This document shows, one piece after another, positions 1 through 48,321 of a stretch of 48,321 nucleotides of DNA. A program made the position numbers and the translations under genes. The notes below the pieces were generated by a model. It was not told where the DNA came from. It did no database searches and saw nothing but the letters and a program-made list of their open reading frames with translations. The stretch spans positions 380,878 to 429,198 of IMG/VR virus record IMGVR_UViG_3300025030_000039; one strand, given 5' to 3'. This stretch comes from a virus. How positions within the stretch are numbered: the first letter of the stretch is position 1; the number at the start of each line of letters is the position of its first letter.

Positions 1-200
1 AATTGCTTTTCTAATATATCTCATAAAAAGAATCGCTTTATCTTCATTTGAAAAAGTTGCATCTCCAATATCTTGAATAGGTACTGGAAATAAATATTTT
101 TTATTATCAACATTTACATTATAATATAAATGTCCTGCTCTATAATATGAAAAATAAACTTTATTGTCTTTTATAATTTCTTTTATATTTGGTAACATAA
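1..200 (-). CDS. hypothetical protein, 5' part only (gene continues beyond window start)
   Basis: ATG at 200-198 (rc of 'cat') opens a minus-strand frame that stays open to position 1 (MLPNIKEIIKDNKVYFSYYRAGHLYYNVNV...); no similarity recognised. Confidence 0.35.
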
Positions 201-218
201 CTTTTTTTATTTAGTTTG

Positions 219-295
219 TCCGCTAAGATGGATTTGAACCAGCATGTAACCAATTAACCTTTCAACCGGGTATCAGCCGGAGGGTATATTAGCGG
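219..295 (-). tRNA. tRNA-like element of uncertain identity (possibly aberrant/pseudo-tRNA; candidate anticodon loop CTGATAC = GAU/Ile)
   Basis: rc contains a 7-bp acceptor stem (CCGCTAA/TTAGCGG), T-arm GCTGG-TTCAAAT-CCATC (one C-T mismatch) and a palindromic hairpin CCGG-CTGATAC-CCGG; no canonical D-arm could be folded by hand; 77 nt without CCA. Confidence 0.3.
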
Positions 296-306
296 TTTAT
301 AATTTG

Positions 307-377
307 CAGATCTACAAAGATTCGAACTCTGAAAGACGGGTCTGGAATCCGTCGTGTTACCATTACACTATAGACCT
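307..377 (-). tRNA. tRNA-Trp (anticodon CCA)
   Basis: rc: acceptor AGGTCTA/TAGATCT, D-stem GTGT/ACAC, anticodon stem ACGGA/CCCGT (A31-C39 mismatch) with loop TTCCAGA, T-arm CAGAG-TTCGAAT-CTTTG, discriminator G; 71 nt, folded by hand. Confidence 0.5.
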
Positions 378-388
378 ATTTAAATTCG

Positions 389-464
389 TGGGAACTGAGA
401 GATTTGAACTCCCGGCCTTAATTTTGTAAGAATTCTGCTCTAAACCAAACTGAGCTAAGCTCCC
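389..464 (-). tRNA. tRNA-Val (anticodon TAC)
   Basis: rc: acceptor GGGAGCT/AGTTCCC, D-stem GCTC/GAGC, anticodon stem GAATT/AATTA (G27-A43 mismatch) with loop CTTACAA, variable AGGCC, T-arm GGGAG-TTCAAAT-CTCTC, discriminator A; 76 nt. Confidence 0.55.
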
Positions 465-483
465 ATTTACACCTAAACTTTTG

Positions 484-567
484 TACTACGTATGGGATTC
501 GAACCCATGAGTTGTTTCCAACACAACAGTGAAAGTGTTGCGACCTAAACCTCTAGTCGAACGTAGC
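484..567 (-). tRNA. tRNA-Glu (anticodon TTC) with unusually long (15-nt) variable region
   Basis: rc: acceptor GCTACGT/ACGTAGT, D-stem GACT/GGTC, perfect anticodon stem CAACA/TGTTG with loop CTTTCAC, T-arm ATGGG-TTCGAAT-CCCAT; 15 nt (TGTTGGAAACAACTC, hairpin GTTG-GAAA-CAAC) between anticodon stem and T-stem. Confidence 0.5.
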
Positions 568-589
568 ATTTAAATTTGGGTGGAAGATG

Positions 590-673
590 GGTACCTGATA
601 GGATTCGAACCTACGATGTTTCTAATGTATAGAGCCACAATCTATTGCCTTCGGCCGCTAGGCTACAGATACC
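590..673 (-). tRNA. tRNA-His (anticodon GTG) with encoded G-1 and a long (14-nt) variable region
   Basis: rc: extra 5' G (G-1) opposite discriminator C73, acceptor GTATCTG/CAGGTAC (one G-U), D-stem GCCT/AGGC, perfect anticodon stem ATAGA/TCTAT with loop TTGTGGC, T-arm GTAGG-TTCGAAT-CCTAT; 14 nt (ACATTAGAAACATC) in variable position. Confidence 0.55.
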
Positions 674-690
674 ATATTAAATATTTCAAA

Positions 691-731
691 GAACAAAATA
701 AAAAGGTTCAAATCTTGCGATTTGAACCTTT
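691..731 (-). terminator. rho-independent terminator (perfect 13-bp stem, loop TTGC, then U-tract on minus strand)
   Basis: aaaggttcaaatc (702-714) / gatttgaaccttt (719-731) perfect inverted repeat; minus-strand RNA continues UUAUUUUGUUC (rc of 691-701). Confidence 0.6.
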
Positions 732-921
732 AAATATAGAATTATATAGTTAATGCACAAATCACATAATATTAATGTTCACCTCTTCTAGAAGATGTTC
801 CCAAATATGAATGATATGTACAGAAATTGCTTTCATTTGTTTATATATTAAAATTTTATTTGTAATTATATGCAAATATATATAAAAAGTTTCGCATTTA
901 CAAATTTATTTTAAATTATTT

Positions 922-1986
922 TTAACTTATTTTATTTTGAAGTTCTTGTATACCTTTTTTATCTTTAATTTTATTACCAATATATTCAAATTGTCCTCTC
1001 CATTCATCACTTGAACTGTATGATTCTTTTTCTGTAAGAATTTTTTTATGTTGTAAATAAATTAAAATCGCATCTGCTAATTCAAAAAGTTGTTGATATT
1101 TTAATTTGCCTTTGTATTTTCCGATAAATTGATTAGTTTTAACATTATTGTATTTTGTATTACCATTAAGTATTTTAGCAATTGAAGTACTACTATGTGA
1201 AGAAGGCAATTCATATATAAGTGTAAGTATATCATTTATGATTTCTTTTTCATTAATTGAAAGTTCCGTTTTATCAAAAATATATAATGATAGAAATTTT
1301 TGATAATTATTCCATGAATCATTGGAATGATTATATACCGTATTCAAATCATAATTATCATAAGTATCAATTTTATTTAAATCAAACGATTCATAACATT
1401 GTTCTTTAATAAAAAATATTTTATCAATTTCGTCTTGTGTATGAATTTGTGTATGTGGTAAGTGTAGTCTATATAACATAGCATTAGTATCTAAGTTATT
1501 ATCCTTTTGGAATTTTGCCCAAAAATCATAAAAATCTTGTTCCTTTTTAATGTAATAATTTACGCTATCATCATAATGATATTTATAACCAGAACCATTA
1601 GGATTGTTTATATCTAATTTATATTTTGTTATGCTTGCTATAGCATCAGGGTTATCTAAAAAATGAGCTCTTGATATTTTATAAAAATCTATTCTATTGA
1701 AATCATACGTATGTCCAGGTGACCATGTTATTAATTCAATATTATTTTTCCAGAAAAATTGTAATCTTGCTGCTAATTTTCTTTTTTGTAAAGTTTCATA
1801 TAAATTATTATCGAATTTAAAAAGATGTAATGGAACTTCTTTTCCATATTTATCTAAAACTATAATAAGTGGAATTTTATTGTGTATAAATATTTTAGAA
1901 ATTTTATACATTTGATCTCTATGAAAATATAAAGATTGTTGTGATGCTTTTAAGCTATCACCAGGCATAAGATATTCTCTATTCAT
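922..1986 (-). CDS. hypothetical protein (354 aa)
   Basis: long minus-strand ORF; no recognisable motifs. Confidence 0.5.
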   Translation of the reverse strand: MNREYLMPGDSLKASQQSLYFHRDQMYKISKIFIHNKIPLIIVLDKYGKEVPLHLFKFDNNLYETLQKRKLAARLQFFWKNNIELITWSPGHTYDFNRIDFYKISRAHFLDNPDAIASITKYKLDINNPNGSGYKYHYDDSVNYYIKKEQDFYDFWAKFQKDNNLDTNAMLYRLHLPHTQIHTQDEIDKIFFIKEQCYESFDLNKIDTYDNYDLNTVYNHSNDSWNNYQKFLSLYIFDKTELSINEKEIINDILTLIYELPSSHSSTSIAKILNGNTKYNNVKTNQFIGKYKGKLKYQQLFELADAILIYLQHKKILTEKESYSSSDEWRGQFEYIGNKIKDKKGIQELQNKIS

Positions 1987-1990
1987 TTAA

Positions 1991-2040
1991 TAAAATATAA
2001 AAAAAGAACATAACTATATTAACTATATTATGTTCTTTTT
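1991..2040 (-). terminator. rho-independent terminator downstream of 2055..2333
   Basis: imperfect hairpin with 10-bp perfect core aagaacataa (2003-2012) / ttatgttctt (2029-2038); minus-strand RNA then has UUUUUUAUAUUUUA (rc of 1991-2002). Confidence 0.55.
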
Positions 2041-2054
2041 AATTAATAAAAATA

Positions 2055-2333
2055 TTATTTACTTTCATCAAAATATTCTTTATGAATTTTTTTCTGAAGC
2101 TCAATAGAAGCTTTAACTTCTTCAATTTCTTTGTGAATTTCTCTTATTGAAGCGAAATTTAGAGTTTGATGTTGAAATGCAGTGTTTAAAGCTCTTTTCT
2201 TAATAACAATTTCTTGTTCTAAAGAAGATACTTCTTTGTTTGATGCTGCAATAGCTTCTTCTAATCTTAGAGAAGCATCTTGATTTGCTGTTTCTTTATC
2301 GTCAGCGCTGATTAGTTTAAGGTACTTGTTCAT
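2055..2333 (-). CDS. hypothetical small coiled-coil protein (92 aa)
   Basis: ORF; E/K-rich heptad-like sequence. Confidence 0.4.
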   Translation of the reverse strand: MNKYLKLISADDKETANQDASLRLEEAIAASNKEVSSLEQEIVIKKRALNTAFQHQTLNFASIREIHKEIEEVKASIELQKKIHKEYFDESK

Positions 2334-2341
2334 AATAATAA

Positions 2342-3601
2342 TTATTTGGTTAATAAATTAAAAAATATATCAATTAAATGTTTTTCAAATTTTAAAGTTT
2401 TTTGTTTTGCATCACTTCTTATTAATTCTTGTTCTTTTATAAGAAGTTTGAAAAATTCCGTTTTTCTTAAATCAAATGCTTGTTCAGAAAGATAAATAGT
2501 TCTTTTAATATTATGAGATAGCAGCCCATTGTTATTAATTAAACCTTTAATAGAAGCATTTAAGAAATATCCCTTTTTAGCTAGAAATAATCTAGCTTTT
2601 TCTACTTCATTTAGTTCTTTAGGTAAAAGTTCTCTTTCTTCACAACCTTCCGAGTTTTCAGCTAATCTACCTGCAACATGATTTATTCCACTAATTGTTT
2701 TAATGTTTTCAACCATTCCTTTAGGTAAAGATATAACTTCCTTTTTTGTTGATTTAATAGATACCTTATAAGTATCTTTAAATTCAGATTCAACTATTCT
2801 TTTATTGCTTAAAACTTTTTTCCAAGAATCATTATAAGTATAAGCTCCAAACCAATCCCATCTAAGATTTGCTTCATAAGTTTTTTCGATTTCATTACAT
2901 ACAGTAATTACTAAATCTTCTGGAAGAGATCCCGCAATTATTCTCACTATCTTATCATCCATATCCCAAGTATCTTTTACAATACGAGATTCATTTATTT
3001 TAAGATTATCTATATCATAATGAAAAATAGATGGAGCATTATATTCATAGCATTTAATTCCTTTTCTGTAAATAATTAATTTATCTCCTCCTTTAAAAAG
3101 TTTAAATCCATTTCCTGTATATAATAAATCTTTTCGTTCAAATGAAAAATAATAATCCCATTTATTAATAACTTCTTTTATAGATGGAATGATATCAATA
3201 AAAATACAAGTCTTATTATCTTCAGAATTAACTTCTTCAACAATTTCCCATATAGGATTTTCTTCATCTAAAGCATTACAATAAATTTCACGTATTACCA
3301 TCCAAGGTTCCCATATAGTACCTCCCATATCAACACAAAAAGAAGTTTCTTTTCCATCTATAACAATAAATTCTGCATCTTCACCTCTAAATTTATGTGA
3401 TGTTATACTAAAAAGTATTTCTCTATGACCAGAAAATGCATGAAATTTTATTTTATTTCTCATTAACCAAGCAATAGCATAATTAAGACCACTTCCATAT
3501 TCTCCTATTTTAGTGTCATCATTTTTCTTAGTAGAAAATCCTATTTTTTCAAAAGCTTTAGGTTCTATTTTACCTTTATTTGAAATTTTTAAGAATGCCA
3601 T
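2342..3601 (-). CDS. hypothetical protein (419 aa)
   Basis: ORF; glycine-rich GEYGSGLNYA and EIYCNALDE segments but no motif order matching a known ATPase family. Confidence 0.45.
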   Translation of the reverse strand: MAFLKISNKGKIEPKAFEKIGFSTKKNDDTKIGEYGSGLNYAIAWLMRNKIKFHAFSGHREILFSITSHKFRGEDAEFIVIDGKETSFCVDMGGTIWEPWMVIREIYCNALDEENPIWEIVEEVNSEDNKTCIFIDIIPSIKEVINKWDYYFSFERKDLLYTGNGFKLFKGGDKLIIYRKGIKCYEYNAPSIFHYDIDNLKINESRIVKDTWDMDDKIVRIIAGSLPEDLVITVCNEIEKTYEANLRWDWFGAYTYNDSWKKVLSNKRIVESEFKDTYKVSIKSTKKEVISLPKGMVENIKTISGINHVAGRLAENSEGCEERELLPKELNEVEKARLFLAKKGYFLNASIKGLINNNGLLSHNIKRTIYLSEQAFDLRKTEFFKLLIKEQELIRSDAKQKTLKFEKHLIDIFFNLLTK

Positions 3602-3712
3602 TTAAATTATATTTAATGAATTAATTATGTAAATATAATAAAAAAGAGTTTAATTAAAAACAAAAAGAGCATAATTAAAAATTACACTCCTTATTAATTT
3701 AAAATATTTTGT

Positions 3713-4465
3713 TTATTTATTTTCAGTTGTTCCTTTTGCAGATTCTTTAATTTCCTCAAATTGCTTTTGTACTTCAGCATAAGGTATTTGTTGTAAATCA
3801 AATGCTATAATATGTATAACCTTTAATTCATTATCTATAGTATTTGTAAATGATGAATCAATTATAGAAGTAGATAAATATGTTTGAATTTGATTATCCA
3901 TATTTGCATACATTTTATAATGTTCTTTATTTGAAGATAAATTTTCATCCATTTTTAATCCTAATGGAATTATTTTACTAAATAATAAAATACCAGTACA
4001 TATCAAAAATGTTGCTAATAAATTATCTGAAGAATCTCCCCATCCTTTTTTAGAAATAATTAAACCTAAAATTAAACAAACTATCATAAATATAGTTTGT
4101 AAAATTATAAAATAATATAAATTAGCTATAAAAAAATCTATAGTTTTATCGTGTGAATCTGCTCTTTTTCTTATAATTTTTAGTTGATTAAATATTCTAT
4201 TTAATGTATATTTATCTTCATTTTTTTTAGGATTAACAATATATCTAGCATTAGATACTTTATCATAAATGACTACAGTTTTTTCAGAATTAATAGAAGT
4301 ATCCTTTAGGGTTAAAATATTTTTATCACCAGATAATTTATCTGATTTAGTTTCAGCCATTCTAATAGTAATAAAATGAAATATAAATAACATTAATATT
4401 AATATAATGGCTGAAACTAAAACAAATCTTTTTTTAATAAAATTTATAACCTTTACATAATTCAT
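3713..4465 (-). CDS. hypothetical membrane protein (3-4 predicted TM helices)
   Basis: hydrophobic stretches LVSAIILILMLFIFHFITI, FIILQTIFMIVCLILGLII, LLATFLICTGILLF. Confidence 0.45.
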   Translation of the reverse strand: MNYVKVINFIKKRFVLVSAIILILMLFIFHFITIRMAETKSDKLSGDKNILTLKDTSINSEKTVVIYDKVSNARYIVNPKKNEDKYTLNRIFNQLKIIRKRADSHDKTIDFFIANLYYFIILQTIFMIVCLILGLIISKKGWGDSSDNLLATFLICTGILLFSKIIPLGLKMDENLSSNKEHYKMYANMDNQIQTYLSTSIIDSSFTNTIDNELKVIHIIAFDLQQIPYAEVQKQFEEIKESAKGTTENK

Positions 4466-4510
4466 AGAATTAACTATATTAAATTATATATTGATCATAA
4501 ACCCTTTTAA

Positions 4511-5131
4511 TTAGTCATTTAATAAACTAGATTTAGATTTATATAATTTTTCTTTACTCATACCTCTATAATTAGATGTACCTTTACTTATAGTGGCATA
4601 AGCGTTATTTGTTCCATCTGCAGTAGCTGCAAAACACATAGAATTACTTGTTGACATTCCCATAGATTGTCCAGCTTGCATAGCATCTTGATTTGCTGCT
4701 AAAAATATAAATTCCCAATCACCTTTTCTTTTCTCTTCAATAAGTTTAAAAATATTTTCTCTTGTGAATTCTCTACTTGCATTTTCTTCTCCATCTGTAA
4801 GAATAACACATAGATATCTATCTGCTTCTATTTGCATTGATTCAACTTGGTGTACTCCTTTTCCAATTGCATCATATAATGCAGTTGAACCTCTAGGTAC
4901 AAAAGTTTTGTCATTTAATTCTTCTATATTTTTGATATCTTCACCATGAGCAATAAGATCATATTCAGTATCAAATAAAGCTATGCTCATCATACATTTT
5001 CCTTCAATATTTTTTTGATCATTTAAAAATGTATTAAATCCACCTATAGCATCATTTTTTATAGTTGACATAGATCCTGATCTATCTATAATTGCTAATA
5101 TAACTGTTCCGTCAAATTTTTCTTTTTTCAT
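4511..5131 (-). CDS. von Willebrand factor type A (vWA) domain protein
   Basis: MIDAS motif DRSGSM near N-terminus, then GSTALYDAIG and VILTDGEEN blocks typical of vWA. Confidence 0.6.
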   Translation of the reverse strand: MKKEKFDGTVILAIIDRSGSMSTIKNDAIGGFNTFLNDQKNIEGKCMMSIALFDTEYDLIAHGEDIKNIEELNDKTFVPRGSTALYDAIGKGVHQVESMQIEADRYLCVILTDGEENASREFTRENIFKLIEEKRKGDWEFIFLAANQDAMQAGQSMGMSTSNSMCFAATADGTNNAYATISKGTSNYRGMSKEKLYKSKSSLLND

Positions 5132-5195
5132 AATTATTTTTATTTAAATTTAATTGTTAAATATTCTCACTTTGTTGATTAAGTTGTTAAGGCTT

Positions 5196-6029
5196 TTAAT
5201 CTAATTTTTCTCCACATGTTGGACAAAATTTCCATGTCGATTTTTTAATTCTTGATCTACATTCTGGACAATATTGTCTATTATCAGTTGGAAAAATAAC
5301 AGTTTTTTGAGATTCAGGAAGAATCTTATATTCAACAAATGATGAACAATAAGAATTAAATTCAATATCTATTTGATCAAAATATTGACTTGAAGTTTTA
5401 CCTTTAGATATTCTACCAGTTTCTTTTGTCGCAGACATTTTAGAACATTTAACTGATCTTTTATTTTCATTTAAAAATCCTTTAGTTTGTTCTTGATTAG
5501 AATTTACATTAATATTGATATCTAAGCTATCTGTTGTAGTAGAATATTGTCCACTAGTATTTGTAACTCCTGTTGAATAAAAACATGTATTAATATTTTG
5601 AGTTCCATTTGTATACGTACCAGGAAACCAATAATCTTTGTCAAAAGATAATGTTAAATTTTGATTTTTAACTTTTTCATCATAAAATTCTATACGTAAA
5701 ATACCATTTTTTGCAATAGCATGATTAGTTGATTGATTATTTTCAACTTCATACGTTTCAAAAAGAAATTTACGATTCTGATCTAAATATCTATCTAACC
5801 AAACTCGTTCACCTGGTTTTAAAACAAGTAAATTCTTTGACATAGAATTACCATTAAAGATAATTTTAATACCGATAGTATTTTGTTTTGGATTATAGAG
5901 TTCTAATTCAAACTCATCTTTGTCTCTTAAAAAGACATTATTATCGTTTGCCTGGGAACGATAAACCCTTTGTCTGTTTTTGCCTATGGCCACGTGAGCC
6001 TCTGGCGTTCCATAAAATAATTGTACCAT
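5196..6029 (-). CDS. hypothetical protein with C-terminal zinc ribbon (CPEC...CPTC)
   Basis: C-terminal CxxC-x14-CxxC; S/T/N-rich linker; N-terminal 30 codons noticeably GC-richer than surroundings. Confidence 0.45.
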   Translation of the reverse strand: MVQLFYGTPEAHVAIGKNRQRVYRSQANDNNVFLRDKDEFELELYNPKQNTIGIKIIFNGNSMSKNLLVLKPGERVWLDRYLDQNRKFLFETYEVENNQSTNHAIAKNGILRIEFYDEKVKNQNLTLSFDKDYWFPGTYTNGTQNINTCFYSTGVTNTSGQYSTTTDSLDININVNSNQEQTKGFLNENKRSVKCSKMSATKETGRISKGKTSSQYFDQIDIEFNSYCSSFVEYKILPESQKTVIFPTDNRQYCPECRSRIKKSTWKFCPTCGEKLD

Positions 6030-6158
6030 TTTTAATCTCTATTTTTATTTTTGCTAATTTTTTTGTCGCTCTTAAACGACTCTAAGCTTATTAAACTCAA
6101 AACTAACAAAGTGAGACCTTAACATTAATTATATGAAAATAAAATTAAAAGTTTCGAT

Positions 6159-6938
6159 TTAATTATCGAAAAATCCGAAATCACTTGAATTTTTTAAATG
6201 TTCATATTTATCTTTAAACCAGTTTGGAAAAAATTTCCAATTTTTATCATTTATATTGTTTATAAATTTTAAATTTTTAGATAAAATATCATCTAAATCT
6301 TTCCAAATATTTTTATTTTTATTTATTAATTTAGTATCAAATTCTAATGTATCTTTTTCAAACATTGTATAATTTTTTCCTAAATCAAAAATTTTACGTA
6401 TTTTATCTCCATCTTTATGATATTCTAATAAAGCAAAAAATAATCTACCTAAACTATTAAATTCTTCTGAATTTCCTACACCATTAGAATCTTCTATATC
6501 ACCAGAATATAAAGCAGGATTACTAGTATTACTTGCTTCACATACAACATATCTTATAGGAATATTTATTAAAAAATTATCATTAAATATATCATTTAAA
6601 TTATCAACTCCACTAATATTATAATACTGATATCCTTTAAGAGATGGTAAAATAGCAATTATAATTCTATAATCATCATTTTTTAAAAAAATTGGTGATA
6701 CATCTGTTATATCACCTTCTTCCTTTAAATATTTAGTTGACCAATATTCTAATTCAATACTTATAATATTAATATCATTACCGTGTTTAGATTCATAATT
6801 TTTAACTAAATGTTGAAATATTTCAATAACTATATCACCTTTAGCATTGTTATATAAAATTTTACTAATTTCAGGGTATGGATTTCCATATGATTTACCT
6901 TCATTTAAAAAACTAATATAATCTTTAATAAATTTCAT
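6159..6938 (-). CDS. hypothetical protein (259 aa)
   Basis: ORF only. Confidence 0.4.
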   Translation of the reverse strand: MKFIKDYISFLNEGKSYGNPYPEISKILYNNAKGDIVIEIFQHLVKNYESKHGNDINIISIELEYWSTKYLKEEGDITDVSPIFLKNDDYRIIIAILPSLKGYQYYNISGVDNLNDIFNDNFLINIPIRYVVCEASNTSNPALYSGDIEDSNGVGNSEEFNSLGRLFFALLEYHKDGDKIRKIFDLGKNYTMFEKDTLEFDTKLINKNKNIWKDLDDILSKNLKFINNINDKNWKFFPNWFKDKYEHLKNSSDFGFFDN

Positions 6939-6951
6939 TAATTATTTTATT

Positions 6952-7185
6952 TTATATATTTTCTTTTTTAGCTCTTAAAATTTTTGGTATAAATTCTTCA
7001 TTAATATTTTTGCAATCTGCACATCTAAAACCTGGTATAGGTAAATTTTCCTTTTTACCTGTTCCTGATTGTAAAATAGATGCAATTTTAATTATATAAA
7101 TTTGTTCAAATACATCACTACCACATTTTGAACAAACTGCATTAGGCATATTTGGAATTTCATTTTTAATTGTTAATTGATTCAT
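6952..7185 (-). CDS. small zinc-ribbon protein (77 aa)
   Basis: CSKCGS ... CADCKN four-Cys arrangement; 4-nt overlap with the next gene's stop. Confidence 0.4.
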   Translation of the reverse strand: MNQLTIKNEIPNMPNAVCSKCGSDVFEQIYIIKIASILQSGTGKKENLPIPGFRCADCKNINEEFIPKILRAKKENI

Positions 7186-8921
7186 GACATTAAATTTTTT
7201 AATCTGTTATTAAAGTGATCTGGAAAATTTTCTCTATTATTTAATATATTCATTATAGTACCATCTATAAAATAAGTTATAGCCCAATCGTCTTTTGTTC
7301 TAATTGATCTACCCACGCCCTGAAAAATACTGATTTCTGTTTTCCAAGAATACCATTCATTTGATTTTTTTAATTTTGCTTTAACTAATGGATCTGATAA
7401 TGATGGATATGGAACTTTAAAAAATATTTGAAATCTACTTATATCATCTTTTAAATCTAAACCTTCTAAAAGAGATGGTCCTATAAGTATTAAACCTTCT
7501 TTGTTATTTTTAAAAGTATTTAATATTTGTAATTTTTCTTGAGTATTAACGTAACTAATTAATCTATTTTTGTATTTTGAATTTTTTAAAATATAATTCA
7601 TGAATTCATAAGATCCAGTATGAATAATACCTGAATTATTTTTATGTTTTTTCTCAATAATATAATCCATTACTTTTAATACATACGGAAGATTTTTTTC
7701 TTTTTCTTTATATGATAATTTATATTTAGGTAAATAGAAAATAGGTGATTTATCATAATTAAAATCACTAGGTATTCTCATAAATTTAACTTTATCTAAA
7801 GCTATAACATTTGCATATCTCTGAGGTGTTCCAATAGTAGCACTCATAAAAATTTTAAAACCTGCTTGTTTATGCATATGTTTAATTATCATAAATCTTT
7901 CATCTAAACAATTAAATTTAATTTCATCATTAGCTTCATTCTTTATAATATTATCTACAGAAGTTAAAGTTATTATTTCATTATAATCTTCTAATTTACA
8001 ATGTAAATCTTTTATCCAATCTAATATCCATAAACCTCTTTTCCATTCTTTAGGTAATTTTCTTTTATCAAAGGGATATAAATCTTTAAGTACTGTTTTT
8101 ATTTCTTCCGCAATACTAATAAAAGGAACTAATATAGATTCAACTTCTTTTAATAATTCAAATAATATAGATGTGCTTTCATTATCATAAATACGCTCAA
8201 TAATTTTTAATAAATTTGAATGATTATAACTAGCATTTAATTTAAAAAGAAAACCATTTTTATTAATAATTTGAGAAATTTCATATAAATAATCTCCAAT
8301 ATTTCTAGTTATTTTCGGTGAAAAATGATTCTGTATTATATCATCTATTTTATGTGCTTCATCAAAAAATATAAAATCTCTTTTTTGAAAAGGAACTGGC
8401 TTATCGGCTTCTTCCATTTTTCTGGCTACGTAATTTCTTTGTATAAGCCAGTAATTATATGTTAATAAAGTAATTTTATTTTCAATAGCTTTATCTCTTG
8501 TAACTAAATATTCGCAATTACTTCTGCAATATAACAAATTAGGATTTAAATTTCTACATCTACATTCTCCAATAGAAAATTTTTCATCATTAATATGACA
8601 TTTATAATTATCTACACCATTAATAAATCCAAAATTTAATTTGTATTTTATAAAATCTTCTTTATACTGTTCATATAACGAAATTTCACTAGTTAAAATA
8701 TATCCAGAATATTTTAATTTTTCTAATACATATGATACAGCAAGTGCAATTATACTTTTACCTGAACCTGTCGGTGCATCTAAAATAATTGAATCATATT
8801 TATTTTCTAAATATGTATTAATTACTTCTAATATTGCTTCTTTTTGCCATAATCTAAATTTAAAATCATTAGAAATGCTAATTTTAAAATTATTTAAATG
8901 CTCATTTATAATATTAATCAT
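7182..8921 (-). CDS. SF2 DNA helicase, DinG/Rad3(XPD)-like with Fe-S cluster domain
   Basis: Walker A ILDAPTGSGKS, four-Cys insert CHINDEKFSIGECRCRNLNPNLLYCRSNCEY, DEAH box FFDEAHKIDD, motif VI QGVGRSIRTKDD. Confidence 0.65.
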   Translation of the reverse strand: MINIINEHLNNFKISISNDFKFRLWQKEAILEVINTYLENKYDSIILDAPTGSGKSIIALAVSYVLEKLKYSGYILTSEISLYEQYKEDFIKYKLNFGFINGVDNYKCHINDEKFSIGECRCRNLNPNLLYCRSNCEYLVTRDKAIENKITLLTYNYWLIQRNYVARKMEEADKPVPFQKRDFIFFDEAHKIDDIIQNHFSPKITRNIGDYLYEISQIINKNGFLFKLNASYNHSNLLKIIERIYDNESTSILFELLKEVESILVPFISIAEEIKTVLKDLYPFDKRKLPKEWKRGLWILDWIKDLHCKLEDYNEIITLTSVDNIIKNEANDEIKFNCLDERFMIIKHMHKQAGFKIFMSATIGTPQRYANVIALDKVKFMRIPSDFNYDKSPIFYLPKYKLSYKEKEKNLPYVLKVMDYIIEKKHKNNSGIIHTGSYEFMNYILKNSKYKNRLISYVNTQEKLQILNTFKNNKEGLILIGPSLLEGLDLKDDISRFQIFFKVPYPSLSDPLVKAKLKKSNEWYSWKTEISIFQGVGRSIRTKDDWAITYFIDGTIMNILNNRENFPDHFNNRLKNLMS

Positions 8922-9729
8922 TATTTAATTTTAAGTTATAACTCCAAAAATAATTTTTGAATTTTTTATTTTTTCTAGCGACATATGAAATACTATTTCT
9001 TAAAAATCCAAGATTTTCATTTATTTCATTTGAAGAATTCCAAATTTTTAATAATTTCCAATTTAAATCATATTGATATATTTTTTTAATATATTTACTC
9101 ATAGCATTTTTAATATTATTTTTACCTTTTTCTGATCTAGGTTTACTCATATTTTGTATTCTTTCTTTTGTATGTAATTTATTTTTTAATGAATTAGAAA
9201 TATTTTTTTTTCTTTCTATTGAAAATATTTTATTTTTATTACCTTTTGATATTTTTTCTTTATGATCTTTTGATAATTTTTTACCGTACATTGGATTTTT
9301 TGATCCTTTTTTTAAATCAGATAATTTTTTTTTTAATTCTGGATTATTAGCATACATTATTTTTAATGATTCTGATTTTTTTCTACCTTCCTCTTTAGAT
9401 CCTTTCCTATACTTAAATGAATATGCTATAGGTAAAATATTAAATCCTTTATCTCTTTCATATGATTTATATAAATCTATATAATATTGTTCTCTCTCCT
9501 TTAATTGTTCTAAAAAAAATTCATCATAATATTCTAGTATTTCAATTTTAAAACATTCTTCTCCATATTTATTATAGCTTCTTTGTAATAATATTTGAGC
9601 TTTATTTTTTCTTAAAGCTTTAAAATGACCATTAATTCTTCTATTAATATCTTTACTTGAACCTATATAAATTTTATTATTAGCTTCACATATAATTTTA
9701 TATATGCCCGGTTTACTTTTATAATACAT
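8914..9729 (-). CDS. free-standing GIY-YIG homing endonuclease (Seg/I-TevI-like) with NUMOD3-type C-terminal DNA-binding repeats
   Basis: GIYKI...YIGSS...R..GH..AL N-terminal GIY-YIG motif; repeated G.K.S.E.K.KIS-like basic modules downstream; overlaps helicase gene by 8 nt. Confidence 0.65.
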   Translation of the reverse strand: MYYKSKPGIYKIICEANNKIYIGSSKDINRRINGHFKALRKNKAQILLQRSYNKYGEECFKIEILEYYDEFFLEQLKEREQYYIDLYKSYERDKGFNILPIAYSFKYRKGSKEEGRKKSESLKIMYANNPELKKKLSDLKKGSKNPMYGKKLSKDHKEKISKGNKNKIFSIERKKNISNSLKNKLHTKERIQNMSKPRSEKGKNNIKNAMSKYIKKIYQYDLNWKLLKIWNSSNEINENLGFLRNSISYVARKNKKFKNYFWSYNLKLNND

Positions 9730-9794
9730 TTGTTTTTATTTATATATCAAATATAATTATAGTAATTAGTTAATTCAATGGTTGATATGTCTAT

Positions 9795-10385
9795 TTAAAA
9801 TAGTCCCTTTTTATTTCCAAATTTTTTGAGCATTAACCAAATTATAAAAGCGTGACCCATACTTTTATCTTCATAATTTATAACGTCTTTAAAAGACATA
9901 GATTTTTTAATATGATTATATCCATCGAAATCTCTTAAATAAATATCTTTATCAGTTTCATTATATACATTTAAAAGTTGTTTAAATGCTTTAGATTTAA
10001 TTAAAGCGTTTGCATATAATGGAAGATATATTTTTTTTCTTGCATCAATATATCCTAATCTTTTATTATTCCACAATGCAAATAATGGTTTACGTCCTTT
10101 ACCCATTGGATATCTATAAGCTCTTATATCATTCCAACCTTTAATAGCCCATTCAAAATAAGTATTTTTGATATTATTATTTTCATCTATAAATTCATTA
10201 TATACTTTTGAAAACTGCCAAGCATTCTCGATATTTTTAGATACATAATTTTCATAAAGTTTAATTGGTCCTAAATAAAATGGACTTAATCCTTTAGTCC
10301 AATTCAATGATCTAGATGTAGTATTTATGTCTAAAGCATTTTCTGGAATTTCATCATCATATTTTGCTACAAATAAATTATTCAT
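9795..10385 (-). CDS. NADAR-like (YbiA/DUF1768-like) protein
   Basis: LSPFYLGPIKL...ENAWQFSKVY resembles the YbiA FSNF..WPIKV..SEHYFQAQKF core; later GKGRKPL...NKRLGY block; assignment from memory of family motifs. Confidence 0.4.
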   Translation of the reverse strand: MNNLFVAKYDDEIPENALDINTTSRSLNWTKGLSPFYLGPIKLYENYVSKNIENAWQFSKVYNEFIDENNNIKNTYFEWAIKGWNDIRAYRYPMGKGRKPLFALWNNKRLGYIDARKKIYLPLYANALIKSKAFKQLLNVYNETDKDIYLRDFDGYNHIKKSMSFKDVINYEDKSMGHAFIIWLMLKKFGNKKGLF

Positions 10386-10744
10386 TATTCTTTATTCTTT
10401 ATAAAAAAAAATTCTTCATCATTTTCATCTCTCATGCTATCTATTATACCTTTTTGTTTTAAAGTATATAAGTGCACGCATGAAAAAATTAATTGTAAAT
10501 CATTAACAGCAATTTTTTCATTTGTCCAAATAGTAATACAGTCTCCATTATTGATATAATTATCAAATACTTTTTGACCTATTATTGAAGTAATAGCAGC
10601 TTCATATACAATATCATTTGTATTAAGAGGTTCAATACAATTTTCATATGCATCATCTAATACCATATCTTTTATAACAGGTATTATACTCCTTAATACT
10701 TTTTGGACTTTTTTAGGATATATTGGTAAATCAAATTCATTCAT
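10385..10744 (-). CDS. hypothetical protein (119 aa)
   Basis: ORF only. Confidence 0.35.
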   Translation of the reverse strand: MNEFDLPIYPKKVQKVLRSIIPVIKDMVLDDAYENCIEPLNTNDIVYEAAITSIIGQKVFDNYINNGDCITIWTNEKIAVNDLQLIFSCVHLYTLKQKGIIDSMRDENDEEFFFIKNKE

Positions 10745-10746
10745 AT

Positions 10747-11973
10747 TTAATTATTTTTAGATTTTTCTCCTAAGTAACCGCCATGATGTCTTTTAGAATA
10801 ATCTTCTTTTGTAAAATTTATTTTTTTCATTAATTGAACAACTATAATATCTCCAATAACCATCATAGCGGTTGTTGAAGCAGTAGGTGTTAATCCTAAT
10901 GGACAAAGTTCTTCTTGTTCTCCCGTATAAAGTACAAAGTTAGCCAATTTAACTAATTCAGAATCTAAATTTCCAATTAATACAATAACTTTTAAATCAG
11001 AATAAAGATTATGTGCTAAATGAATAAATTCTATAACTTCTTTAGTTTTACCGGAATTAGAAATTAAAAATAAAACATCATTTTTTTGAATCATTCCCAT
11101 ATCACCATGCTGTGCTTCTGCTGCATGAATATATATAGCCGGAGTACCAGTTGAACTTAGTGTTGTTGCTATATTTAATCCAACTTGTCCAGCTTTTCCC
11201 ATTCCAGAAATGACTACCTTAGATCCTAATTCATGAATATGTTTATAAATTAAATTAATAACTTCTTCATAAGGATTATCTAATGGTATTTTTTTTATAG
11301 CATAAATTTCTTTATCTAATAAATCTTTTATTTCGTTATTTAAATTATTTTTAACTTTTATTCTTAATCTTTTTATATTTGTATTAACATCACCTAATTT
11401 AGCTATTGTAAATAAATTATTATAAGATAATAATAAATGAATACCTTTATAAATTTTATTTCCAGAATGTTTTCTATAAACAATAATATCATCATTTACT
11501 CTTTCATCTATTATAACATCGAATGAGGAAATTTTATAATCTATAATATCATTATCATATTTAACAATATTTAAATATTCTTTAAGATTATCATTAATAA
11601 AATTAAAAGTATTATTACTGATTACTATTATATTTCCAGGACCTATTCGAGATTCTATAGAAATAGAAGATCCAGCACTTATTATTTTTGATAAATATTT
11701 TTTTGCTAATAATTTTTTATCATTGATATCATCTAAAACTATATCAATATTTTTATCTTTTGTTAATGTTAATAATTCATTTATTAATGTATCTTTAACA
11801 TTAATTAAACTAAAATGTTTATCACATAAAAAGTTTGCTTCTATAATATCTAATTCTGGATATCCAGTTCTTATTATATTAGGTTCAGATTCATTAAAAT
11901 CAAAATATTTTATAATATTTTCATCATTTTTGACTCTAATTACAGATATAATTTGTTTTATTTTTTCTTCCAT
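10747..11973 (-). CDS. kdsD-like: arabinose-5-phosphate isomerase-like SIS-domain protein (KdsD/GutQ-type SIS in C-terminal half, no CBS pair; ~230-aa N-terminal region of unknown function)
   Basis: GMGKAGQVGLNIATTLSSTGTPAIYIHAAEAQHGDMGM...ISNSGKTKE...CPLGLTPTASTTAMMVIGD aligns closely with the E. coli KdsD SIS domain. Confidence 0.6.
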   Translation of the reverse strand: MEEKIKQIISVIRVKNDENIIKYFDFNESEPNIIRTGYPELDIIEANFLCDKHFSLINVKDTLINELLTLTKDKNIDIVLDDINDKKLLAKKYLSKIISAGSSISIESRIGPGNIIVISNNTFNFINDNLKEYLNIVKYDNDIIDYKISSFDVIIDERVNDDIIVYRKHSGNKIYKGIHLLLSYNNLFTIAKLGDVNTNIKRLRIKVKNNLNNEIKDLLDKEIYAIKKIPLDNPYEEVINLIYKHIHELGSKVVISGMGKAGQVGLNIATTLSSTGTPAIYIHAAEAQHGDMGMIQKNDVLFLISNSGKTKEVIEFIHLAHNLYSDLKVIVLIGNLDSELVKLANFVLYTGEQEELCPLGLTPTASTTAMMVIGDIIVVQLMKKINFTKEDYSKRHHGGYLGEKSKNN

Positions 11974-12680
11974 TTTATTAAAAGTTTATATAAATCTTCT
12001 TTAGTATCAATTCCTATATGATCAAAATGTGTTTCTACACCATAAATATTAAGTCCATTATCAAGCCATCTTAATTGTTCTAAACTTTCAGATTTTTCTA
12101 ATTCACTTTCAGATAATTGATTAATCTTAAACAATGCTTTATATGAAAACCCGTATATTCCTATATGTTTATATGGGTTATAATTATTTTGTTTTAAATT
12201 ATATGGTATTGGAGATCTACTAAAATATAAAATTCTTTTATTAGATGCTATAATTGCTTTAACTGTATTTTTATCTAAATATTCTTCTTTATCTTCTATC
12301 TTTTTATAAAGAGTTACAATATTTTTATTTTTTAACAGTTTACAAATATCATCTATACATGTTGGATTAATTTCGGGTTCATCTCCTTGTATATTTAAAT
12401 AATAATCATAATTATATTTTAAATATATTTCTATTAATCGTTCTGTTCCATTCTTATGATCTTTGTTTGTAAATTCTACATTACCATTAAATGATTTTAC
12501 TACATCATATATTCTTTGATCATCTGTTGCAACAATAACATTAGTTAATAATTTAGATTTTTTAACTTGTTCATAAACACATTGTATCATAGGTTTTCCA
12601 TTAATATCTATTAATGGTTTACCGGGTAATCTAGTAGAATTATAACGAGCTGGAATAACTCCTAAATATGTTTTATTCAT
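11958..12680 (-). CDS. kdsB: 3-deoxy-manno-octulosonate cytidylyltransferase (CMP-Kdo synthetase)
   Basis: IPARYNSTRLPGKPLIDINGKPMI, VIVATDD, GTERL, NIQGDEPEI match KdsB signature blocks. Confidence 0.7.
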   Translation of the reverse strand: MNKTYLGVIPARYNSTRLPGKPLIDINGKPMIQCVYEQVKKSKLLTNVIVATDDQRIYDVVKSFNGNVEFTNKDHKNGTERLIEIYLKYNYDYYLNIQGDEPEINPTCIDDICKLLKNKNIVTLYKKIEDKEEYLDKNTVKAIIASNKRILYFSRSPIPYNLKQNNYNPYKHIGIYGFSYKALFKINQLSESELEKSESLEQLRWLDNGLNIYGVETHFDHIGIDTKEDLYKLLIKWKKK

Positions 12681-12942
12681 ATTCTTTAAATGTGGGAGAA
12701 CACCCTAAATATATTGTATTTCTAATCATTTGCTTTTCATAATCTGCTAATCTTTTTTTATTAAAATTTGCTTCGATTATTTCATCACATCTTTTTTTAT
12801 CTATTGTATAATTTGTAAAGAAAAATTCTTGTTCTGTTTCTTTAGTTGCTACCATATTATCCCAATCTCCGACAGGATCTGTTTCTTTATAAAGATCTCT
12901 ATAAATATTTTCAATAATTATTAAAAGTTTTTTATCTCTCAT
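12673..12942 (-). CDS. hypothetical small protein (89 aa) between kdsB and kdsA
   Basis: ORF; not HAD-like, so not KdsC. Confidence 0.35.
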   Translation of the reverse strand: MRDKKLLIIIENIYRDLYKETDPVGDWDNMVATKETEQEFFFTNYTIDKKRCDEIIEANFNKKRLADYEKQMIRNTIYLGCSPTFKEYE

Positions 12943-13712
12943 TGTAATGCATTTTTAATACGTAAACATTTAACTAATATATCATATAGCTTATCTATAT
13001 GCAATATACTCGATGCATCCGATAAGCTCTCAGAAGGATTTGGATGTACTTCGAAAAATAATCCATCTACTCCTACTGCAGTAGCTGCTACTGCTAATGT
13101 TTCAATCATTTCAGGATTACCTCCTGTAGTATTTCCATTATTAGGTTTTTGAACAGAATGAGTACAATCCATAATTACTTTATCTGCATATCGTTTCATA
13201 ATTGGAATAGATGTCATATCCACAACTAAATCTTTATATCCAAATGAACTTCCTCTTTCTGTTAGCCATACTTCACCGGTTGAAACAGATTTAACTTTTT
13301 CTACAACATTTTTCATTGATTCAGGCGACATCCATTGTCCCTTTTTAACATTAACTATAGAATTAGTTTTACCTGCACTAATTAATAAATCAGTTTGTCT
13401 ACATAAAAATGCAGGTATTTGTAAATATGATACATATGAAGATGCTAATGCAACTTCTATAGTTTCATGCACATCTGTTATAACTGGAATATTATATTGT
13501 TCCTTAATGTTTTTAAGAATTTTTAATGCTTCTATATCTCCTATTCCTGTAAATGAATTTAGATCAGATCTATTTGCTTTTTTATAACTTGCTTTAAATA
13601 TTAAATCAACGTTTAAATCTTTAGTTATTTTTATTAATTTATTAACAATATAATATGTAATATCATTATTTTCTATAACACAAGGACCTGCTATTAAAAT
13701 TAAATTACTCAT
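12939..13712 (-). CDS. kdsA: 2-dehydro-3-deoxyphosphooctonate aldolase (Kdo-8-phosphate synthase)
   Basis: LIAGPCVIEN, QIPAFLCRQTDLL, KKGQWM, TERG, DCTHSVQ blocks characteristic of KdsA/DAHP-synthase family. Confidence 0.7.
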   Translation of the reverse strand: MSNLILIAGPCVIENNDITYYIVNKLIKITKDLNVDLIFKASYKKANRSDLNSFTGIGDIEALKILKNIKEQYNIPVITDVHETIEVALASSYVSYLQIPAFLCRQTDLLISAGKTNSIVNVKKGQWMSPESMKNVVEKVKSVSTGEVWLTERGSSFGYKDLVVDMTSIPIMKRYADKVIMDCTHSVQKPNNGNTTGGNPEMIETLAVAATAVGVDGLFFEVHPNPSESLSDASSILHIDKLYDILVKCLRIKNALQ

Positions 13713-14323
13713 ATCAATTTTTTAAATATTACTTCATTATTATTATATGACAATTTTTCATTTTGTTTATTAAATTTATGAACAAATCCACTTTCATTTA
13801 TAGTAGTATCTGTTATGATTTCGTATTTTGAAAATATATCAGAGTCACTAAATAAATAATTTGCATTATAAATAACTAAATATCCATTTATATTTAATAA
13901 TGAATCTAATTCATTAATCATGTCATTATACTTTTCAAACTCATAAATTCCTTTACTAGATAATACTTTTTCAGTTTCTGGCCATCTACATAAAACAGAC
14001 ATCGCAAAAATAATATCATATTTATGTTGTTTATGTTCATTTGTATCATACAAGAAAAAATTATTATCCTTATATTTATTTTTTGCTTTTTTTATTGCAT
14101 CAATATTAATATCAACACCATAAATATTTGAATTCTTAAAATACAATTCTTTTAATGTTTGTGTTTCTGCTCCTATTGAACATCCAAATGATAAAATTTT
14201 ATCAGCATCCTTTTTTAATTCTGATAATTTTAAAAAAATATTAGGATATCTATTATAATTTGTAACTATAGTACTTTGATGTAAATTATTCATATTAATT
14301 TTTATTTTTAAATGGACACACAT
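13709..14323 (-). CDS. class I SAM-dependent methyltransferase
   Basis: ILSFGCSIGAET (motif I), YGVDIN..AI (motif II), DIIFAMSVL (motif III). Confidence 0.5.
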   Translation of the reverse strand: MCVHLKIKINMNNLHQSTIVTNYNRYPNIFLKLSELKKDADKILSFGCSIGAETQTLKELYFKNSNIYGVDINIDAIKKAKNKYKDNNFFLYDTNEHKQHKYDIIFAMSVLCRWPETEKVLSSKGIYEFEKYNDMINELDSLLNINGYLVIYNANYLFSDSDIFSKYEIITDTTINESGFVHKFNKQNEKLSYNNNEVIFKKLI

Positions 14324-15080
14324 TATATAATTTATCTAAATCTATATCTAATTTATAGGGTTTATATAAATTAAATACACTAGATATACTAGATGAATTA
14401 TTAATTATTAATGGATTAGTATCATTTCTATTAACAGATCTAAAATAATCATTAAATTTAAATCCGGCACCTAACACAGCATCAGAAAATTTTATCCAAT
14501 AACTTGGAATTCCATAACTATCACCTGCTATTATTCCATGTAATGAACTAGATACTATCATTTTACATGATTTAATTTCATTAACAACTTTATTTATATC
14601 ATCTAAAATATTGATAATTTTTATATTAGATAAATCTTTAACATTATTTAACCATTCATTATTTTGATCTACGTAATGTGGAATAATTCCTAAATCATAT
14701 ATTTGTTCTACTTTAGGATTATAAAATATAGAATATAAAAGAGCAGGATCACCATATATTTCTGGGCATTTAATTCCTAATTGTATTAATCTATTTTTAG
14801 TTAAAGGTCCACGAACGGCATAAATATTTTTAGGAATAGATTTAACATTTCCATTTCTATTTATAAATCCAGATCCCCATATATTACAAGTTAAGTTAGC
14901 ATTATCCAAAATACTACCAATAACTAAAAATTTTTCATTATCATTATTAATCAAATTATATTCTACTTCTTTATTAGATATTAATTGTACAAGTAATGGA
15001 TTTAATGCATCACCCCAATTATTACCTTTAATAGATTTAAACCACCATAATGGTATTTTATTTATTATAATTTGCCCCAT
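14295..15080 (-). CDS. polysaccharide pyruvyl transferase (CsaB/WcaK family)
   Basis: N-terminal NWGDALNPLL and C-terminal SSSLHGIIAGDSYGIPS blocks typical of PS_pyruv_trans. Confidence 0.55.
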   Translation of the reverse strand: MGQIIINKIPLWWFKSIKGNNWGDALNPLLVQLISNKEVEYNLINNDNEKFLVIGSILDNANLTCNIWGSGFINRNGNVKSIPKNIYAVRGPLTKNRLIQLGIKCPEIYGDPALLYSIFYNPKVEQIYDLGIIPHYVDQNNEWLNNVKDLSNIKIINILDDINKVVNEIKSCKMIVSSSLHGIIAGDSYGIPSYWIKFSDAVLGAGFKFNDYFRSVNRNDTNPLIINNSSSISSVFNLYKPYKLDIDLDKLYNVCPFKNKN

Positions 15081-15880
15081 TCTTGTCCTATATTTCTAAT
15101 TATTGAGTGATCGGATGCTAATAAAACATCTTGTTTTTTTCTTTCAACTTGTAATTTTTCAACATTTTCTGCTACTCTATCTTCTTCAGTAAACTTATGT
15201 CTATAATATAAATGCATAGATAAAATATTATCGTCTTTTATAGATTTTGCTCCGCCTTTTGTGTTTAAATATTTAAAAAGTCTTCTATGGAAATCAGAAT
15301 CTTCATGTCCATATACTTTAAATCTTTCATCAAACCCTCCTATATTTAATACATTATCTTTGTGAGTTACTAACCATGGTGCAAATGGCATTGTCTGTTT
15401 TAAATTTTTAGTAGGGTTTGATTCTTCTAAAAAATAACCAGTTATAATTGGCATATTAGGTTCAACTGAAAATGCTGTTTTATTTCTAATTAACCACCAT
15501 TTTCCAGAAGTTAATACTATGTTTTTATTTTCAACATCTTTAAAATGTTCTAATGTTATACTTATAACATCTGAAAAATGAATTATATCACCATCACAAA
15601 AAGCTATTATATTTCCTTGAGCTTGTTTAATTCCAATATTTCTTGCATATCCTGGATTTCTAGAAATTATTTTTTCTTTACTTTTTATTACTTTTATATT
15701 AGAATATCTTTTTGTGATATCACTTAAATAATCATCGGTCCCATCTATCGATCCATCGTCAACAACAATAATTTCCCATTTATCTATAGGAGCTAATGTA
15801 AATAGCATTGATCTAACTGTTAAATCAACGTGCATTTTTCTATTATATGTTGGTATAATTATACTTAAAAAATCATTCAT
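15065..15880 (-). CDS. family 2 (GT-A) glycosyltransferase
   Basis: SIIIPTYN, IIVVDDGSIDGT, YARNIG, FCDGD (DxD). Confidence 0.65.
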   Translation of the reverse strand: MNDFLSIIIPTYNRKMHVDLTVRSMLFTLAPIDKWEIIVVDDGSIDGTDDYLSDITKRYSNIKVIKSKEKIISRNPGYARNIGIKQAQGNIIAFCDGDIIHFSDVISITLEHFKDVENKNIVLTSGKWWLIRNKTAFSVEPNMPIITGYFLEESNPTKNLKQTMPFAPWLVTHKDNVLNIGGFDERFKVYGHEDSDFHRRLFKYLNTKGGAKSIKDDNILSMHLYYRHKFTEEDRVAENVEKLQVERKKQDVLLASDHSIIRNIGQEWGKL

Positions 15881-15882
15881 AG

Positions 15883-16464
15883 TTAAAATTTATAGTTAAA
15901 TAATTTAATATCTTTTTCATATATTTCAGATACTAATTGTATACTTTCTTTATCATAATATACTTTATATGATTCGTATTCTTTAATACTTTTATTTATA
16001 TTTAAAAGATCTAAATTAAAAATATTTTTAAATTGATTATTTATATTTTCATGTTTATATACATTATTAATCATTAGTTTATTATCTTCATCATAAATAT
16101 ATTTATATTGATTTTTCCAACCTGGATGCCAAAATTTATCTGGATTATTTTTAAGTAATATTAAACACTCTTTAAATGTTAATCCTAATAATAAATCATA
16201 ATCTTTATGTTTAGTTTCATCTTCAGTTGAATGCCAATAACTTTTTTCCATTTTTGCATACTCATAGTTTGATACTACTCTATCCCAAGGATTTCTAACT
16301 ACTGCAAATTTAAAATAATTATTCCAATTATCAGGAAAAGTATCTTTATAATATTTCCAAGCTCTATGAAAAGATCTTTTCATATCTAAAATTTTAATAA
16401 TAGATGTACCTGCATTTTTAGGTATATGTATAAATATTGCTCTGTACTTATCTGATATTGGCAT
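15883..16464 (-). CDS. sulfotransferase (carbohydrate/HS2ST-like family)
   Basis: 5'-PSB-like IHIPKNAGTSI and 3'-PB-like VRNPWDRVVSNYEY. Confidence 0.55.
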   Translation of the reverse strand: MPISDKYRAIFIHIPKNAGTSIIKILDMKRSFHRAWKYYKDTFPDNWNNYFKFAVVRNPWDRVVSNYEYAKMEKSYWHSTEDETKHKDYDLLLGLTFKECLILLKNNPDKFWHPGWKNQYKYIYDEDNKLMINNVYKHENINNQFKNIFNLDLLNINKSIKEYESYKVYYDKESIQLVSEIYEKDIKLFNYKF

Positions 16465-17080
16465 AATTATTAATATTTATATTTTCATTAACTATTCCTA
16501 ATTTTGTTAACAAATATGATCTATCTTCTCTTTTCCAATATCCTATAAATTTTATACTTTTTCTCCTCATAAAAATCGTTTTAAACCCTGGAAATATTTC
16601 AAATATTTTATAAATATCATAACTTTGTAAATGATCTGGAGTTAATGGATTTTGATTATATGGAAATGAAAAATAAACATCATTTAAATTTTTCATCATA
16701 GTTTCTTTAAAATATATTAATGATTTATTATCTAAATGTTCTAGAACTTCTAATGCTATTAATAAATTACATTCTTTTAGAATTTCATTCGTTTGATCTA
16801 AATCTAATTTAATTAATGATAAATTTTTATATTTTCTAAAATATTCATTTCCATAATCTATAGCATCTTGAGCCATATCAAACCCTATAAATGTTAAATC
16901 AGGCCGTTTTGACGCTAAATATGCAGTTCCTACTCCTATTCCACATCCCATTTCTACTACTTTTCCTGATTTAGGTAAAAATCTTTCAGCAAGTTCATAT
17001 CTAAATTTAATATATGGAGCAATACTATCCCAATCAATTAATGTTGTTCTATATTGTCCATCTGGTACATTTTTATTCAT
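16448..17080 (-). CDS. class I SAM-dependent methyltransferase
   Basis: VVEMGCGIGVGT motif I; LIALEVLEHL. Confidence 0.55.
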   Translation of the reverse strand: MNKNVPDGQYRTTLIDWDSIAPYIKFRYELAERFLPKSGKVVEMGCGIGVGTAYLASKRPDLTFIGFDMAQDAIDYGNEYFRKYKNLSLIKLDLDQTNEILKECNLLIALEVLEHLDNKSLIYFKETMMKNLNDVYFSFPYNQNPLTPDHLQSYDIYKIFEIFPGFKTIFMRRKSIKFIGYWKREDRSYLLTKLGIVNENININNYANIR

Positions 17081-17083
17081 ATT

Positions 17084-18082
17084 TTATTCAAAGTATTTTA
17101 ATGTTTTAATAATATCAGGATTTCCTGAATTAAACTGTAAATTTAATAATGATGTTAAATATTTATTAATATTTGATTCATTAATTTTATAATTTAAAAA
17201 ATTTCTTTGTTCTTCTATATTTTCCGAAGTTACTTCATATGTAACTCCTTTGTTTGAAAAATAATTTATACCATAAGTCATAATAGGTTTATGAAATAAT
17301 AACATTTCATTAATAATAGTAGAATTAATTGCTATTATACCATTAGAATAATAACCCCATGATATACTATTTAAACTTTCTGTATATTGTGTATTTGTAT
17401 ATTTTTGACATTCTTTTAAAATGTTCTGTTTATTAATAATACTATCTTTTGGATGAGGTTTAATAATTATTAATTTATCTTGAAATAACATAACAATATG
17501 TTTAATAAAACTTTCCATATCTTTAAAATATGGAGAATATTTAACTATTTGTGTATCAGTTTTTATTTGTAATGGTATAAATAAATAATTATTTGCATCA
17601 GGTTTTTTTATGTCTTTAATATATTCATTTTGTTTTATACGTATTAAATTTAAATTTATATTTTCATCTATAATATTTTTTTCTACATGTTCTGAACCAC
17701 CATTAGTACCTTTTCTATCTATTACAAATATTCCTTTTTGTGGAAACCAACCGTGTTCACAATATATTATTTTTGTGAATTTTTTTAATTCATTTAAAAT
17801 AATAGGTTGATGTCCACGCTCTTCATCATCAAAATCTCCATTCCAAACAATTACATGCGTAGCATTTAATGATTTAATTTTTTGTATAACTTCAATATCA
17901 CTATTAAAAGAAAAAGAATTAGATTTCGTCATTAAATTATTATCGAAAAGCCGCGGAGGTTTAATATGATTTCTGCATATAAAATATTTTTGATATGGTA
18001 TGCCCCAATATAAATTTTTAATTAATCCTGGCAAACTATTATGCCATGATAAAAAAATTATGATTTTATTGTCTCTTTCCAT
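17084..18082 (-). CDS. KpsC/KpsS-family (Capsule_synth) glycosyltransferase, probable beta-Kdo transferase
   Basis: YLFIPLQIKTDTQI, LIIIKPHPKD and INSTIINEMLLFHKPIMTYGINYF match the conserved blocks of capsule polysaccharide biosynthesis proteins KpsC/KpsS. Confidence 0.55.
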   Translation of the reverse strand: MERDNKIIIFLSWHNSLPGLIKNLYWGIPYQKYFICRNHIKPPRLFDNNLMTKSNSFSFNSDIEVIQKIKSLNATHVIVWNGDFDDEERGHQPIILNELKKFTKIIYCEHGWFPQKGIFVIDRKGTNGGSEHVEKNIIDENINLNLIRIKQNEYIKDIKKPDANNYLFIPLQIKTDTQIVKYSPYFKDMESFIKHIVMLFQDKLIIIKPHPKDSIINKQNILKECQKYTNTQYTESLNSISWGYYSNGIIAINSTIINEMLLFHKPIMTYGINYFSNKGVTYEVTSENIEEQRNFLNYKINESNINKYLTSLLNLQFNSGNPDIIKTLKYFE

Positions 18083-20568
18083 AATTGTACATATTGTTTA
18101 ACGTGATTTTCCCATGTTAAATTTTTAACTTTTTCGCTGTTGATTAATCTATTTTCTTCTAAAATTGATCTATTTTTATTAATATTATTAAGTGCATTAA
18201 CAAACCCTTCGACATTATTTTGTTCAAATATGTATTCAGAACTTAAATGTTCAGGTACTTCTCCAACTCTTGTTGATAAAACAGTATGACCATATTTCAT
18301 AGATTCTATTAATGGTAGTGGAGTACCTTCATATTTAGAAGTAATTAAAACCACATCTATATTTTTATATAAATTAACAAAATTTCCATCTTTATTAGTT
18401 ATTACTTCAAATCCTAATGCTTTAAGTTTATTAATAATTATATCCATATTAGGTGAAAGAATAGTAAATTTAAAAGATTTATTATCTATAGCATTTGCAA
18501 TGGTTAATAATTTTTCTTCATTTTTTACTCCATCACTATAAGATCGTCCAATATATCCTATATTTATTTTATTTTGTGAATTAATTGAATCTTTAGTAAT
18601 AATAAAGTCGCTTACTCCTAATGGTATATACCTAACATCTATATTGCTAAGACGACTTTTAATATAATTATATTGTTCTTTTGAAGTACATACTATAGTT
18701 TTAAACTTATCCATATTTTTAATTCTATAATTTGTGTTTGCTCTAGAAATATCAAACAAACTGTCATGGATCATATGTATTCCTTTTCTTAATACATTAT
18801 TTTTAATATTATATTTCATTCTTTCAAAATATAGTATAGATGTTCTATACACAGGTCTCCAATGTTGATATACATCACAATCCATTAAAGGATTAATGGA
18901 AGGTATTATAGTAAATTCTGGAGCATATTTTTGATATTCTTTAATCATAGAGCTAAAAACCCAGCCCCAATGATTAGACATAACCATATTTATAATTGGT
19001 TTATTTATAGATTTTGCTTCTAATCTTTTCCTATTAGATTCTTCTTGTAATTTTTTAAAAAATATTTCTTTTTCTGCAACAGTTTTTAATGTATTACTAT
19101 ATAACTCATTATCATTAAATAATTTTTCATCAATATTTTTGATATGATAATTATTTTCATTAAACAGTACTTTTCTATTAGGTATACTATTATAGTTTGT
19201 AATACTTTTTTGTGTAGTCGAAACTTTATTTTTAAATCTTCTAGAGGCTTGATAATGAATAATAACTGGATGTATATTTGGATATAATTTTTTCATCAAA
19301 TCAAAAATAAATGTATATTCAGGAGGAAGATTTTTAACTATCAATCCATTATTTTTCATTTTATCCATAGCTTTACCAAGGTTCCATTGTTCCATTGTTT
19401 TAGCATTAGGACCTTCTGCATTATTTTGATCTCTCCATATTCTACATAATTCTCGAGTTCTTTCATTATTTTCCATATATATGGTTCCACTAAGGCATTC
19501 ATTTTCTCTCCATCTAAAATCTTGAAATCTAACTGCAACATCAGCTGTATAATTTATAAAAAGCTCGGGAACTCTTTGTATAATTGCATCACAATCAATA
19601 TATAACAATCTTTTATCTTTAAATTCATCTAGAACATAAAGCATAAATTCTGCTTTAAATCTAGTATTTTTTTGCCAATCACCTAAATTTTCTATACCTG
19701 CAAAATAATAATTTAGTTCAAATTTATCACATGATGCAATAGTTTTTTTAGCTTCTTCTTCATATGGAGTATTAATGGTAAAATATCCTACAACTAATAT
19801 ATCAGATAATCTATTTTTATTATTATAATTACATATAATAGATTTAATATTGCCTATATTATTTGTGATATTTATTTTATTATTTTTATCATCAGTAGTT
19901 TTCACTTTTTCATTATTATGTATTATATTAATATGTTTAAATTTATTTTTTGCATTGCTTAAAGATTTTTCAAAATTAGTTTTTATTCTTAAATCACTTA
20001 TATTATTAGTATTTAAATCATAAATTATAATTTCTTGATAATCCATCAATAATCCCAATTGTATAGCAGAATAATTACTACTATTTCCATTAATAAAATT
20101 ATTTTTATCATTTGAAAATTCATTATTATTTAATGATTTAGATTCTAAAATATAATCAAATTTATGTAATTTATCATAAACTAATCCATGTTTATGATCA
20201 TAAAAATGCCCATTATGAGAAGATAAATTAGAATTTATATTATTTAAAATAAATATCTTCTTAATTGAATTTTCAATATCTAATTTATTTAAATTTGAAT
20301 AATTAATAGTTAAAAAAATATCAACTCTTTTTATATTATTAGTTGATATATTACTAGCTAATATATCATATTCTTCTATATTAACTAATGAACTAATTTT
20401 AGAATATGATAAATTACCACATAAAATAATAAGTTTATTTCTTTTTTTAACGGGTAACATATTTAAAATATTTGAATTATTTAAATTTTCATTTTTTTTA
20501 CATAATTTTTTTGTATGAATATTTTTACTTAGAATTTGCGCATTTATTTTTAAAAAGTTCTGTTTCAC
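18058..20568 (-). CDS. large multidomain glycosyltransferase: Asn-rich N-terminal region, central GT-A-like domain (DxD YIDCDAI), C-terminal GT-B (GT4-like) domain
   Basis: LLYIDCDAIIQRV nucleotide-sugar transferase-like DxD; C-terminal EGTPLPLIESMKYGHTVLSTRVGEVPE GT4/GT1 signature. Confidence 0.55.
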   Translation of the reverse strand: MKQNFLKINAQILSKNIHTKKLCKKNENLNNSNILNMLPVKKRNKLIILCGNLSYSKISSLVNIEEYDILASNISTNNIKRVDIFLTINYSNLNKLDIENSIKKIFILNNINSNLSSHNGHFYDHKHGLVYDKLHKFDYILESKSLNNNEFSNDKNNFINGNSSNYSAIQLGLLMDYQEIIIYDLNTNNISDLRIKTNFEKSLSNAKNKFKHINIIHNNEKVKTTDDKNNKINITNNIGNIKSIICNYNNKNRLSDILVVGYFTINTPYEEEAKKTIASCDKFELNYYFAGIENLGDWQKNTRFKAEFMLYVLDEFKDKRLLYIDCDAIIQRVPELFINYTADVAVRFQDFRWRENECLSGTIYMENNERTRELCRIWRDQNNAEGPNAKTMEQWNLGKAMDKMKNNGLIVKNLPPEYTFIFDLMKKLYPNIHPVIIHYQASRRFKNKVSTTQKSITNYNSIPNRKVLFNENNYHIKNIDEKLFNDNELYSNTLKTVAEKEIFFKKLQEESNRKRLEAKSINKPIINMVMSNHWGWVFSSMIKEYQKYAPEFTIIPSINPLMDCDVYQHWRPVYRTSILYFERMKYNIKNNVLRKGIHMIHDSLFDISRANTNYRIKNMDKFKTIVCTSKEQYNYIKSRLSNIDVRYIPLGVSDFIITKDSINSQNKINIGYIGRSYSDGVKNEEKLLTIANAIDNKSFKFTILSPNMDIIINKLKALGFEVITNKDGNFVNLYKNIDVVLITSKYEGTPLPLIESMKYGHTVLSTRVGEVPEHLSSEYIFEQNNVEGFVNALNNINKNRSILEENRLINSEKVKNLTWENHVKQYVQLWKETIKS

Positions 20569-21185
20569 ATTAATGTAATATTATTTGCTTTATTTATATA
20601 TTTTGTAAAATATGTTTTTTCCACAATAGATGAATGACTTTTATGATAAATAGATCTAAATACATTTTTTTCATTTTGTTTAAAATTTTCAAAAAAATCA
20701 AATCCATATAAGTTTAATTCTAAAAAATTTATTCTAGTAACTAAAAAATTAAAAGTAGCAGCTCCAGTGGAAGGAATAAACATTATTTTAAAATCTTTTC
20801 TTCTAAATTCATCATAAAACTCTTTACTACATATATAAACGTTATTAAATAATTCTAAAAGTTTATTCTCTCTATCTGAATATCCAGTTTTCGACCATCT
20901 ACTTAATTGAAGAATATATTTAGCATTTGCAGCTTTACATAATCTAACAGCATTGGAAACAGTATTCATTTGTGGAACAAATATATGTGTTTTTTCTCCT
21001 AATGCATTTTTATATTTTGGTAATGCATCTATAGAATAATTTAATCTTATTATTATATCGTTTGAATCAATAGATTTTCCATTATTTTCATTTAATAATT
21101 TAGTTGAATTTCCAACCAAAGCTATTTTTTTTCCATTACAATATTCTTGTATTTTTTCTAAAGGAATAGATATATTTTTATTCAT
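20565..21185 (-). CDS. sialyltransferase-like glycosyltransferase (sialylmotif L- and S-like blocks; candidate CMP-ulosonic-acid transferase)
   Basis: KIALVGNSTKLL..G.SIDSNDIIIRLN (L-motif-like) and IPSTGAATFNFLV...LYGFDFF (S-motif-like). Confidence 0.45.
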   Translation of the reverse strand: MNKNISIPLEKIQEYCNGKKIALVGNSTKLLNENNGKSIDSNDIIIRLNYSIDALPKYKNALGEKTHIFVPQMNTVSNAVRLCKAANAKYILQLSRWSKTGYSDRENKLLELFNNVYICSKEFYDEFRRKDFKIMFIPSTGAATFNFLVTRINFLELNLYGFDFFENFKQNEKNVFRSIYHKSHSSIVEKTYFTKYINKANNITLM

Positions 21186-21260
21186 ATGGTAATACTTGGT
21201 AATAGCATATTTTAATTAATATGGTAAATTATATATTATTTATGCATACATCAAGATGCA

Positions 21261-21300
21261 TTATATAAACACCGAATGCTAACAATAATGTTAGCATTTG
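21261..21300 (-). terminator. rho-independent terminator after hsp20-like gene
   Basis: ccgaatgctaaca / tgttagcatttgg 13-bp stem (one G-U), loop ATAA, followed on minus RNA by UGUUUAUAUAAUG. Confidence 0.5.
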
Positions 21301-21324
21301 GAATATTTTAAATTTTAAGCTATA

Positions 21325-21681
21325 TTATAAAATTTTTACTTTCTTTGATTTTAGTTTTTCTTTTAAAGGACATTTAATACTTAAAACTCCATTTTTTATA
21401 GAAGCCTCTATATTATCTAAATCTACGTCCCCTTTTACTTTAAATTTCTTTTCAAATTTCTTTTTTAAACCTATTTCTTCTCCAGAGTAAGAAATTAAAA
21501 TAATATCACCTTCAGTTTTTAAATCTATATCCGATTTATCATATCCGGGAATAAGTACATCTAAAATATAATAATCATCTTCTTTTTTAACTTCATATGA
21601 AGGTGAAGTTATTGTATTTACACTTGTTAAAAGTGAATTAAATAATTCATTTGCTAAATCATTAAATGTTGTTGTTGTCAT
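21325..21681 (-). CDS. small heat-shock protein (Hsp20/alpha-crystallin family)
   Basis: YYILDVLIPGYDKSDIDL...GEEIGLKKKFEKKFKV...DNIEASIKNGVLSIKCP alpha-crystallin domain pattern. Confidence 0.6.
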   Translation of the reverse strand: MTTTTFNDLANELFNSLLTSVNTITSPSYEVKKEDDYYILDVLIPGYDKSDIDLKTEGDIILISYSGEEIGLKKKFEKKFKVKGDVDLDNIEASIKNGVLSIKCPLKEKLKSKKVKIL

Positions 21682-21780
21682 AATTTAAAATTTTTTATAT
21701 TAATTTATAAAATATATTCAAAAATTATACCAAAAGTATATTTTAATTTAAAAATGACTATTCGTCATATATTTGACAAA

Positions 21781-21824
21781 AATGACAAATTAAAATAGGA
21801 ATCTAGATTATAAATTCCTATTTT
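21781..21824 (-). terminator. rho-independent terminator after 21832..22089
   Basis: aaaataggaat (21792-21802) / attcctatttt (21814-21824) perfect 11-bp stem, 11-nt loop, minus RNA continues AAUUUGUCAUUUUUG. Confidence 0.5.
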
Positions 21825-21831
21825 AAAGTTA

Positions 21832-22089
21832 TTATGCTTGTACTTCAGCATTAACTACTGGAGTTGAAGCTTCTGCTTCTTTTCTTGGTTTAAATACTCT
21901 AACTGCTTTAGATACTAATTCAGCATCTTCTAACGAATATACACCAGCTTTTTGAGCAAGTGATGCTCCTTGAATTAAAATACCAATTGCTTGTTCTTGA
22001 GTTAACTCATCTTTAAAAGGATCAAATTGTTTTTCTTTACTTTCCATAATTTTAAAATTTTTATTTGTAATTACATTTATTATATGCAA
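21832..22089 (-). CDS. hypothetical small acidic protein (85 aa; may start at internal Met MESKEK)
   Basis: ORF with locally higher GC/codon quality; bracketed by terminator hairpin. Confidence 0.45.
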   Translation of the reverse strand: MHIINVITNKNFKIMESKEKQFDPFKDELTQEQAIGILIQGASLAQKAGVYSLEDAELVSKAVRVFKPRKEAEASTPVVNAEVQA

Positions 22090-22107
22090 ACCTAATTATA
22101 AGTTTCA

Positions 22108-23196
22108 TTAAATATTTTTAATTATTATTTTAGATATATATTCAACATCATTTTCAGTTAGTTCAGAATACATTGGTATAGCTAATACTTCTTTTGACAA
22201 ATTTAATGCAATTGGCATTTCTATATTTCCATAAAGTTTTTTAATTAATGTAAATTCTGAACATATAGGATAAAAATAAGGTCTACTTGATACATTTTTA
22301 ACTAATAAATCATTTTTAATTTTATCTCTATTTGGATGTTTAATTATCATATAGATATAATTATAATGAATATTTTTATTATCATATTTGGTAAATATTA
22401 TATCATTTGGAAGATATTTTTTATAAAACTCAAATACATTCTTTCTTTTTGATATTATTAAATCCAAATCATCTAATATACATAAACCCATAGATGCTTG
22501 AAATTCATTCATTTTACCGTTTGTTCCTGGATATATTACGTCATATTCTTCATTAAATCCAAAGTTACTGAATAGTTTAGATATTCTAAATATTTCTGGA
22601 TTATTAAATGTAATTAATCCTCCTTCTATTGTATGAAATACTTTTGTAGCATGAGTTGAAAAAACAGAAACATCTCCAAAATTACCTATACCAATATTAT
22701 TAATAGTAACTCCAAACATATGAGCTGAATCATATATTGTATACAAATCATATTTTTTAGCAATAATTTCTATCTTTTCTATATCTACAGGATTACCATA
22801 AATATGAACTGGTAATATAGCAGCTGTATTTTTTGTTATTTTTTCTTCTATTTTATTAATATCTATATTACCATCATTAATGTTAACATCAATAAATATA
22901 GGAATATTTCCAGAATTAATAATAGATGTTATGGTTGCAGCAAATGTAAAAGGAGTAGTTATTATTTCTTTTCCTTTTATTCCTAAAATAGAAATAGTAG
23001 CTTCTAAAGATGTTGTTCCATTTAAAAAAGGATACACATAATTTACACCTAAATAATTTTTAGCAGAATTAATATATTCATTATGAATAGGACCAAAATT
23101 AGTAAGCCAAGATTCTTTCCAAATTCTATTTAAATATTTAATATATTTCTTTTTATCAGGTAAATAAGGTTTAACTACAGGTATATGTTTTTTCAT
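22108..23196 (-). CDS. DegT/DnrJ/EryC1/StrS-family PLP-dependent sugar aminotransferase
   Basis: GTTSLEATISILGI.GKEIITTPFTFAAT...IPIFID...AILPVHIYGNP.D...DSAHMFG...STHATKVF (PLP-Lys) pattern. Confidence 0.6.
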   Translation of the reverse strand: MKKHIPVVKPYLPDKKKYIKYLNRIWKESWLTNFGPIHNEYINSAKNYLGVNYVYPFLNGTTSLEATISILGIKGKEIITTPFTFAATITSIINSGNIPIFIDVNINDGNIDINKIEEKITKNTAAILPVHIYGNPVDIEKIEIIAKKYDLYTIYDSAHMFGVTINNIGIGNFGDVSVFSTHATKVFHTIEGGLITFNNPEIFRISKLFSNFGFNEEYDVIYPGTNGKMNEFQASMGLCILDDLDLIISKRKNVFEFYKKYLPNDIIFTKYDNKNIHYNYIYMIIKHPNRDKIKNDLLVKNVSSRPYFYPICSEFTLIKKLYGNIEMPIALNLSKEVLAIPMYSELTENDVEYISKIIIKNI

Positions 23197-24116
23197 TATA
23201 AAATTTTATCACCAGTTGAATTAATAATTTTCCTTTTTGGAACTGTTTGTTTAATATCTTTTTTTAATTCTTCAGCGGTTTTATCTAACTCTTTTTCAAA
23301 ATTTGATTTCTTCTTTTGATTATCTAATTCTTTTTTTATGTCTTCTAATTCTTTTTCAAATTTTGTTTTTTCTTCTTCGTATTTATTTTTATCTTTAAAA
23401 TTAGAATTTTTTAAATTGTTAATAGTATCTATATGATCCTTTTCTTTTTCTTCTAACTCTTTAATTTTTATATGCTTTTCTTCTAACTCTTGTTGAATTT
23501 TATCATCTATTACGGATTGTAACTCATTTGTTAAATTTTTAGTAATTTCTTCTTCTTTATCTAATCCATATTCTTTCGATAATACTTCAATATTATTATC
23601 GTTAATTTCTTTTATTTTTTTATCTATAATATCTTCTCTTTTGTTTAATTCATCATTTTTATCGGATTGTTTATCTGGTCTAATATAATCAACAAGTGAT
23701 TTTATAAAGCCTAAAGCAACTATTGGTAATAAAGCACCTGATACTATTGCTAAAATTCTTTTTTGTAAAATTAATTCTAAATTATTTAATCCGAAAAGTT
23801 CAATCCATGCTTGAAAATTTATAACATTAACATAAGCAAAATAGGTATTACCCATCATTTGAACAAGTGTTAAAAGAATAAATAAAAACCATATAAGATT
23901 TTTATTCATTTTATCTAATATAATTAATGATGCTAATGATGCTGCTGCTCCAATTTCGAAAGCAATAGCTAAACTTACAGATAACCAATACGGATTAGAT
24001 AAAGCAAAAAAATCTATTACGTGAATAGTGGATATAACGCTCACAATAATATAGAGAAATACAAATATTCCAATTACTGAATAATGAACTATATTGTGTT
24101 TTTTATTTAATTCCAT
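23196..24116 (-). CDS. hypothetical membrane protein with C-terminal K/E-rich coiled coil
   Basis: multiple TM-like segments in N-terminal 140 aa; KEKEL repeats after. Confidence 0.45.
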   Translation of the reverse strand: MELNKKHNIVHYSVIGIFVFLYIIVSVISTIHVIDFFALSNPYWLSVSLAIAFEIGAAASLASLIILDKMNKNLIWFLFILLTLVQMMGNTYFAYVNVINFQAWIELFGLNNLELILQKRILAIVSGALLPIVALGFIKSLVDYIRPDKQSDKNDELNKREDIIDKKIKEINDNNIEVLSKEYGLDKEEEITKNLTNELQSVIDDKIQQELEEKHIKIKELEEKEKDHIDTINNLKNSNFKDKNKYEEEKTKFEKELEDIKKELDNQKKKSNFEKELDKTAEELKKDIKQTVPKRKIINSTGDKIL

Positions 24117-24599
24117 TTAGTTATCCTCCTGACTTCTCAAGTATCTTTCTATTCTTGATATTTTTATTTTACCTATAGATAAACATCCAATAGTTCTTAT
24201 ATTAGAAGGTTTATTATCTATTTGATTAAATGTTAATCTAATTTCTGCATATAATCCTCCCATCATCATATTACTTGTCATTTCAGATGTTAAAGGTAAT
24301 AATATTTTTCCTTGATTTTCTATACTAGAAGTTGATTCAAATTGTAATATTTGAATTTCATCAGTTACAAACGAATCTGTTGGATATTTAAACAAATTAG
24401 TTACTTCATCTCTATCATCGAAAAGAGCTATAAATATTTCAGAAACATTATTTAAATCTAATAATGTCCCATCAGGATTAGTTAATTGTATGCTAATCTC
24501 AGTATCAGAACCTTGATAAATATTTTCAACACATGGTATAGAAGCAGTAAAAGATTTACAAGATGCACTACCACTACATTTAATTAAATCATTTGACAT
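24117..24599 (-). CDS. hypothetical protein (160 aa)
   Basis: ORF only. Confidence 0.4.
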   Translation of the reverse strand: MSNDLIKCSGSASCKSFTASIPCVENIYQGSDTEISIQLTNPDGTLLDLNNVSEIFIALFDDRDEVTNLFKYPTDSFVTDEIQILQFESTSSIENQGKILLPLTSEMTSNMMMGGLYAEIRLTFNQIDNKPSNIRTIGCLSIGKIKISRIERYLRSQEDN

Positions 24600-24606
24600 T
24601 ATCTAT

Positions 24607-24945
24607 TTATTTTTTTATTATTGTATAATAGTCTTTAATTGTATAAGAATTATATTCTGGTTTATCAGCTTGTCTTTCCCAATATAAAAATTTAGCAGTT
24701 TGTTCGTCATCATTTTCTTGAAATTTCACCGGTAAACTATCTACAATATTTTTATATTCTAATACAACATCATCTAATGAATCAATTTCATTCTTTAAAA
24801 CTATTAATTCTTTTCTCATTAAAGTATTTTCACTATTATGAGAGCATGAATTACAAGTATTTATTAATGTTAAAAAAAACATTCCAAATATAGAATATAT
24901 TAGCCATTTAGCGGCTAAATCATGTAAAAATTTCATATTTTTCAT
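24607..24945 (-). CDS. hypothetical protein with N-terminal signal/anchor
   Basis: hydrophobic N-terminus WLIYSIFGMFFLTLINTCNSCS. Confidence 0.4.
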   Translation of the reverse strand: MKNMKFLHDLAAKWLIYSIFGMFFLTLINTCNSCSHNSENTLMRKELIVLKNEIDSLDDVVLEYKNIVDSLPVKFQENDDEQTAKFLYWERQADKPEYNSYTIKDYYTIIKK

Positions 24946-24980
24946 TTTAATTTATTTGTTTTTAATTATATATATAATAT

Positions 24981-25544
24981 TCAATTTGTTTCGTTTTTAA
25001 CATGAAACACTTCTATTTTAATATTAAATTTAGATTCTAATTTCTTTACTTCATCTAAGTTTCTAATATCATCATCATAATAAATAAATTCTTTATATCC
25101 CTTATCTATTAATTCAATAAAAGCTTGCTTTTTCTTTAATGCAGTATTGCCATTATATTTAATATTACCAACTGCATAAATCATATCAAAGGGAATATCA
25201 AATCCTAATGTATTTAAATAAGTTTTAACTAATATACTATCAGCTCTTGCTGTAATAATAGCAATTGGTTTATTATTATTATAATCTTCTCTAAATATAT
25301 TTACTATTTTTGTATTAATACTTCCTTTAATAAGATAATCAATTTCATTAAATTGATTCAAATCTAATTCTTCATTATCTTTAAGCTGTAAATTTGTAAA
25401 TTCTGCTGATGTTAATTCTTTAATAATTTTGCCCGTTAATTTATCTTTAATTAATGCCTTTGCAGAACTGTATACTATACAATCATCTAAATCGAAAATT
25501 GTAATTTTATAATTCCAATCTTGATACATTTCTAAAAGTTCCAT
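24981..25544 (-). CDS. HAD-superfamily phosphatase-like protein
   Basis: ITIFDLDDCIV (motif I-like), ITAR, YYDDD. Confidence 0.45.
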   Translation of the reverse strand: MELLEMYQDWNYKITIFDLDDCIVYSSAKALIKDKLTGKIIKELTSAEFTNLQLKDNEELDLNQFNEIDYLIKGSINTKIVNIFREDYNNNKPIAIITARADSILVKTYLNTLGFDIPFDMIYAVGNIKYNGNTALKKKQAFIELIDKGYKEFIYYDDDIRNLDEVKKLESKFNIKIEVFHVKNETN

Positions 25545-25556
25545 TTATTTATTTTA

Positions 25557-26288
25557 TTAATTTATTTTATATTTTTTATGATATTCAATAACTCCATTCA
25601 TAAAATCTTTAAAATATTTTTTAATTTCATTTTTTGAAACTGTAAATATTTGAGGAGTATAATCTTGTTCATTACTGATCCATATTTCTGCATGTGATGG
25701 TAATTTTCCAGTCATTTTATAGTATGCAACATAATAAGCTGAAAGTTGCATTTTATAATTATCTACCCATTCATATTGTTTAGGTTTTTTACTAGTTTTA
25801 AAATCACAAATAACGTGATTATCTAATGAATCTGCATATATTAAATCTACTCTACCGGCGTATCCTCCACCCATAAAATTATAAAGCATTTTTTCTTGGA
25901 TTATAACCTCTTTAACTTTATCAAATATTTGAGCATTATAAAAATTAAAAAATAATTTTCTTCCAACTTCTATTTCGTCTGGAGTAAATCCTTCATTAAT
26001 TCCCCATATTGAAGTTTTTTCTAAAGTATCTAAAAGCTTATCTTTTTTATTTTTTAAAGTACTACTTAAATAATTTTCATTAAACATGTGCATGCATGTT
26101 CCTCTATTTGCAGAAAATTTTGAAATAGCATTTGCCTTTTCTTCACCTATTCTTTTTTTCCAATCATCTAACCACTTGTCATCACTCATTGAACTTATTA
26201 TAGTTGTAACACTTGGTAAATAATTAATTTGGTCGTCAGTTTTTACTATATAGTGACGACCCCCATTTATTGTAACTGTATCAGACAT
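25557..26288 (-). CDS. PD-(D/E)XK-family nuclease-like protein
   Basis: GRVDLIY...VICDFKTSKK (D...D-x-K arrangement). Confidence 0.4.
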   Translation of the reverse strand: MSDTVTINGGRHYIVKTDDQINYLPSVTTIISSMSDDKWLDDWKKRIGEEKANAISKFSANRGTCMHMFNENYLSSTLKNKKDKLLDTLEKTSIWGINEGFTPDEIEVGRKLFFNFYNAQIFDKVKEVIIQEKMLYNFMGGGYAGRVDLIYADSLDNHVICDFKTSKKPKQYEWVDNYKMQLSAYYVAYYKMTGKLPSHAEIWISNEQDYTPQIFTVSKNEIKKYFKDFMNGVIEYHKKYKIN

Positions 26289-26724
26289 TCTTAAAAAATT
26301 GAGTAATATAATCTATAACATTATTATCTATTATAGCAGTTATTAAAAATTTAGAAATAAAAAATATAACTGTCCATAATATAGTATTAAATAATATTTT
26401 TCTAAAACTTATATAAAATCTGCTTCCTTCTAAAACTAATAAATATGAATCAGTTCCATCTATTTTTTCAAATGTCGGATATATTAATTCAGTTAAATTT
26501 AATTTTAAAAGTATTGCATCATAATCTCTTAATTTAGAAAGTACATATGACTCTTGAGATAATGGTTGAGATGCTATTTCTTCAGGCAAATTAATAACAG
26601 TATACATTCTTCCAAATGGATCAACTCTTATTTTATTTTCTTCTAAAAACTTTATATTTTTTTTTGTAGTCTTTTTTATAATTAACCAGTAATTAATTTC
26701 TTTAAATAAATTTATAAAATACAT
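26281..26724 (-). CDS. hypothetical protein, C-terminal TM segment
   Basis: ORF; LWTVIFFISKFLITAII hydrophobic. Confidence 0.35.
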   Translation of the reverse strand: MYFINLFKEINYWLIIKKTTKKNIKFLEENKIRVDPFGRMYTVINLPEEIASQPLSQESYVLSKLRDYDAILLKLNLTELIYPTFEKIDGTDSYLLVLEGSRFYISFRKILFNTILWTVIFFISKFLITAIIDNNVIDYITQFFKNV

Positions 26725-27092
26725 TATAATTCTCCTTTATAATTTTGCTCCTCTTGACCTAATAATCTTTGGAATTCAGTTTCATCGGCATCGATTTGCA
26801 TTCGTAAATGTTCTATTTCTTTTTTTAAATCATTCTTTTCTTGAAAATCTTTATATGTAAGATTTAAGAATTTTTCTCTAAGCTTTAAATGATTTTCAAT
26901 ATTTGCTTTATGTTTATAAAATAATTCTTTTAATGGATTAGAATGTTTTTTAGTAGAATCAAATTTACCACTAAAACTATCTTTTTTAGAAGGTTCTGAC
27001 TTTTTCTCAACCTTAATTTTTAAATTTTTTTCAGCATTTGAAACATTTTCTTCAAAAATATAATCTTCATATTTTGGTACTAATTCGTTCAT
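26724..27092 (-). CDS. hypothetical protein (122 aa)
   Basis: ORF only. Confidence 0.35.
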   Translation of the reverse strand: MNELVPKYEDYIFEENVSNAEKNLKIKVEKKSEPSKKDSFSGKFDSTKKHSNPLKELFYKHKANIENHLKLREKFLNLTYKDFQEKNDLKKEIEHLRMQIDADETEFQRLLGQEEQNYKGEL

Positions 27093-27296
27093 AATATATT
27101 ATTTTTTAATATATATTTGTTTTTATGATTATTTTTTGATATATAAATTAAATAAGAAATTTGTGGAATAGATATTATTTAAATTAAATAATAAAAAGTA
27201 GTCAATAATTCTTAAAAAGATAATTGATAATAGGTTTATAGTATAACCTTTAATGATTAATATCTTATAAATAATACTATATCATAGTAATTTTAA

Positions 27297-28058
27297 TTAC
27301 ACTAACTCTATTCCCATAATTTCTGATAATATTTTACGGCCTCTTGCTATTCTATTTTTAACTGTTTGTTCTGTAATCATATTCTTTTTAATTTCATCTC
27401 TTTCAGATTTAAGAGTATTAAATAAAGTTTTATCTCCATTCGTATATGCTACTTTTATTTTATCACATAAATCATTATATTTAGATTTATATTCTTCATT
27501 AAATTTTTCTTCTATTTGTCTATAACTTAAACCATTAAGGAATCGTTCTACCATTATACATTTATAAATAGGTTTTAAATTATGTATTGCATCTAGTAAT
27601 TTACTGTATTGATCATCTTTTTCATTTTGTTCTTTTTCATAATCACTATCATCTTTAATTTCATCAATATCATGTTCATAAAAATCTGTAAAATTTCTAT
27701 CTTTTTTACCAATTTCTGAATTATCAGTATTCTCACTAACTTCATATCCATATGATAAAGATACTCTTGAATTTCTTTCTCTTATAAATTGAATTGAATC
27801 ATGATATGCTATAGTATATAGCCAAGTAGTTATTTGATATGTTTTATCGTATTCATCAATTCTAGTATATAATTTAAACATTGTATTAGAAACCACGTCG
27901 TTCGCTGCATCTTCATCTTGAACTATTTTTAAAACATAATTTCTTATATTTGGATATATTTTTTCATATAAATTTTTAAATGCCTCATCACTACGAGTAG
28001 TATAAAATTCATTTGCTAATTCAGCATAAGTTACTTTTGATAAATCTAATTTTGCCAT
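27297..28058 (-). CDS. sigma-70-family RNA polymerase sigma factor (ECF/late-type), with an insertion inside the region-4 HTH
   Basis: region-2-like DVVSNTMFKLYTRIDEYD...ITTWLYTIAYHDSIQFIRERN and region-4-like LSYRQIEEKF...EQTVKNRIARGRKIL. Confidence 0.55.
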   Translation of the reverse strand: MAKLDLSKVTYAELANEFYTTRSDEAFKNLYEKIYPNIRNYVLKIVQDEDAANDVVSNTMFKLYTRIDEYDKTYQITTWLYTIAYHDSIQFIRERNSRVSLSYGYEVSENTDNSEIGKKDRNFTDFYEHDIDEIKDDSDYEKEQNEKDDQYSKLLDAIHNLKPIYKCIMVERFLNGLSYRQIEEKFNEEYKSKYNDLCDKIKVAYTNGDKTLFNTLKSERDEIKKNMITEQTVKNRIARGRKILSEIMGIELV

Positions 28059-28087
28059 ATAATTTGCCTTTTTATTGTTATAAAAAT

Positions 28088-28618
28088 TTATAACGTTTGT
28101 TTATATTCATTAATTAATTCTTTTATTGTATCTATTTCAACAGGAGCTAAATTCCAACAATCTGCGCATACATTAATTCTATTTTCATTTGCTTTATGCG
28201 GAAAATCTTTATAATTATGACCGTGAAAATGGAATATTCCATCTTCTTTTCCATTCCAGTATTCAAGAGGCCAATGACATAAAATAGCTTTTAATTTAGG
28301 TAATTCAATTATTTGATCATCATACATTTTTACATTATCATATAATTGAGCAGATTCTTTTAAAGCTTTATCTGTATTACCGTTTAAAAAATAAATTTTA
28401 CCTTTTAATTTGCCTAGCATAATATTTGCTATAAAAGGATCCCATGCAAAATTTCCTAAATGATAAACTATATCATTATCTTTAACTTTATCGTTCCATA
28501 ATTTAGTCATTTTTTCATCCATTTCTTCAACTGATTTAAATGGTCTTTTAGCATGATTAATAATGTTCTTACGACCAAACATCGTATCGGAAGTAAGAAA
28601 TATTTTAGTTTTACTCAT
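28088..28618 (-). CDS. calcineurin-like metallophosphoesterase
   Basis: FLTSDTMFG, GNFAWD, GNTD, HFHGHNY metal-ligand blocks. Confidence 0.55.
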   Translation of the reverse strand: MSKTKIFLTSDTMFGRKNIINHAKRPFKSVEEMDEKMTKLWNDKVKDNDIVYHLGNFAWDPFIANIMLGKLKGKIYFLNGNTDKALKESAQLYDNVKMYDDQIIELPKLKAILCHWPLEYWNGKEDGIFHFHGHNYKDFPHKANENRINVCADCWNLAPVEIDTIKELINEYKQTL

Positions 28619-28620
28619 AA

Positions 28621-29601
28621 TTATCCAAATAATTTAATTTTAATTTGTTTTTCAGGAGTATTTTCTCCATAATATTCATCATGCCAATCATTAACTAAAG
28701 AAAAATCAAATTTGTCAAAATAATCATGTATTTCGCGTTCTTGAAAATTAGATAATGAAGTTATTGATTTTTTAAACACTTGTTGTTTATAACTTTTATG
28801 CGTTATAACTAATGGCCATTTTTCTTGAAATAAATCATATTCTTTTTTTCTTATTTCCATTCTTCTATCTCCACCAATTGAACCTTTAGAATTATTAACA
28901 TTATCTAAAGTTTCAAACTTTCTTTTTCCGTCTTCAAAATTTATTGTTGACATCGGTATAGTATGCATAAATGAAAAATACCTACTAATAATTAAAGGTA
29001 AAAATTTATGAGATGCAACCTGCATAGTAAAATCTGTATCTGATCTAAAATTTTCAAATCTATTATCATAATTACATTTTTTAGCCACTTTAGTATTTAT
29101 TATTACTAATTGAGCAGGATTTGAATATAAATTTATATAATTCTTTTGTTGTTTAGAAAAATGATGTATACTAATAGATGGAACTGTAACTAATCCTATT
29201 CTATCTAAGTCTGTTTTCATAACATGTTCTAAAGCTAATAATGTAGGATTAGATTCAAAAGTTTGTGAATGTTTAACATCATCATCATGATGAATATAAT
29301 AATCTCCTAATGTACAACCCCAATCTTTAAGATATTTAAATGTATTAATTATACCCATTCTAGTTGGATACCATTTAAATTCAACTTGTTTAAATTTTTC
29401 AACTAAATATTTTTTATCTTCATCTGAATATTCTTGTCCTAACACATGAACATTTGTTGCATTATAATGTTTAAATAAATTATCTAAACATGCATCAATC
29501 ATTAACGTTTCTTTCTTATGTTTAGTATATCTTTTTAAAGATGGAATCATTATAACTCCATTATATTCAAATCTATCATTTATTTTATTAGACATAATCA
29601 A
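28621..29601 (-). CDS. hypothetical protein (326 aa)
   Basis: ORF; HHDDD acidic cluster could be a DxD but unsupported. Confidence 0.4.
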   Translation of the reverse strand: MIMSNKINDRFEYNGVIMIPSLKRYTKHKKETLMIDACLDNLFKHYNATNVHVLGQEYSDEDKKYLVEKFKQVEFKWYPTRMGIINTFKYLKDWGCTLGDYYIHHDDDVKHSQTFESNPTLLALEHVMKTDLDRIGLVTVPSISIHHFSKQQKNYINLYSNPAQLVIINTKVAKKCNYDNRFENFRSDTDFTMQVASHKFLPLIISRYFSFMHTIPMSTINFEDGKRKFETLDNVNNSKGSIGGDRRMEIRKKEYDLFQEKWPLVITHKSYKQQVFKKSITSLSNFQEREIHDYFDKFDFSLVNDWHDEYYGENTPEKQIKIKLFG

Positions 29602-29809
29602 TCAATATTTTAGTTTTATGTTTTAAATTAATTTCTTCTTCAAATGATCTATATTGAAACCAATAATCTCCAAAAGATTTTTCTTGACCTTCCTTCCAAT
29701 TCATTTCTATATGTATAATATCATTTATTTCATTTATATTTTTTATACACAATAAAGGATATTGTTTTACTAACTCTGATATATTTTCTATTAATTTATT
29801 ATTTTTCAT
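29588..29809 (-). CDS. hypothetical small protein (73 aa)
   Basis: ORF only. Confidence 0.3.
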   Translation of the reverse strand: MKNNKLIENISELVKQYPLLCIKNINEINDIIHIEMNWKEGQEKSFGDYWFQYRSFEEEINLKHKTKILIDYV

Positions 29810-30494
29810 CTTTAATCAGTTTAATAAATTCATTTATTCCTTCAGTTGCTTTACTTTCAATTTTATTTATATACGCATAACCACCTACATTAGGAGTAGG
29901 ATCAATATAATAAATAGGTTTTAAATCATTAACATATTGTAATAAAGTAGCAGCTGGATAAACTTGTAATGTTGTTCCAATAATTAAAAAAATATCAGCA
30001 GATTTAACAATATTCATAGCATCAGATAATAATGGAACACCCTCTCCAAACCAAACTACAGCTGGCCTATATTCATTTAATTTAGAATTAGATAATTCTA
30101 AATATCCTATATTTATCCATTTAGAATTATCCATATCATCTTCATATTTTCGTATTTTTCTTAATTCACCATGAAGATGTAATATGTTTTTACTACCAGC
30201 TCTTTCGTGTAAATCATCCACATTTTGTGTTATAATAAATACATTATAATCTTTTTCTAATTCAACTAATTTAATATGACATTCATTTGGATGTACATTT
30301 GCTAATTCAGCTCTTACCGAATTATAAAAGGAATTCATTTCTTCTCTAATAGAATTCCATCCATTAATAGATGCATAAACTTCTGGATCATATTTTTCCC
30401 AAAGTCCACCTTTATCTCGATATGTAGGAATTCCGCTTTCTTGTGAAACACCAGCTCCTGTAAATACTACTAAATTTTTCTTATTTTTTCCCAT
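29799..30494 (-). CDS. Sir2-family (sirtuin-like) NAD-binding protein lacking the zinc-ribbon module
   Basis: GAGVSQESGIPTYRDKGGLW, ITQNVDDLHERAG, HLHGEL, PAVVWFGE; no Cys pairs where CobB/Sir2 has the Zn ribbon. Confidence 0.55.
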   Translation of the reverse strand: MGKNKKNLVVFTGAGVSQESGIPTYRDKGGLWEKYDPEVYASINGWNSIREEMNSFYNSVRAELANVHPNECHIKLVELEKDYNVFIITQNVDDLHERAGSKNILHLHGELRKIRKYEDDMDNSKWINIGYLELSNSKLNEYRPAVVWFGEGVPLLSDAMNIVKSADIFLIIGTTLQVYPAATLLQYVNDLKPIYYIDPTPNVGGYAYINKIESKATEGINEFIKLIKDEK

Positions 30495-30792
30495 CTGCTA
30501 TTTTATATCTTGAAATTAATTTTTTATTTGGTAATACACAATCTTCAATTATAGCCGGTTCTCGTGTAGGAATAAACCAAGGAACCCATACATGTCCAGG
30601 TGTTTTTTCTTCAACGCTCATTTGCCAATCATTATATTCTTCATTTAAAAATATATTTATTTTTTCTATTTTATCTGAATATGTTTTTTTACAATATTCT
30701 ATAAAATCTTTAACAATAGGTTCTTGTACAAATATAAGATTTCCTTTAGGTAATTTAGGTAATTTTTCCATTTTATTAAAATAAATCTTCAA
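30481..30792 (-). CDS. hypothetical protein (103 aa)
   Basis: ORF only. Confidence 0.3.
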   Translation of the reverse strand: MKIYFNKMEKLPKLPKGNLIFVQEPIVKDFIEYCKKTYSDKIEKINIFLNEEYNDWQMSVEEKTPGHVWVPWFIPTREPAIIEDCVLPNKKLISRYKIADGKK

Positions 30793-32032
30793 TTATATTA
30801 TCTACCGATTTTGATTCAACTTTATTTTTTTTAGACTTTAAAGTTTTAATACTTTTTGTAACATCATGCACTTTATGTAATTCAATTTGAATTGGTGTAA
30901 CTTTATATTTTTCTTTATTGTCTCGTAATATATTAACCAATTCTTTAGAATATTCTTTATCATTAAAATTAACTGCTTTAAACTGTTCTTCTATTATTTG
31001 TTTTCTCATAGAAGGATTACTCTTTATAGCTTTTATTCTTTTTTCTACATCTTCTCTATTAGATACATAATTAAATTTTTGGCAAATATCTGAATGACCA
31101 AATACACGTTTAGTAGGATCTAATTCAATATCAATTAAAGTTATAACAGAAGCCCATATACTTTGATAACATCTCTGAGGCATATCTCTTCCTTCATACC
31201 ACTCATCGCCTATAACAACATGAGTATATGTATCATTAGATTTTTCCATATAATCTTTAGCATCAACTGACTTTCCATAAATAGGAGGTCTGGGATTACC
31301 ATTTTTAGAAGCAATATTTAATAAATCTTCTGAATTTATTTTTCCAAACATTTCAACATTTATACTATCAGAATATCCAAAATAATATTTAACCATTTTT
31401 TTAATTCTTCTATTACCTCGCATTGTCCCTCCATATATTAAATCATAATTTGGTTTATCATTCATGGATAACGGATTATCAAGACATGGAAATTTTTCGA
31501 ATGGAAAATGAATAACATCTGCTACTTGTATTTCTGTTTTAGAAATAACTTCTCTAACATCATCTAATTTATATGGCTGTGAAATATATATTATATCATT
31601 TCGTGTTATTTCAATATCTTCTTGTTTATAATTAGAACTCCATTCTTTTCCTTTAATTGATCCCCAAGTTTGTCTTAATACTAATGCTGGATCACAATAA
31701 ATATAATAAATTTGACCGACAAATTTATTAATAATGAAATAATTTAAAATTTGATCCCTAGATTCAGCACCACCAAAATAATTTATGGTTCCGTTCAATA
31801 TAATTAATGCATCATATTTTCTATCATTAATTTTATCAAAATTATCTTCAATATTATAAAAATTAAATGTATTTGGATTATTATCTTTTGCTAAAATTTT
31901 TGTATAAATATCTATTTTTGCCCCACCTCTATGTAGAGTTTCAATTATATATCTAGCCTCATAATTTCCACCAGATGTATCTCTAGCATCCCATGCTATC
32001 CTAGAACCTATTTTAATTACTGCTATTTTCAT
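30776..32032 (-). CDS. bgt-like: DNA beta-glucosyltransferase homolog (T4 BGT-like, GT63-type)
   Basis: recalled T4 BGT blocks align along the length: MKIAVIKIG/MKIAIINMG, DALIILNGTINYFGG/DRLIVVNSSINFFGG, QIYYIYCD/KIYYLFTD, YDLIYGGTMRGNRRIKKMV/LDVIYGGSFRSGQRESKMV, VVIGDEWYEG...IWASVITLIDIELD/LIIGDKNYND...TMASDAVMLIDEEFD. Confidence 0.6.
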   Translation of the reverse strand: MKIAVIKIGSRIAWDARDTSGGNYEARYIIETLHRGGAKIDIYTKILAKDNNPNTFNFYNIEDNFDKINDRKYDALIILNGTINYFGGAESRDQILNYFIINKFVGQIYYIYCDPALVLRQTWGSIKGKEWSSNYKQEDIEITRNDIIYISQPYKLDDVREVISKTEIQVADVIHFPFEKFPCLDNPLSMNDKPNYDLIYGGTMRGNRRIKKMVKYYFGYSDSINVEMFGKINSEDLLNIASKNGNPRPPIYGKSVDAKDYMEKSNDTYTHVVIGDEWYEGRDMPQRCYQSIWASVITLIDIELDPTKRVFGHSDICQKFNYVSNREDVEKRIKAIKSNPSMRKQIIEEQFKAVNFNDKEYSKELVNILRDNKEKYKVTPIQIELHKVHDVTKSIKTLKSKKNKVESKSVDNIIEDLF

Positions 32033-32318
32033 ATCTCATTACTTGTTCAAGTCTACCAAATATTAAATCTACAAATTTATGTGTTGTAGTATCTCTATCA
32101 TATATTATTTTTGCACCTAATAAATTCATATCGATAATTTGTGGTACATTATTAGTTTCATCACAAATAACATCAATATTTTCGTGATTAATTAAAAATA
32201 TTCCCTTTAAAATTAAAGCAAATCCTTCTCTAAATTCAGCAGTATTAAAATAATGAGGATTATTCATTAATTCAGAGTTAACTTTACTATAAATATTTGA
32301 CACTAATTCTTTTTTCAT
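32013..32318 (-). CDS. hypothetical protein (101 aa)
   Basis: ORF only. Confidence 0.35.
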   Translation of the reverse strand: MKKELVSNIYSKVNSELMNNPHYFNTAEFREGFALILKGIFLINHENIDVICDETNNVPQIIDMNLLGAKIIYDRDTTTHKFVDLIFGRLEQVMRYENSSN

Positions 32319-32375
32319 TATATTCTTATTTTATTATTCAGACCTATCTCAAACTATATTAAATTTAAGATCTAA

Positions 32376-32591
32376 TTATTTGTTAAGTTGGAAGATTCTT
32401 GATAGATATTCTTTACTTAAAGTTTCAGCATCTTTTAGTTTACTAAACATTTCTTCTCTGACATCTTTCAAAGTCCTATCATTTGTTTCAAAACGCGATT
32501 GTAGGAAAGTATGAAAATTTATTTTATCTTCATCAGATAATTTATCGTATATTTTTTTAATTGCTTCTAAATATGTTAATTTATTTTGCAA
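32376..32591 (-). CDS. hypothetical small protein, paralogous to 32576..32800
   Basis: shared pattern xNKLxxxxxxxKxLSxxDKIxFxxFxxxxxE with neighbour. Confidence 0.35.
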   Translation of the reverse strand: MQNKLTYLEAIKKIYDKLSDEDKINFHTFLQSRFETNDRTLKDVREEMFSKLKDAETLSKEYLSRIFQLNK

Positions 32592-32800
32592 ATTTGTTTT
32601 GTTAAAAATTCAACATTAAAATAAGGTTCTTCTTTATCATTTTTTAATTTTAATAAATCATTAATAATATCTAATCTTTCATTAATTAATTCTAGATTTT
32701 CAACTTCTTGACTTCGTTTAATAAAAAAACCAAATTTTATTTTATCTCTATGACTTAATGATTTATATAAATCTTTTATGTCTTCTAATTTATTTTCCAT
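32576..32800 (-). CDS. hypothetical small protein, paralog of 32376..32591
   Basis: tandem duplicated small ORF; AGGAGG-like sequence 7 nt upstream of ATG. Confidence 0.35.
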   Translation of the reverse strand: MENKLEDIKDLYKSLSHRDKIKFGFFIKRSQEVENLELINERLDIINDLLKLKNDKEEPYFNVEFLTKQICKIN

Positions 32801-32951
32801 TTTTATCCTCCGTATTTTGTAATTTTTGTTTTAATTCTATTAAAATTTTATATTGATCGTCTGACCAAATTTGAACTTTCTTTTTATTAAAACCTTCATT
32901 TTCATCATTTCTATTTCGATCATTATTAGATCTTTCTTTAGTATTTTCCAT
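32790..32951 (-). CDS. possible small ORF (53 aa, N/D/E/K-rich) below ORF-track cutoff
   Basis: ATG at 32951; stop overlaps start of 32576..32800; low-complexity so may be spurious. Confidence 0.2.
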   Translation of the reverse strand: MENTKERSNNDRNRNDENEGFNKKKVQIWSDDQYKILIELKQKLQNTEDKNGK

Positions 32952-33455
32952 TTAAAAAATTTTGTTTTGTTTTATTTTATTATTGTTTTTATTATCTAAA
33001 TATATTATATCTATATCAAAAGGTGATACATAATATTTATTTATTTTATAATCAGCATATTTAACTTTGTTTATTTGATAATATATTTTAATATTTGAAT
33101 TATTTTCTAATGTATACCAAATATATTTAACAGATTTATTATTTAATCTGAATTCTTGTCTTTCTTTTATTTTTAAATGATTTTTATCGAATTCAATATA
33201 TGGTCCATGATCACCTATAACTATTCTATTATATCCTATTACAAAAACTTCTTTGTTAAAAATTAATAAATTATTTTCAGAAATATTTTGAAATTTATAA
33301 TATTTATCTAAATATTTTTTATAAATATTTCTTATTATTTGACTATCAATATTATCTAAACAATTATAATTTCCTCTATTAATATTTTCCCAATAAAAAT
33401 TCCAAACTTCTAATTCTTTATTATCTTTAATTTCTTTTAATATAAAATTATACAT
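32952..33455 (-). CDS. hypothetical protein (167 aa)
   Basis: ORF; 8-nt overlap with hydroxymethylase gene. Confidence 0.4.
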   Translation of the reverse strand: MYNFILKEIKDNKELEVWNFYWENINRGNYNCLDNIDSQIIRNIYKKYLDKYYKFQNISENNLLIFNKEVFVIGYNRIVIGDHGPYIEFDKNHLKIKERQEFRLNNKSVKYIWYTLENNSNIKIYYQINKVKYADYKINKYYVSPFDIDIIYLDNKNNNKIKQNKIF

Positions 33456-34329
33456 TACTTTTTATATTTGTATAAATCCAATTAAATAATTTATCTTCAC
33501 TTATAAATAATTTATCTTCTAATATACATGAAGTTAAATATTTAAATACAGAACTCATTTTACCTTTATTATCTATTATATTTAAATCTATTAATGGTAA
33601 TTCTAAAGGTACAAAAGGATGCGCTAACATTTCATTAATGAGTTCAAAATTTCGTTGATATATGTGAAGTGAATTATCTATATGTGTATATTTTCCAAGT
33701 TGTAAATCATGATATTTATCTTCCTTAAGAAGTTTAAACATTTGTTGATGTAATAAAGTAAAAAACGCTATATCAGTTGGTAAACCTAATATAGCATCGT
33801 TTGACCGCATTTCAACAGTAAAATCTAATTTATTATCTCTAATATGAAATATACCTGTTAGTGTACATACAAAATCTTTATTACCTTCAAATTGATGATC
33901 TGGTGTATTAAAATGCATTATAGCTTGTCTTGTATCTTTATCAGATATTAATGAATCATAAGCCCATTCCCATTGATTTTTATTATGTTCATTTACTCTA
34001 TTAAATAATAAATATCCATAAGCACTATTAACAGTTAATCCATCAGGATTAACTATTTGATTCCAAAATTTTGCGTATTTTGATATAAATTCTATAGTAT
34101 TATAACCATTAAAATACCATATTAATTCCGCGGAAATATATTGTAATTGACTGCCTCTTCTTTCATTTTTATATAATGCTGACAATGGATTTGTTATTTC
34201 AATAGATACATTAATATCTTCATTTACATTTTGACCTCTTGGAGATGTAATATATTGAGGATTATAATACAAATCAACTAATATTTTTTTATATGCTAAA
34301 GCAAATGTCTGTTCAGTATAAGTTTTCAT
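33448..34329 (-). CDS. thymidylate-synthase-superfamily dNMP hydroxymethylase, cytosine-type (T4 gp42 dCMP hydroxymethylase-like)
   Basis: DFVCTLTGIFHIR (catalytic Cys block, cf. gp42 DFMCTNTVQYLIR) and VEMRSNDAILGLPTDIAFF (cf. gp42 MRSNDVVFGFRNDYAW; Asp at the position that is Asn in thymidylate synthase PFNIASY). Confidence 0.6.
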   Translation of the reverse strand: MKTYTEQTFALAYKKILVDLYYNPQYITSPRGQNVNEDINVSIEITNPLSALYKNERRGSQLQYISAELIWYFNGYNTIEFISKYAKFWNQIVNPDGLTVNSAYGYLLFNRVNEHNKNQWEWAYDSLISDKDTRQAIMHFNTPDHQFEGNKDFVCTLTGIFHIRDNKLDFTVEMRSNDAILGLPTDIAFFTLLHQQMFKLLKEDKYHDLQLGKYTHIDNSLHIYQRNFELINEMLAHPFVPLELPLIDLNIIDNKGKMSSVFKYLTSCILEDKLFISEDKLFNWIYTNIKSNV

Positions 34330-34965
34330 TACTGATTAGCTTTTAATATTATATTTTTTATTTGATTATTAATTTCTTCAGGTGTATGATTAGAAACATT
34401 TATAAGATATTTATGATAAATTTTACTTTTATTAAAAGCTTCTTCAAATGCTTCTTTTTCTATTTTAACTTCTTCTACATTTTTATAAAATGATAAACCA
34501 TCATCTCTTTTAAGAATTGTTTCTGGATCATTTACAAATACAAACATAAATAAATTATCTTTTAATTCATTTACATATTGTTTTTCTATATCTAAAATAT
34601 AATCACCAGAATATTTTCTATATAAAGGAGCATATACCAATTCTCCTAAATGACTCCTATCAAAAATATAATTATAAGAATTATTAGAAAACAAATCTGA
34701 TGACATTTTATTATTTATACTTTCTATCATCATTGTAAACATTTGATTGTATAAAGTAGTAGAATAATTTATATGTTCTTCGTCTTTATTGAAAGGTAAT
34801 CCACTATAATGAAATGTTTGAAATACATTTCCTTTTCCTAAAATATCAGAAGCTTGTATAAGTTTTATTTGAGTTCCTTTACCTGTATTGTACTCAGTCT
34901 GGCCCTTCCATAATAATATGCAATGGAAGGGCCAGATTTTTAATTTTATTTTTTATTTTGTTCAT
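34329..34965 (-). CDS. thymidylate/nucleoside-monophosphate-kinase-like gene interrupted by a frame change (N-terminal 23 codons in one frame ending at TGA 34894-34896; remainder in +1 frame)
   Basis: frame A: MNKIKNKIKNLALPLHIIMEGPD* (hhhEGxD as in TMK IVIEGLDG); frame +1 continues TEYNTGKGTQIKLI...IFDRSHLGELVY (GKGTQ and DRS lid-like motifs) through the annotated ORF 34329..34742. Confidence 0.4.
34901..34932 (-). promoter_or_regulatory. GC-rich perfect 11-bp inverted repeat (ggcccttccat/atggaagggcc, 10-nt loop) immediately 5' (mRNA sense) of the frame-breaking TGA; candidate recoding/bypass or terminator-like structure
   Basis: direct reading; perfect complementarity; on the plus strand followed by a T-rich run (agatttttaattttattttttattttg). 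Confidence 0.45.
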
Positions 34966-34991
34966 ATTTTAAATATTTTTCTTGTGTTATT

Positions 34992-35609
34992 TTATCGAAT
35001 ATTATTAATTTCTGCTTTATTATCAATAAAGGATTCTATAGTACCCTTATTTTTTTCTTCTTTAACGTTTTCTTCTACTAAAATTAAGTCTCTATAATTA
35101 GGATATCTTTTAATTAAAATTTCTAACATTTTAATATCATTATGTTCTCTTATTTCTTCTGATTTTAATTTTTTTATTTTTTCTTCTTCAATATGAGCTA
35201 ACTCAACCTCTTTTCTAAGAAGTTCTATAACTTTCCAATCTTTATGTGTTTTAATTAAAACATCTGCATTTTCATGATTATGAATTAATTCAATATTAAA
35301 ATAAAGTTCTTTAATATTAGAATTTAAAGTATTATAACTTGATTGTAATGGTAAAAATTGTGATAAATATTTATTAATATCTATATCAGCATATAAATCT
35401 ATATTTAATTCATTAATTACATTATATTTAATAATATAAAAAGAATATTCATAATAAGCTAATTTATTTTGGTTTTCTATTTCAGTTAATAAAATATTAA
35501 TAATTTCTTCAACATTTGAACCTTTTATTACAATTTCATTATCATAAAATTTAGTATATCCTTTTAATTGAAATTCACTCTTGTAATTTAATGCTAATTT
35601 ATTTTCCAT
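34992..35609 (-). CDS. hypothetical protein (205 aa)
   Basis: ORF only. Confidence 0.4.
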   Translation of the reverse strand: MENKLALNYKSEFQLKGYTKFYDNEIVIKGSNVEEIINILLTEIENQNKLAYYEYSFYIIKYNVINELNIDLYADIDINKYLSQFLPLQSSYNTLNSNIKELYFNIELIHNHENADVLIKTHKDWKVIELLRKEVELAHIEEEKIKKLKSEEIREHNDIKMLEILIKRYPNYRDLILVEENVKEEKNKGTIESFIDNKAEINNIR

Positions 35610-35656
35610 AATTTTTATTAATTTTATTATATTATATGCACAATATTATATTTTGT

Positions 35657-35950
35657 TTAAATTTTATTAAATAATTTTTCAATTATTAATTCCGTTTCTT
35701 TTATATCGTCTTCAGTAGGTATAGGAACAATATTAACTTCAAAGATTGGACCTTTTTCTACTTTTCCATTATCTATTATTTTGCCCATCGCTCTTAATGA
35801 TATATTTAAAGTTTGTCCAAATTTTTCCTTTATTTCATTAAACAATGAGTTGTTAGTAATTTTAAAATTTATTAGTGTATTATTACTTTCATCAAATTCA
35901 GTCCAGCCGACAATCTGTTCTATATATTTAACAGGTACTAATCCGTTCAT
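35657..35950 (-). CDS. hypothetical protein (97 aa)
   Basis: ORF only. Confidence 0.35.
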   Translation of the reverse strand: MNGLVPVKYIEQIVGWTEFDESNNTLINFKITNNSLFNEIKEKFGQTLNISLRAMGKIIDNGKVEKGPIFEVNIVPIPTEDDIKETELIIEKLFNKI

Positions 35951-35951
35951 C

Positions 35952-36698
35952 TTATTTTATATTATTGAAATAATTATTAATTTCATTTAATTCACTTTCA
36001 GTATTAAAACTTTTTGTTAAAAATTTATCATCTAATATTAATAAATGAGCAGGTTCATTTATATTCCATAAATAATGAACAATATCTAAAAATATTAATT
36101 CTTTATTTATATACTTTCCATTTTTATCTAAAACATTATGAGCAGTTAATAAATGATTATAAAAATTATTATTTATCACAAATATAGATTGATCGTGATA
36201 TCCATCCGAAATTTTATCACCTCTTTTACTAAACATTGCTTGTTCTGCTTTATTGTCTGAAAATTTAAACCATACATACGGATTTTTTTCATATATTACA
36301 GGTATAGTAAGACTAGTAGTAGTTTTAATATTTGATATATTTTCAAACAATTCTTTATTTGAAAAATAAGTATCTCCCCAACAAATAGAAATATTATCAT
36401 ATACATTAGTATCTATAAATCCTAATGTTTCTAATATTGCATGCCCACAACCTCTTCCTGATTTAATAGGTATTAAATGTATTTTATCATCTAAATCTAT
36501 ATAATTATGTATAACTTCTTTATAAAGATCAAAATTTGTATGATTAGAGGCAATTATAATTTGATCATAAAATTCATAAGCATTTTCTATAGTATGCAAT
36601 AAATTTGGTTTACCGTTTATTAAAGATATCGCTTTAGGCAAATATCCCATTCTTGAACTGTCACCAGCCGCTATTATAAGTAATACTTTTTTATTCAT
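35952..36698 (-). CDS. IspD/TarI-family sugar(alditol)-phosphate cytidylyltransferase-like protein
   Basis: LLIIAAGDSSRMGYLPKAISLINGKPNLLH matches the AAGxGxRMG..PKQ...L.G.P glycine-rich loop of IspD/TarI/MobA-like NTP transferases. Confidence 0.5.
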   Translation of the reverse strand: MNKKVLLIIAAGDSSRMGYLPKAISLINGKPNLLHTIENAYEFYDQIIIASNHTNFDLYKEVIHNYIDLDDKIHLIPIKSGRGCGHAILETLGFIDTNVYDNISICWGDTYFSNKELFENISNIKTTTSLTIPVIYEKNPYVWFKFSDNKAEQAMFSKRGDKISDGYHDQSIFVINNNFYNHLLTAHNVLDKNGKYINKELIFLDIVHYLWNINEPAHLLILDDKFLTKSFNTESELNEINNYFNNIK

Positions 36699-37095
36699 TA
36701 GTAATGAGATCGAATGTAAATATTTTTTTAAAAATTATTTCTTGTTCATTTTGTGTGCCTGTAGATCTAATTCCAACTCTTAAATCATCTAAAATTTCTT
36801 TTGCTATATTACCTTTAGGTGTTTTTAATATTTCTAAATTAACATAAATTTCATTATCATTTTCATAATAAATGTCTGTTATAAGATGAGATACATTAGC
36901 TAAAGAAATTTCAAATTCAGTAGGATTATATAATTCTCCTAATAATGTTTTATTTTTAATTTTTTCTTTTAAGTGTTCTATATTTTGTTTTAGACTTTCC
37001 TTATTAACATTTACCCATCTAGGTTCTGTTAAATCTAATGCTAATGCTTTATAAGCAATAGGAATTAATTTATATTTTTCTTTATTCATTTTCAA
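36691..37095 (-). CDS. hypothetical protein (134 aa)
   Basis: ORF only. Confidence 0.35.
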   Translation of the reverse strand: MKMNKEKYKLIPIAYKALALDLTEPRWVNVNKESLKQNIEHLKEKIKNKTLLGELYNPTEFEISLANVSHLITDIYYENDNEIYVNLEILKTPKGNIAKEILDDLRVGIRSTGTQNEQEIIFKKIFTFDLITNE

Positions 37096-37552
37096 TAATT
37101 AAATTTGTAAAATATCTTTTTTTAATTTCAAAAAAATTATTTTTAGAATTTGAATATTTTTTTACAGTATCTTTATCACAATATCCAGCAAATATAATAT
37201 TTATTTCATTATGTGATATATTTTCAATTTGCATTAATGCAATATAATCAAATGTTAATTTTTTAAAATAAACATTATCGTGATATGTAGCTCTATTTGT
37301 TTTAACATCTATTTTAAATCCAGCATGTATAAAATCATATCCACCATCACCTTTAACATTATTAGTATAATTTATTTCTGATACTTTATCTTCAAATAAT
37401 TTTTTATACGCTAATTCACCTAATTTGCCTATAATAATATCTTTCTTAACTTTTCGTTTTTCTCTATATTGAGCATTATGATTATTGAAAGATTTATTTG
37501 CAAATTCAAATAAATCTTTCAATTCATTTCGTTTTATTTGTATTTTTATCAT
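37082..37552 (-). CDS. hypothetical protein (156 aa)
   Basis: ORF only. Confidence 0.35.
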   Translation of the reverse strand: MIKIQIKRNELKDLFEFANKSFNNHNAQYREKRKVKKDIIIGKLGELAYKKLFEDKVSEINYTNNVKGDGGYDFIHAGFKIDVKTNRATYHDNVYFKKLTFDYIALMQIENISHNEINIIFAGYCDKDTVKKYSNSKNNFFEIKKRYFTNLIIENE

Positions 37553-37928
37553 AATTGCTTTTAAATAATTCTATAAATTCAGGATAAAACCATCCTTTAA
37601 AATTTTTATCTTTTTCTAATTTTAAAATAAAATCATAAGACTCTTTAGATCCTATTTGTACATGTAATGTTTTAAGTTCTCTTTCACTTTCACGAAGTTT
37701 AATATGATCATTAGAAAAATTTCTAGCAATTTTATAAATATCTTTTGGATCAGGAGCATTATCAGGATTATGAACACGCTTCCAAATGAGATTATGAATA
37801 TAAGCACTTGCTGTTTTAGTATGATAATCTGTTTTAACTTCTTCTGAATATTCACGTTTAACAATATAATAGTATTGTAATTCTCCTATTGCTCCATCTT
37901 GTAATTCAAAAAATCCATCTTCTATCAT
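37524..37928 (-). CDS. hypothetical protein (134 aa)
   Basis: ORF only. Confidence 0.35.
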   Translation of the reverse strand: MIEDGFFELQDGAIGELQYYYIVKREYSEEVKTDYHTKTASAYIHNLIWKRVHNPDNAPDPKDIYKIARNFSNDHIKLRESERELKTLHVQIGSKESYDFILKLEKDKNFKGWFYPEFIELFKSNYDKNTNKTK

Positions 37929-37929
37929 T

Positions 37930-39768
37930 TTACGAAATTAATTTTAAAAGTTTCAATGTATCATGTGGATTATTGACATCATATACAATAGTTGTTTTAA
38001 CTTCTCTAAATACTGAATCGTTTCCTTTTTCTAATTCATCTCCGACGAATAAAATTGATGCGTCTTTAAATCTATTATATTCAAATATAACTAATTTACT
38101 ATATCCTTTATGCATTATGTCTATAGTAGATCTTCCATTTAATTTAATTTCATATTTATCTCCAATTAATACTTCTAAATCTTTCGCCTTTATTATTCTT
38201 TCATTTTCTTTAAATCGTCTAAATGAAATAATCACATTATTTCTATTTTCAAATTTATATACTGGTATATTACATTTAACTGCAGCATTATAAATTTCAT
38301 TAATTTGATCATTTGTTAATACATATTTATTAGTTAAGTAATGCGAAAAAATATATTCTCTTTTCTTATTATCCCATACACATTTACTATTTCCACCATC
38401 ACAAAATAACTCGTTTTTATAATCACCAGAAGTATTACAATATTTTTTAAGTTGTTTATTAATGTGCTCAACAGAATTACCAGTTAAAATTGAAAATTCT
38501 GGATTTTTATATATTATTTCTAGATTATGTCTAGATTCGTTAATAAATGAATCCTCGTATCTAGATACTAAAGTACCATCAAAATCAAATATAATTTTAT
38601 CTTTATTAATTAATTCTGTATAATAATTTCTAATAATTATTTTGGCTAAAAGATCACCATTATGTACACTTGCAATAGTTAGAGAATAAGGATCATTAAT
38701 AATATCTTCTGTTATAATATCATTAGTTAAAGCAGTTTCAATATATTTAAAAGAAGGATCAATTTTTCGCATACTTTCATGAGCATTAGAATTAACTATA
38801 GTTATTATGTCTTCTAATGGAAGATATTTATTTAGAATATGTTGCATTTGACCAGCATTTATGCCTTTCATATCGCTATCTTGTACATTATTCATAATTA
38901 AAAATTTTAAAGCTTTTGATTCTTTAATAATTTTTTTGAAGTCTTTATGTTTATAAGTAGGTATTAAAGAGGACCACTGTGTACCAGGTCCAAAAGTTAT
39001 GATATCTGCTTCTTTAATTTTTTCTAAAACTTCATTAGAAATTTCGGGAATTACTTCTTCATTTTTATTATTTACCAATCTAATATCTACTATAGGATCA
39101 TCTTCATTATCCCATTTAACAATAATTGCTTCATCTAATAGTAATTTACCAGATTTAGTAAATGCTTGTAAATATAAACTAACATCTGATATTAATAATA
39201 CTCTATCTTCAAGTATTCTAAATACCTCTTTAGCCATTATCTTACCAGCAGTCGCTAATGAAAAATTATTCAATCCAGCTAAACCTGCATATATCATGTT
39301 AGCAATAGAAAAATTATTAAATGATATTAAATCTATATTCCTTTGAGAAAAGAAACTATCTACAGCAGGATTAATTATATTATCTAAAATATTTAAATTT
39401 AATGTTTTATCTTCTTCATTAAATGAACAATTATTAATAATTTCTTTTTTTATTTCTAATAACATTTCATTAATATGATTAAAACTAGCATCTTTAGAAT
39501 TTAAATCTATTCTTTTAAATAAAAAACCTTTAATTAAATTAGCAAGTGGACTATTATCGATAAATCCATATGCGTATTCTTGATTTTTTCTTAAATCTGA
39601 AGGTCCTAATATTTTACCATCATAATTTTTTCTAACTTCTCCTGTTGATAATCCATTATCATAACAATTAGTTATTAAAGTTAAAGTTAAATCTTTATCA
39701 AGAAGTCTATCTAATCCATTTTGTAGAGTTATTGTACCTCCACCACCTGTAAATGATACTATTTTCAT
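37930..39768 (-). CDS. CofD/YvcK (UPF0052, 2-phospho-L-lactate transferase-like) domain fused to a C-terminal HAD-like hydrolase domain
   Basis: N-terminal KIVSFTGGGGTITLQNGL...LTLITNCYDNGLSTGEVRKNYDGKILGPSDLRKN parallels YvcK/CofD GGGTG..LL.GL...ITAIVTVADDGGSSGRLR..GI.PPGDIRN; residues ~395-405 KIIFDFDGTLV = HAD motif I. Confidence 0.5.
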   Translation of the reverse strand: MKIVSFTGGGGTITLQNGLDRLLDKDLTLTLITNCYDNGLSTGEVRKNYDGKILGPSDLRKNQEYAYGFIDNSPLANLIKGFLFKRIDLNSKDASFNHINEMLLEIKKEIINNCSFNEEDKTLNLNILDNIINPAVDSFFSQRNIDLISFNNFSIANMIYAGLAGLNNFSLATAGKIMAKEVFRILEDRVLLISDVSLYLQAFTKSGKLLLDEAIIVKWDNEDDPIVDIRLVNNKNEEVIPEISNEVLEKIKEADIITFGPGTQWSSLIPTYKHKDFKKIIKESKALKFLIMNNVQDSDMKGINAGQMQHILNKYLPLEDIITIVNSNAHESMRKIDPSFKYIETALTNDIITEDIINDPYSLTIASVHNGDLLAKIIIRNYYTELINKDKIIFDFDGTLVSRYEDSFINESRHNLEIIYKNPEFSILTGNSVEHINKQLKKYCNTSGDYKNELFCDGGNSKCVWDNKKREYIFSHYLTNKYVLTNDQINEIYNAAVKCNIPVYKFENRNNVIISFRRFKENERIIKAKDLEVLIGDKYEIKLNGRSTIDIMHKGYSKLVIFEYNRFKDASILFVGDELEKGNDSVFREVKTTIVYDVNNPHDTLKLLKLIS

Positions 39769-40043
39769 TTTAAAATTGTTAAAATTATCATATTAATAAT
39801 TGCGAATATAAACCAATACATTAAATATTCATTAGTATCCGAATTAAATTTTATACTAAATTCTTCTTGAGATATCTCTTTTATTATTTTATATCCCATA
39901 TAATTATATTCTATATTATTTGAATCAATATAAACATTTTTATTATTACTATTTTGAATAGCCTCATCTATTAATTTATCAGTTCCATTTATATTCAGAT
40001 AATACTGATCTTTATTTTGTATTTTAATTTTTTTCATAATCAA
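39765..40043 (-). CDS. hypothetical protein with C-terminal TM helix
   Basis: YLMYWFIFAIINMIILTIL. Confidence 0.35.
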   Translation of the reverse strand: MIMKKIKIQNKDQYYLNINGTDKLIDEAIQNSNNKNVYIDSNNIEYNYMGYKIIKEISQEEFSIKFNSDTNEYLMYWFIFAIINMIILTILK

Positions 40044-40729
40044 AAATCGGGATTTGTAATTCTTATATCGTAAGTTGTAAAATTTTCAAAATCTAATTCA
40101 TCTGCTTCTAATCTTCTATTTAAACTATCACCTGGCATTTTTCTTTGTGCTAATCTAGTTTTTCTAACAGTTTTAGGTATGTCAAAATACATTATAAAAC
40201 AATTTTTTCTATCAGCTTGTGAAATTTTAGATATACCAGATGGTGTCATTATAAAAATATCATCTTTATAAAATTGTTGTTTTGATGTTCCATAATGCCA
40301 TCCATTAAAACTAACGTATTCATACCAAAACCTTGATTGTATTTTTTCTTCAAAATCTTTATTTGAAATAAAAACATAATCTTTATTATTTACTTCTCCA
40401 TCTCTTGGTGGCCTAGTAGTATACGATGTAGCATACACATATCCTTTATCTTCAAATAATTTTCTAGCATAATCTTTGCCAGATGCAGCTGCTCCTACTA
40501 ATATTATTCTTTTATGATTTCTATAAAAATATTTTACTTCTATTGTGCATGTTTGCATACTTCTAGCAACTGGTAAAATATTAATTTCTTGAATATCAAC
40601 CATTATAGGATCTAAACCATTTCTAATTAAATTTTTTTCTAATATAATATTAGTCAATTTATTATTTCTATCATATTTTTCAAATAAGCTAGAATCATCT
40701 TTTGATATTATAAAAGTTGTAGATAACAT
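40040..40729 (-). CDS. guanylate-kinase-fold nucleoside monophosphate kinase with ~75-aa N-terminal extension and atypical P-loop GAAASGKD
   Basis: YATSYTTRPPRDGEVNNKDYVFISNKDFEEKI...GWHYGTSKQ aligns with GMK TTRPPRPGE..G.DY.FVS..EF...I...YGTS; P-loop ends in D (as in T4 Dnk GVKRSGKDT) rather than S/T. Confidence 0.5.
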   Translation of the reverse strand: MLSTTFIISKDDSSLFEKYDRNNKLTNIILEKNLIRNGLDPIMVDIQEINILPVARSMQTCTIEVKYFYRNHKRIILVGAAASGKDYARKLFEDKGYVYATSYTTRPPRDGEVNNKDYVFISNKDFEEKIQSRFWYEYVSFNGWHYGTSKQQFYKDDIFIMTPSGISKISQADRKNCFIMYFDIPKTVRKTRLAQRKMPGDSLNRRLEADELDFENFTTYDIRITNPDF

Positions 40730-41253
40730 TATATTTTCATTTTAAAATTATGTTGTTTAATAATTGCTAATATAGCTTCTGCATTTCCTTTTGCATCGTC
40801 TAAAGCATTATGTGTATGCTTGGTTTTTCTTAAATGTTTAAAAGAAGCATAATAATCTCCTGCTATACCTTTATATAGTGATGTTAAACTTGTACAACTA
40901 AATCCAAAGGGATTTGATTGAGTATAATGATTTAAATACCAACACATAAACATCCAATCAAATCCAGCATTATCTGCTATCATTCTAGGTTGTCCTATAT
41001 TTGTTTTTAAAATCCAGTCTTTGAATTCAAGCATAACATCTAATGGATTTCTAAACGTTATACATTGATCTCTGGTAAATCCTGATACTGATAATGCTTC
41101 TGGAATCCATTTTTGTGAAATAGGTTTAAGTTCTGTGTAAAATGTTTTGTCTAATTTTCCTTCTTTATCTATCATTACAGCACCAAACGAAATCATTGAA
41201 TAGTCACCAGGTATAGGGCCATCAGCCTCTACATCTATTGAGAAAAAACTCAT
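40729..41253 (-). CDS. DEDDh-family 3'-5' exonuclease (DnaQ/oligoribonuclease/T4 DexA-like)
   Basis: FFSIDVEADGPIPG (Exo I), MIADNAGFDWMF (Exo II), HNALDDAKGN (Exo III with His). Confidence 0.5.
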   Translation of the reverse strand: MSFFSIDVEADGPIPGDYSMISFGAVMIDKEGKLDKTFYTELKPISQKWIPEALSVSGFTRDQCITFRNPLDVMLEFKDWILKTNIGQPRMIADNAGFDWMFMCWYLNHYTQSNPFGFSCTSLTSLYKGIAGDYYASFKHLRKTKHTHNALDDAKGNAEAILAIIKQHNFKMKI

Positions 41254-41309
41254 AGTTATTTAATTTTAAATTTATTTAATTATAAGGGAATAATTAATTT
41301 AGTTTCGCA

Positions 41310-42107
41310 TTAAACCGATGTAGTTTTAGCGAAATGATTTTCTAATCTTTGTAATAGTTTTGTTGTTACAAATTTAGTATCTAAAGGCATATCTGATTTA
41401 TTAATAATCCAGCTAAAATAGCTTTTATCTGTCTTAAAAACTTCAGCTACGGTTTTTCCTTGATATTTACCAAAATTAAAAATGATTTTTTTATCTTCAG
41501 TCATTTTAAATCTTCTAGCATAATCAACAATGTTAGGTTCATTAATCAATTTATCGATTTCATCTATTGATGAAGGCATTTTTTCACCATAAACCTCTAA
41601 TTGTTTATTAAATATTTCTATTGTTGCATCTATATCAGCTTCTGCTGTATGCGCATTTTCTAATGTTTTTCCTGTATATTTTTCGTATACTGCTTCTAAT
41701 TTTCTAGATTCCATCGTAGTTAAAATTGAATATGCATCTATAACTCTAACTTGACGAGGATCATAATTAATTCCAGCTCTCATGAATTCTTCAATTAGTA
41801 TTGGAATATCAAATCTCATACAGTTATATCCACCTAAATCACAATTATTTATAAATGAAAATATTTCATTTGAAACAGATTTAAATGTTGGACTATTTTT
41901 AAGATCTTCTAAACTAATACCATGTTTTTCGAAAGCACCAAGTTCAATCGTTTTTCCCTCTGGATTAATCCTTGAATAATATACTGCTGTAGAATAATCT
42001 ACATTAATTTTTTTAATACAAATTTCTATAATTCTATCTTGTGATATATTTAAGCCTGTCGTCTCTACATCAAAAAAGGCTATACTTTTATTTAATTTTA
42101 TTTTCAT
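41310..42107 (-). CDS. DnaQ(epsilon)-like 3'-5' exonuclease with C-terminal extension
   Basis: IAFFDVETTGL, GYNCMRFDIPIL, HTAEADIDAT. Confidence 0.55.
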   Translation of the reverse strand: MKIKLNKSIAFFDVETTGLNISQDRIIEICIKKINVDYSTAVYYSRINPEGKTIELGAFEKHGISLEDLKNSPTFKSVSNEIFSFINNCDLGGYNCMRFDIPILIEEFMRAGINYDPRQVRVIDAYSILTTMESRKLEAVYEKYTGKTLENAHTAEADIDATIEIFNKQLEVYGEKMPSSIDEIDKLINEPNIVDYARRFKMTEDKKIIFNFGKYQGKTVAEVFKTDKSYFSWIINKSDMPLDTKFVTTKLLQRLENHFAKTTSV

Positions 42108-42247
42108 TTTATAATTTTATTGCAAATTATTAATATTAAGTTAATTTAAATAATATTTCGGTATTTGCTATTAAATCTTAATTATAATTTAATATGGCAT
42201 TATATTAAATTATATGCTATTACGGATATGCACCGGTTAGGACTTAA

Positions 42248-42526
42248 TTAGGTAAAATATTTTTTAAGAGTTTCAATTGATAAATCTGCGTTTTTTAATT
42301 GCTCTGTATATTCAACTAATTTTGTTAAAATACTTTTATCCTGTAAAACAGATATATCCTCAAGAGTAAAAGCCTTGCTTAAAACAGCTAAGGCTTCATC
42401 TCTTCGAGATTCATAATATCTAAATAATGATTTAAATAAAAGTTCTTGTGTACTTTCATTTTCATTATGTTCAGAATCTTCAGGAATCTTATTTAATGGA
42501 TTATTATGATTTTTAATTAATTCCAT
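42248..42526 (-). CDS. hypothetical protein (92 aa)
   Basis: ORF only. Confidence 0.35.
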   Translation of the reverse strand: MELIKNHNNPLNKIPEDSEHNENESTQELLFKSLFRYYESRRDEALAVLSKAFTLEDISVLQDKSILTKLVEYTEQLKNADLSIETLKKYFT

Positions 42527-42756
42527 TATATTGATTTAAAATCAAATTTATCTTTTATATTATTATTGAAAAATGTTCCTTGAGAATCTGAATATACAAA
42601 TTTATTAAATGTATCTTCATCGACATTGTAATAATTATAACATTTTCCACCTTTAAATTCTACTGTTAAAACATTTTTAGTATGGTTATAGCTACTTTTA
42701 ACAATCATAGTTGAATCAAATTCGTGATTCGAAATTTTTTCTGCTGTTTTTTTCAT
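42526..42756 (-). CDS. KTSC-domain protein
   Basis: SSYNHTKNVLTVEFKGGKCYNYYNVDEDTFNKFVYSDSQGTFFNNNI fits KTSC pattern (...L.VeF.nG..Y.Y.dV....f......S.G.ff...I). Confidence 0.45.
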   Translation of the reverse strand: MKKTAEKISNHEFDSTMIVKSSYNHTKNVLTVEFKGGKCYNYYNVDEDTFNKFVYSDSQGTFFNNNIKDKFDFKSI

Positions 42757-42775
42757 AAATTTATTTTTAAATTGT

Positions 42776-43255
42776 TTATAATATTTCTATTCTATTATGT
42801 ATTTCCATTTTAACTAAAACATTACTAGATTTATCGTTATAATTAGATTTTTCTTCTATATAAAGATTATACTCTTTAACACAATGATTATTAACAAAAA
42901 AATACATTATATGAAAATTTTGTTTTTTACTAAAAAGGCTATATATAATAGTATCATTATCAGTATTATGTGTTATATCTAAACTAAAATGTTCAAGCAT
43001 TACCTTTTCAAGTATTTCTTCATGAGTACGAATTCCACATTCTGGACTACAGACTGATACAGTAACTAAAACATTACTTTCATTTATATATGAATAACAT
43101 TTATTTTCTAATTCTTCATATACATAATTAATCATTGGAATATAAGAGTCTTTAACTAAATTTATGTATACTCCATTTATTTCAACTTGTTTATTTTCTT
43201 GACTAAACGACATTAATGTTAATATTATTAATGCTAAAGTAAAAATTTGTTTCAT
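42776..43255 (-). CDS. hypothetical secreted protein (signal peptide)
   Basis: MKQIFTLALIILTLMSFSQ N-terminus. Confidence 0.4.
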   Translation of the reverse strand: MKQIFTLALIILTLMSFSQENKQVEINGVYINLVKDSYIPMINYVYEELENKCYSYINESNVLVTVSVCSPECGIRTHEEILEKVMLEHFSLDITHNTDNDTIIYSLFSKKQNFHIMYFFVNNHCVKEYNLYIEEKSNYNDKSSNVLVKMEIHNRIEIL

Positions 43256-43256
43256 A

Positions 43257-43376
43257 TTATTTCATATTATCTGCTAAAGTGAAAAGCAGTAGTTTATTAA
43301 AATCTATTAAATCAGTTTCTGTATTGCCTATTCTATTCATTAGTTTTTTTCGTTTAGAGTCTTTCATTTCATAAAA
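43257..43376 (-). CDS. possible small ORF (39 aa) below ORF-track cutoff
   Basis: MKDSKRKKLMNRIGNTETDLIDFNKLLLFTLADNMK read by hand on minus strand; stop 2 nt from next ATG. Confidence 0.2.
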   Translation of the reverse strand, partial: FYEMKDSKRKKLMNRIGNTETDLIDFNKLLLFTLADNMK

Positions 43377-43380
43377 AACT

Positions 43381-43836
43381 TTAATTTTTCATATGATTTT
43401 CAACTAACCATTTTATTAAAATTACATCACCACCTAAATCCTCAATAAATTTAATATTTTCTTTTTCATTTATAAATTTAATAGCAAGTGTTGGATGATC
43501 ATGAGTTTTTAATTTTCCAGTTTTCATATTTAATAAAAAACGATTTATTGAAAAATGTTTATTATCATTGAATTCTTCCATTGCTAATTTATAATCATTA
43601 TTTATATCTAAAATAGCAGCGTCAAATTTACATATATCGTGATATAAACCTGCCAATATTAAATTAATATCATTTGTAGTAATTAATTTTTCAACAACAA
43701 TTTTAATATGCTCTGCTGTATTTTTTTCAGAATGAAAATCACTTCTTTCTTTTAAACGTTTGCATTGAAGAAATTTTTGTATTAAAAATAAAGGAGCAAT
43801 ATTTAATAAATCATAAATAGAATTAATTTTATGCAT
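43381..43836 (-). CDS. HD-domain phosphohydrolase-like protein
   Basis: H..H...(EHIKIV) ... LILAGLYHDICKF (HD motif). Confidence 0.45.
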   Translation of the reverse strand: MHKINSIYDLLNIAPLFLIQKFLQCKRLKERSDFHSEKNTAEHIKIVVEKLITTNDINLILAGLYHDICKFDAAILDINNDYKLAMEEFNDNKHFSINRFLLNMKTGKLKTHDHPTLAIKFINEKENIKFIEDLGGDVILIKWLVENHMKN

Positions 43837-43874
43837 TATAAATTTATATGGGATATTAATAAATTGTTTAAAAA

Positions 43875-44075
43875 TTAATGTGTTCCGTTAATTAATGAGA
43901 TTCCATGTTTTAAACCTCTTATAAAATCATCTTTTTCGAATCCTAAATCATTTGAAATATATTTACCGATTACAATACCTATAATATTACCAACATCTCC
44001 AAGATCACCTTTTTCAAATGATACTTTATCTATTTCATTTTTAATTTCTAAAAATATTTTTTCTAAGTTTTGCAT
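43875..44075 (-). CDS. hypothetical small protein (66 aa)
   Basis: ORF only. Confidence 0.3.
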   Translation of the reverse strand: MQNLEKIFLEIKNEIDKVSFEKGDLGDVGNIIGIVIGKYISNDLGFEKDDFIRGLKHGISLINGTH

Positions 44076-44322
44076 TGAATATAATATTAATAATTAAAAA
44101 AAATAATTGCAGCGGTGCAATAACTATAAATAAAAAAATTAAAATAACAATTAATATTAAAACTATAATTGTATAAATAATACCTACTTTATTAGTTTCT
44201 TTAAATAAAGAATTTAATGTTTCATTTAATTTATATGTTTCATTTTTAAGTATTATAAAACATATTAATGTATATAAAAATCCAATAAAAATCCAATTAG
44301 TAATAAATTGATTTAATTCCAT
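44041..44322 (-). CDS. hypothetical small membrane protein (two TM segments)
   Basis: WIFIGFLYTLICFIIL and IIYTIIVLILIVILIFLFIVIAPLQLFFLIINIIF. Confidence 0.4.
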   Translation of the reverse strand: MELNQFITNWIFIGFLYTLICFIILKNETYKLNETLNSLFKETNKVGIIYTIIVLILIVILIFLFIVIAPLQLFFLIINIIFNAKLRKNIFRN

Positions 44323-44597
44323 CTTGCTCCAGTTAAATCTTCAATTAATTGTTCAAAATCTAAACATATTGATTGTAATTTAGTTTTAACCATACTATGT
44401 GTTTCAGAATAATTATTTATTACTTCATTTTCATTATATAGTGTTTTTGTAATATCAATCATTCCATTTTCTCTAACTGTAACAAAAATATCTGAATTAA
44501 TTTCACAACACCATATTGTTTCCATATCAGTTAATTCAAATTTTTTATCTAATCTATTTTCTAATAAACTTTTTAATCTTATTGCTGATAGTTCCAT
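44313..44597 (-). CDS. hypothetical protein (94 aa)
   Basis: ORF only. Confidence 0.35.
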   Translation of the reverse strand: MELSAIRLKSLLENRLDKKFELTDMETIWCCEINSDIFVTVRENGMIDITKTLYNENEVINNYSETHSMVKTKLQSICLDFEQLIEDLTGARWN

Positions 44598-44608
44598 ATA
44601 AATATATT

Positions 44609-44995
44609 TTAAATTAAAAGATTTCTAGCTATAGAAGATGCATCTTGTCCATTATACTGACCTACATATTTATTATTTAGAAAACTCATTATTTTTCCTA
44701 TAGAATTTTTACCAATTAAATTAGAATTAGATATTTCTTGTTTAATTATTTCTTCTAATTGTTCTTTTTCTAATAATTTAGGTAGATATTCCTTTAAATA
44801 TATATTCTCATGTTCACAGTGCGTAATTTCATTATTTTCAACCATTTTTTTAATAATTCTTATTACATCACTATCACTTGGATCTTTAGATTCTCTATCT
44901 AATTCACCTATTAAAGTTCCTAATACTAATCTTTTTTCAGGCTGCTTATTTATCATAGCCTGTTTACGATCATCAATTATTTTTTCTTTTAACAT
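44609..44995 (-). CDS. YqeY/GatB-domain protein
   Basis: pattern ...KQPEKRLVLGTLIGELDRE...DSDVIRIIKKMVENN...EYLPKLLEKEQLEEIIKQEI...IGKIMSFLNNKYVGQYNGQDASSIARNLL resembles YqeY. Confidence 0.4.
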   Translation of the reverse strand: MLKEKIIDDRKQAMINKQPEKRLVLGTLIGELDRESKDPSDSDVIRIIKKMVENNEITHCEHENIYLKEYLPKLLEKEQLEEIIKQEISNSNLIGKNSIGKIMSFLNNKYVGQYNGQDASSIARNLLI

Positions 44996-44999
44996 ATTT

Positions 45000-46232
45000 T
45001 TATTTTAGAGATTTTTTTAATTCTTTTAAATCATTAATATACATTTCTTTAGGAATTAATTTTTTAGTTTCAATTAATTCTGCCTTTTTAATTTCAAACT
45101 GATTCATTAATTCATCATATTTTTCTTTTGTTAATGAATGAATAGCCATTGACAATAAATAAGAATAAGAATCATCAATTTTATCAAATTTTAACTTACT
45201 TAATGATTCAATTATTTTATCTTTAGGAACTTTATTAACTTTAATTTCATTATCTATTATTCCCTTTATAAAGCGTGCTTTGTTAGATAATATTTTAACT
45301 TCATATTCTGATTTATCGATTAGATAATCTTTTCTTTTTTGATAGTAATTTAATCTAAAATCAACAAAATATTGAACTATATCTTTAGCAGATTTAAATA
45401 TTTTAAGCTTTCCTGTTTCATCAAGAGTTGTTAAATTTTCAGTTTCATATTCTTGTAGCTTAAATAAATCTTCAATTTTTTCCTTTTTAAGGAAAGTCGC
45501 TAAATTTGTTCTAGAAAATTTAATTTCATAATTTATATTTTGTGAACAATTATCTTCATATGAAGCTATTTCTTTTTTTGCTAATTTAGAATTTAAATGT
45601 TTTTCATATTTTTCATATGTTGTGCTAGGTGGTAATTCTGATATAATTATTGTACTTGTATTTGTTACTGCATATTTTCCTTCAAATATCCACCTGTTAG
45701 ATTTTTCTTCATCTTTATAAATGCCTCCTGTAAAATCTTTAATCCATGGTGGTAATTCTCTAATTTTTTTACTATCTAAATGATCAAGACATGCATCAAT
45801 TAATGTTTTTGGATTTCTATTTAATATATTTGTTGCAAATCCTACAGCAATTCCTGAACTTCCATTTAATAATACAGTCGGTATTATGGGTAAGAAGAAA
45901 TTCGGTTCAATTTCATTTCCTTCTTCTATTTTAGATTCTAATAATTCGAAATCTTTATATAATAATCTAAAATTAGGATGTAACCTAGTTGATATATATC
46001 TAGGAGCTCCTGCTTCGGGAGATCTTAAACTACCAAATTGTCCAATTTCATCTAGTAGTGGCATAGAATTTTTATAAGATTGTGCCATTCCTATAATTGC
46101 TTGATTTAATGCTGAATTATGAACTACTATTTTAGATTTACCTACTACAAAACTTTCATATTCAGGAACTGATATATCATAATATTTTTTAGGTTCATTT
46201 AAAATATTAATTTTTATACTCTTTATTTTCAT
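45000..46232 (-). CDS. topoisomerase II A-type (GyrA/T4 gp52-like) subunit, C-terminal fragment, preceded by intein C-terminal splicing segment (Int-C, ~39 aa) with its own start codon
   Basis: N-terminal MKIKSIKINILNEPKKYYDISVPEYESFVVGKSKIVVHN (intein blocks F/G, terminal HN) then extein SALNQAIIGMAQSYKNSMPLLDEIGQFGSLRSPEAGAPRYISTRL (cf. GyrA SAVYDTIVRMAQ...GNFGS...AAMRYTEIRL; active-site Tyr). Confidence 0.65.
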   Translation of the reverse strand: MKIKSIKINILNEPKKYYDISVPEYESFVVGKSKIVVHNSALNQAIIGMAQSYKNSMPLLDEIGQFGSLRSPEAGAPRYISTRLHPNFRLLYKDFELLESKIEEGNEIEPNFFLPIIPTVLLNGSSGIAVGFATNILNRNPKTLIDACLDHLDSKKIRELPPWIKDFTGGIYKDEEKSNRWIFEGKYAVTNTSTIIISELPPSTTYEKYEKHLNSKLAKKEIASYEDNCSQNINYEIKFSRTNLATFLKKEKIEDLFKLQEYETENLTTLDETGKLKIFKSAKDIVQYFVDFRLNYYQKRKDYLIDKSEYEVKILSNKARFIKGIIDNEIKVNKVPKDKIIESLSKLKFDKIDDSYSYLLSMAIHSLTKEKYDELMNQFEIKKAELIETKKLIPKEMYINDLKELKKSLK

Positions 46233-47491
46233 ATATTTTCATTTATAAAATCAATACATAGTTTATAATTTTCTTCAATAGATTCTGTATCCCATATAAC
46301 TAAAACTTTAAAATTATTTAATTTTGCTAATTGTATTTTTTCTTCAAATATTTTTAAATATTTTTTATATCCTTCTTTAGTCATTGGATGATACCATTTA
46401 TTTAATTTGTTAATATATCTATAATCTGGATGCCATCTACATCCATTAAATTCTATTATTAATTTTTTTGTTTTAATTGTTAAATCATAGAAAAAATAAC
46501 TATTATTTTTTCTTTCTAAATAAAATTCATTTTTATTTTTATTACTATCTCCATAATAAATATCATAAGTATTAATACTTTTATCGGTTATTAAATAATT
46601 TATAACTTTACTAAAAACTTTCATAGAAGCATTAGAAGCATTAGAATTAAAAGGTTTATAATACCCATTTCTTTTTATTAATATATTTTTAACTTTTAAT
46701 TTTACTTCTTCTATTTGACCTGGATTAATAATTCCTTCTCCATATCTTTCTGTAAATGTATTTTTAATTTTTTCTTTTACTTTATCTCTTTGAAAAACAT
46801 TTACAATTCCCTCAGTTTCTAATAATTTATTTTCCCAATTAATTCTAGATTTAGAGTTTTTAGAAAAATTATGTTTAGTTCCACAACTTTTGATATATCC
46901 AAGTTTTTTATTTTCATCTCCACATTTTTTAGAACAAGTTTCTTCACCATTTTTATTAAAATATTCTTTATCACATATTTTACACTTTTGATATTTTCTA
47001 CATTTAGAACATTTAGTTGAATATAAATTTAAATCTTTTTCAATATATTTTAAACTTATAAATTTATTATTATATTCTTTATTACATCTTTTACATATTA
47101 AATTTTCATTTTTAATTTCTTTTAAATCCATGTTTTATTTTATATATTAACATAAATTTAAGCTTTTTATTAGCATGAAGACTTAGGTTAAATAAGATAT
47201 AATATCATCACCTTCTTTTAAGTCTTTTACATATTTCCAAATATTACCTTTTAATAAAAATGGATGATACTCGGTAAATTTAAATATTTCGCCATTTTCC
47301 ATTTCTATTTCGTATTCTTTATCTGTAATTTGACCTATACGTGCATTGCATCCTTCAGCAATAACAAATTTATTATTAATATCATCAAATGCGATTATAT
47401 TCATTTTTTTATTAGGGTAGTTTTCAGCCCATTCACCAATTTTAATATAACTACCGTCTTCTAATAAAATAGGAGTATCATAATCCCCGCA
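46116..47491 (-). mobile_element. intein inserted after YHHGD of the topo II A subunit, fractured into Int-N / free-standing endonuclease gene / Int-C
   Basis: Cys at +1 of intein (codon 47491-47489) after extein ...AFYHHGD; intein ends HN (codon 46118-46116) before Ser+1; blocks A (CGDYDTPILL), B (TEYHPFLL), F, G identified by eye. Confidence 0.6.
46229..47131 (-). CDS. free-standing endonuclease gene inside the intein: N-terminal Cys-rich zinc-finger repeats plus C-terminal Vsr-like (PD-(D/E)XK superfamily) nuclease domain
   Basis: multiple CxxC pairs in first 90 aa; YDLTIKTKKLIIEFNGCRWHPD and NFKVLVIWDTE resemble Vsr/DUF559 blocks (..ifvDGcfWHgh.. / ..vlrfWehe..). Confidence 0.45.
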   Translation of the reverse strand: MDLKEIKNENLICKRCNKEYNNKFISLKYIEKDLNLYSTKCSKCRKYQKCKICDKEYFNKNGEETCSKKCGDENKKLGYIKSCGTKHNFSKNSKSRINWENKLLETEGIVNVFQRDKVKEKIKNTFTERYGEGIINPGQIEEVKLKVKNILIKRNGYYKPFNSNASNASMKVFSKVINYLITDKSINTYDIYYGDSNKNKNEFYLERKNNSYFFYDLTIKTKKLIIEFNGCRWHPDYRYINKLNKWYHPMTKEGYKKYLKIFEEKIQLAKLNNFKVLVIWDTESIEENYKLCIDFINENI

Positions 47492-47722
47492 GTCACCATG
47501 ATGATAAAAAGCTTCTGCAGATACTTTACCTCCTAATTGAAATACTTTTAAAGGTTTTTCTTTACCTGTCTTCCAAATTTTATTTGCAATAAAAACTATT
47601 TTTCTTGCTGTAGGTTTTAACCCATCAATTACGGATGGAATTGCTCTATGTTCAACTACGTATTGTGCATACTCTAAATAATCTTCATCACAATATTGTG
47701 ATATTGTTTTATTATTTACCAT
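47183..47722 (-). CDS. topoisomerase II A-type subunit N-terminal fragment (77 aa extein) fused to intein N-terminal splicing domain (Int-N, ~102 aa), terminated by stop
   Basis: EYAQYVVEHRAIPSVIDGLKPTARKIVF...AFYHHGD (cf. GyrA [29 protein letters not shown]...KYHPHGD) followed by CGDYDTPILLEDGS...GEIFKFTEYHPFLL. Confidence 0.65.
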   Translation of the reverse strand: MVNNKTISQYCDEDYLEYAQYVVEHRAIPSVIDGLKPTARKIVFIANKIWKTGKEKPLKVFQLGGKVSAEAFYHHGDCGDYDTPILLEDGSYIKIGEWAENYPNKKMNIIAFDDINNKFVIAEGCNARIGQITDKEYEIEMENGEIFKFTEYHPFLLKGNIWKYVKDLKEGDDIISYLT

Positions 47723-47730
47723 AAATGTGT

Positions 47731-48321
47731 TTAAAATAAAGCTGTTTCTAAAATTAAAGGTTCACCTAATATTTTTTCTTTTCGTTCATCAGATTCCCCA
47801 GCAAACCAAGCTGATAATGTACTTTGATATTCTCCATCCTTTGTAATTTTTATTACTTTAGGATTTTTTAATATTTCTTCATACTCATAATCTTCCAATG
47901 AAGCTAATCCCTTTTTATATTCTACATTCCAACTTTTAACATCTTTAATAGAATGCTCCCATTTATCATATTCATCTTGAGTATAAAAATAATTTATAGC
48001 AGTTCCTTTTTTAGTTACAACTAACGGAGTCATAACTTTATATATTTTTTCCTGCTCGAATAATTCTGGCCAATATTTTGCAAAGAAATGTATTAATGCG
48101 CCTGCAATAGCATTACCATCTGGATCAGCATCTGTATAAATATATAATTTTCCATATCTTAATCCAGCAGGTACTTCACCTAATTTTAATCCTACTGCGC
48201 CCATTAAACCTAATACTTCTTCGTTTTTAATTACTTTAGCATTAGTTAATTCACTTACATTAATAAATTTACCTTTTAATGGAAAAGCTCCAAACTTTTG
48301 AGAATCTCTAAATTTACGTAC
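47731..48321 (-). CDS. topoisomerase II B-type (GyrB/T4 gp39-60-like) subunit, C-terminal TOPRIM part; gene continues beyond window end
   Basis: frame stays open upstream of first Met (…GAFPLKGKFINVSELTNAKVIKNEEVLGLMGAVGLKLGE…); PLKGKxxNV and YIYTDADPDGNAIAGALIHFF (DxDxDG TOPRIM motif). Confidence 0.6.
   Translation of the reverse strand, partial: VRKFRDSQKFGAFPLKGKFINVSELTNAKVIKNEEVLGLMGAVGLKLGEVPAGLRYGKLYIYTDADPDGNAIAGALIHFFAKYWPELFEQEKIYKVMTPLVVTKKGTAINYFYTQDEYDKWEHSIKDVKSWNVEYKKGLASLEDYEYEEILKNPKVIKITKDGEYQSTLSAWFAGESDERKEKILGEPLILETALF

What the first reader, a model, noticed from the sequence alone, without database searches (positions are those of the whole stretch)
34880..34970. GC-rich perfect 11-bp hairpin sitting exactly on a frame break in a thymidylate-kinase-like gene: candidate programmed frameshift/translational bypass (or a fresh pseudogene)
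The N-terminal 23 codons (MNKIKNKIKNLALPLHIIMEGPD) carry the hhhEGxD start of a TMK-type P-loop and then hit TGA (34894-34896). The +1 frame carries the rest of the P-loop (TGKGTQ) and the DRS lid motif through to 34329. Skipping the 7 nt TGAGTAC would give a canonical GPDNTGKGT Walker A, whereas a simple +1 shift would not. Immediately 5' of the stop lies ggcccttccat / atggaagggcc, a perfect GC-rich palindrome that is striking in a ~22% GC genome. The arrangement is reminiscent of T4 gene 60 bypassing, where a hairpin next to an in-frame stop promotes take-off. On the plus strand the same hairpin plus a T-run would act as a terminator for antisense transcription.
Basis: seen in the sequence. 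Interest (0 to 1): 0.65.

Follow-up and report, generated by a model that had tools for sequence, protein, structure and literature searches.

The report
Hairpin-driven ribosome hop in phage kinase
A nucleotide-kinase gene of a 462-kb phage is interrupted, in the middle of its ATP-binding loop, by a stop codon and 7 extra bases sitting at the foot of a strong RNA hairpin, and ten further phage genes from at least six lineages carry the same device with 4, 6, 7 or 8 extra bases, which indicates that ribosomes are programmed to hop over the gap - a very rare way of reading a gene.

Summary
The stem is 14 bp, not 11. The frame break is reproduced in an independent assembly. Homologs show that only skipping the 7 nt TGAGTAC restores the invariant P-loop EGxD-NxGK.

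Ten other genes of this thymidylate-kinase-like family, from at least six separate places on the family tree, have the same architecture:
- a GC-rich hairpin ending at position -2 to +1 of a GAC (Asp) codon
- a stop codon (UGA in 9 loci, UAA in 2) directly after that GAC
- a gap that shifts reading by 4, 6, 7 or 8 nt, so all three frames occur
- resumption at the Asn/Arg codon of the P-loop.

The triplet before the resume codon is GAC or GAU in 8 of 11 loci and one mismatch away in the other 3. About 60 intact homologs have no hairpin, and 55 of 58 use GAT. The stems covary. Broken genes evolve under purifying selection (dN/dS 0.12-0.22), so they are not pseudogenes.

Best reading: programmed short-range translational bypassing ("stop-hopping") by peptidyl-tRNA-Asp, driven by an upstream hairpin. 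This is a new variant of a known but very rare kind. No protein-level evidence exists. In the window itself, landing at +4 or +7 cannot be told apart from sequence alone.

The parts
34897..34965 (-). ORF1: 23 codons, MNKIKNKIKNLALPLHIIMEGPD. It supplies strand beta-1 and the first half (EGPD) of the P-loop.
   Evidence: The family alignment places HIIMEGPD on the consensus hhhEGxD. In the AlphaFold model residues 16-20 form strand beta-1 with pLDDT about 90.
34923..34936 (-). 5' arm of the mRNA hairpin (UCUGGCCCUUCCAU). It encodes L-A-L-P-L of the N-terminal extension.
   Evidence: The intact relative L002 encodes a homologous I-L-P-L-P stretch without complementarity.
34912..34922 (-). 11-nt hairpin loop (UGCAUAUUAUU)
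34898..34911 (-). 3' arm of the hairpin (AUGGAAGGGCCAGA). It encodes M-E-G-P plus the G and A of the Asp codon.
   Evidence: The 3' end of the stem lies at position +1 of the take-off codon.
34897..34899 (-). Proposed take-off codon GAC (Asp23)
   Evidence: GAC in 11 of 11 broken genes against 3 of 58 intact ones.
34894..34896 (-). In-frame stop UGA directly after the take-off codon (the slow-to-decode A-site codon)
   Evidence: A stop follows GAC directly in all 11 broken loci, UGA in 9 and UAA in 2.
34890..34896 (-). 7-nt coding gap UGAGUAC, not represented in the protein
   Evidence: Comparison with the homolog P-loop. Equivalent gaps of 4, 6, 7 and 8 nt occur in relatives.
34890..34892 (-). 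Proposed landing triplet UAC (+7), near-cognate for tRNA-Asp with 2 of 3 positions matching. The alternative is GAG at 34893-34895 (+4, same frame, would add one Tyr).
   Evidence: enumeration of candidate triplets. This assignment is an inference.
34329..34889 (-). ORF2: resume codon AAU (34889-34887), then NTGKGTQ... for 186 codons, with stop at 34331-34329. It has no start codon of its own before Met50. Its stop overlaps the ATG of the thymidylate-synthase-like gene (TAATG).
   Evidence: Weak but full-length Pfam Thymidylate_kin and PHROG thymidylate kinase matches on the spliced protein. TMK-like fold.

Best explanation
This is a programmed short-range translational bypass (a 'stop-hop') that joins two reading frames into one 209-aa thymidylate-kinase-like dNMP kinase.

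Proposed steps:
1. The ribosome translates ORF1 and unwinds the GC-rich hairpin as it goes.
2. It pauses with peptidyl-tRNA-Asp on GAC in the P site and the stop codon UGA in the A site.
3. At that moment the 5' arm and loop are already outside the ribosome, while the 3' arm (positions -12 to +1) still lies in the E site and mRNA exit channel.
4. Re-zipping of the hairpin behind the ribosome pulls the mRNA through and competes for the G and A of the take-off codon, so the codon-anticodon pairing breaks.
5. The mRNA slides a few nucleotides, and the retained tRNA-Asp re-pairs with a cognate or near-cognate triplet (UAC at +7 in the window; GAC or GAU in most relatives).
6. Decoding resumes at the Asn codon, giving ...IIMEGPD-NTGKGTQ...

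Shown here: the anatomy, its recurrence in 11 loci, stem covariation, purifying selection, and the fact that only this reading restores the invariant P-loop in all three frames. Inferred, not shown: that the event happens on the ribosome, how efficient it is, the driving role of the hairpin, and the exact landing triplet.
For: (1) Homologs fix the P-loop as EGxD-[NRC]xGKxT with no length variation in 58-60 intact genes. The window matches only if 7 nt are skipped.

(2) Ten further loci from different samples and assemblers share the architecture. Shifts are +4 in six loci, +6 (in frame) in two, +7 in two and +8 in one. One mechanism, resuming just before the Asn/Arg codon, restores the same protein in all three frames. 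Otherwise +1 frameshifting, -1/+2 frameshifting and readthrough would each be needed, and each would add 1-3 residues inside the Walker A loop.

(3) The close relatives L097 (GAC U GAC AAU) and L098 (GAC UGA GAC AAU) differ in frame but not in predicted product.

(4) The landing triplet is GAC or GAU in 8 of 11 loci and one mismatch away in the other 3.

(5) The hairpin is tied to the break. The MFE of the 70 nt ending at the Asp codon is -20 to -30 kcal/mol in all 11 broken genes, against -0.8 to -12.5 with perfect stems of 4 bp or less in 60 intact loci. The stem always ends at -2 to +1 of the take-off codon.

(6) Covariation: 5 of 11 stem pairs show double changes (14 cells), 0 of 500 shuffles reach the score, and pairing falls from 83% to 57% or less when the register is slid.

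(7) Codon choice is special in broken genes: GAC 11/11 against 3/58 in intact genes, and no GGT Gly codon against 50/58.

(8) These are not pseudogenes. dN/dS is 0.12-0.22 between broken genes at dS 0.6-1.2, like intact pairs at 0.07-0.11, with no further disabling changes. A truly degraded copy, L160, looks different.

(9) Eight of 11 loci have no start codon for ORF2.

(10) The spliced product folds confidently as a P-loop kinase, with beta-1 from ORF1 and helix alpha-1 from ORF2 (pLDDT 87, 90-93 across the junction). Its best PDB matches are thymidylate kinases.

(11) The junction is identical in independent assemblies for the window and for L063/L064.

(12) Precedents in the literature. 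Pairing of mRNA as it leaves the ribosome is proposed as the forward driver of gene 60 bypassing (10.1101/2024.12.09.627546). A GC-rich 12-bp hairpin placed next to the E site stimulates forward shifting at CUU-UGA on 70S ribosomes when RF2 is absent (PMC6321510). Gaps of 7-10 nt in the phiHau3 terminase are bypassed, with a 5' stem-loop proposed as a signal (PMC10732093).
Against: There is no protein or ribosome-level evidence for any of the 11 genes.

The window's landing triplet UAC is only near-cognate, with a mismatch at the first codon position. A +4 landing on GAG, or a plain +1 shift, lies in the same frame and would also give a full-length protein, with 1 or 2 extra residues. For the window alone the exact event is therefore not determined.

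Gene 60-type signals are absent or untested: there is no stem-loop 3' of the take-off codon, no difference in downstream structure between broken and intact genes, and no recognisable nascent-peptide signal beyond the native beta-1 strand.

With the GAC in the P site the 3' arm is inside the ribosome, so the driving role of the hairpin rests on analogy.

The SD-like content of the 3' arm is only slightly stronger than in intact genes. The hosts are unknown.
Confidence: 0.78

Rival explanations
1. Conventional recoding without a hop. The 4- and 7-nt genes would use +1 ribosomal frameshifting of the RF2 (prfB) type at GAC-UGA, the 8-nt gene would use -1/+2 shifting, and the two in-frame genes would use stop-codon readthrough. 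The kinases would then carry 1-3 extra residues in the P-loop.
For: The layout resembles prfB: an SD-like GAGGGG, a 3-nt spacer, a sense codon, then UGA-C in the marine clade. Upstream hairpins are known to stimulate +1 shifting at a stop (PMC6321510). In the window, +1, +4 and +7 all restore the frame.
Against: It needs three different mechanisms for one conserved architecture. It predicts Walker A loops of variable length (G-x5-7-GK), whereas 58 intact homologs show no length variation. GAC shifted to ACU offers no re-pairing in the +1 frame. Cognate GAC or GAU triplets sit exactly before the resume codon in 8 of 11 loci, which this model leaves unexplained. L097 and L098 differ in frame yet are close relatives.
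Confidence: 0.1
2. The hairpin is primarily a nucleic-acid element unrelated to decoding. It could be an intrinsic terminator for antisense (+ strand) transcription, or a DNA or RNA site linked to a homing endonuclease (an immunity scar). The interrupted kinase would be tolerated, inactive or dispensable.
For: On the + strand the stem is followed by TTTTTAATTTTATTTTTT. An endonuclease-like ORF lies directly upstream of the broken gene in L067 and L069. In the marine clade the difference from intact sisters looks like a cassette, and ORF1 is more conserved than ORF2.
Against: It does not explain the stop placed directly after GAC, the cognate landing triplets, restoration of the same P-loop in three frames, or the purifying selection on ORF1 and ORF2. 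The A-rich 5' flank is ordinary coding sequence in these AT-rich genomes and is absent in L063, L097 and L098. All neighbouring genes are on the - strand. An immunity role for the DNA is compatible with bypass, as in T4 gene 60, rather than an alternative to it.
Confidence: 0.06
3. A recently inactivated gene (pseudogene), or a kinase split into a 23-residue peptide plus a separately initiated ORF2.
For: Gene callers output only a truncated 133-aa product (P0001). Bypass efficiency is unknown.
Against: The same lesion at the same codon recurs in at least six lineages, with covarying stems. dN/dS is 0.12-0.22 and there are no secondary lesions at dS around 1. ORF2 has no start codon before the P-loop in 8 of 11 loci, and the first Met would remove the P-loop entirely. 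The truly degraded copy L160 looks different.
Confidence: 0.03
4. The gap is removed from the mRNA (hairpin-guided cleavage and religation, or editing) or is a sequencing or assembly artefact next to a palindrome.
For: Strong hairpins can cause sequencing artefacts. Some of these phages encode RNA-repair-type enzymes (faint and weak hits in L068).
Against: Junctions are identical in independent assemblies and samples. Eleven loci come from different studies. The gaps are structured, with a stop plus a cognate triplet, which artefacts would not produce. No known machinery excises 4-8 nt, and there are no conserved cleavage motifs.
Confidence: 0.02

Closest known systems
Streptomyces phage phiHau3 (and prophage) large-terminase bypass sites (PMC10732093)
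   Same: Both are phage genes with a short non-coding block (7-10 nt) inserted at a highly conserved protein junction. Both have a slow-to-decode codon in the A site at take-off. In both, bypass is inferred because frameshifting would add residues at an invariant junction. A 5' stem-loop and a flanking SD-like sequence are proposed as stimulators, positioned differently from gene 60.
   Different: The A-site codon here is a stop (UGA or UAA), not the rare sense codon UUA. The gaps are 4-8 nt. The gene is a kinase. The hairpin abuts or overlaps the take-off codon and covaries across 11 loci from at least six lineages, whereas only 3 terminase genes are known. No regulatory logic comparable to bldA tRNA is apparent. 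There is no experimental support here, whereas phiHau3 has a junction peptide detected in E. coli.
T4 gene 60 50-nt translational bypass and its MobA-associated homologs (10.1101/2022.08.31.505936; 10.1101/2024.12.09.627546)
   Same: One protein is made from two ORFs. The take-off codon is followed directly by a stop. Peptidyl-tRNA is retained and re-pairs at a matched codon. mRNA pairing behind the ribosome is proposed as the forward driver. Gene 60 is linked to a homing endonuclease; here an endonuclease-like ORF is adjacent in 2 of 11 loci, and the marine clade shows cassette-like differences.
   Different: The gap is 4-8 nt, not 50. There is no take-off stem-loop containing the stop (A-site stem-loop), no forward barrier, and no identified nascent-peptide signal (take-off is at codon 18-28). 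The tRNA is Asp, not Gly. There is no sequence homology and the host gene is different. The single strong hairpin lies entirely 5' of the stop.
Unprogrammed 'stop-hopping' in E. coli (Weiss et al. 1987; O'Connor et al. 1989, as cited)
   Same: Peptidyl-tRNA hops over a stop codon to an identical or similar codon a few nucleotides downstream, independent of frame. L098 (GAC UGA GAC) is exactly this pattern.
   Different: Those events were low-level, occurred in synthetic contexts and had no stimulatory signals. Here the site is naturally conserved, lies in a needed part of an enzyme, and is coupled to a selected hairpin.
RF2 (prfB) programmed +1 frameshift and upstream-hairpin-stimulated +1 shifting (PMC6321510)
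   Same: A stop codon sits in the A site, and a duplex immediately 5' of the P/E sites promotes forward movement. The 3' arm contains SD-like GAGG or AAGG.
   Different: GAC cannot re-pair in the +1 frame. The shifts are +4 to +8 and occur in three frames. No autoregulatory logic is apparent.
Magnusiomyces capitatus mitochondrial 'byp' elements (cited)
   Same: GC-rich inserts in AT-rich coding sequence are bypassed by the ribosome and spread like small mobile elements.
   Different: Those are 27-55 nt inserts in a mitochondrial system. The hairpin lies within the bypassed insert, whereas here it lies in the translated sequence upstream of the gap.

Membership tests
Programmed translational bypassing (general definition: peptidyl-tRNA leaves one codon and re-pairs at a non-overlapping codon, so two ORFs give one protein) | Two ORFs separated by a non-coding gap that together encode one conserved protein | tested here: met
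   ORF1 + ORF2 align end to end with homologs of about 190 aa. The P-loop is restored only by omitting the gap, in the window and in 10 other loci.
Programmed translational bypassing (general definition: peptidyl-tRNA leaves one codon and re-pairs at a non-overlapping codon, so two ORFs give one protein) | Slow-to-decode codon (stop or rare codon) in the A site at take-off | tested here: met
   UGA (9 loci) or UAA (2 loci) directly follows the GAC in all 11 loci.
Programmed translational bypassing (general definition: peptidyl-tRNA leaves one codon and re-pairs at a non-overlapping codon, so two ORFs give one protein) | Matched take-off and landing codons for the same tRNA | tested here: inconclusive
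   Met in 8 of 11 loci (GAC to GAC or GAU). The window has UAC, L065 has GAA and L055 has GGC, each with one mismatch.
Programmed translational bypassing (general definition: peptidyl-tRNA leaves one codon and re-pairs at a non-overlapping codon, so two ORFs give one protein) | Junction peptide or full-length product demonstrated | not testable with these tools
   Needs mass spectrometry or a reporter assay.
T4 gene 60 / MobA bypass cassette | Take-off stem-loop with the take-off codon in its 5' side and the stop inside it (A-site stem-loop), and a gap of about 50 nt | tested here: not met
   The only strong structure lies 5' of the stop, with the take-off codon at its 3' foot. Downstream folding does not differ from intact genes. 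The gap is 4-8 nt.
T4 gene 60 / MobA bypass cassette | Homology to the gene 60 cassette, location in a topoisomerase gene, adjacent mobA | tested here: not met
   The gene is a thymidylate-kinase-like kinase. An unrelated endonuclease-like ORF is adjacent in only 2 of 11 loci.
phiHau3-type short bypass | Short (7-10 nt) insert at an invariant protein junction, with a 5' stem-loop and an SD-like signal | tested here: inconclusive
   The short insert and the 5' stem-loop are met. The SD-like signal is only marginally enriched. The A-site codon is a stop rather than UUA.
RF2-type +1 programmed frameshift | P-site tRNA can re-pair in the +1 frame, and the shift is always +1 | tested here: not met
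   GAC shifted to ACU has no pairing. Family members need shifts equivalent to 0, +1 and +2.
Thymidylate kinase / dNMP kinase (Pfam PF02223, P-loop NMP kinase fold) | Walker A GxxxxGK[ST] after strand beta-1, a DR(Y/H/S) motif, and the TMK fold | tested here: met
   The hop product has GPDNTGKGT and DRSH. The Pfam match covers the full profile but scores below the cut-off (23.3 against 27 bits). PHROG thymidylate kinase matches at 1e-12. The AlphaFold model has pLDDT 87 and its best PDB matches are TMKs. The substrate is unknown. The gene context suggests a modified dNMP.
Pseudogene | Relaxed selection and accumulation of further disabling changes | tested here: not met
   dN/dS is 0.12-0.22 at dS 0.6-1.2, with no further stops or frameshifts in 11 loci.
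Intrinsic (rho-independent) terminator on the + strand | GC-rich stem followed by a U-run, positioned at the end of a transcription unit | tested here: inconclusive
   The stem plus T-run is present on the + strand. The scan tool cannot flag it because the loop exceeds 8 nt. No + strand genes lie nearby. The T-run is not conserved in L063, L097 or L098.

The most novel reading that the evidence does not exclude
The hairpin, stop and gap together form a small mobile 'bypass cassette' that spreads between phage dNMP-kinase genes with the help of a free-standing homing endonuclease, seen next door in L067 and L069. The cassette alters the conserved P-loop-coding DNA that the endonuclease would cut, which gives immunity, while the hairpin programmes the ribosome to hop so that the kinase is still made. 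That would be a second, independently evolved solution of the T4 mobA/gene 60 type, with a minimal mechanism that relies only on a 5' hairpin and that natural variants show working over 4-8 nt in any frame.
Probability: 0.3. Interest if true: 0.9.

Novelty: new variant of a known kind. Interest (0 to 1): 0.82.

Why it matters
Natural programmed bypassing is known from very few systems: T4 gene 60 and its homologs, Magnusiomyces mitochondria, and a candidate in phiHau3. A 2022 survey stated that no similar bypassing had been reported in other phages.

This family would add a minimal version of the device: a 5' hairpin, a sense codon, a stop and a short gap. It comes with a ready-made natural mutant series: 11 loci, four gap lengths, three frames, cognate and near-cognate landing sites, and covarying stems. 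That makes a current open question directly testable, namely whether pairing of mRNA as it exits the ribosome can by itself drive forward sliding.

There is also a practical consequence. Gene callers truncate these genes, or in L055 give them a false N-terminus, so such sites are invisible in phage annotation. The affected enzyme sits in a DNA-hypermodification gene cluster.

Tried and rejected
- **Assembly error:** rejected. Independent assemblies are identical.
- **Repeated or mobile GC-rich element within the window or genome:** the arm sequence is unique. Only 11 comparable hairpins exist in 462 kb, and none is associated with another frame break; the one at 5335-5375 is non-coding.
- **Alternative genetic code or suppressor tRNA:** both UGA and UAA are used, and frame 0 hits another stop 4 codons later. 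The phage's suppressor-like tRNA reads UAG only.
- **Expanded-anticodon tRNA-Asp:** the phage tRNA-Asp has a normal 7-nt anticodon loop.
- **Independent initiation of ORF2:** rejected.
- **Downstream stimulatory structure or barrier:** no difference between broken and intact genes.
- **SD-like stimulator:** inconclusive.
- **Quasi-palindrome template switching as the source of the 7 nt:** the extra bases are not complementary to the other flank (by inspection).
- **Pattern scans:** IMG/VR gave only L055/L072 among 6 hits. GTDB genomes gave 0 true hits of 37. JGI metagenomes gave 3 true hits of 37.
- **GeneTack 'thymidylate kinase' frameshift cluster (PMC3711429):** it concerns translational coupling between adjacent genes and is unrelated.
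- **Rfam:** no real match.
- **Terminator scan:** it cannot evaluate an 11-nt loop.
- **Window ORFs of 205 aa and 97 aa upstream of the kinase:** no family match, so a homing-endonuclease link could not be shown for the window.
- **Short homologs:** L066 and L162 are contig-edge truncations, and L160 is a genuinely deleted copy.
Full report
**1. The observation**

The window is part of LR756500.1, an unannotated 462,018-bp uncultured 'huge phage'. The window starts at genome position 118,150. GC content is 22.8% for the window and 24.3% for the genome.

On the minus strand an ORF starts at 34965 and encodes MNKIKNKIKNLALPLHIIMEGPD. It stops at TGA 34896-34894. The +1 frame then reads ...EYNTGKGTQIKL... 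through a DRSH motif to a stop at 34331-34329.

It is a perfect 14-bp stem (mRNA 5' arm UCUGGCCCUUCCAU, 11-nt loop, 3' arm AUGGAAGGGCCAGA; + strand 34898-34911 and 34923-34936). Its last two pairs use the G and A of the Asp codon GAC, which directly precedes the stop.

How unusual the hairpin is:
- It occurs once in the window and is far more GC-rich than any other hairpin there.
- It ranks second among only 11 comparable hairpins in the whole genome.
- It folds at -26.7 kcal/mol, z = -4.8.
- About 1e-6 such stems are expected by composition.

A Logan assembly of run SRR1658462, made independently, is identical across the junction.

**2. What the gene is and what reading frame it needs**

The spliced protein gives weak matches to thymidylate kinase that span nearly the whole Pfam profile (Pfam 23.3 bits against a cut-off of 27; PHROG 1e-12). 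It has more than 150 homologs of about 190 aa in metagenomes.

Their P-loop is hhhEGxD-[N/R/C]xGKxTQ with no length variation in 58-60 intact genes. The nearest relatives read FEGPDNTGKGTQIKL and FEGPDNIGKGTQIKL. The window gives IIMEGPD|NTGKGTQIKL only if the 7 nt UGAGUAC are omitted. A +1 shift would insert Glu-Tyr into the Walker A loop.

An AlphaFold model of the 209-aa hop product is confident (pLDDT 87.4, pTM 0.86). ORF1 residues 16-20 form strand beta-1, and the P-loop leads into helix alpha-1 from ORF2, with pLDDT 90-93 across the junction. Its best PDB matches are thymidylate kinases and the SP-beta prophage protein YorR (by sequence only E of about 0.007).

The gene lies between an NTP-transferase gene and a thymidylate-synthase-like gene whose ATG overlaps the kinase stop (TAATG). 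A T4-type glucosyltransferase gene lies downstream. Relatives add CofD-like, deoxyribosyltransferase and MazG genes. This looks like a DNA-hypermodification cluster, so the enzyme is probably a dNMP kinase for a modified nucleotide. That last point is an inference.

**3. The decisive comparison**

Among the homologs, several 'short' proteins start at an internal Met. Fetching their contigs, plus degenerate DNA-pattern scans, showed ten further loci with the same interruption.

| Locus | Source | Junction | Shift |
|---|---|---|---|
| Window | LR756500.1 | GAC UGA GUAC AAU | +7 |
| L063/L064 | two independent assemblies | GAC UGA GUGAU AAU | +8 |
| L065 | MAG contig | GAC UAA GAA AAU | +6, in frame |
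| L055 = L072 | 91-kb IMG/VR contig | GAC UAA AGGC AAC | +7 |
| L098 | JGI metagenome | GAC UGA GAC AAU | +6, in frame |
| L097, L067, L069, L106, L161 | JGI and Logan | GAC U GAC AAY | +4 |
| L068 | Logan | GAC U GAC AGG | +4 |

Features common to all 11:
- ORF1 (18-28 codons) ends ...hhhEGxD, with the Asp encoded by GAC.
- A stop follows directly (UGA in 9 loci, UAA in 2).
- The P-loop continues with [N/R]xGKxT after a shift of 4, 6, 7 or 8 nt, so all three frames occur.
- The triplet just before the resume codon is GAC or GAU in 8 loci, and UAC, GAA or GGC in the other 3.

L097 and L098 are close relatives that differ in frame but not in predicted product.

**4. The hairpin goes with the break**

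The 70 nt ending at the Asp codon fold at -20 to -30 kcal/mol in all 11 broken genes. In 60 intact loci the range is -0.8 to -12.5 kcal/mol, with perfect stems of 4 bp or less. Fisher p is about 4e-13 over loci, and about 1e-4 if only six broken and ten intact lineages are counted.

The stem always ends at position -2 to +1 relative to the G of GAC. The arm sequences differ between lineages and covary. On loop-trimmed arms aligned by codon position:
- 82.7% of cells pair.
- 5 of 11 pairs carry changes on both sides (14 cells).
- 0 of 500 shuffles reach the covariation score.
- Sliding the register drops pairing to 57% or less.

Codon use is also distinctive. Asp is GAC in 11 of 11 broken genes against 3 of 58 intact. 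The Gly codon GGT is used in 0 of 10 broken genes against 50 of 58 intact. Glu is GAG in 7 of 10 against 12 of 58.

**5. Not pseudogenes, not separate genes**

Broken genes sit in at least six places on the family tree, several next to intact sisters. Pairs of broken genes have dS of 0.6-1.2 but dN/dS of 0.12-0.22, like intact pairs at 0.07-0.11. None has a further stop or frameshift.

A genuinely decayed copy, L160, has a large deletion and no hairpin.

ORF2 has no ATG, GTG or TTG upstream of the P-loop in 8 of 11 loci. Where one exists, the product would lack strand beta-1.

**6. Mechanism**

The single reading that explains all loci is a hop of peptidyl-tRNA-Asp. It leaves GAC while a stop occupies the A site and re-pairs 4-8 nt downstream, and decoding resumes at the next codon.

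The alternatives would need +1 frameshifting, -1/+2 frameshifting and readthrough in different members. Each would put 1-3 extra residues into a loop that never varies in length. GAC shifted to ACU also offers no +1 re-pairing.

The role of the hairpin is inferred from geometry. At take-off the 5' arm and loop are outside the ribosome, and the 3' arm occupies the E site and exit channel. Each nucleotide of forward sliding therefore lets one more G-C pair form. In the window, L063 and L065, full closure needs the G and A of the take-off codon itself.

This matches three published results:
- the 'exiting-mRNA pairing as driver' model for gene 60 (10.1101/2024.12.09.627546)
- the experimental finding that a GC-rich 12-bp hairpin next to the E site stimulates forward shifting at CUU-UGA on 70S ribosomes when RF2 is absent (PMC6321510)
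- the 5' stem-loop proposed for the 7-10-nt gaps of the phiHau3 terminase (PMC10732093).

I found no downstream structure, only a marginal SD-like signal, and a normal phage tRNA-Asp.

One caveat applies to the window. Shifts of +1, +4 (onto GAG) and +7 (onto UAC) are all in the same frame. Only conservation of the P-loop length, and the behaviour of the relatives, favour +7. L063 can also be read as two successive +4 hops (GAC-U-GAG-U-GAU).

**7. Origin**

In the marine clade, broken L106 (90% aa identity to intact L044) differs from its intact sisters within about 85 nt by five changes, while the flanks are about 85% identical:
- a 38-nt insertion carrying a new ATG and the 5' arm
- the old ATG changed to ACT
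- GGT ACA changed to GGG ACC
- GAT changed to GAC
- a 4-nt insertion.

ORF1 is more conserved between broken genes than ORF2. L106 against L067/L069 is 0.84-0.87 in ORF1 and 0.73-0.76 in ORF2. L097 against L098 is 0.81 and 0.65.

In L067 and L069 a 303-aa endonuclease-like ORF sits immediately upstream (PHROG endonuclease 4e-10; weak Phage_endo_I and NUMOD3 hits; a PD...EVK motif). It is absent from L106, L055, L097 and L098. This recalls mobA and gene 60, but it is only suggestive.

In the AT-rich clade (window, L063) the N-terminal extension already exists in the intact sisters (L002, L004). The arm seems to have evolved in place.

**8. Comparison and novelty**

Functionally this is programmed translational bypassing. 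It is not a member of the gene 60 cassette family: there is no A-site stem-loop, no 50-nt gap, no homology, and the gene is different. It is nearest to the phiHau3 short bypass, but with a stop instead of a rare codon, and with far broader comparative support.

Full-text searches found no report of bypass in a kinase, or of this architecture. The 2022 survey of gene 60 homologs states that no similar bypassing had been reported in other phages. I rate it a new variant of a known kind.

**9. Verdict**

Confidence that this is a selected recoding site producing a full-length kinase by a hop is about 0.78. The hairpin-driver mechanism and the exact landing site in the window are inferences that await mass spectrometry and reporter tests.

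Noticed in passing
window 306-672 (- strand); genome LR756500.1 61-119 kb: A tRNA cluster (Trp, Val, Glu, His) lies in the window. The whole phage has 26 tRNA genes, including tRNA-Asp(GUC) and a suppressor-like tRNA(CUA) at genome c[110652,110720], which hints at TAG reassignment in part of the genome.
   Followed up: partly
window about 32000-36700 (- strand): The kinase is embedded in a DNA-hypermodification-type gene cluster: NTP_transf_3 (35952-36698), the kinase, a thymidylate-synthase-like gene (33448-34329, whose ATG overlaps the kinase stop as TAATG), and a T4-type glucosyltransferase downstream. Relatives add CofD-like, nucleoside deoxyribosyltransferase and MazG genes.
   Followed up: partly
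L067:370-1281 (also L069:370-1281): A 303-aa endonuclease-like ORF (PHROG endonuclease 4e-10, NUMOD3-like repeats, PD...EVK motif) is inserted directly upstream of the bypass-bearing kinase gene. It is absent at the same position in L106, L055, L097 and L098. It may be a homing endonuclease linked to the cassette.
   Followed up: partly
L055:1450-2064: An ATG inside the 5' arm of the hairpin opens the ORF2 frame. Gene callers therefore output a normal-length 204-aa protein with a false N-terminus (MGPFRASSLSSRDLTKG...) that hides the recoding site.
   Followed up: yes
window 34992-35950 (- strand): Two ORFs of 205 aa and 97 aa with no family match sit between the NTP-transferase gene and the kinase. 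The intact sister locus L002 lacks them.
   Followed up: partly
window 37484-37523 and 702-731; genome 109651-109710 and 194157-194214: Other long perfect inverted repeats: 17 bp AT-rich; 13 bp next to the tRNA cluster; 23 bp; and 25 bp. None was examined.
   Followed up: no
L160:1-170: This copy of the kinase gene has an internal deletion of about 45 codons and no hairpin. It is an example of real decay in this family, in contrast to the recoded genes.
   Followed up: yes
L063:2335-2350: The 8-nt gap reads GAC-U-GAG-U-GAU, a tandem of 'U GAN' units. It could be crossed by two successive +4 hops rather than one +8 hop.
   Followed up: no

Follow-up and report, generated by a model that had tools for sequence, protein, structure and literature searches.

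A phage YvcK/CofD-HAD fusion and its nucleotidyltransferase partner as a candidate NDP-hexose donor module for DNA glycosylation

The window analyzed here, a stretch of 48,321 nucleotides, is part of LR756500.1, the 462-kb genome of an uncultured phage with a GC content of about 22%. Within it, a gene encoding a fusion of a YvcK/CofD-like domain to a HAD-IIB domain and a gene for a nucleotidyltransferase (NTase) are functionally linked and form one cassette. The reading that we favor, by a modest measure of confidence, is that the two constitute a portable module that supplies DNA glycosylation with an NDP-hexose donor; the pair almost always accompanies DNA glycosyltransferases, and its product is therefore most likely an activated sugar for phage hmC DNA. 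The genes that matter to the argument, all of them real minus-strand ORFs as originally called, are the following.

30776-32032, minus strand: T4 beta-glucosyltransferase (BGT) homolog, a GT-B DNA glycosyltransferase (418 aa)
33448-34329, minus strand: thymidylate-synthase homolog of the cytosine hydroxymethylase type (dCMP/CMP) (293 aa)
34329-34742, minus strand: thymidylate-kinase-like fragment, C-terminal half without the P-loop (137 aa)
35952-36698, minus strand: MobA-like/GT-A-fold NTase, the conserved partner of the fusion (248 aa)
36691-37095, 37082-37552 and 37524-37928, minus strand: three small ORFs between fusion and NTase (134, 156 and 134 aa)
37930-39768, minus strand: CofD/YvcK plus HAD-IIB fusion (612 aa)
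38734-39768, minus strand: its N-terminal YvcK/CofD-family domain (residues ~1-345)
37933-38613, minus strand: its C-terminal PMM/alpha-PGM-like HAD-IIB domain (residues ~386-612)
Residues 354-363 of the fusion: linker between the YvcK-like and HAD domains, of low confidence
40040-40729, minus strand: guanylate-kinase-like P-loop kinase (229 aa)

From 40729 down to 35657 every gene abuts or overlaps the next one, so that these genes make up a single co-directional string. The fusion and the NTase both lie inside this tightly packed string, near the BGT-like and dCMP-hydroxymethylase-like genes, and the hmC/BGT neighborhood described in the initial annotation is thus real.

The fusion is a conserved family rather than a chance ORF: 612 codons is long at this GC content, 115 homologs were found (90% clustering), 152 representatives among 1.84 billion match at E<=1e-30, and the AlphaFold model has a pLDDT of 93.8. 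The domain composition first proposed for it holds, with an N-terminal match to PF01933 (CofD; E=3.1e-22, residues 3-317) and a C-terminal HAD-IIB domain whose HAD-IIB/PMM match is weak. By its profile matches, the N-terminal domain belongs to the YvcK/GlmR branch, apart from the F420 CofD/FbiA branch: TIGR01826 scores 71.5 bits (cut-off 196) and TIGR01819 13.9 bits (cut-off 257), and a family profile search of the domain gave no match to CofD/FbiA at E<=1e-3. It has in common with YvcK/GlmR (UPF0052, Firmicutes) the motifs GGxG, DNGxSTG, PxDxR and GxxxxS, and its invariant D37 aligns by eye with the proposed catalytic Asp of that protein (PMC10128056). YvcK/GlmR acts on UTP, GlcNAc-1-P and UDP-GlcNAc (PMC10128056), and the likeness extends to a functional tie to a hexose-phosphate mutase/NTase pathway. 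Unlike YvcK/GlmR, the fusion carries a PMM-like domain, has its own NTase and glycosyltransferase, is phage-borne, lies outside a yvcJ-glmR-whiA operon and falls under the TIGR01826 cut-off. In the YvcK-like domain the motifs of catalytic type do not vary, which suggests an enzyme and less a sensor.

The HAD domain is specifically PMM/alpha-PGM-like, which suggests that its substrate is a hexose phosphate or bisphosphate. Foldseek returned 4bnd (4.6e-10), and the family profile matched PMM over the full domain (7.6e-16), with phosphatases at about 1e-4. In an hhalign comparison with PMM2 (probability 98%), R509 and R524 align with R123 and R141, the PMM2 arginines that bind the second phosphate. 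The domain matches eukaryotic-type PMM and the L. lactis atypical alpha-phosphoglucomutase over its full length and has the catalytic motifs of HAD-IIB mutases (an invariant DxDxT, the Lys and GDxxxGND) along with two of the three cap arginines. The adjacent NTase gene recalls the logic of PMM+GMPP or PGM+GalU. Unlike those mutases, the domain is fused to a YvcK-like one, and the window protein scores 18.5 bits with PF03332, below the gathering score of 22.4.

The NTase had been labeled IspD/TarI-like, an assignment that gives way to GlmU. It matches PF12804 (NTP_transf_3) at E=1.7e-9, the IspD model reaches only a sub-threshold E=0.008, and the top NCBIfam match is GlmU, under its cut-off. 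Searched against the PDB, the family profile found GlmU at 5.3e-16 (positions 2-196 of 245), IspD at 7.9e-13 (2-130) and TarI at 3.5e-10 (2-98). IspD and TarI therefore match the N-terminal nucleotide-binding half only, whereas GlmU covers most of the length, and in profile terms the NTase is most similar to the GlmU uridylyltransferase domain and other GlmU-type sugar-1-P NTases.

These assignments bear on the scheme originally put forward, a CDP-polyol-phosphate phosphodiester transfer. In its general form, the NTase would activate an alcohol or sugar as its NDP derivative, the CofD-like domain would move the phospho-alcohol or sugar-1-phosphate to a hydroxyl of glucosyl-hmC DNA or a glycan with release of NMP, and the HAD would strip a leftover phosphate. 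Characterized PF01933 enzymes (CofD/FbiA) do exactly such transfer, forming phosphodiesters from NDP-activated donors; CofC/CofD (FbiD/FbiA, coenzyme F420) is itself an NTase plus transferase pair, of a GT-A/MobA-like NTase with a PF01933 protein; and two-step pathways of a synthase with a HAD-IIB phosphatase are common. The present partners are instead a PMM-like HAD, unlike the phosphatases of synthase/phosphatase pairs, and glycosyltransferases; no further F420 genes were seen near the pair. With the N-terminal domain on the YvcK/GlmR branch and the NTase nearer GlmU than IspD/TarI, we do not regard phosphodiester transfer as the best reading and consider it unlikely. TagF-like or LicD phosphotransferases do occur in some bacterial clusters, which places phosphodiester-decorated polymers at the same loci, but the LicD of one cluster (L128) is explained by a PEP-mutase-fused NTase in that cluster.

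The linkage of fusion and NTase extends across related genomes, as the initial annotation requires. Among 65 non-redundant loci (33 bacterial and 32 phage-like clusters), the NTase lies within 100 bp of the fusion, with nothing intervening, in 61 (32 of 33 bacterial, 29 of 32 phage-like). The two are fused in some bacteria, and the Rosetta-stone proteins comprise NTase-CofD-GT2, CofD-NTase, CofD-GT2 and GT2-CofD-HAD; an unfused trio of CofD, HAD and NTase also exists. The cultured Ralstonia phage RsoM2USA has the same genes, gp1 and its NTase partner gp486 (33% identity, E=3e-27), at opposite ends of the linear record. A HAD of another type (HAD-IA) is found directly ahead of the NTase and CofD-GT2 in Bdellovibrionales, and a HAD-IIB homolog ahead of CofD-GT2 in Pyrinomonadaceae, arguing that HAD, NTase, CofD-like protein and glycosyltransferase are a recurring functional set.

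The glycosyltransferases around the pair lend strong support to the suspected tie with DNA modification of the hmC/BGT kind. The BGT homolog of the window (PF09198, 6.7e-23; phrog_7922, 2.1e-52; T4 BGT, PDB 1bgt, 4.3e-33) is the likely consumer of the donor, and the positions of the T4 BGT catalytic Asp and phosphate-binding Arg are aligned in it. Of the 32 phage-like clusters, 25 carry a BGT-like gene no more than 10 kb from the pair (13 of them within 100 bp) and four more a TAGT, so that 29 of 32 have a DNA glycosyltransferase homolog at this distance, often abutting or overlapping the fusion gene. No recognized glycosyltransferase was seen near the pair in the other three phage-like clusters (L104, L119, L125), which counts against the module. 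That two unrelated DNA glycosyltransferase families occur with one and the same pair speaks for a role in supplying the donor. It could be proposed that the cassette acts off DNA, in remodeling a glycan of the host cell envelope, much as its bacterial counterparts serve cell-wall polysaccharides, or in decorating virion proteins, and that the hmC/BGT genes are nearby by coincidence; half of the known family members do come from bacteria, where they reside in clusters for cell-wall polysaccharide or teichoic acid, and the BGT-like gene of the window is some 6 kb from the pair. Given the phage-like counts just cited, two loci (L117, L118) with TAGT-like genes on both sides of the pair, and phage loci in which no flippase, GT-C or polyprenyl glycosyltransferase was seen among those examined, this proposal is very improbable.

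In bacterial loci a GT2 gene adjoins the pair or is fused to it, and Clostridia/Christensenellaceae have self-contained cassettes of GT2 synthase, fusion and NTase flanked by unrelated genes. Such minimal cassettes fit donor synthesis better than terminal phospho-alcohol transfer. The same three-gene arrangement, likened by architecture only, occurs in M. fermentans PG18, where a GT2 synthase, a CofD-family gene (reported as two pseudogene pieces) and an NDP-nucleotidyltransferase lie on a Clostridia-derived transposon (PMC11658790). That cassette has been linked to a beta-1,6-glucofuranan free of substituents, and its authors proposed synthesis of an NDP-sugar, glucofuranose (PMC11658790). 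The likeness by architecture and the pseudogene pieces limit what this parallel can lend to the NDP-hexose module. The context there is a capsule whereas in phage it is DNA; the sole literature case of matching architecture leads to a polymer without phosphate substituents, a further point against phosphodiester transfer.

T4-type BGTs work with UDP-glucose from the host, which leaves no obvious need for a donor pathway of the phage's own, and this counts against the NDP-hexose module. A related idea, a sub-case of that module without new chemistry, is that the phage merely boosts a host-type UDP-sugar for its very large genome, with a phosphoglucomutase, a UDP-glucose (or UDP-GlcNAc) pyrophosphorylase and a YvcK/GlmR-like domain that senses UDP-sugars as a regulatory or accessory part. 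The PMM/alpha-PGM-like HAD, the GlmU-like NTase, the T4 BGT catalytic and phosphate-binding residues retained in the BGT-like enzyme and the known functions of GlmR (regulation, with UDP-GlcNAc as ligand, or a reported accessory uridylyltransferase activity) all suit this idea, and genomes of 340-460 kb in which every C is modified would presumably call for a large donor supply. Bacterial polysaccharide clusters, however, normally encode pathways for non-housekeeping sugars only, and the pair sits in such clusters, even fused to GT2. With the enzyme-like motifs of the YvcK-like domain and the link of the compact synthase cassette to an unusual glucofuranose, we rate simple boosting as improbable, slightly more so than phosphodiester transfer.

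In the NDP-hexose module as we infer it, three activities would convert a common hexose phosphate into an NDP-hexose for the neighboring glycosyltransferase. The PMM-like HAD would yield hexose-1-phosphate from a hexose phosphate or hexose 1,6-bisphosphate, as a mutase or a distal-phosphate phosphatase, and the GlmU-like NTase would join this product with NTP to give NDP-hexose. The YvcK/CofD-like domain would provide a third step, perhaps an anomeric phosphotransfer replacing the kinase of known kinase-phosphatase-NTase routes or a conversion of the NDP-sugar itself. PF01933 phosphodiester chemistry like that of CofD/FbiA could also be assigned to this domain, which weighs against the module. 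As for the sugar, ordinary glucose is one possibility and a less usual form, e.g. a furanose, is another. The thymidylate-synthase-like enzyme would supply 5-hydroxymethyl-dCMP, the hydroxymethyl-cytosine would enter DNA and offer its hydroxyl as acceptor, and the BGT-like enzyme would move the sugar from the phage-made donor to it.

The thymidylate-synthase homolog (PF00303, 1.4e-18) has CMP hydroxymethylase MilA as its top PDB match (6.6e-27), with T4 dCMP hydroxymethylase at 1.9e-18. It keeps the Asp of 'RSND', without D169N, and has Asp at the N177 equivalent. A role as 5hoC synthase was rejected on the absence of D169N (criterion from PMC13326640), and the enzyme is accordingly of the hydroxymethylase type, with hmC instead of 5hoC as the probable acceptor. 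No phage system of the same composition was found in the searched literature, in agreement with the initial annotation. The nearest parallel is the UDP-arabinofuranose route of RB69, DLP3 and HY126, in which an arabinose-5-P isomerase, the AfhE kinase+NTase and the AfhF HAD phosphatase are encoded beside DNA arabinosyltransferases, the product being arabinosyl-5-hydroxycytosine DNA (PMC13326640). Both systems place a sugar-nucleotide pathway beside a thymidylate-synthase homolog and DNA glycosyltransferases, both pair a HAD enzyme with an NTase acting on sugar phosphate, and in both a dedicated NDP-sugar would decorate a hydroxylated cytosine. The present module differs in having a YvcK/CofD-like domain and neither an isomerase nor a protein-kinase-like/APH-like kinase, a PMM-like (IIB) rather than GmhB-like HAD, hmC rather than 5hoC as acceptor, and a BGT-like enzyme or TAGT as glycosyltransferase.

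Two kinase-like genes lie nearby. The thymidylate-kinase-like fragment (PF02223, weak, E=0.0042) abuts the hydroxymethylase gene, with one base common to stop and start; most phage loci of the BGT type have a homolog close to the pair, and the fragment is possibly a remnant or subunit of an (hm)dNMP kinase. The guanylate-kinase-like gene (PF00625, 4.4e-16; phrog_1815, 2.2e-33) has counterparts no more than 1 kb from the pair in 15 of the 32 phage-like clusters, directly after the NTase in about half, and none in the bacterial or TAGT-type loci of the 65-cluster set. It could encode an hm-dNMP kinase or serve in NMP recycling. Recycling of GMP after a CofD-type reaction, at which its place after the NTase could hint, would favor phosphodiester transfer and count against the NDP-hexose module.

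As for the three small ORFs, none matched a Pfam family above threshold, and 36691-37095 matches phrog_207, a head-maturation-protease fragment (7.6e-13). Two of the three are common to the closest relative only (L002/L003). Because the fusion and NTase genes are directly adjacent in most relatives, all three ORFs are probably outside the pathway.

The window belongs to LR756500.1, an uncultured phage of 462 kb. It has a GC content of about 22%, and almost all of its open reading frames of at least 80 amino acids lie on the minus strand. A check of these reading frames bore out the initial annotation in its two central observations, namely the coordinates of the fusion and nucleotidyltransferase (NTase) genes and the presence nearby of genes of the 5-hydroxymethylcytosine (hmC)/beta-glucosyltransferase (BGT) type:

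37930-39768, minus strand: the fusion, a 612-aa ORF with PF01933 and weak C-terminal PMM and HAD-IIB matches
Between fusion and NTase: three small ORFs (134, 156 and 134 aa)
35952-36698, minus strand: the NTase, a 248-aa ORF matching PF12804 (MobA-like NTP transferase; E=1.7e-9)
33448-34329, minus strand, downstream of the pair: thymidylate-synthase (TS) homolog
30776-32032, minus strand, downstream of the pair: T4 beta-glucosyltransferase homolog

The genes from 40729 down to 35657 can be taken as one co-directional string, because every gene overlaps or abuts the next. One of the small ORFs parting the pair (36691-37095, 134 aa) is similar to positions 61-168 of the 519-position profile of phrog_207, a head-maturation-protease family (E=7.6e-13), and weakly to Peptidase_S77, and its homolog adjoins the fusion gene in L002, the locus most closely related to the window; it resembles a piece of a protease domain in an unexpected place. 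Another (37082-37552, 156 aa) returned no family match and also has a homolog in L002; judging from a PD-(D/E)xK-like motif recognized by eye (GDGGYDF...KIDVKT), it may be a small nuclease or a mobile insertion that parts the fusion gene from the NTase gene.

The N-terminal domain of the fusion had been described as CofD-like, and this label is loosely right in that the domain matches CofD/YvcK models (PF01933, 79.6 bits against a cut-off of 30, E=3.1e-22, residues 3-317); a better description of the protein is a YvcK-like/PMM-like fusion. PF01933 also takes in YvcK, and the match alone is therefore not specific to CofD. The fusion fails to match the CofD/FbiA equivalog TIGR01819 or the solved CofD/FbiA sequences, and the annotated neighbours, taken from the window and upwards of 20 related loci, include no F420 genes (cofC/E/G/H), the partners being glycosyltransferases (GTs), HAD proteins and NTases. 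By both sequence and structure the nearest relatives are YvcK/GlmR (UPF0052), whose N-terminal motifs are kept, and the homologs from NCBI carry no cluster names other than "YvcK family protein" and "CofD/UPF0052". Reported substrates of GlmR/YvcK are UTP, GlcNAc-1-P and UDP-GlcNAc, and a catalytic aspartate has been proposed (PMC10128056); this putative catalytic residue, D40 of GlmR, was aligned by eye to the invariant D37 of the fusion. The fusion nevertheless departs from YvcK/GlmR in falling below the TIGR01826 subfamily cut-off (71.5 versus 196 bits) and in its length of 612 aa, whereas YvcK/GlmR is a stand-alone protein of about 320 aa. Neighbours of the type found in the yvcJ-glmR-whiA operon (yvcJ, whiA) were not detected beside the fusion gene in the window. 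An AlphaFold model of the fusion, computed from 77 sequences, reached high confidence (pLDDT 93.8, pTM 0.90), and a structure search of BFVD returned matches to the HAD domain only, with no CofD-like fold among the viral models.

The C-terminal domain carries HAD motifs I-IV (DxDxT, S/T, K, GDxxxGND). Across 77 sequences, no variation is seen at D395, D397, T399, K558, G576 or G582 and hardly any at N583; in some bacterial members motif IV reads GNE...GAE. The likeness extends over the full length of the domain and is to PMM-type, rather than phosphatase-type, HAD-IIB enzymes. In PMM2, the arginines R123, R134 and R141 of the cap domain bind the second phosphate. The nearly invariant R509 and R524 of the fusion align with R123 and R141 of PMM2, while R134 lacks a clear equivalent; the overall alignment is corroborated by a match to 2amy in a profile search. 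The domain could be either a mutase or a hexose-bisphosphate phosphatase, which sequence and fold do not separate.

The assignment of the NTase to the IspD/TarI family did not hold up. Its scores are below the cut-offs for PF01128 (16.4 versus 27) and NF001183 (35.9 versus 166), and its profile matches the IspD and TarI structures only over positions 2-130 and 2-98 of 245, that is, within the nucleotide-binding half. The best PDB match of the family profile is to the uridylyltransferase domains of GlmU (5.3e-16, positions 2-196 of 245). The family consensus contains IIAAGKxSRFG..PKAL, SGxGDGHAV and WGD, so that the (L/I)xAAGxGxR...PK signature and the (Y/W)GD metal motif of GlmU-type enzymes are both present, and the match runs into the sugar-binding half. 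The protein is best labelled a GlmU-like NTase rather than GlmU, since it falls below the GlmU equivalog cut-offs and has no acetyltransferase domain. A pneumococcal CDP-2-glycerol pathway (Gtp2/Gtp3), considered as a possible known equivalent of the pair, was dropped: other papers on it name no protein family, and no homolog so named was found; the PMM-like and GlmU-like assignments also make that equivalence less likely.

The fusion is a rare but genuine family, with 115 homologs after clustering at 90% and 152 representatives (E<=1e-30) among 1.84 billion proteins. Eighty bacterial, 39 viral and several other loci were compared, and de-duplication at 90% identity left 65 clusters with the CofD-HAD fusion (33 bacterial, 32 phage-like). 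The initial annotation had called for such a comparison, and it revealed tight linkage, the NTase adjoining the fusion in 61 of the 65 clusters:

Position of the NTase gene relative to the fusion gene
At most 100 bp away, same strand: bacterial 32/33; phage-like 29/32
Within 1.5 kb: bacterial 1 more (L024); phage-like 2 more (the window and L002)
At the opposite end of a linear record: bacterial none; phage-like 1 (RsoM2USA)

The window and L002 thus have a loosened pair with small ORFs inserted. In RsoM2USA, a cultured Ralstonia jumbo phage, the fusion is gp1, the BGT homolog is gp2 and the NTase homolog is gp486 (33% identity, E=3e-27) at the far end of the record; the three would be neighbours only if the two ends of that record are joined. 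More distant CofD-like relatives include NTase-CofD-GT2, CofD-GT2, CofD-NTase and GT2-CofD-HAD fusions, and in one locus CofD, HAD and NTase follow one another as separate genes. These same-ORF calls were taken from Pfam and not from the iterated NTase HMM, which also caught GT2 domains because both are GT-A folds. With the N-terminal domain matching CofD/YvcK models and the genes linked in related genomes, neither of the two grounds named for abandoning the initial proposal was found.

Of the 32 phage-like clusters, 25 have a BGT-like gene no more than 10 kb from the pair (no more than 100 bp in 13), and 21 have a TS-like hydroxymethylase within the same 10 kb distance. The TS homolog of the window has CMP and dCMP hydroxymethylases as its best solved relatives, and it keeps the Asp in "RSND", with Asp also at the N177-equivalent position. 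5-Hydroxycytosine synthases are recognized by a D169N signature (PMC13326640); this identity was rejected for the TS homolog, which lacks the signature and is therefore an hmC-type enzyme by that criterion. Four of the seven clusters without a BGT-like gene have homologs of the TET-associated glycosyltransferase (TAGT, PF20691) instead:

L115:9111-9992 and L095:7247-8218: TAGT homologs beside the pair
L117:8682-9536 and 12433-13287: TAGT homologs on both sides of the pair
L118:1531-2385 and 5289-6140: TAGT homologs on both sides of the pair

These four contigs have neither BGT-like nor TS-like genes, and no TET genes were found in the stretches of them examined. The clustering expected of phage DNA glycosylation with its own NDP-sugar supply, with a DNA glycosyltransferase and an enzyme that provides the acceptor hydroxyl, is accordingly what was found. 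Action of the cassette on a glycan rather than on DNA is unlikely, because a DNA glycosyltransferase gene is consistently adjacent.

In two IMG/VR contigs of 164 and 205 kb (L119:7471-9991 and L125:7122-9986), three genes precede the pair. One encodes a homolog of DpdA-like queuine/7-deazaguanine transglycosylases (phrog_887, with E values as low as 3.6e-46), one is SDR/FabG-like and resembles nucleotide-sugar epimerases, and one, an ORF of roughly 300 aa, matched nothing in Pfam or PHROG; these loci may specify a different DNA modification, possibly a glycosylated one. A C5-cytosine methylase is encoded near the pair in another locus (L104). In the window, a 137-aa thymidylate-kinase-like protein (34329-34742) matches only the C-terminal half of its family and lacks the P-loop. 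Its gene and that for the hydroxymethylase abut, with one base common to stop and start, and most phage loci of the BGT type have a homolog alongside the cassette.

The window also encodes a guanylate-kinase-like protein (40040-40729) whose N-terminus is extended by about 70 aa, and in 15 of the 32 phage-like clusters the gene immediately after that for the NTase is a homolog. Its role could be either that of an hm-dNMP kinase or the recycling of NMP for a sugar pathway. This recurrent neighbour fits the original proposal that the pair attaches a CDP-activated polyol phosphate by phosphodiester transfer, and such transfer is exactly what characterized PF01933 enzymes do; on balance we consider that proposal rather unlikely.

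In bacteria, the pair lies within cell-wall polysaccharide or teichoic-acid clusters. In Clostridia/Christensenellaceae the pair and a GT2 synthase of the processive type make up a cassette of three genes, complete in itself and bordered by unrelated genes. A Bdellovibrionales MAG (L044:6257-14842) encodes, in this order, a flippase, a methyltransferase, a HAD-IA protein, an NTase, a CofD-GT2 fusion, a GT2, GtrA and a 563-aa protein, and is a GtrABC-like surface-glycosylation locus around the CofD-like domain, in which a non-homologous HAD replaces the PMM-like one. In Pyrinomonadaceae, a HAD-IIB homolog lies upstream of CofD-GT2. The recurring functional set is therefore HAD, NTase, CofD-like domain and glycosyltransferase. 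One polysaccharide cluster that contains the pair also encodes a PEP mutase-fused NTase (L128:20773-21788) and a LicD phosphotransferase (L128:15904-16746), which points to a glycan bearing phosphonate groups. In that cluster the genes for a glycyl-radical enzyme and its activase lie immediately beside the pair. A Mycoplasma fermentans locus with the same architecture as the GT2 cassettes has been tied to unsubstituted beta-1,6-glucofuranan, and its authors suggested synthesis of an NDP-glucofuranose (PMC11658790). The likeness is by architecture only; among 249 close homologs to the NTase profile of the Clostridia group, none is named Mycoplasma.

The most economical reading of these gene contents is that the pair would be a donor-supply module, a phage-encoded route to the sugar donor with which DNA is glycosylated. 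Acting as mutase or bisphosphate phosphatase, the PMM-like domain would turn a hexose phosphate into hexose-1-phosphate, the NTase would make the NDP-hexose, and the adjacent glycosyltransferase would use it, in the window phage the BGT-like enzyme acting on hmC in DNA. For the YvcK-like domain the candidates are, in order, a kinase-equivalent anomeric phosphotransfer, an NDP-sugar conversion and a purely regulatory role. Donor supply is favoured because the same pair is common to BGT-like and TAGT loci, whose DNA glycosyltransferases belong to unrelated families, and to bacterial GT2 loci, and because minimal cassettes of synthase and pair exist. It is also favoured by the substrates of GlmR/YvcK and the D37 alignment (PMC10128056), by the architecture of the M. 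fermentans locus (PMC11658790), and by the precedent of a phage UDP-arabinofuranose pathway in which a kinase, a HAD phosphatase and an NTase are encoded beside DNA glycosyltransferases (PMC13326640). As a sub-case, the module might simply boost the supply of UDP-glucose or UDP-GlcNAc, which we regard as quite improbable.

A bolder version of donor supply, which we put forward tentatively, is that the YvcK/CofD-like domain would be a new sugar-activating enzyme and that jumbo phages including RsoM2USA put an undescribed sugar on hmC. The domain might be an anomeric phosphotransferase in place of the kinase of kinase-phosphatase-NTase pathways, or it might carry out a flavin-independent conversion of an NDP-pyranose, for example to the furanose. 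The sugar on hmC might then be glucofuranose, for example, and in gut Firmicutes the module would also feed it into cell-wall polysaccharides. The module has a meaningful chance of concealing enzymology and a DNA sugar that are both new.

Whether phage DNA resists restriction enzymes, CRISPR and type IV defence systems is determined by its hypermodifications, which have also yielded enzymes for DNA labelling. The known phage donor pathways, for UDP-arabinofuranose and UDP-galactofuranose, are recent discoveries. The cassette would be a different, conserved and uncharacterized donor module of many huge phages, found at DNA-modification loci of the BGT-like, TAGT and DpdA-like types, three in all, and with an exact counterpart in bacterial cell-wall polysaccharide clusters. 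No paper linking a CofD/YvcK-family gene to phage DNA modification was found in the (incomplete) literature searched, and nothing relevant turned up there on CofD, or on 2-phospho-L-lactate transferase, in connection with phages, modified DNA or TAGT. The TET/TAGT paper does not mention a CofD/YvcK-family gene, the RsoM2USA paper lists no CofD-type gene among its functional assignments, and gp1 is a hypothetical protein in the GenBank record. Knowing what the module makes would allow a new sugar modification of DNA to be predicted and a set of bacterial glycan loci to be explained, the one for glucofuranan perhaps among them; if the reading is true, a branch of the long-enigmatic YvcK/UPF0052 (YvcK/CofD) family would gain a catalytic function. 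The question is directly testable because the cultured RsoM2USA has all three genes.

Elsewhere in the window are genes for a SIR2-family protein (29799-30494, E=9e-38), a sigma-70-like factor (27297-28058) and a topoisomerase IV/gyrase A-like protein (45000-46232), the last with a weak intein-splicing match at its N-terminus (E=0.0019).

Follow-up and report, generated by a model that had tools for sequence, protein, structure and literature searches.

The window analysed here is a stretch of 48,321 nt from a phage of 462 kb, in which the gene for the A subunit (T4 gp52/GyrA-like) of a topoisomerase II is spread over three consecutive ORFs of the minus strand. ORF 1 (47183-47722, 179 aa) begins with codons 1-77 of the subunit (the N-extein, 47492..47722), whose last residues are ...EAFYHHGD, and runs directly into 102 codons of a candidate N-terminal intein half (IntN, 47183..47491). 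IntN extends from its Cys1 (CGDYDTPILL), which is Cys78 of ORF 1, through block B (TEYH) to ...DDIISYLT, where a TAA stop (47183-47185) closes the frame. A spacer of 51 nt (47132..47182) follows, which contains two more in-frame TAA codons and forms the 5′ leader of the next gene. This gene, ORF 2 (46229..47131, minus strand), encodes a free-standing candidate homing endonuclease of 300 aa with a Vsr-like (EDxHD-type) nuclease domain at its C-terminus (about residues 165-300; 46232-46639). Its ATG is in frame with ORF 1, with three TAA codons between them. ORF 3 (45000-46232, 410 aa) is in a different frame, and its ATG (46230-46232) overlaps the TGA stop of ORF 2 by 4 nt (ATGA). It comprises a candidate C-terminal intein half (IntC, 39 codons, 46116..46232; MKIKSIKINILNEPKKYYDISVPEYESFVVGKSKIVVHN), which begins MKIKSIK and reads IVVHN|S at its border with the C-extein, and the C-extein itself (45000..46115), made up of Ser+1 (46113-46115) and 370 further codons of the subunit, 371 aa in all. 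The catalytic Tyr lies in APRYISTRL (codon 45996-45998), and the stop is TAA at 45000-45002. Upstream of ORF 1, positions 47731..48321 of the same strand encode the C-terminal part of a GyrB/gp39-like topoisomerase II subunit, with matches to Pfam Toprim and TOPRIM_C.

An earlier note on this DNA had described the same arrangement, including an N-extein that ends AFYHHGD ahead of intein blocks A and B and a 51-nt spacer with further stops; its coordinates, reading frames, stop codons and ATGA overlap are all exact. TAA is the dominant stop codon in the window, and the standard genetic code yields full-length conserved ORFs. An alternative code as the cause of the breaks was considered and rejected: the stops flanking the intein are TAA, which is unaffected by code 4 (TGA) or code 15 (TAG).

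The interrupted subunit and its intein

Both exteins identify the host gene. Pfam DNA_topoisoIV matches the N-extein at residues 26-83 (E 1.6e-12) and ORF 3 at residues 39-402 (E 3.4e-71); on the profile, the N-extein stops at position 56 and the C-extein resumes from position 50. PHROG 551 ('DNA topoisomerase II') matches the N-extein with E 1.6e-23 and the C-extein with E 1e-113. The DNA_topoisoIV domain, the catalytic Tyr and the Toprim (GyrB-like) gene directly upstream together define a T4-type gp52/GyrA-like subunit. Three related huge phages have uninterrupted homologues of 447-450 aa, which read YHHG(D/N)|(S/A)S at the junction point, and the N-extein aligns with residues 1-77 of such proteins. 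In-frame removal of the intein restores a continuous host protein with the YHHGD|SS junction seen in uninterrupted homologues; the joined exteins have a predicted length of 448 aa (77 + 371), not the approximately 480 aa that the earlier note had given for the spliced product. Another 61 intein-less alleles from IMG/VR are unbroken across the same point. The comparison with uninterrupted alleles, which had been proposed as a way of defining the homing site, places the insertion exactly at YHHGD|S. We take this site to correspond to Asp82|Ser83 of E. coli GyrA.

The split allele of this gp52/GyrA-like intein family was not found in a scan of 185,579 cellular genomes, where the only matches were GyrA genes of the ordinary kind and, within a Chitinophagales bin, one contig that is probably from a phage. 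A locus search with a single protein as the query returned two intein-less alleles and nothing more; the split loci were found by an alignment-based search.

On the intein side, TIGR01445 (intein_Nterm) matches ORF 1 at residues 78-156 with 38.7 bits (cut-off 24.5) and TIGR01443 (intein_Cterm) matches ORF 3 at residues 18-40 with 27.2 bits (cut-off 15.6), the thresholds being the curated NCBIfam cut-offs. Pfam Intein_splicing matches the joined halves with 43 bits, its gathering score of 35.8 being applied to the fused halves. These matches support the view that ORF 1 and ORF 3 carry the two halves of a split intein in the topoisomerase II A gene. The earlier note had placed one half in each of these ORFs and would have given up its reading had profile searches found no significant intein match; both halves lie above the curated thresholds. 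Among solved inteins, the family profile matches NrdJ-1 best (E 3e-13), and Npu/Ssp DnaE and gp41-1 are also matched.

The residues are those of a class 1 intein, with Cys at position 1 and T-E-Y-H in block B on the N-terminal side, and on the C-terminal side ...YYDISV...IVVHN|S with the block-F Asp, the His-Asn pair and Ser+1. An alignment of 49 alleles shows no variation at Cys1 or at the block-B His; the block-B Thr, the block-F Asp and the terminal HN are invariant in 15 aligned family inteins, and the +1 residue is Ser or Thr in all intein-bearing alleles. IntN has a net charge of -9 and IntC of +3 in the window, and across the 16 alleles examined the ranges are -6 to -15 and +1 to +7, with the same signs throughout. 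A search of the window's full length found no further copies of the gp52-site intein family or of the ORF 2 nuclease domain. A single-sequence structure model of the joined intein had a pLDDT of 42 and was unusable.

The window intein deviates from its relatives at several nearly invariant family positions. Residue 2 is Gly where the family has Leu, the position ahead of the block-B Thr holds Phe and not Cys, block B is TEYH where the family has TxNH, and Glu replaces His in block F, as in the related allele L011. With these residues it could be less active than the related inteins. The same substitutions (L2G, C to F, N to Y and H to E), together with the possible reliance of huge phages on host gyrase, would also suit an element that is decaying in this phage, with an inactive intein and an A subunit that is non-functional or dispensable. 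Such decay is very unlikely: the three ORFs are all intact and full length, the endonuclease retains every family-invariant residue, the exteins are conserved (Pfam E 3e-71), the block-F change is common to the lineage of L011, which is likewise intact, and the GyrB-like partner is also kept as intact halves.

These departures from the consensus at four nearly invariant sites are also what might be expected if the halves stayed unspliced and the intein remnants served as association domains alone, in a topoisomerase II with a non-covalently assembled A subunit, like T4 gp39/gp60 or Aeh1 NrdA. Endonuclease-split phage genes whose products assemble without splicing have precedent (PMC3045599; 10.1101/2022.08.31.505936). 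However, a role in association only would not need the conserved catalytic residues, and Cys1, the block-B Thr and His, the block-F Asp, the penultimate His, the terminal Asn and Ser/Thr+1 are kept both in the window and across the family. Moreover, selection is purifying, and the solved inteins nearest to this family are active in trans-splicing. We regard this alternative as improbable and favour trans-splicing of the two halves.

The endonuclease gene and its leader

The N-terminus of ORF 2 has zinc-ribbon-like Cys pairs (C13/C16, C41/C44, C50/C53, C66/C70) and helical repeats, with weak matches to DUF7479 and DUF7487. A PDB search with the single ORF 2 sequence gave chance matches and nothing else, and detection required a profile built from the C-terminal domain; this profile matches Vsr (1cw0, 1vsr, 1odg) with E about 3e-5 and I-Bth0305I (3r3p) with E 4e-5. 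The AlphaFold model of ORF 2 has a pLDDT of 88, and the top Foldseek matches are to Vsr (probability 1.00 and 0.99) and to I-Bth0305I (3r3p, 0.80-0.90, with a target TM of 0.5-0.6). Judging from this model, the C-terminal domain has a Vsr-type nuclease fold. The description of ORF 2 in the earlier note, as a Cys-rich protein with a Vsr-like nuclease, thus agrees with the four Cys pairs and with profile and predicted fold; DUF559, which the note had named along with Vsr as a model to search, is detected in 14 of 18 ORF 2 family members. In all, 54 homologues of ORF 2 were found.

Family-invariant residues of the nuclease domain are E202, D216, E227, H234, K265 and W280. I-Bth0305I, the EDxHD prototype (PDB 3r3p; PMC3239194), and the window enzyme are both two-part proteins, in which a DNA-binding region at the N-terminus is followed by a nuclease of Vsr fold, as predicted for the window enzyme, and in both the Glu, the Asp, an acidic residue at the position of Vsr Phe62 and the His are conserved (E202, D216, E227 and H234 here). 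The final Asp of the motif (Vsr Asp97) is not conserved across the window subfamily, whose window member has Glu262/Glu263 nearby. The window enzyme also has another N-terminal module, and its similarity to I-Bth0305I is detectable by profile alone (E 4e-5). I-Bth0305I, moreover, belongs to a recA group I intron.

Immediately 5′ of the endonuclease ATG, the leader carries the motif TATATAAAATA. The 19-nt sequence ATATATAAAATAAAACATG also stands 5′ of this phage's second endonuclease gene; in loci L011 and L008 the endonuclease genes are preceded by TATATAAAATAAAA motifs that are nearly identical. The promoter-like motif TATAAAATA exceeds the late promoter of T4 and Aeh1, TATAAATA, by one base; the exact late-promoter sequence is absent from the window leader and is present, along with GGTGAT/ATCACC palindromes, in several related loci. 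The leader is predicted to form a hairpin with a 13-bp stem that would bury the AUG start, with a z-score of -1.0 that is indistinguishable from shuffles. Sigma-70 promoter sites are no commoner than in shuffled sequences in this DNA of 23% G+C, and the scan found no terminators.

Recurrence, selection and mobility

Proteins consisting of N-extein and IntN (167-186 aa) form at least 55 clusters, 44-68% identical to the query, on contigs of up to 566 kb. The same split is present in 18 IMG/VR loci and in L006, L008 and L091, and the three-ORF layout with the endonuclease between the halves occurs in L008, L010-L021, L023-L027 and L091. In related loci the endonuclease and IntC genes overlap by 4-38 nt or abut directly. 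The recurrence bears on the possibility that the split is an artefact of assembly, as the earlier note had allowed against its own reading, or of sequencing, in an intein that is really contiguous and contains the endonuclease. The record is a metagenome assembly of 22.8% G+C, and the endonuclease ORF shares its frame with ORF 1, but the parts are set apart by three TAA codons and a change of frame, and identical ORF ends are found at about 20 loci from different samples. Because at least 55 independent alleles have the same ORF ends, comparison of the alleles effectively refutes such an error.

The dN/dS ratio of the intein is 0.09-0.3 among the unsaturated members of a set of selected pairs, many of which were saturated at synonymous sites. 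Between the window and L011 the ratio for the intein is higher, at 0.27, although that for the exteins is 0.30. By these ratios, about 0.1 in summary, the intein is under purifying selection, which gives indirect support to splicing. L013 and L024 have exteins that are 64% identical (dS 2.7) and inteins that are 95% identical (dS 0.18), and the opposite is seen in L018 and L020, with exteins 99% and inteins 82% identical. As judged from the divergence of inteins and exteins, the intein moved recently between divergent host genes; this discordance may also point, indirectly, to cleavage of element-free alleles by the endonuclease. One and the same site is found in many states, which read as stages in the life cycle of the element: empty, with a contiguous mini-intein (L022, 144 aa in a 589-aa ORF), with endonuclease-bearing split forms that have two different nuclease modules, and with split alleles in which the endonuclease is decayed (L020 and L028) or lacking. 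In L006 a small unrelated ORF replaces the endonuclease.

A probable fractured gene in topoisomerase II

The architecture of the locus is that of the 'fractured genes' of Dassa, London, Stoddard, Schueler-Furman & Pietrokovski (2009), reported from gp41-1...8, NrdJ-1, IMPDH-1, NrdA, DnaE, ligase and terminase loci, with Vsr-like endonucleases in 12 of the fractured-gene loci (PMC2677866). There as here, a split intein interrupts a conserved DNA-metabolism gene from a phage or metagenomic setting, the break coincides with the canonical insertion point of endonucleases, an acidic IntN is paired with a basic IntC, the catalytic residues are Cys1 and Ser+1, and endonuclease-lacking variants exist. 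A free-standing endonuclease lies between the halves (Vsr-like or GIY-YIG there, Vsr-like here), and the last part of its gene overlaps the beginning of the IntC gene, by 6-69 bp there and by 4 nt (ATGA) here. NrdJ-1, the best solved-structure match of the window intein family, is one of those loci. Their leaders have a TATAAATA late-promoter-like element and a possible hairpin, to be compared with TATATAAAATA and a hairpin z-score of -1.0 in the window. The differences are the gp52/GyrA-like host with its YHHGD|S site, absent from the eight host types of that study (PMC2677866), and the endonuclease N-terminus, with zinc ribbons and DUF7487-like repeats here and NUMOD motifs there.

We consider it likely, with a probability of roughly 85%, that the locus is a fractured gene in which a class 1 intein occupies YHHGD|S, a Vsr-like endonuclease gene has been inserted into it, and the halves trans-splice to give the A subunit; splicing and cleavage by the window element are activities that we infer. 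A free-standing homing endonuclease gene of the Vsr-like type (EDxHD, I-Bth0305I) would have entered between intein blocks B and F. Because this insertion would provide the upstream half with its stop codon and the downstream half with its start codon, the subunit would be translated as two polypeptides, a 77-aa N-extein with a 102-aa acidic IntN and a 39-aa basic IntC with a 371-aa C-extein. IntN and IntC would associate by charge complementarity into a HINT domain, and trans-splicing would proceed from the Cys1 thioester through attack by Ser+1 and cyclisation of Asn39 to the 448-aa subunit, whose ligated exteins would carry the junction peptide VSAEAFYHHGDSALNQAIIGMAQSYK. The endonuclease may cut the intein-less alleles of co-infecting phages, and repair would then copy the whole element in (homing). 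The gp41-1, NrdJ-1 and IMPDH-1 split inteins from the original fractured-gene loci are capable of fast trans-splicing (PMC7090010).

Other systems share parts of this arrangement. In T4 gene 39/gene 60 (mobA) and Aeh1 nrdA (mobE), a free-standing homing endonuclease likewise breaks an essential phage gene, in the T4 case topoisomerase II itself, and in both cases the pieces still form an active enzyme. These genes contain no intein, however, and their pieces remain separate and join via added tails, with translational bypass as well in T4. Cyanobacterial DnaE inteins (Npu, Ssp) have the same split point in the HINT domain, an IntN of 102 aa, an IntC of 36-39 aa and charge complementarity, and match the window family profile significantly, but their halves are encoded far apart, lack an intervening endonuclease gene and use Cys+1, whereas the window uses Ser+1. 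Classical cis GyrA inteins (Mxe GyrA type) also lie in the conserved active-site region of a GyrA-family cleavage subunit. They are contiguous, with an internal endonuclease domain, and directly follow the catalytic Tyr (AAMRY|C...HN|T in Micromonospora/Verrucosispora GyrA). The window intein was rejected as an allele of these, its YHHGD|S site lying 39 residues upstream of the Tyr and not at AAMRY|(T/C).

The GyrB/gp39-like part at the end of the window is the C-extein of a second split intein, the junction of which lies 15 nt past the window end; the ORFs upstream of the window were taken from [GenBank:LR756500.1]. This intein, at FEG|SA, is unrelated to the gp52-site one and has its own free-standing endonuclease, so that both topoisomerase II subunits of the phage are each encoded in two ORFs with split intein halves. 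The second split site is also present in L006 and L008. A Hint-VSR-HintC interruption of the large topoisomerase II subunit (Topo2L, gp39-like) has been mentioned in passing for one metagenomic sequence, MGS5 (10.1101/2022.08.31.505936). As in the window, a T4-type topoisomerase II gene is split there by intein halves around a Vsr-family endonuclease, but in the other subunit, and it probably corresponds to the second (GyrB-like) site; the gp52-like subunit is not given in that work as intein-bearing. The two elements might even be domesticated, the shared leader and translational coupling timing the production of both C-halves and two orthogonal trans-splicing reactions post-translationally gating topoisomerase II assembly during infection, although we think this unlikely.

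The earlier note had regarded a fractured topoisomerase gene with a Vsr-type nuclease as unreported. This holds for the gp52/GyrA-like subunit: no report of a split intein in it was found in the literature, and among GenBank phage records one only has the split gene, unannotated. It does not hold more widely, since Vsr-type nucleases were typical of fractured genes as early as 2009 (PMC2677866) and the Topo2L case had been mentioned (10.1101/2022.08.31.505936).

The fastest protein-ligation tools include natural split inteins with Cys1 and Ser+1 that come from such loci (gp41-1, NrdJ-1), and the gp52-site family and the unrelated intein of the GyrB-like subunit might provide further orthogonal pairs. 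Gene callers that miss the architecture will break the topoisomerase II of these huge phages into two to four pieces accompanied by 'hypothetical' proteins. With this locus, the few fractured genes known from nature gain another host protein and a new insertion site, which lies in the DNA-gate helix region of the subunit that cleaves DNA, and the large and diverse allele series at this one site is a natural test set for the 2009 model of split intein origin.

A split topoisomerase II A gene

The window is 100% identical to bases 118150-166470 of LR756500.1, a 462-kb unannotated metagenome assembly titled 'uncultured phage'. It is very poor in G+C (22.8%), and TAA dominates as stop codon by a wide margin, terminating 55 of the 68 long stop-to-stop ORFs; there is no sign of TGA or TAG reassignment in the window. 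The topoisomerase II A gene (T4 gp52/GyrA-like) occupies three minus-strand ORFs, exactly where the earlier note had placed them. ORF 1 (47183-47722, 179 aa) encodes the N-extein up to residue 77 (...EAFYHHGD), continues into the N-terminal intein half, IntN (CGDYDTPILL...FTEYHPFLL...DDIISYLT), and ends in TAA. A 51-nt spacer, with two more TAA codons in the ORF 1 frame, separates it from ORF 2 (46229-47131, 300 aa), an endonuclease gene with its own ATG. ORF 3 (45000-46232, 410 aa) lies in a different frame, its ATG overlapping the TGA of ORF 2 (ATGA), and reads MKIKSIKINILNEPKKYYDISVPEYESFVVGKSKIVVHN|SALNQAIIGMAQ..., that is, the C-terminal intein half, IntC, followed by the C-extein. ORF 1 matches Pfam DNA_topoisoIV over profile positions 1-56 (E 1.6e-12) and PHROG 551, 'DNA topoisomerase II' (E 1.6e-23), and ORF 3 matches DNA_topoisoIV over positions 50-431 (E 3.4e-71), a stretch that contains the catalytic Tyr of APRYISTRL.

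The proposal that the two halves are intein splicing domains was borne out by profile searches. In NCBIfam, residues 78-156 of ORF 1 match TIGR01445 (intein N-terminal region) with 38.7 bits, where 24.5 would suffice, and residues 18-40 of ORF 3 match TIGR01443 (intein C-terminal region) with 27.2 bits, where the cut-off is 15.6. Either half alone falls below the Pfam gathering score, whereas the joined halves reach 43 bits (threshold 35.8). By these scores the intein matches of both halves are significant. IntN is accordingly 102 aa and IntC 39 aa long, and the ligated subunit would have 448 aa, a small correction to the ~480 aa estimated before; the predicted tryptic junction peptide of the ligated product is VSAEAFYHHGDSALNQAIIGMAQSYK. 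Among solved structures, the intein family best matches NrdJ-1 (E 3e-13), an intein of the fractured-gene set of Dassa et al. 2009, followed by the DnaE and gp41-1 inteins. NrdJ-1, gp41-1 and IMPDH-1 are fast trans-splicers (PMC7090010). The window intein (47186-47491 and 46116-46232) is the most deviant member of its family at several nearly invariant positions: residue 2 is Gly where the family has Leu, Phe replaces the Cys preceding the block-B Thr, block B reads TEYH for TxNH, and the block-F His is Glu, a change shared with locus L011. None of the core catalytic residues is lost. The original observation is confirmed, and these data support a split-intein interpretation of the topoisomerase II A gene, with splicing activity predicted.

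Uninterrupted genes of 447-450 aa are present in the related huge phages LR756504, LR745206 and LR756502 (634-642 kb), reading ...YHHGD|SSL... or ...YHHGN|ASL... at the junction. A further 61 intein-less alleles in IMG/VR, in which residue +1 is T, G, S or A, are also continuous across it. This comparison, which the earlier note had proposed, shows the junction to be exact. In all intein-bearing alleles the +1 residue is Ser or Thr, as splicing chemistry demands. The site probably corresponds to the Asp82|Ser83 bond of E. coli GyrA (YHPHGD82-S83-AVYD87), where the quinolone-resistance region begins, in a conserved DNA-gate element. Classical GyrA inteins occupy another site: the Micromonospora and Verrucosispora inteins lie at AAMRY|C...HN|T, directly after the catalytic Tyr and 39 residues downstream.

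Recurrence and movement of the element

An error of assembly, breaking a contiguous intein by a stop and a frameshift, had been raised as a possible objection. Against it, ORF 1 has relatives of 167-186 aa in at least 55 clusters (90% identity), which align over 88-100% of its length at 44-68% identity and come from contigs of up to 566 kb. An alignment of 49 of these relatives shows no variation at Cys1 or at the block-B His, and all 49 end a few residues past the same ...DDI... motif. Where DNA was fetched, the same three-part layout was seen in the topoisomerase loci L010-L021, L023-L027 and L091, and likewise in L008 with an extra small ORF; the downstream halves all start MK(I/V)K... and their inteins end in (T/V)HN|(S/T). 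The split layout, as judged from these loci, is neither an artefact nor unique. In the GenBank phage collection this intein half is carried by LR756500.1 only, and none of the genomes in a 185,579-species cellular set has a split allele.

Several stages of the element are found at this site. Empty alleles exist at the same YHHGD|S position. L022 (4501-6270; IMGVR_UViG_3300025425_000010) has a contiguous 589-aa topoisomerase II A ORF, a cis counterpart of the split alleles, in which a 144-aa mini-intein belonging to this family and free of any endonuclease occupies the YHHGD|S site. Other alleles are split with a full endonuclease, or split with endonuclease remnants (L020 and L028). Two other huge-phage contigs are split with a small ORF between the halves, one of 148 aa in L006 (566 kb; 5524-5970) and one of 106 aa in L008 (443 kb; 5550-5870); neither of these ORFs resembles the endonuclease or has a Pfam match.

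The dN/dS of the intein, used only where synonymous sites are unsaturated, is 0.09-0.3 (0.13 for L013/L024, 0.14 for L018/L020), similar to that of the exteins. In all 16 alleles compared, IntN is acidic (net charge -6 to -15; window -9) and IntC basic (+1 to +7; window +3), the polarity already known from the split inteins of Dassa et al. 2009 (PMC2677866). Both the dN/dS and the charges speak for functional halves. Between L013 and L024 the exteins are only 64% identical (dS 2.7) and the inteins 95% (dS 0.18); L018 and L020 show the reverse, with exteins 99% and inteins 82% identical, and the endonuclease of L020 is decayed. Intein and extein divergence are discordant, the mark of an element that has recently been transferred horizontally. 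The element therefore moves between divergent topoisomerase II genes, as homing predicts.

The endonuclease and its leader

ORF 2 alone gave no meaningful match in a PDB search, and in Pfam only weak matches to DUF7487 and DUF7479. A large protein collection contains 54 homologues, several of them labelled 'very-short-patch-repair endonuclease' by JGI. A profile built from the C-terminal 136 residues of 18 family members matches E. coli Vsr (1cw0, 1vsr, 1odg; E about 3e-5) and I-Bth0305I, a homing endonuclease that it hits in the catalytic domain (3r3p; E 4e-5), and 14 of the 18 members match Pfam DUF559. From the family alignment AlphaFold produced a high-confidence model (pLDDT 88), for which a Foldseek comparison with the PDB ranks Vsr (probability 1.00 and 0.99) and I-Bth0305I (0.80-0.90) highest. 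The family-invariant E202, D216, E227 and H234 correspond to the E, the D, the position of Vsr Phe62 (here acidic) and the H of the EDxHD motif, the final Asp of which is not conserved in the subfamily of ORF 2. DNA binding presumably falls to the N-terminal half, which contains helical repeats as well as four Cys pairs.

Other endonucleases at the same topoisomerase II site (L091 1306-2256, the proteins P0036-P0041 and the remnants in L028 5083-5318) keep the N-terminal Zn-ribbon/DUF7487 module and have a different C-terminal domain, with an HNH-like H-x-D-H...N...N motif (HHIDHIYP...N...N) in place of the Vsr-like one. Pfam calls no HNH domain in them, and the HNH reading thus stands on the motif. 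This suggests that nuclease modules are swapped on a common DNA-binding module. The Tenacibaculum phages PTm1 and PTm5 (AP019524.1/AP019525.1), both jumbo phages, have weak unannotated matches to the N-terminal and middle region of the endonuclease at ~23.5-24.1 kb (27% identity, E about 7e-4), the sole relatives of that region in the annotated collection.

The 19 nt ATATATAAAATAAAACATG (47129-47147, minus strand) end in the endonuclease start codon. No second exact copy occurs elsewhere in the 48-kb window; an identical one precedes the phage's second endonuclease gene (about 5224-5242, minus strand, of L090, the segment 162500-173500 of LR756500.1). Near-identical TATATAAAATAAAA motifs lie upstream of the endonuclease genes in L011 and L008. 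The promoter-like element in the window leader is TATATAAAATA; at other loci, TATAAATA and a palindrome, GGTGAT/ATCACC, are found. ATATATAAAATAAAACATG may be a promoter or leader travelling with the mobile elements. In the predicted RNA fold the start codon is hidden in a 13-bp stem and the motif lies in its loop; at a z of -1.0, the folding energy is indistinguishable from that of shuffles. Leader regulation as in the Aeh1 and GOS cases would be a plausible parallel.

Fractured genes and the second topoisomerase subunit

The topoisomerase II A locus has the same arrangement as the fractured genes of Dassa et al. 2009, in which split inteins flank a free-standing endonuclease at 26 metagenomic loci of eight enzyme types, a topoisomerase not being among the hosts (PMC2677866). 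Those loci also have leader hairpins, the TATAAATA element and an endonuclease 3′ end overlapping the downstream gene, and 12 of the 26 encode the Vsr-like family, then new (PMC2677866). In addition, a 2022 preprint on the T4 gene 60 element states in one sentence that a Hint-VSR-HintC interrupts the large topoisomerase II subunit in one metagenomic sequence (10.1101/2022.08.31.505936). The claim that a Vsr-type nuclease is unusual in this setting is therefore wrong. Nothing was found in the literature on an intein split of the gp52-like subunit; the host gene (the gp52/GyrA-like subunit) and the insertion site appear to be new, while the architecture was already known.

The ORF at the window end (47731-48321, minus strand; Toprim/TOPRIM_C) is the C-extein of another split intein, with its junction 15 nt past the window. 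In LR756500.1 this GyrB/gp39-like gene is in three parts (L090 3381-7059, minus strand), split at the Toprim motif FEG(D)|SA: an N part of 596 aa (...GIFEGL|CLEENTFVKV...), a free-standing ORF of 373 aa with an HNH-like C-terminal motif, and a C part of 244 aa (MENNF...GIISHN|SALSAVRKF...). With 21.7 bits, the C-half clears the TIGR01443 cut-off (15.6), and the N-half is recognisable by eye only (Cys1; TEKH). The GyrB site is also split in L006, without an endonuclease, and in L008, with a Vsr-like one, and is uninterrupted in L011, L019, L024 and L028. The GyrB-site intein does not match the profile of the topoisomerase II A intein and, on this comparison, is unrelated to it. With both subunits split, the phage would have to make its topoisomerase II from four polypeptides, by way of two trans-splicing reactions independent of each other.
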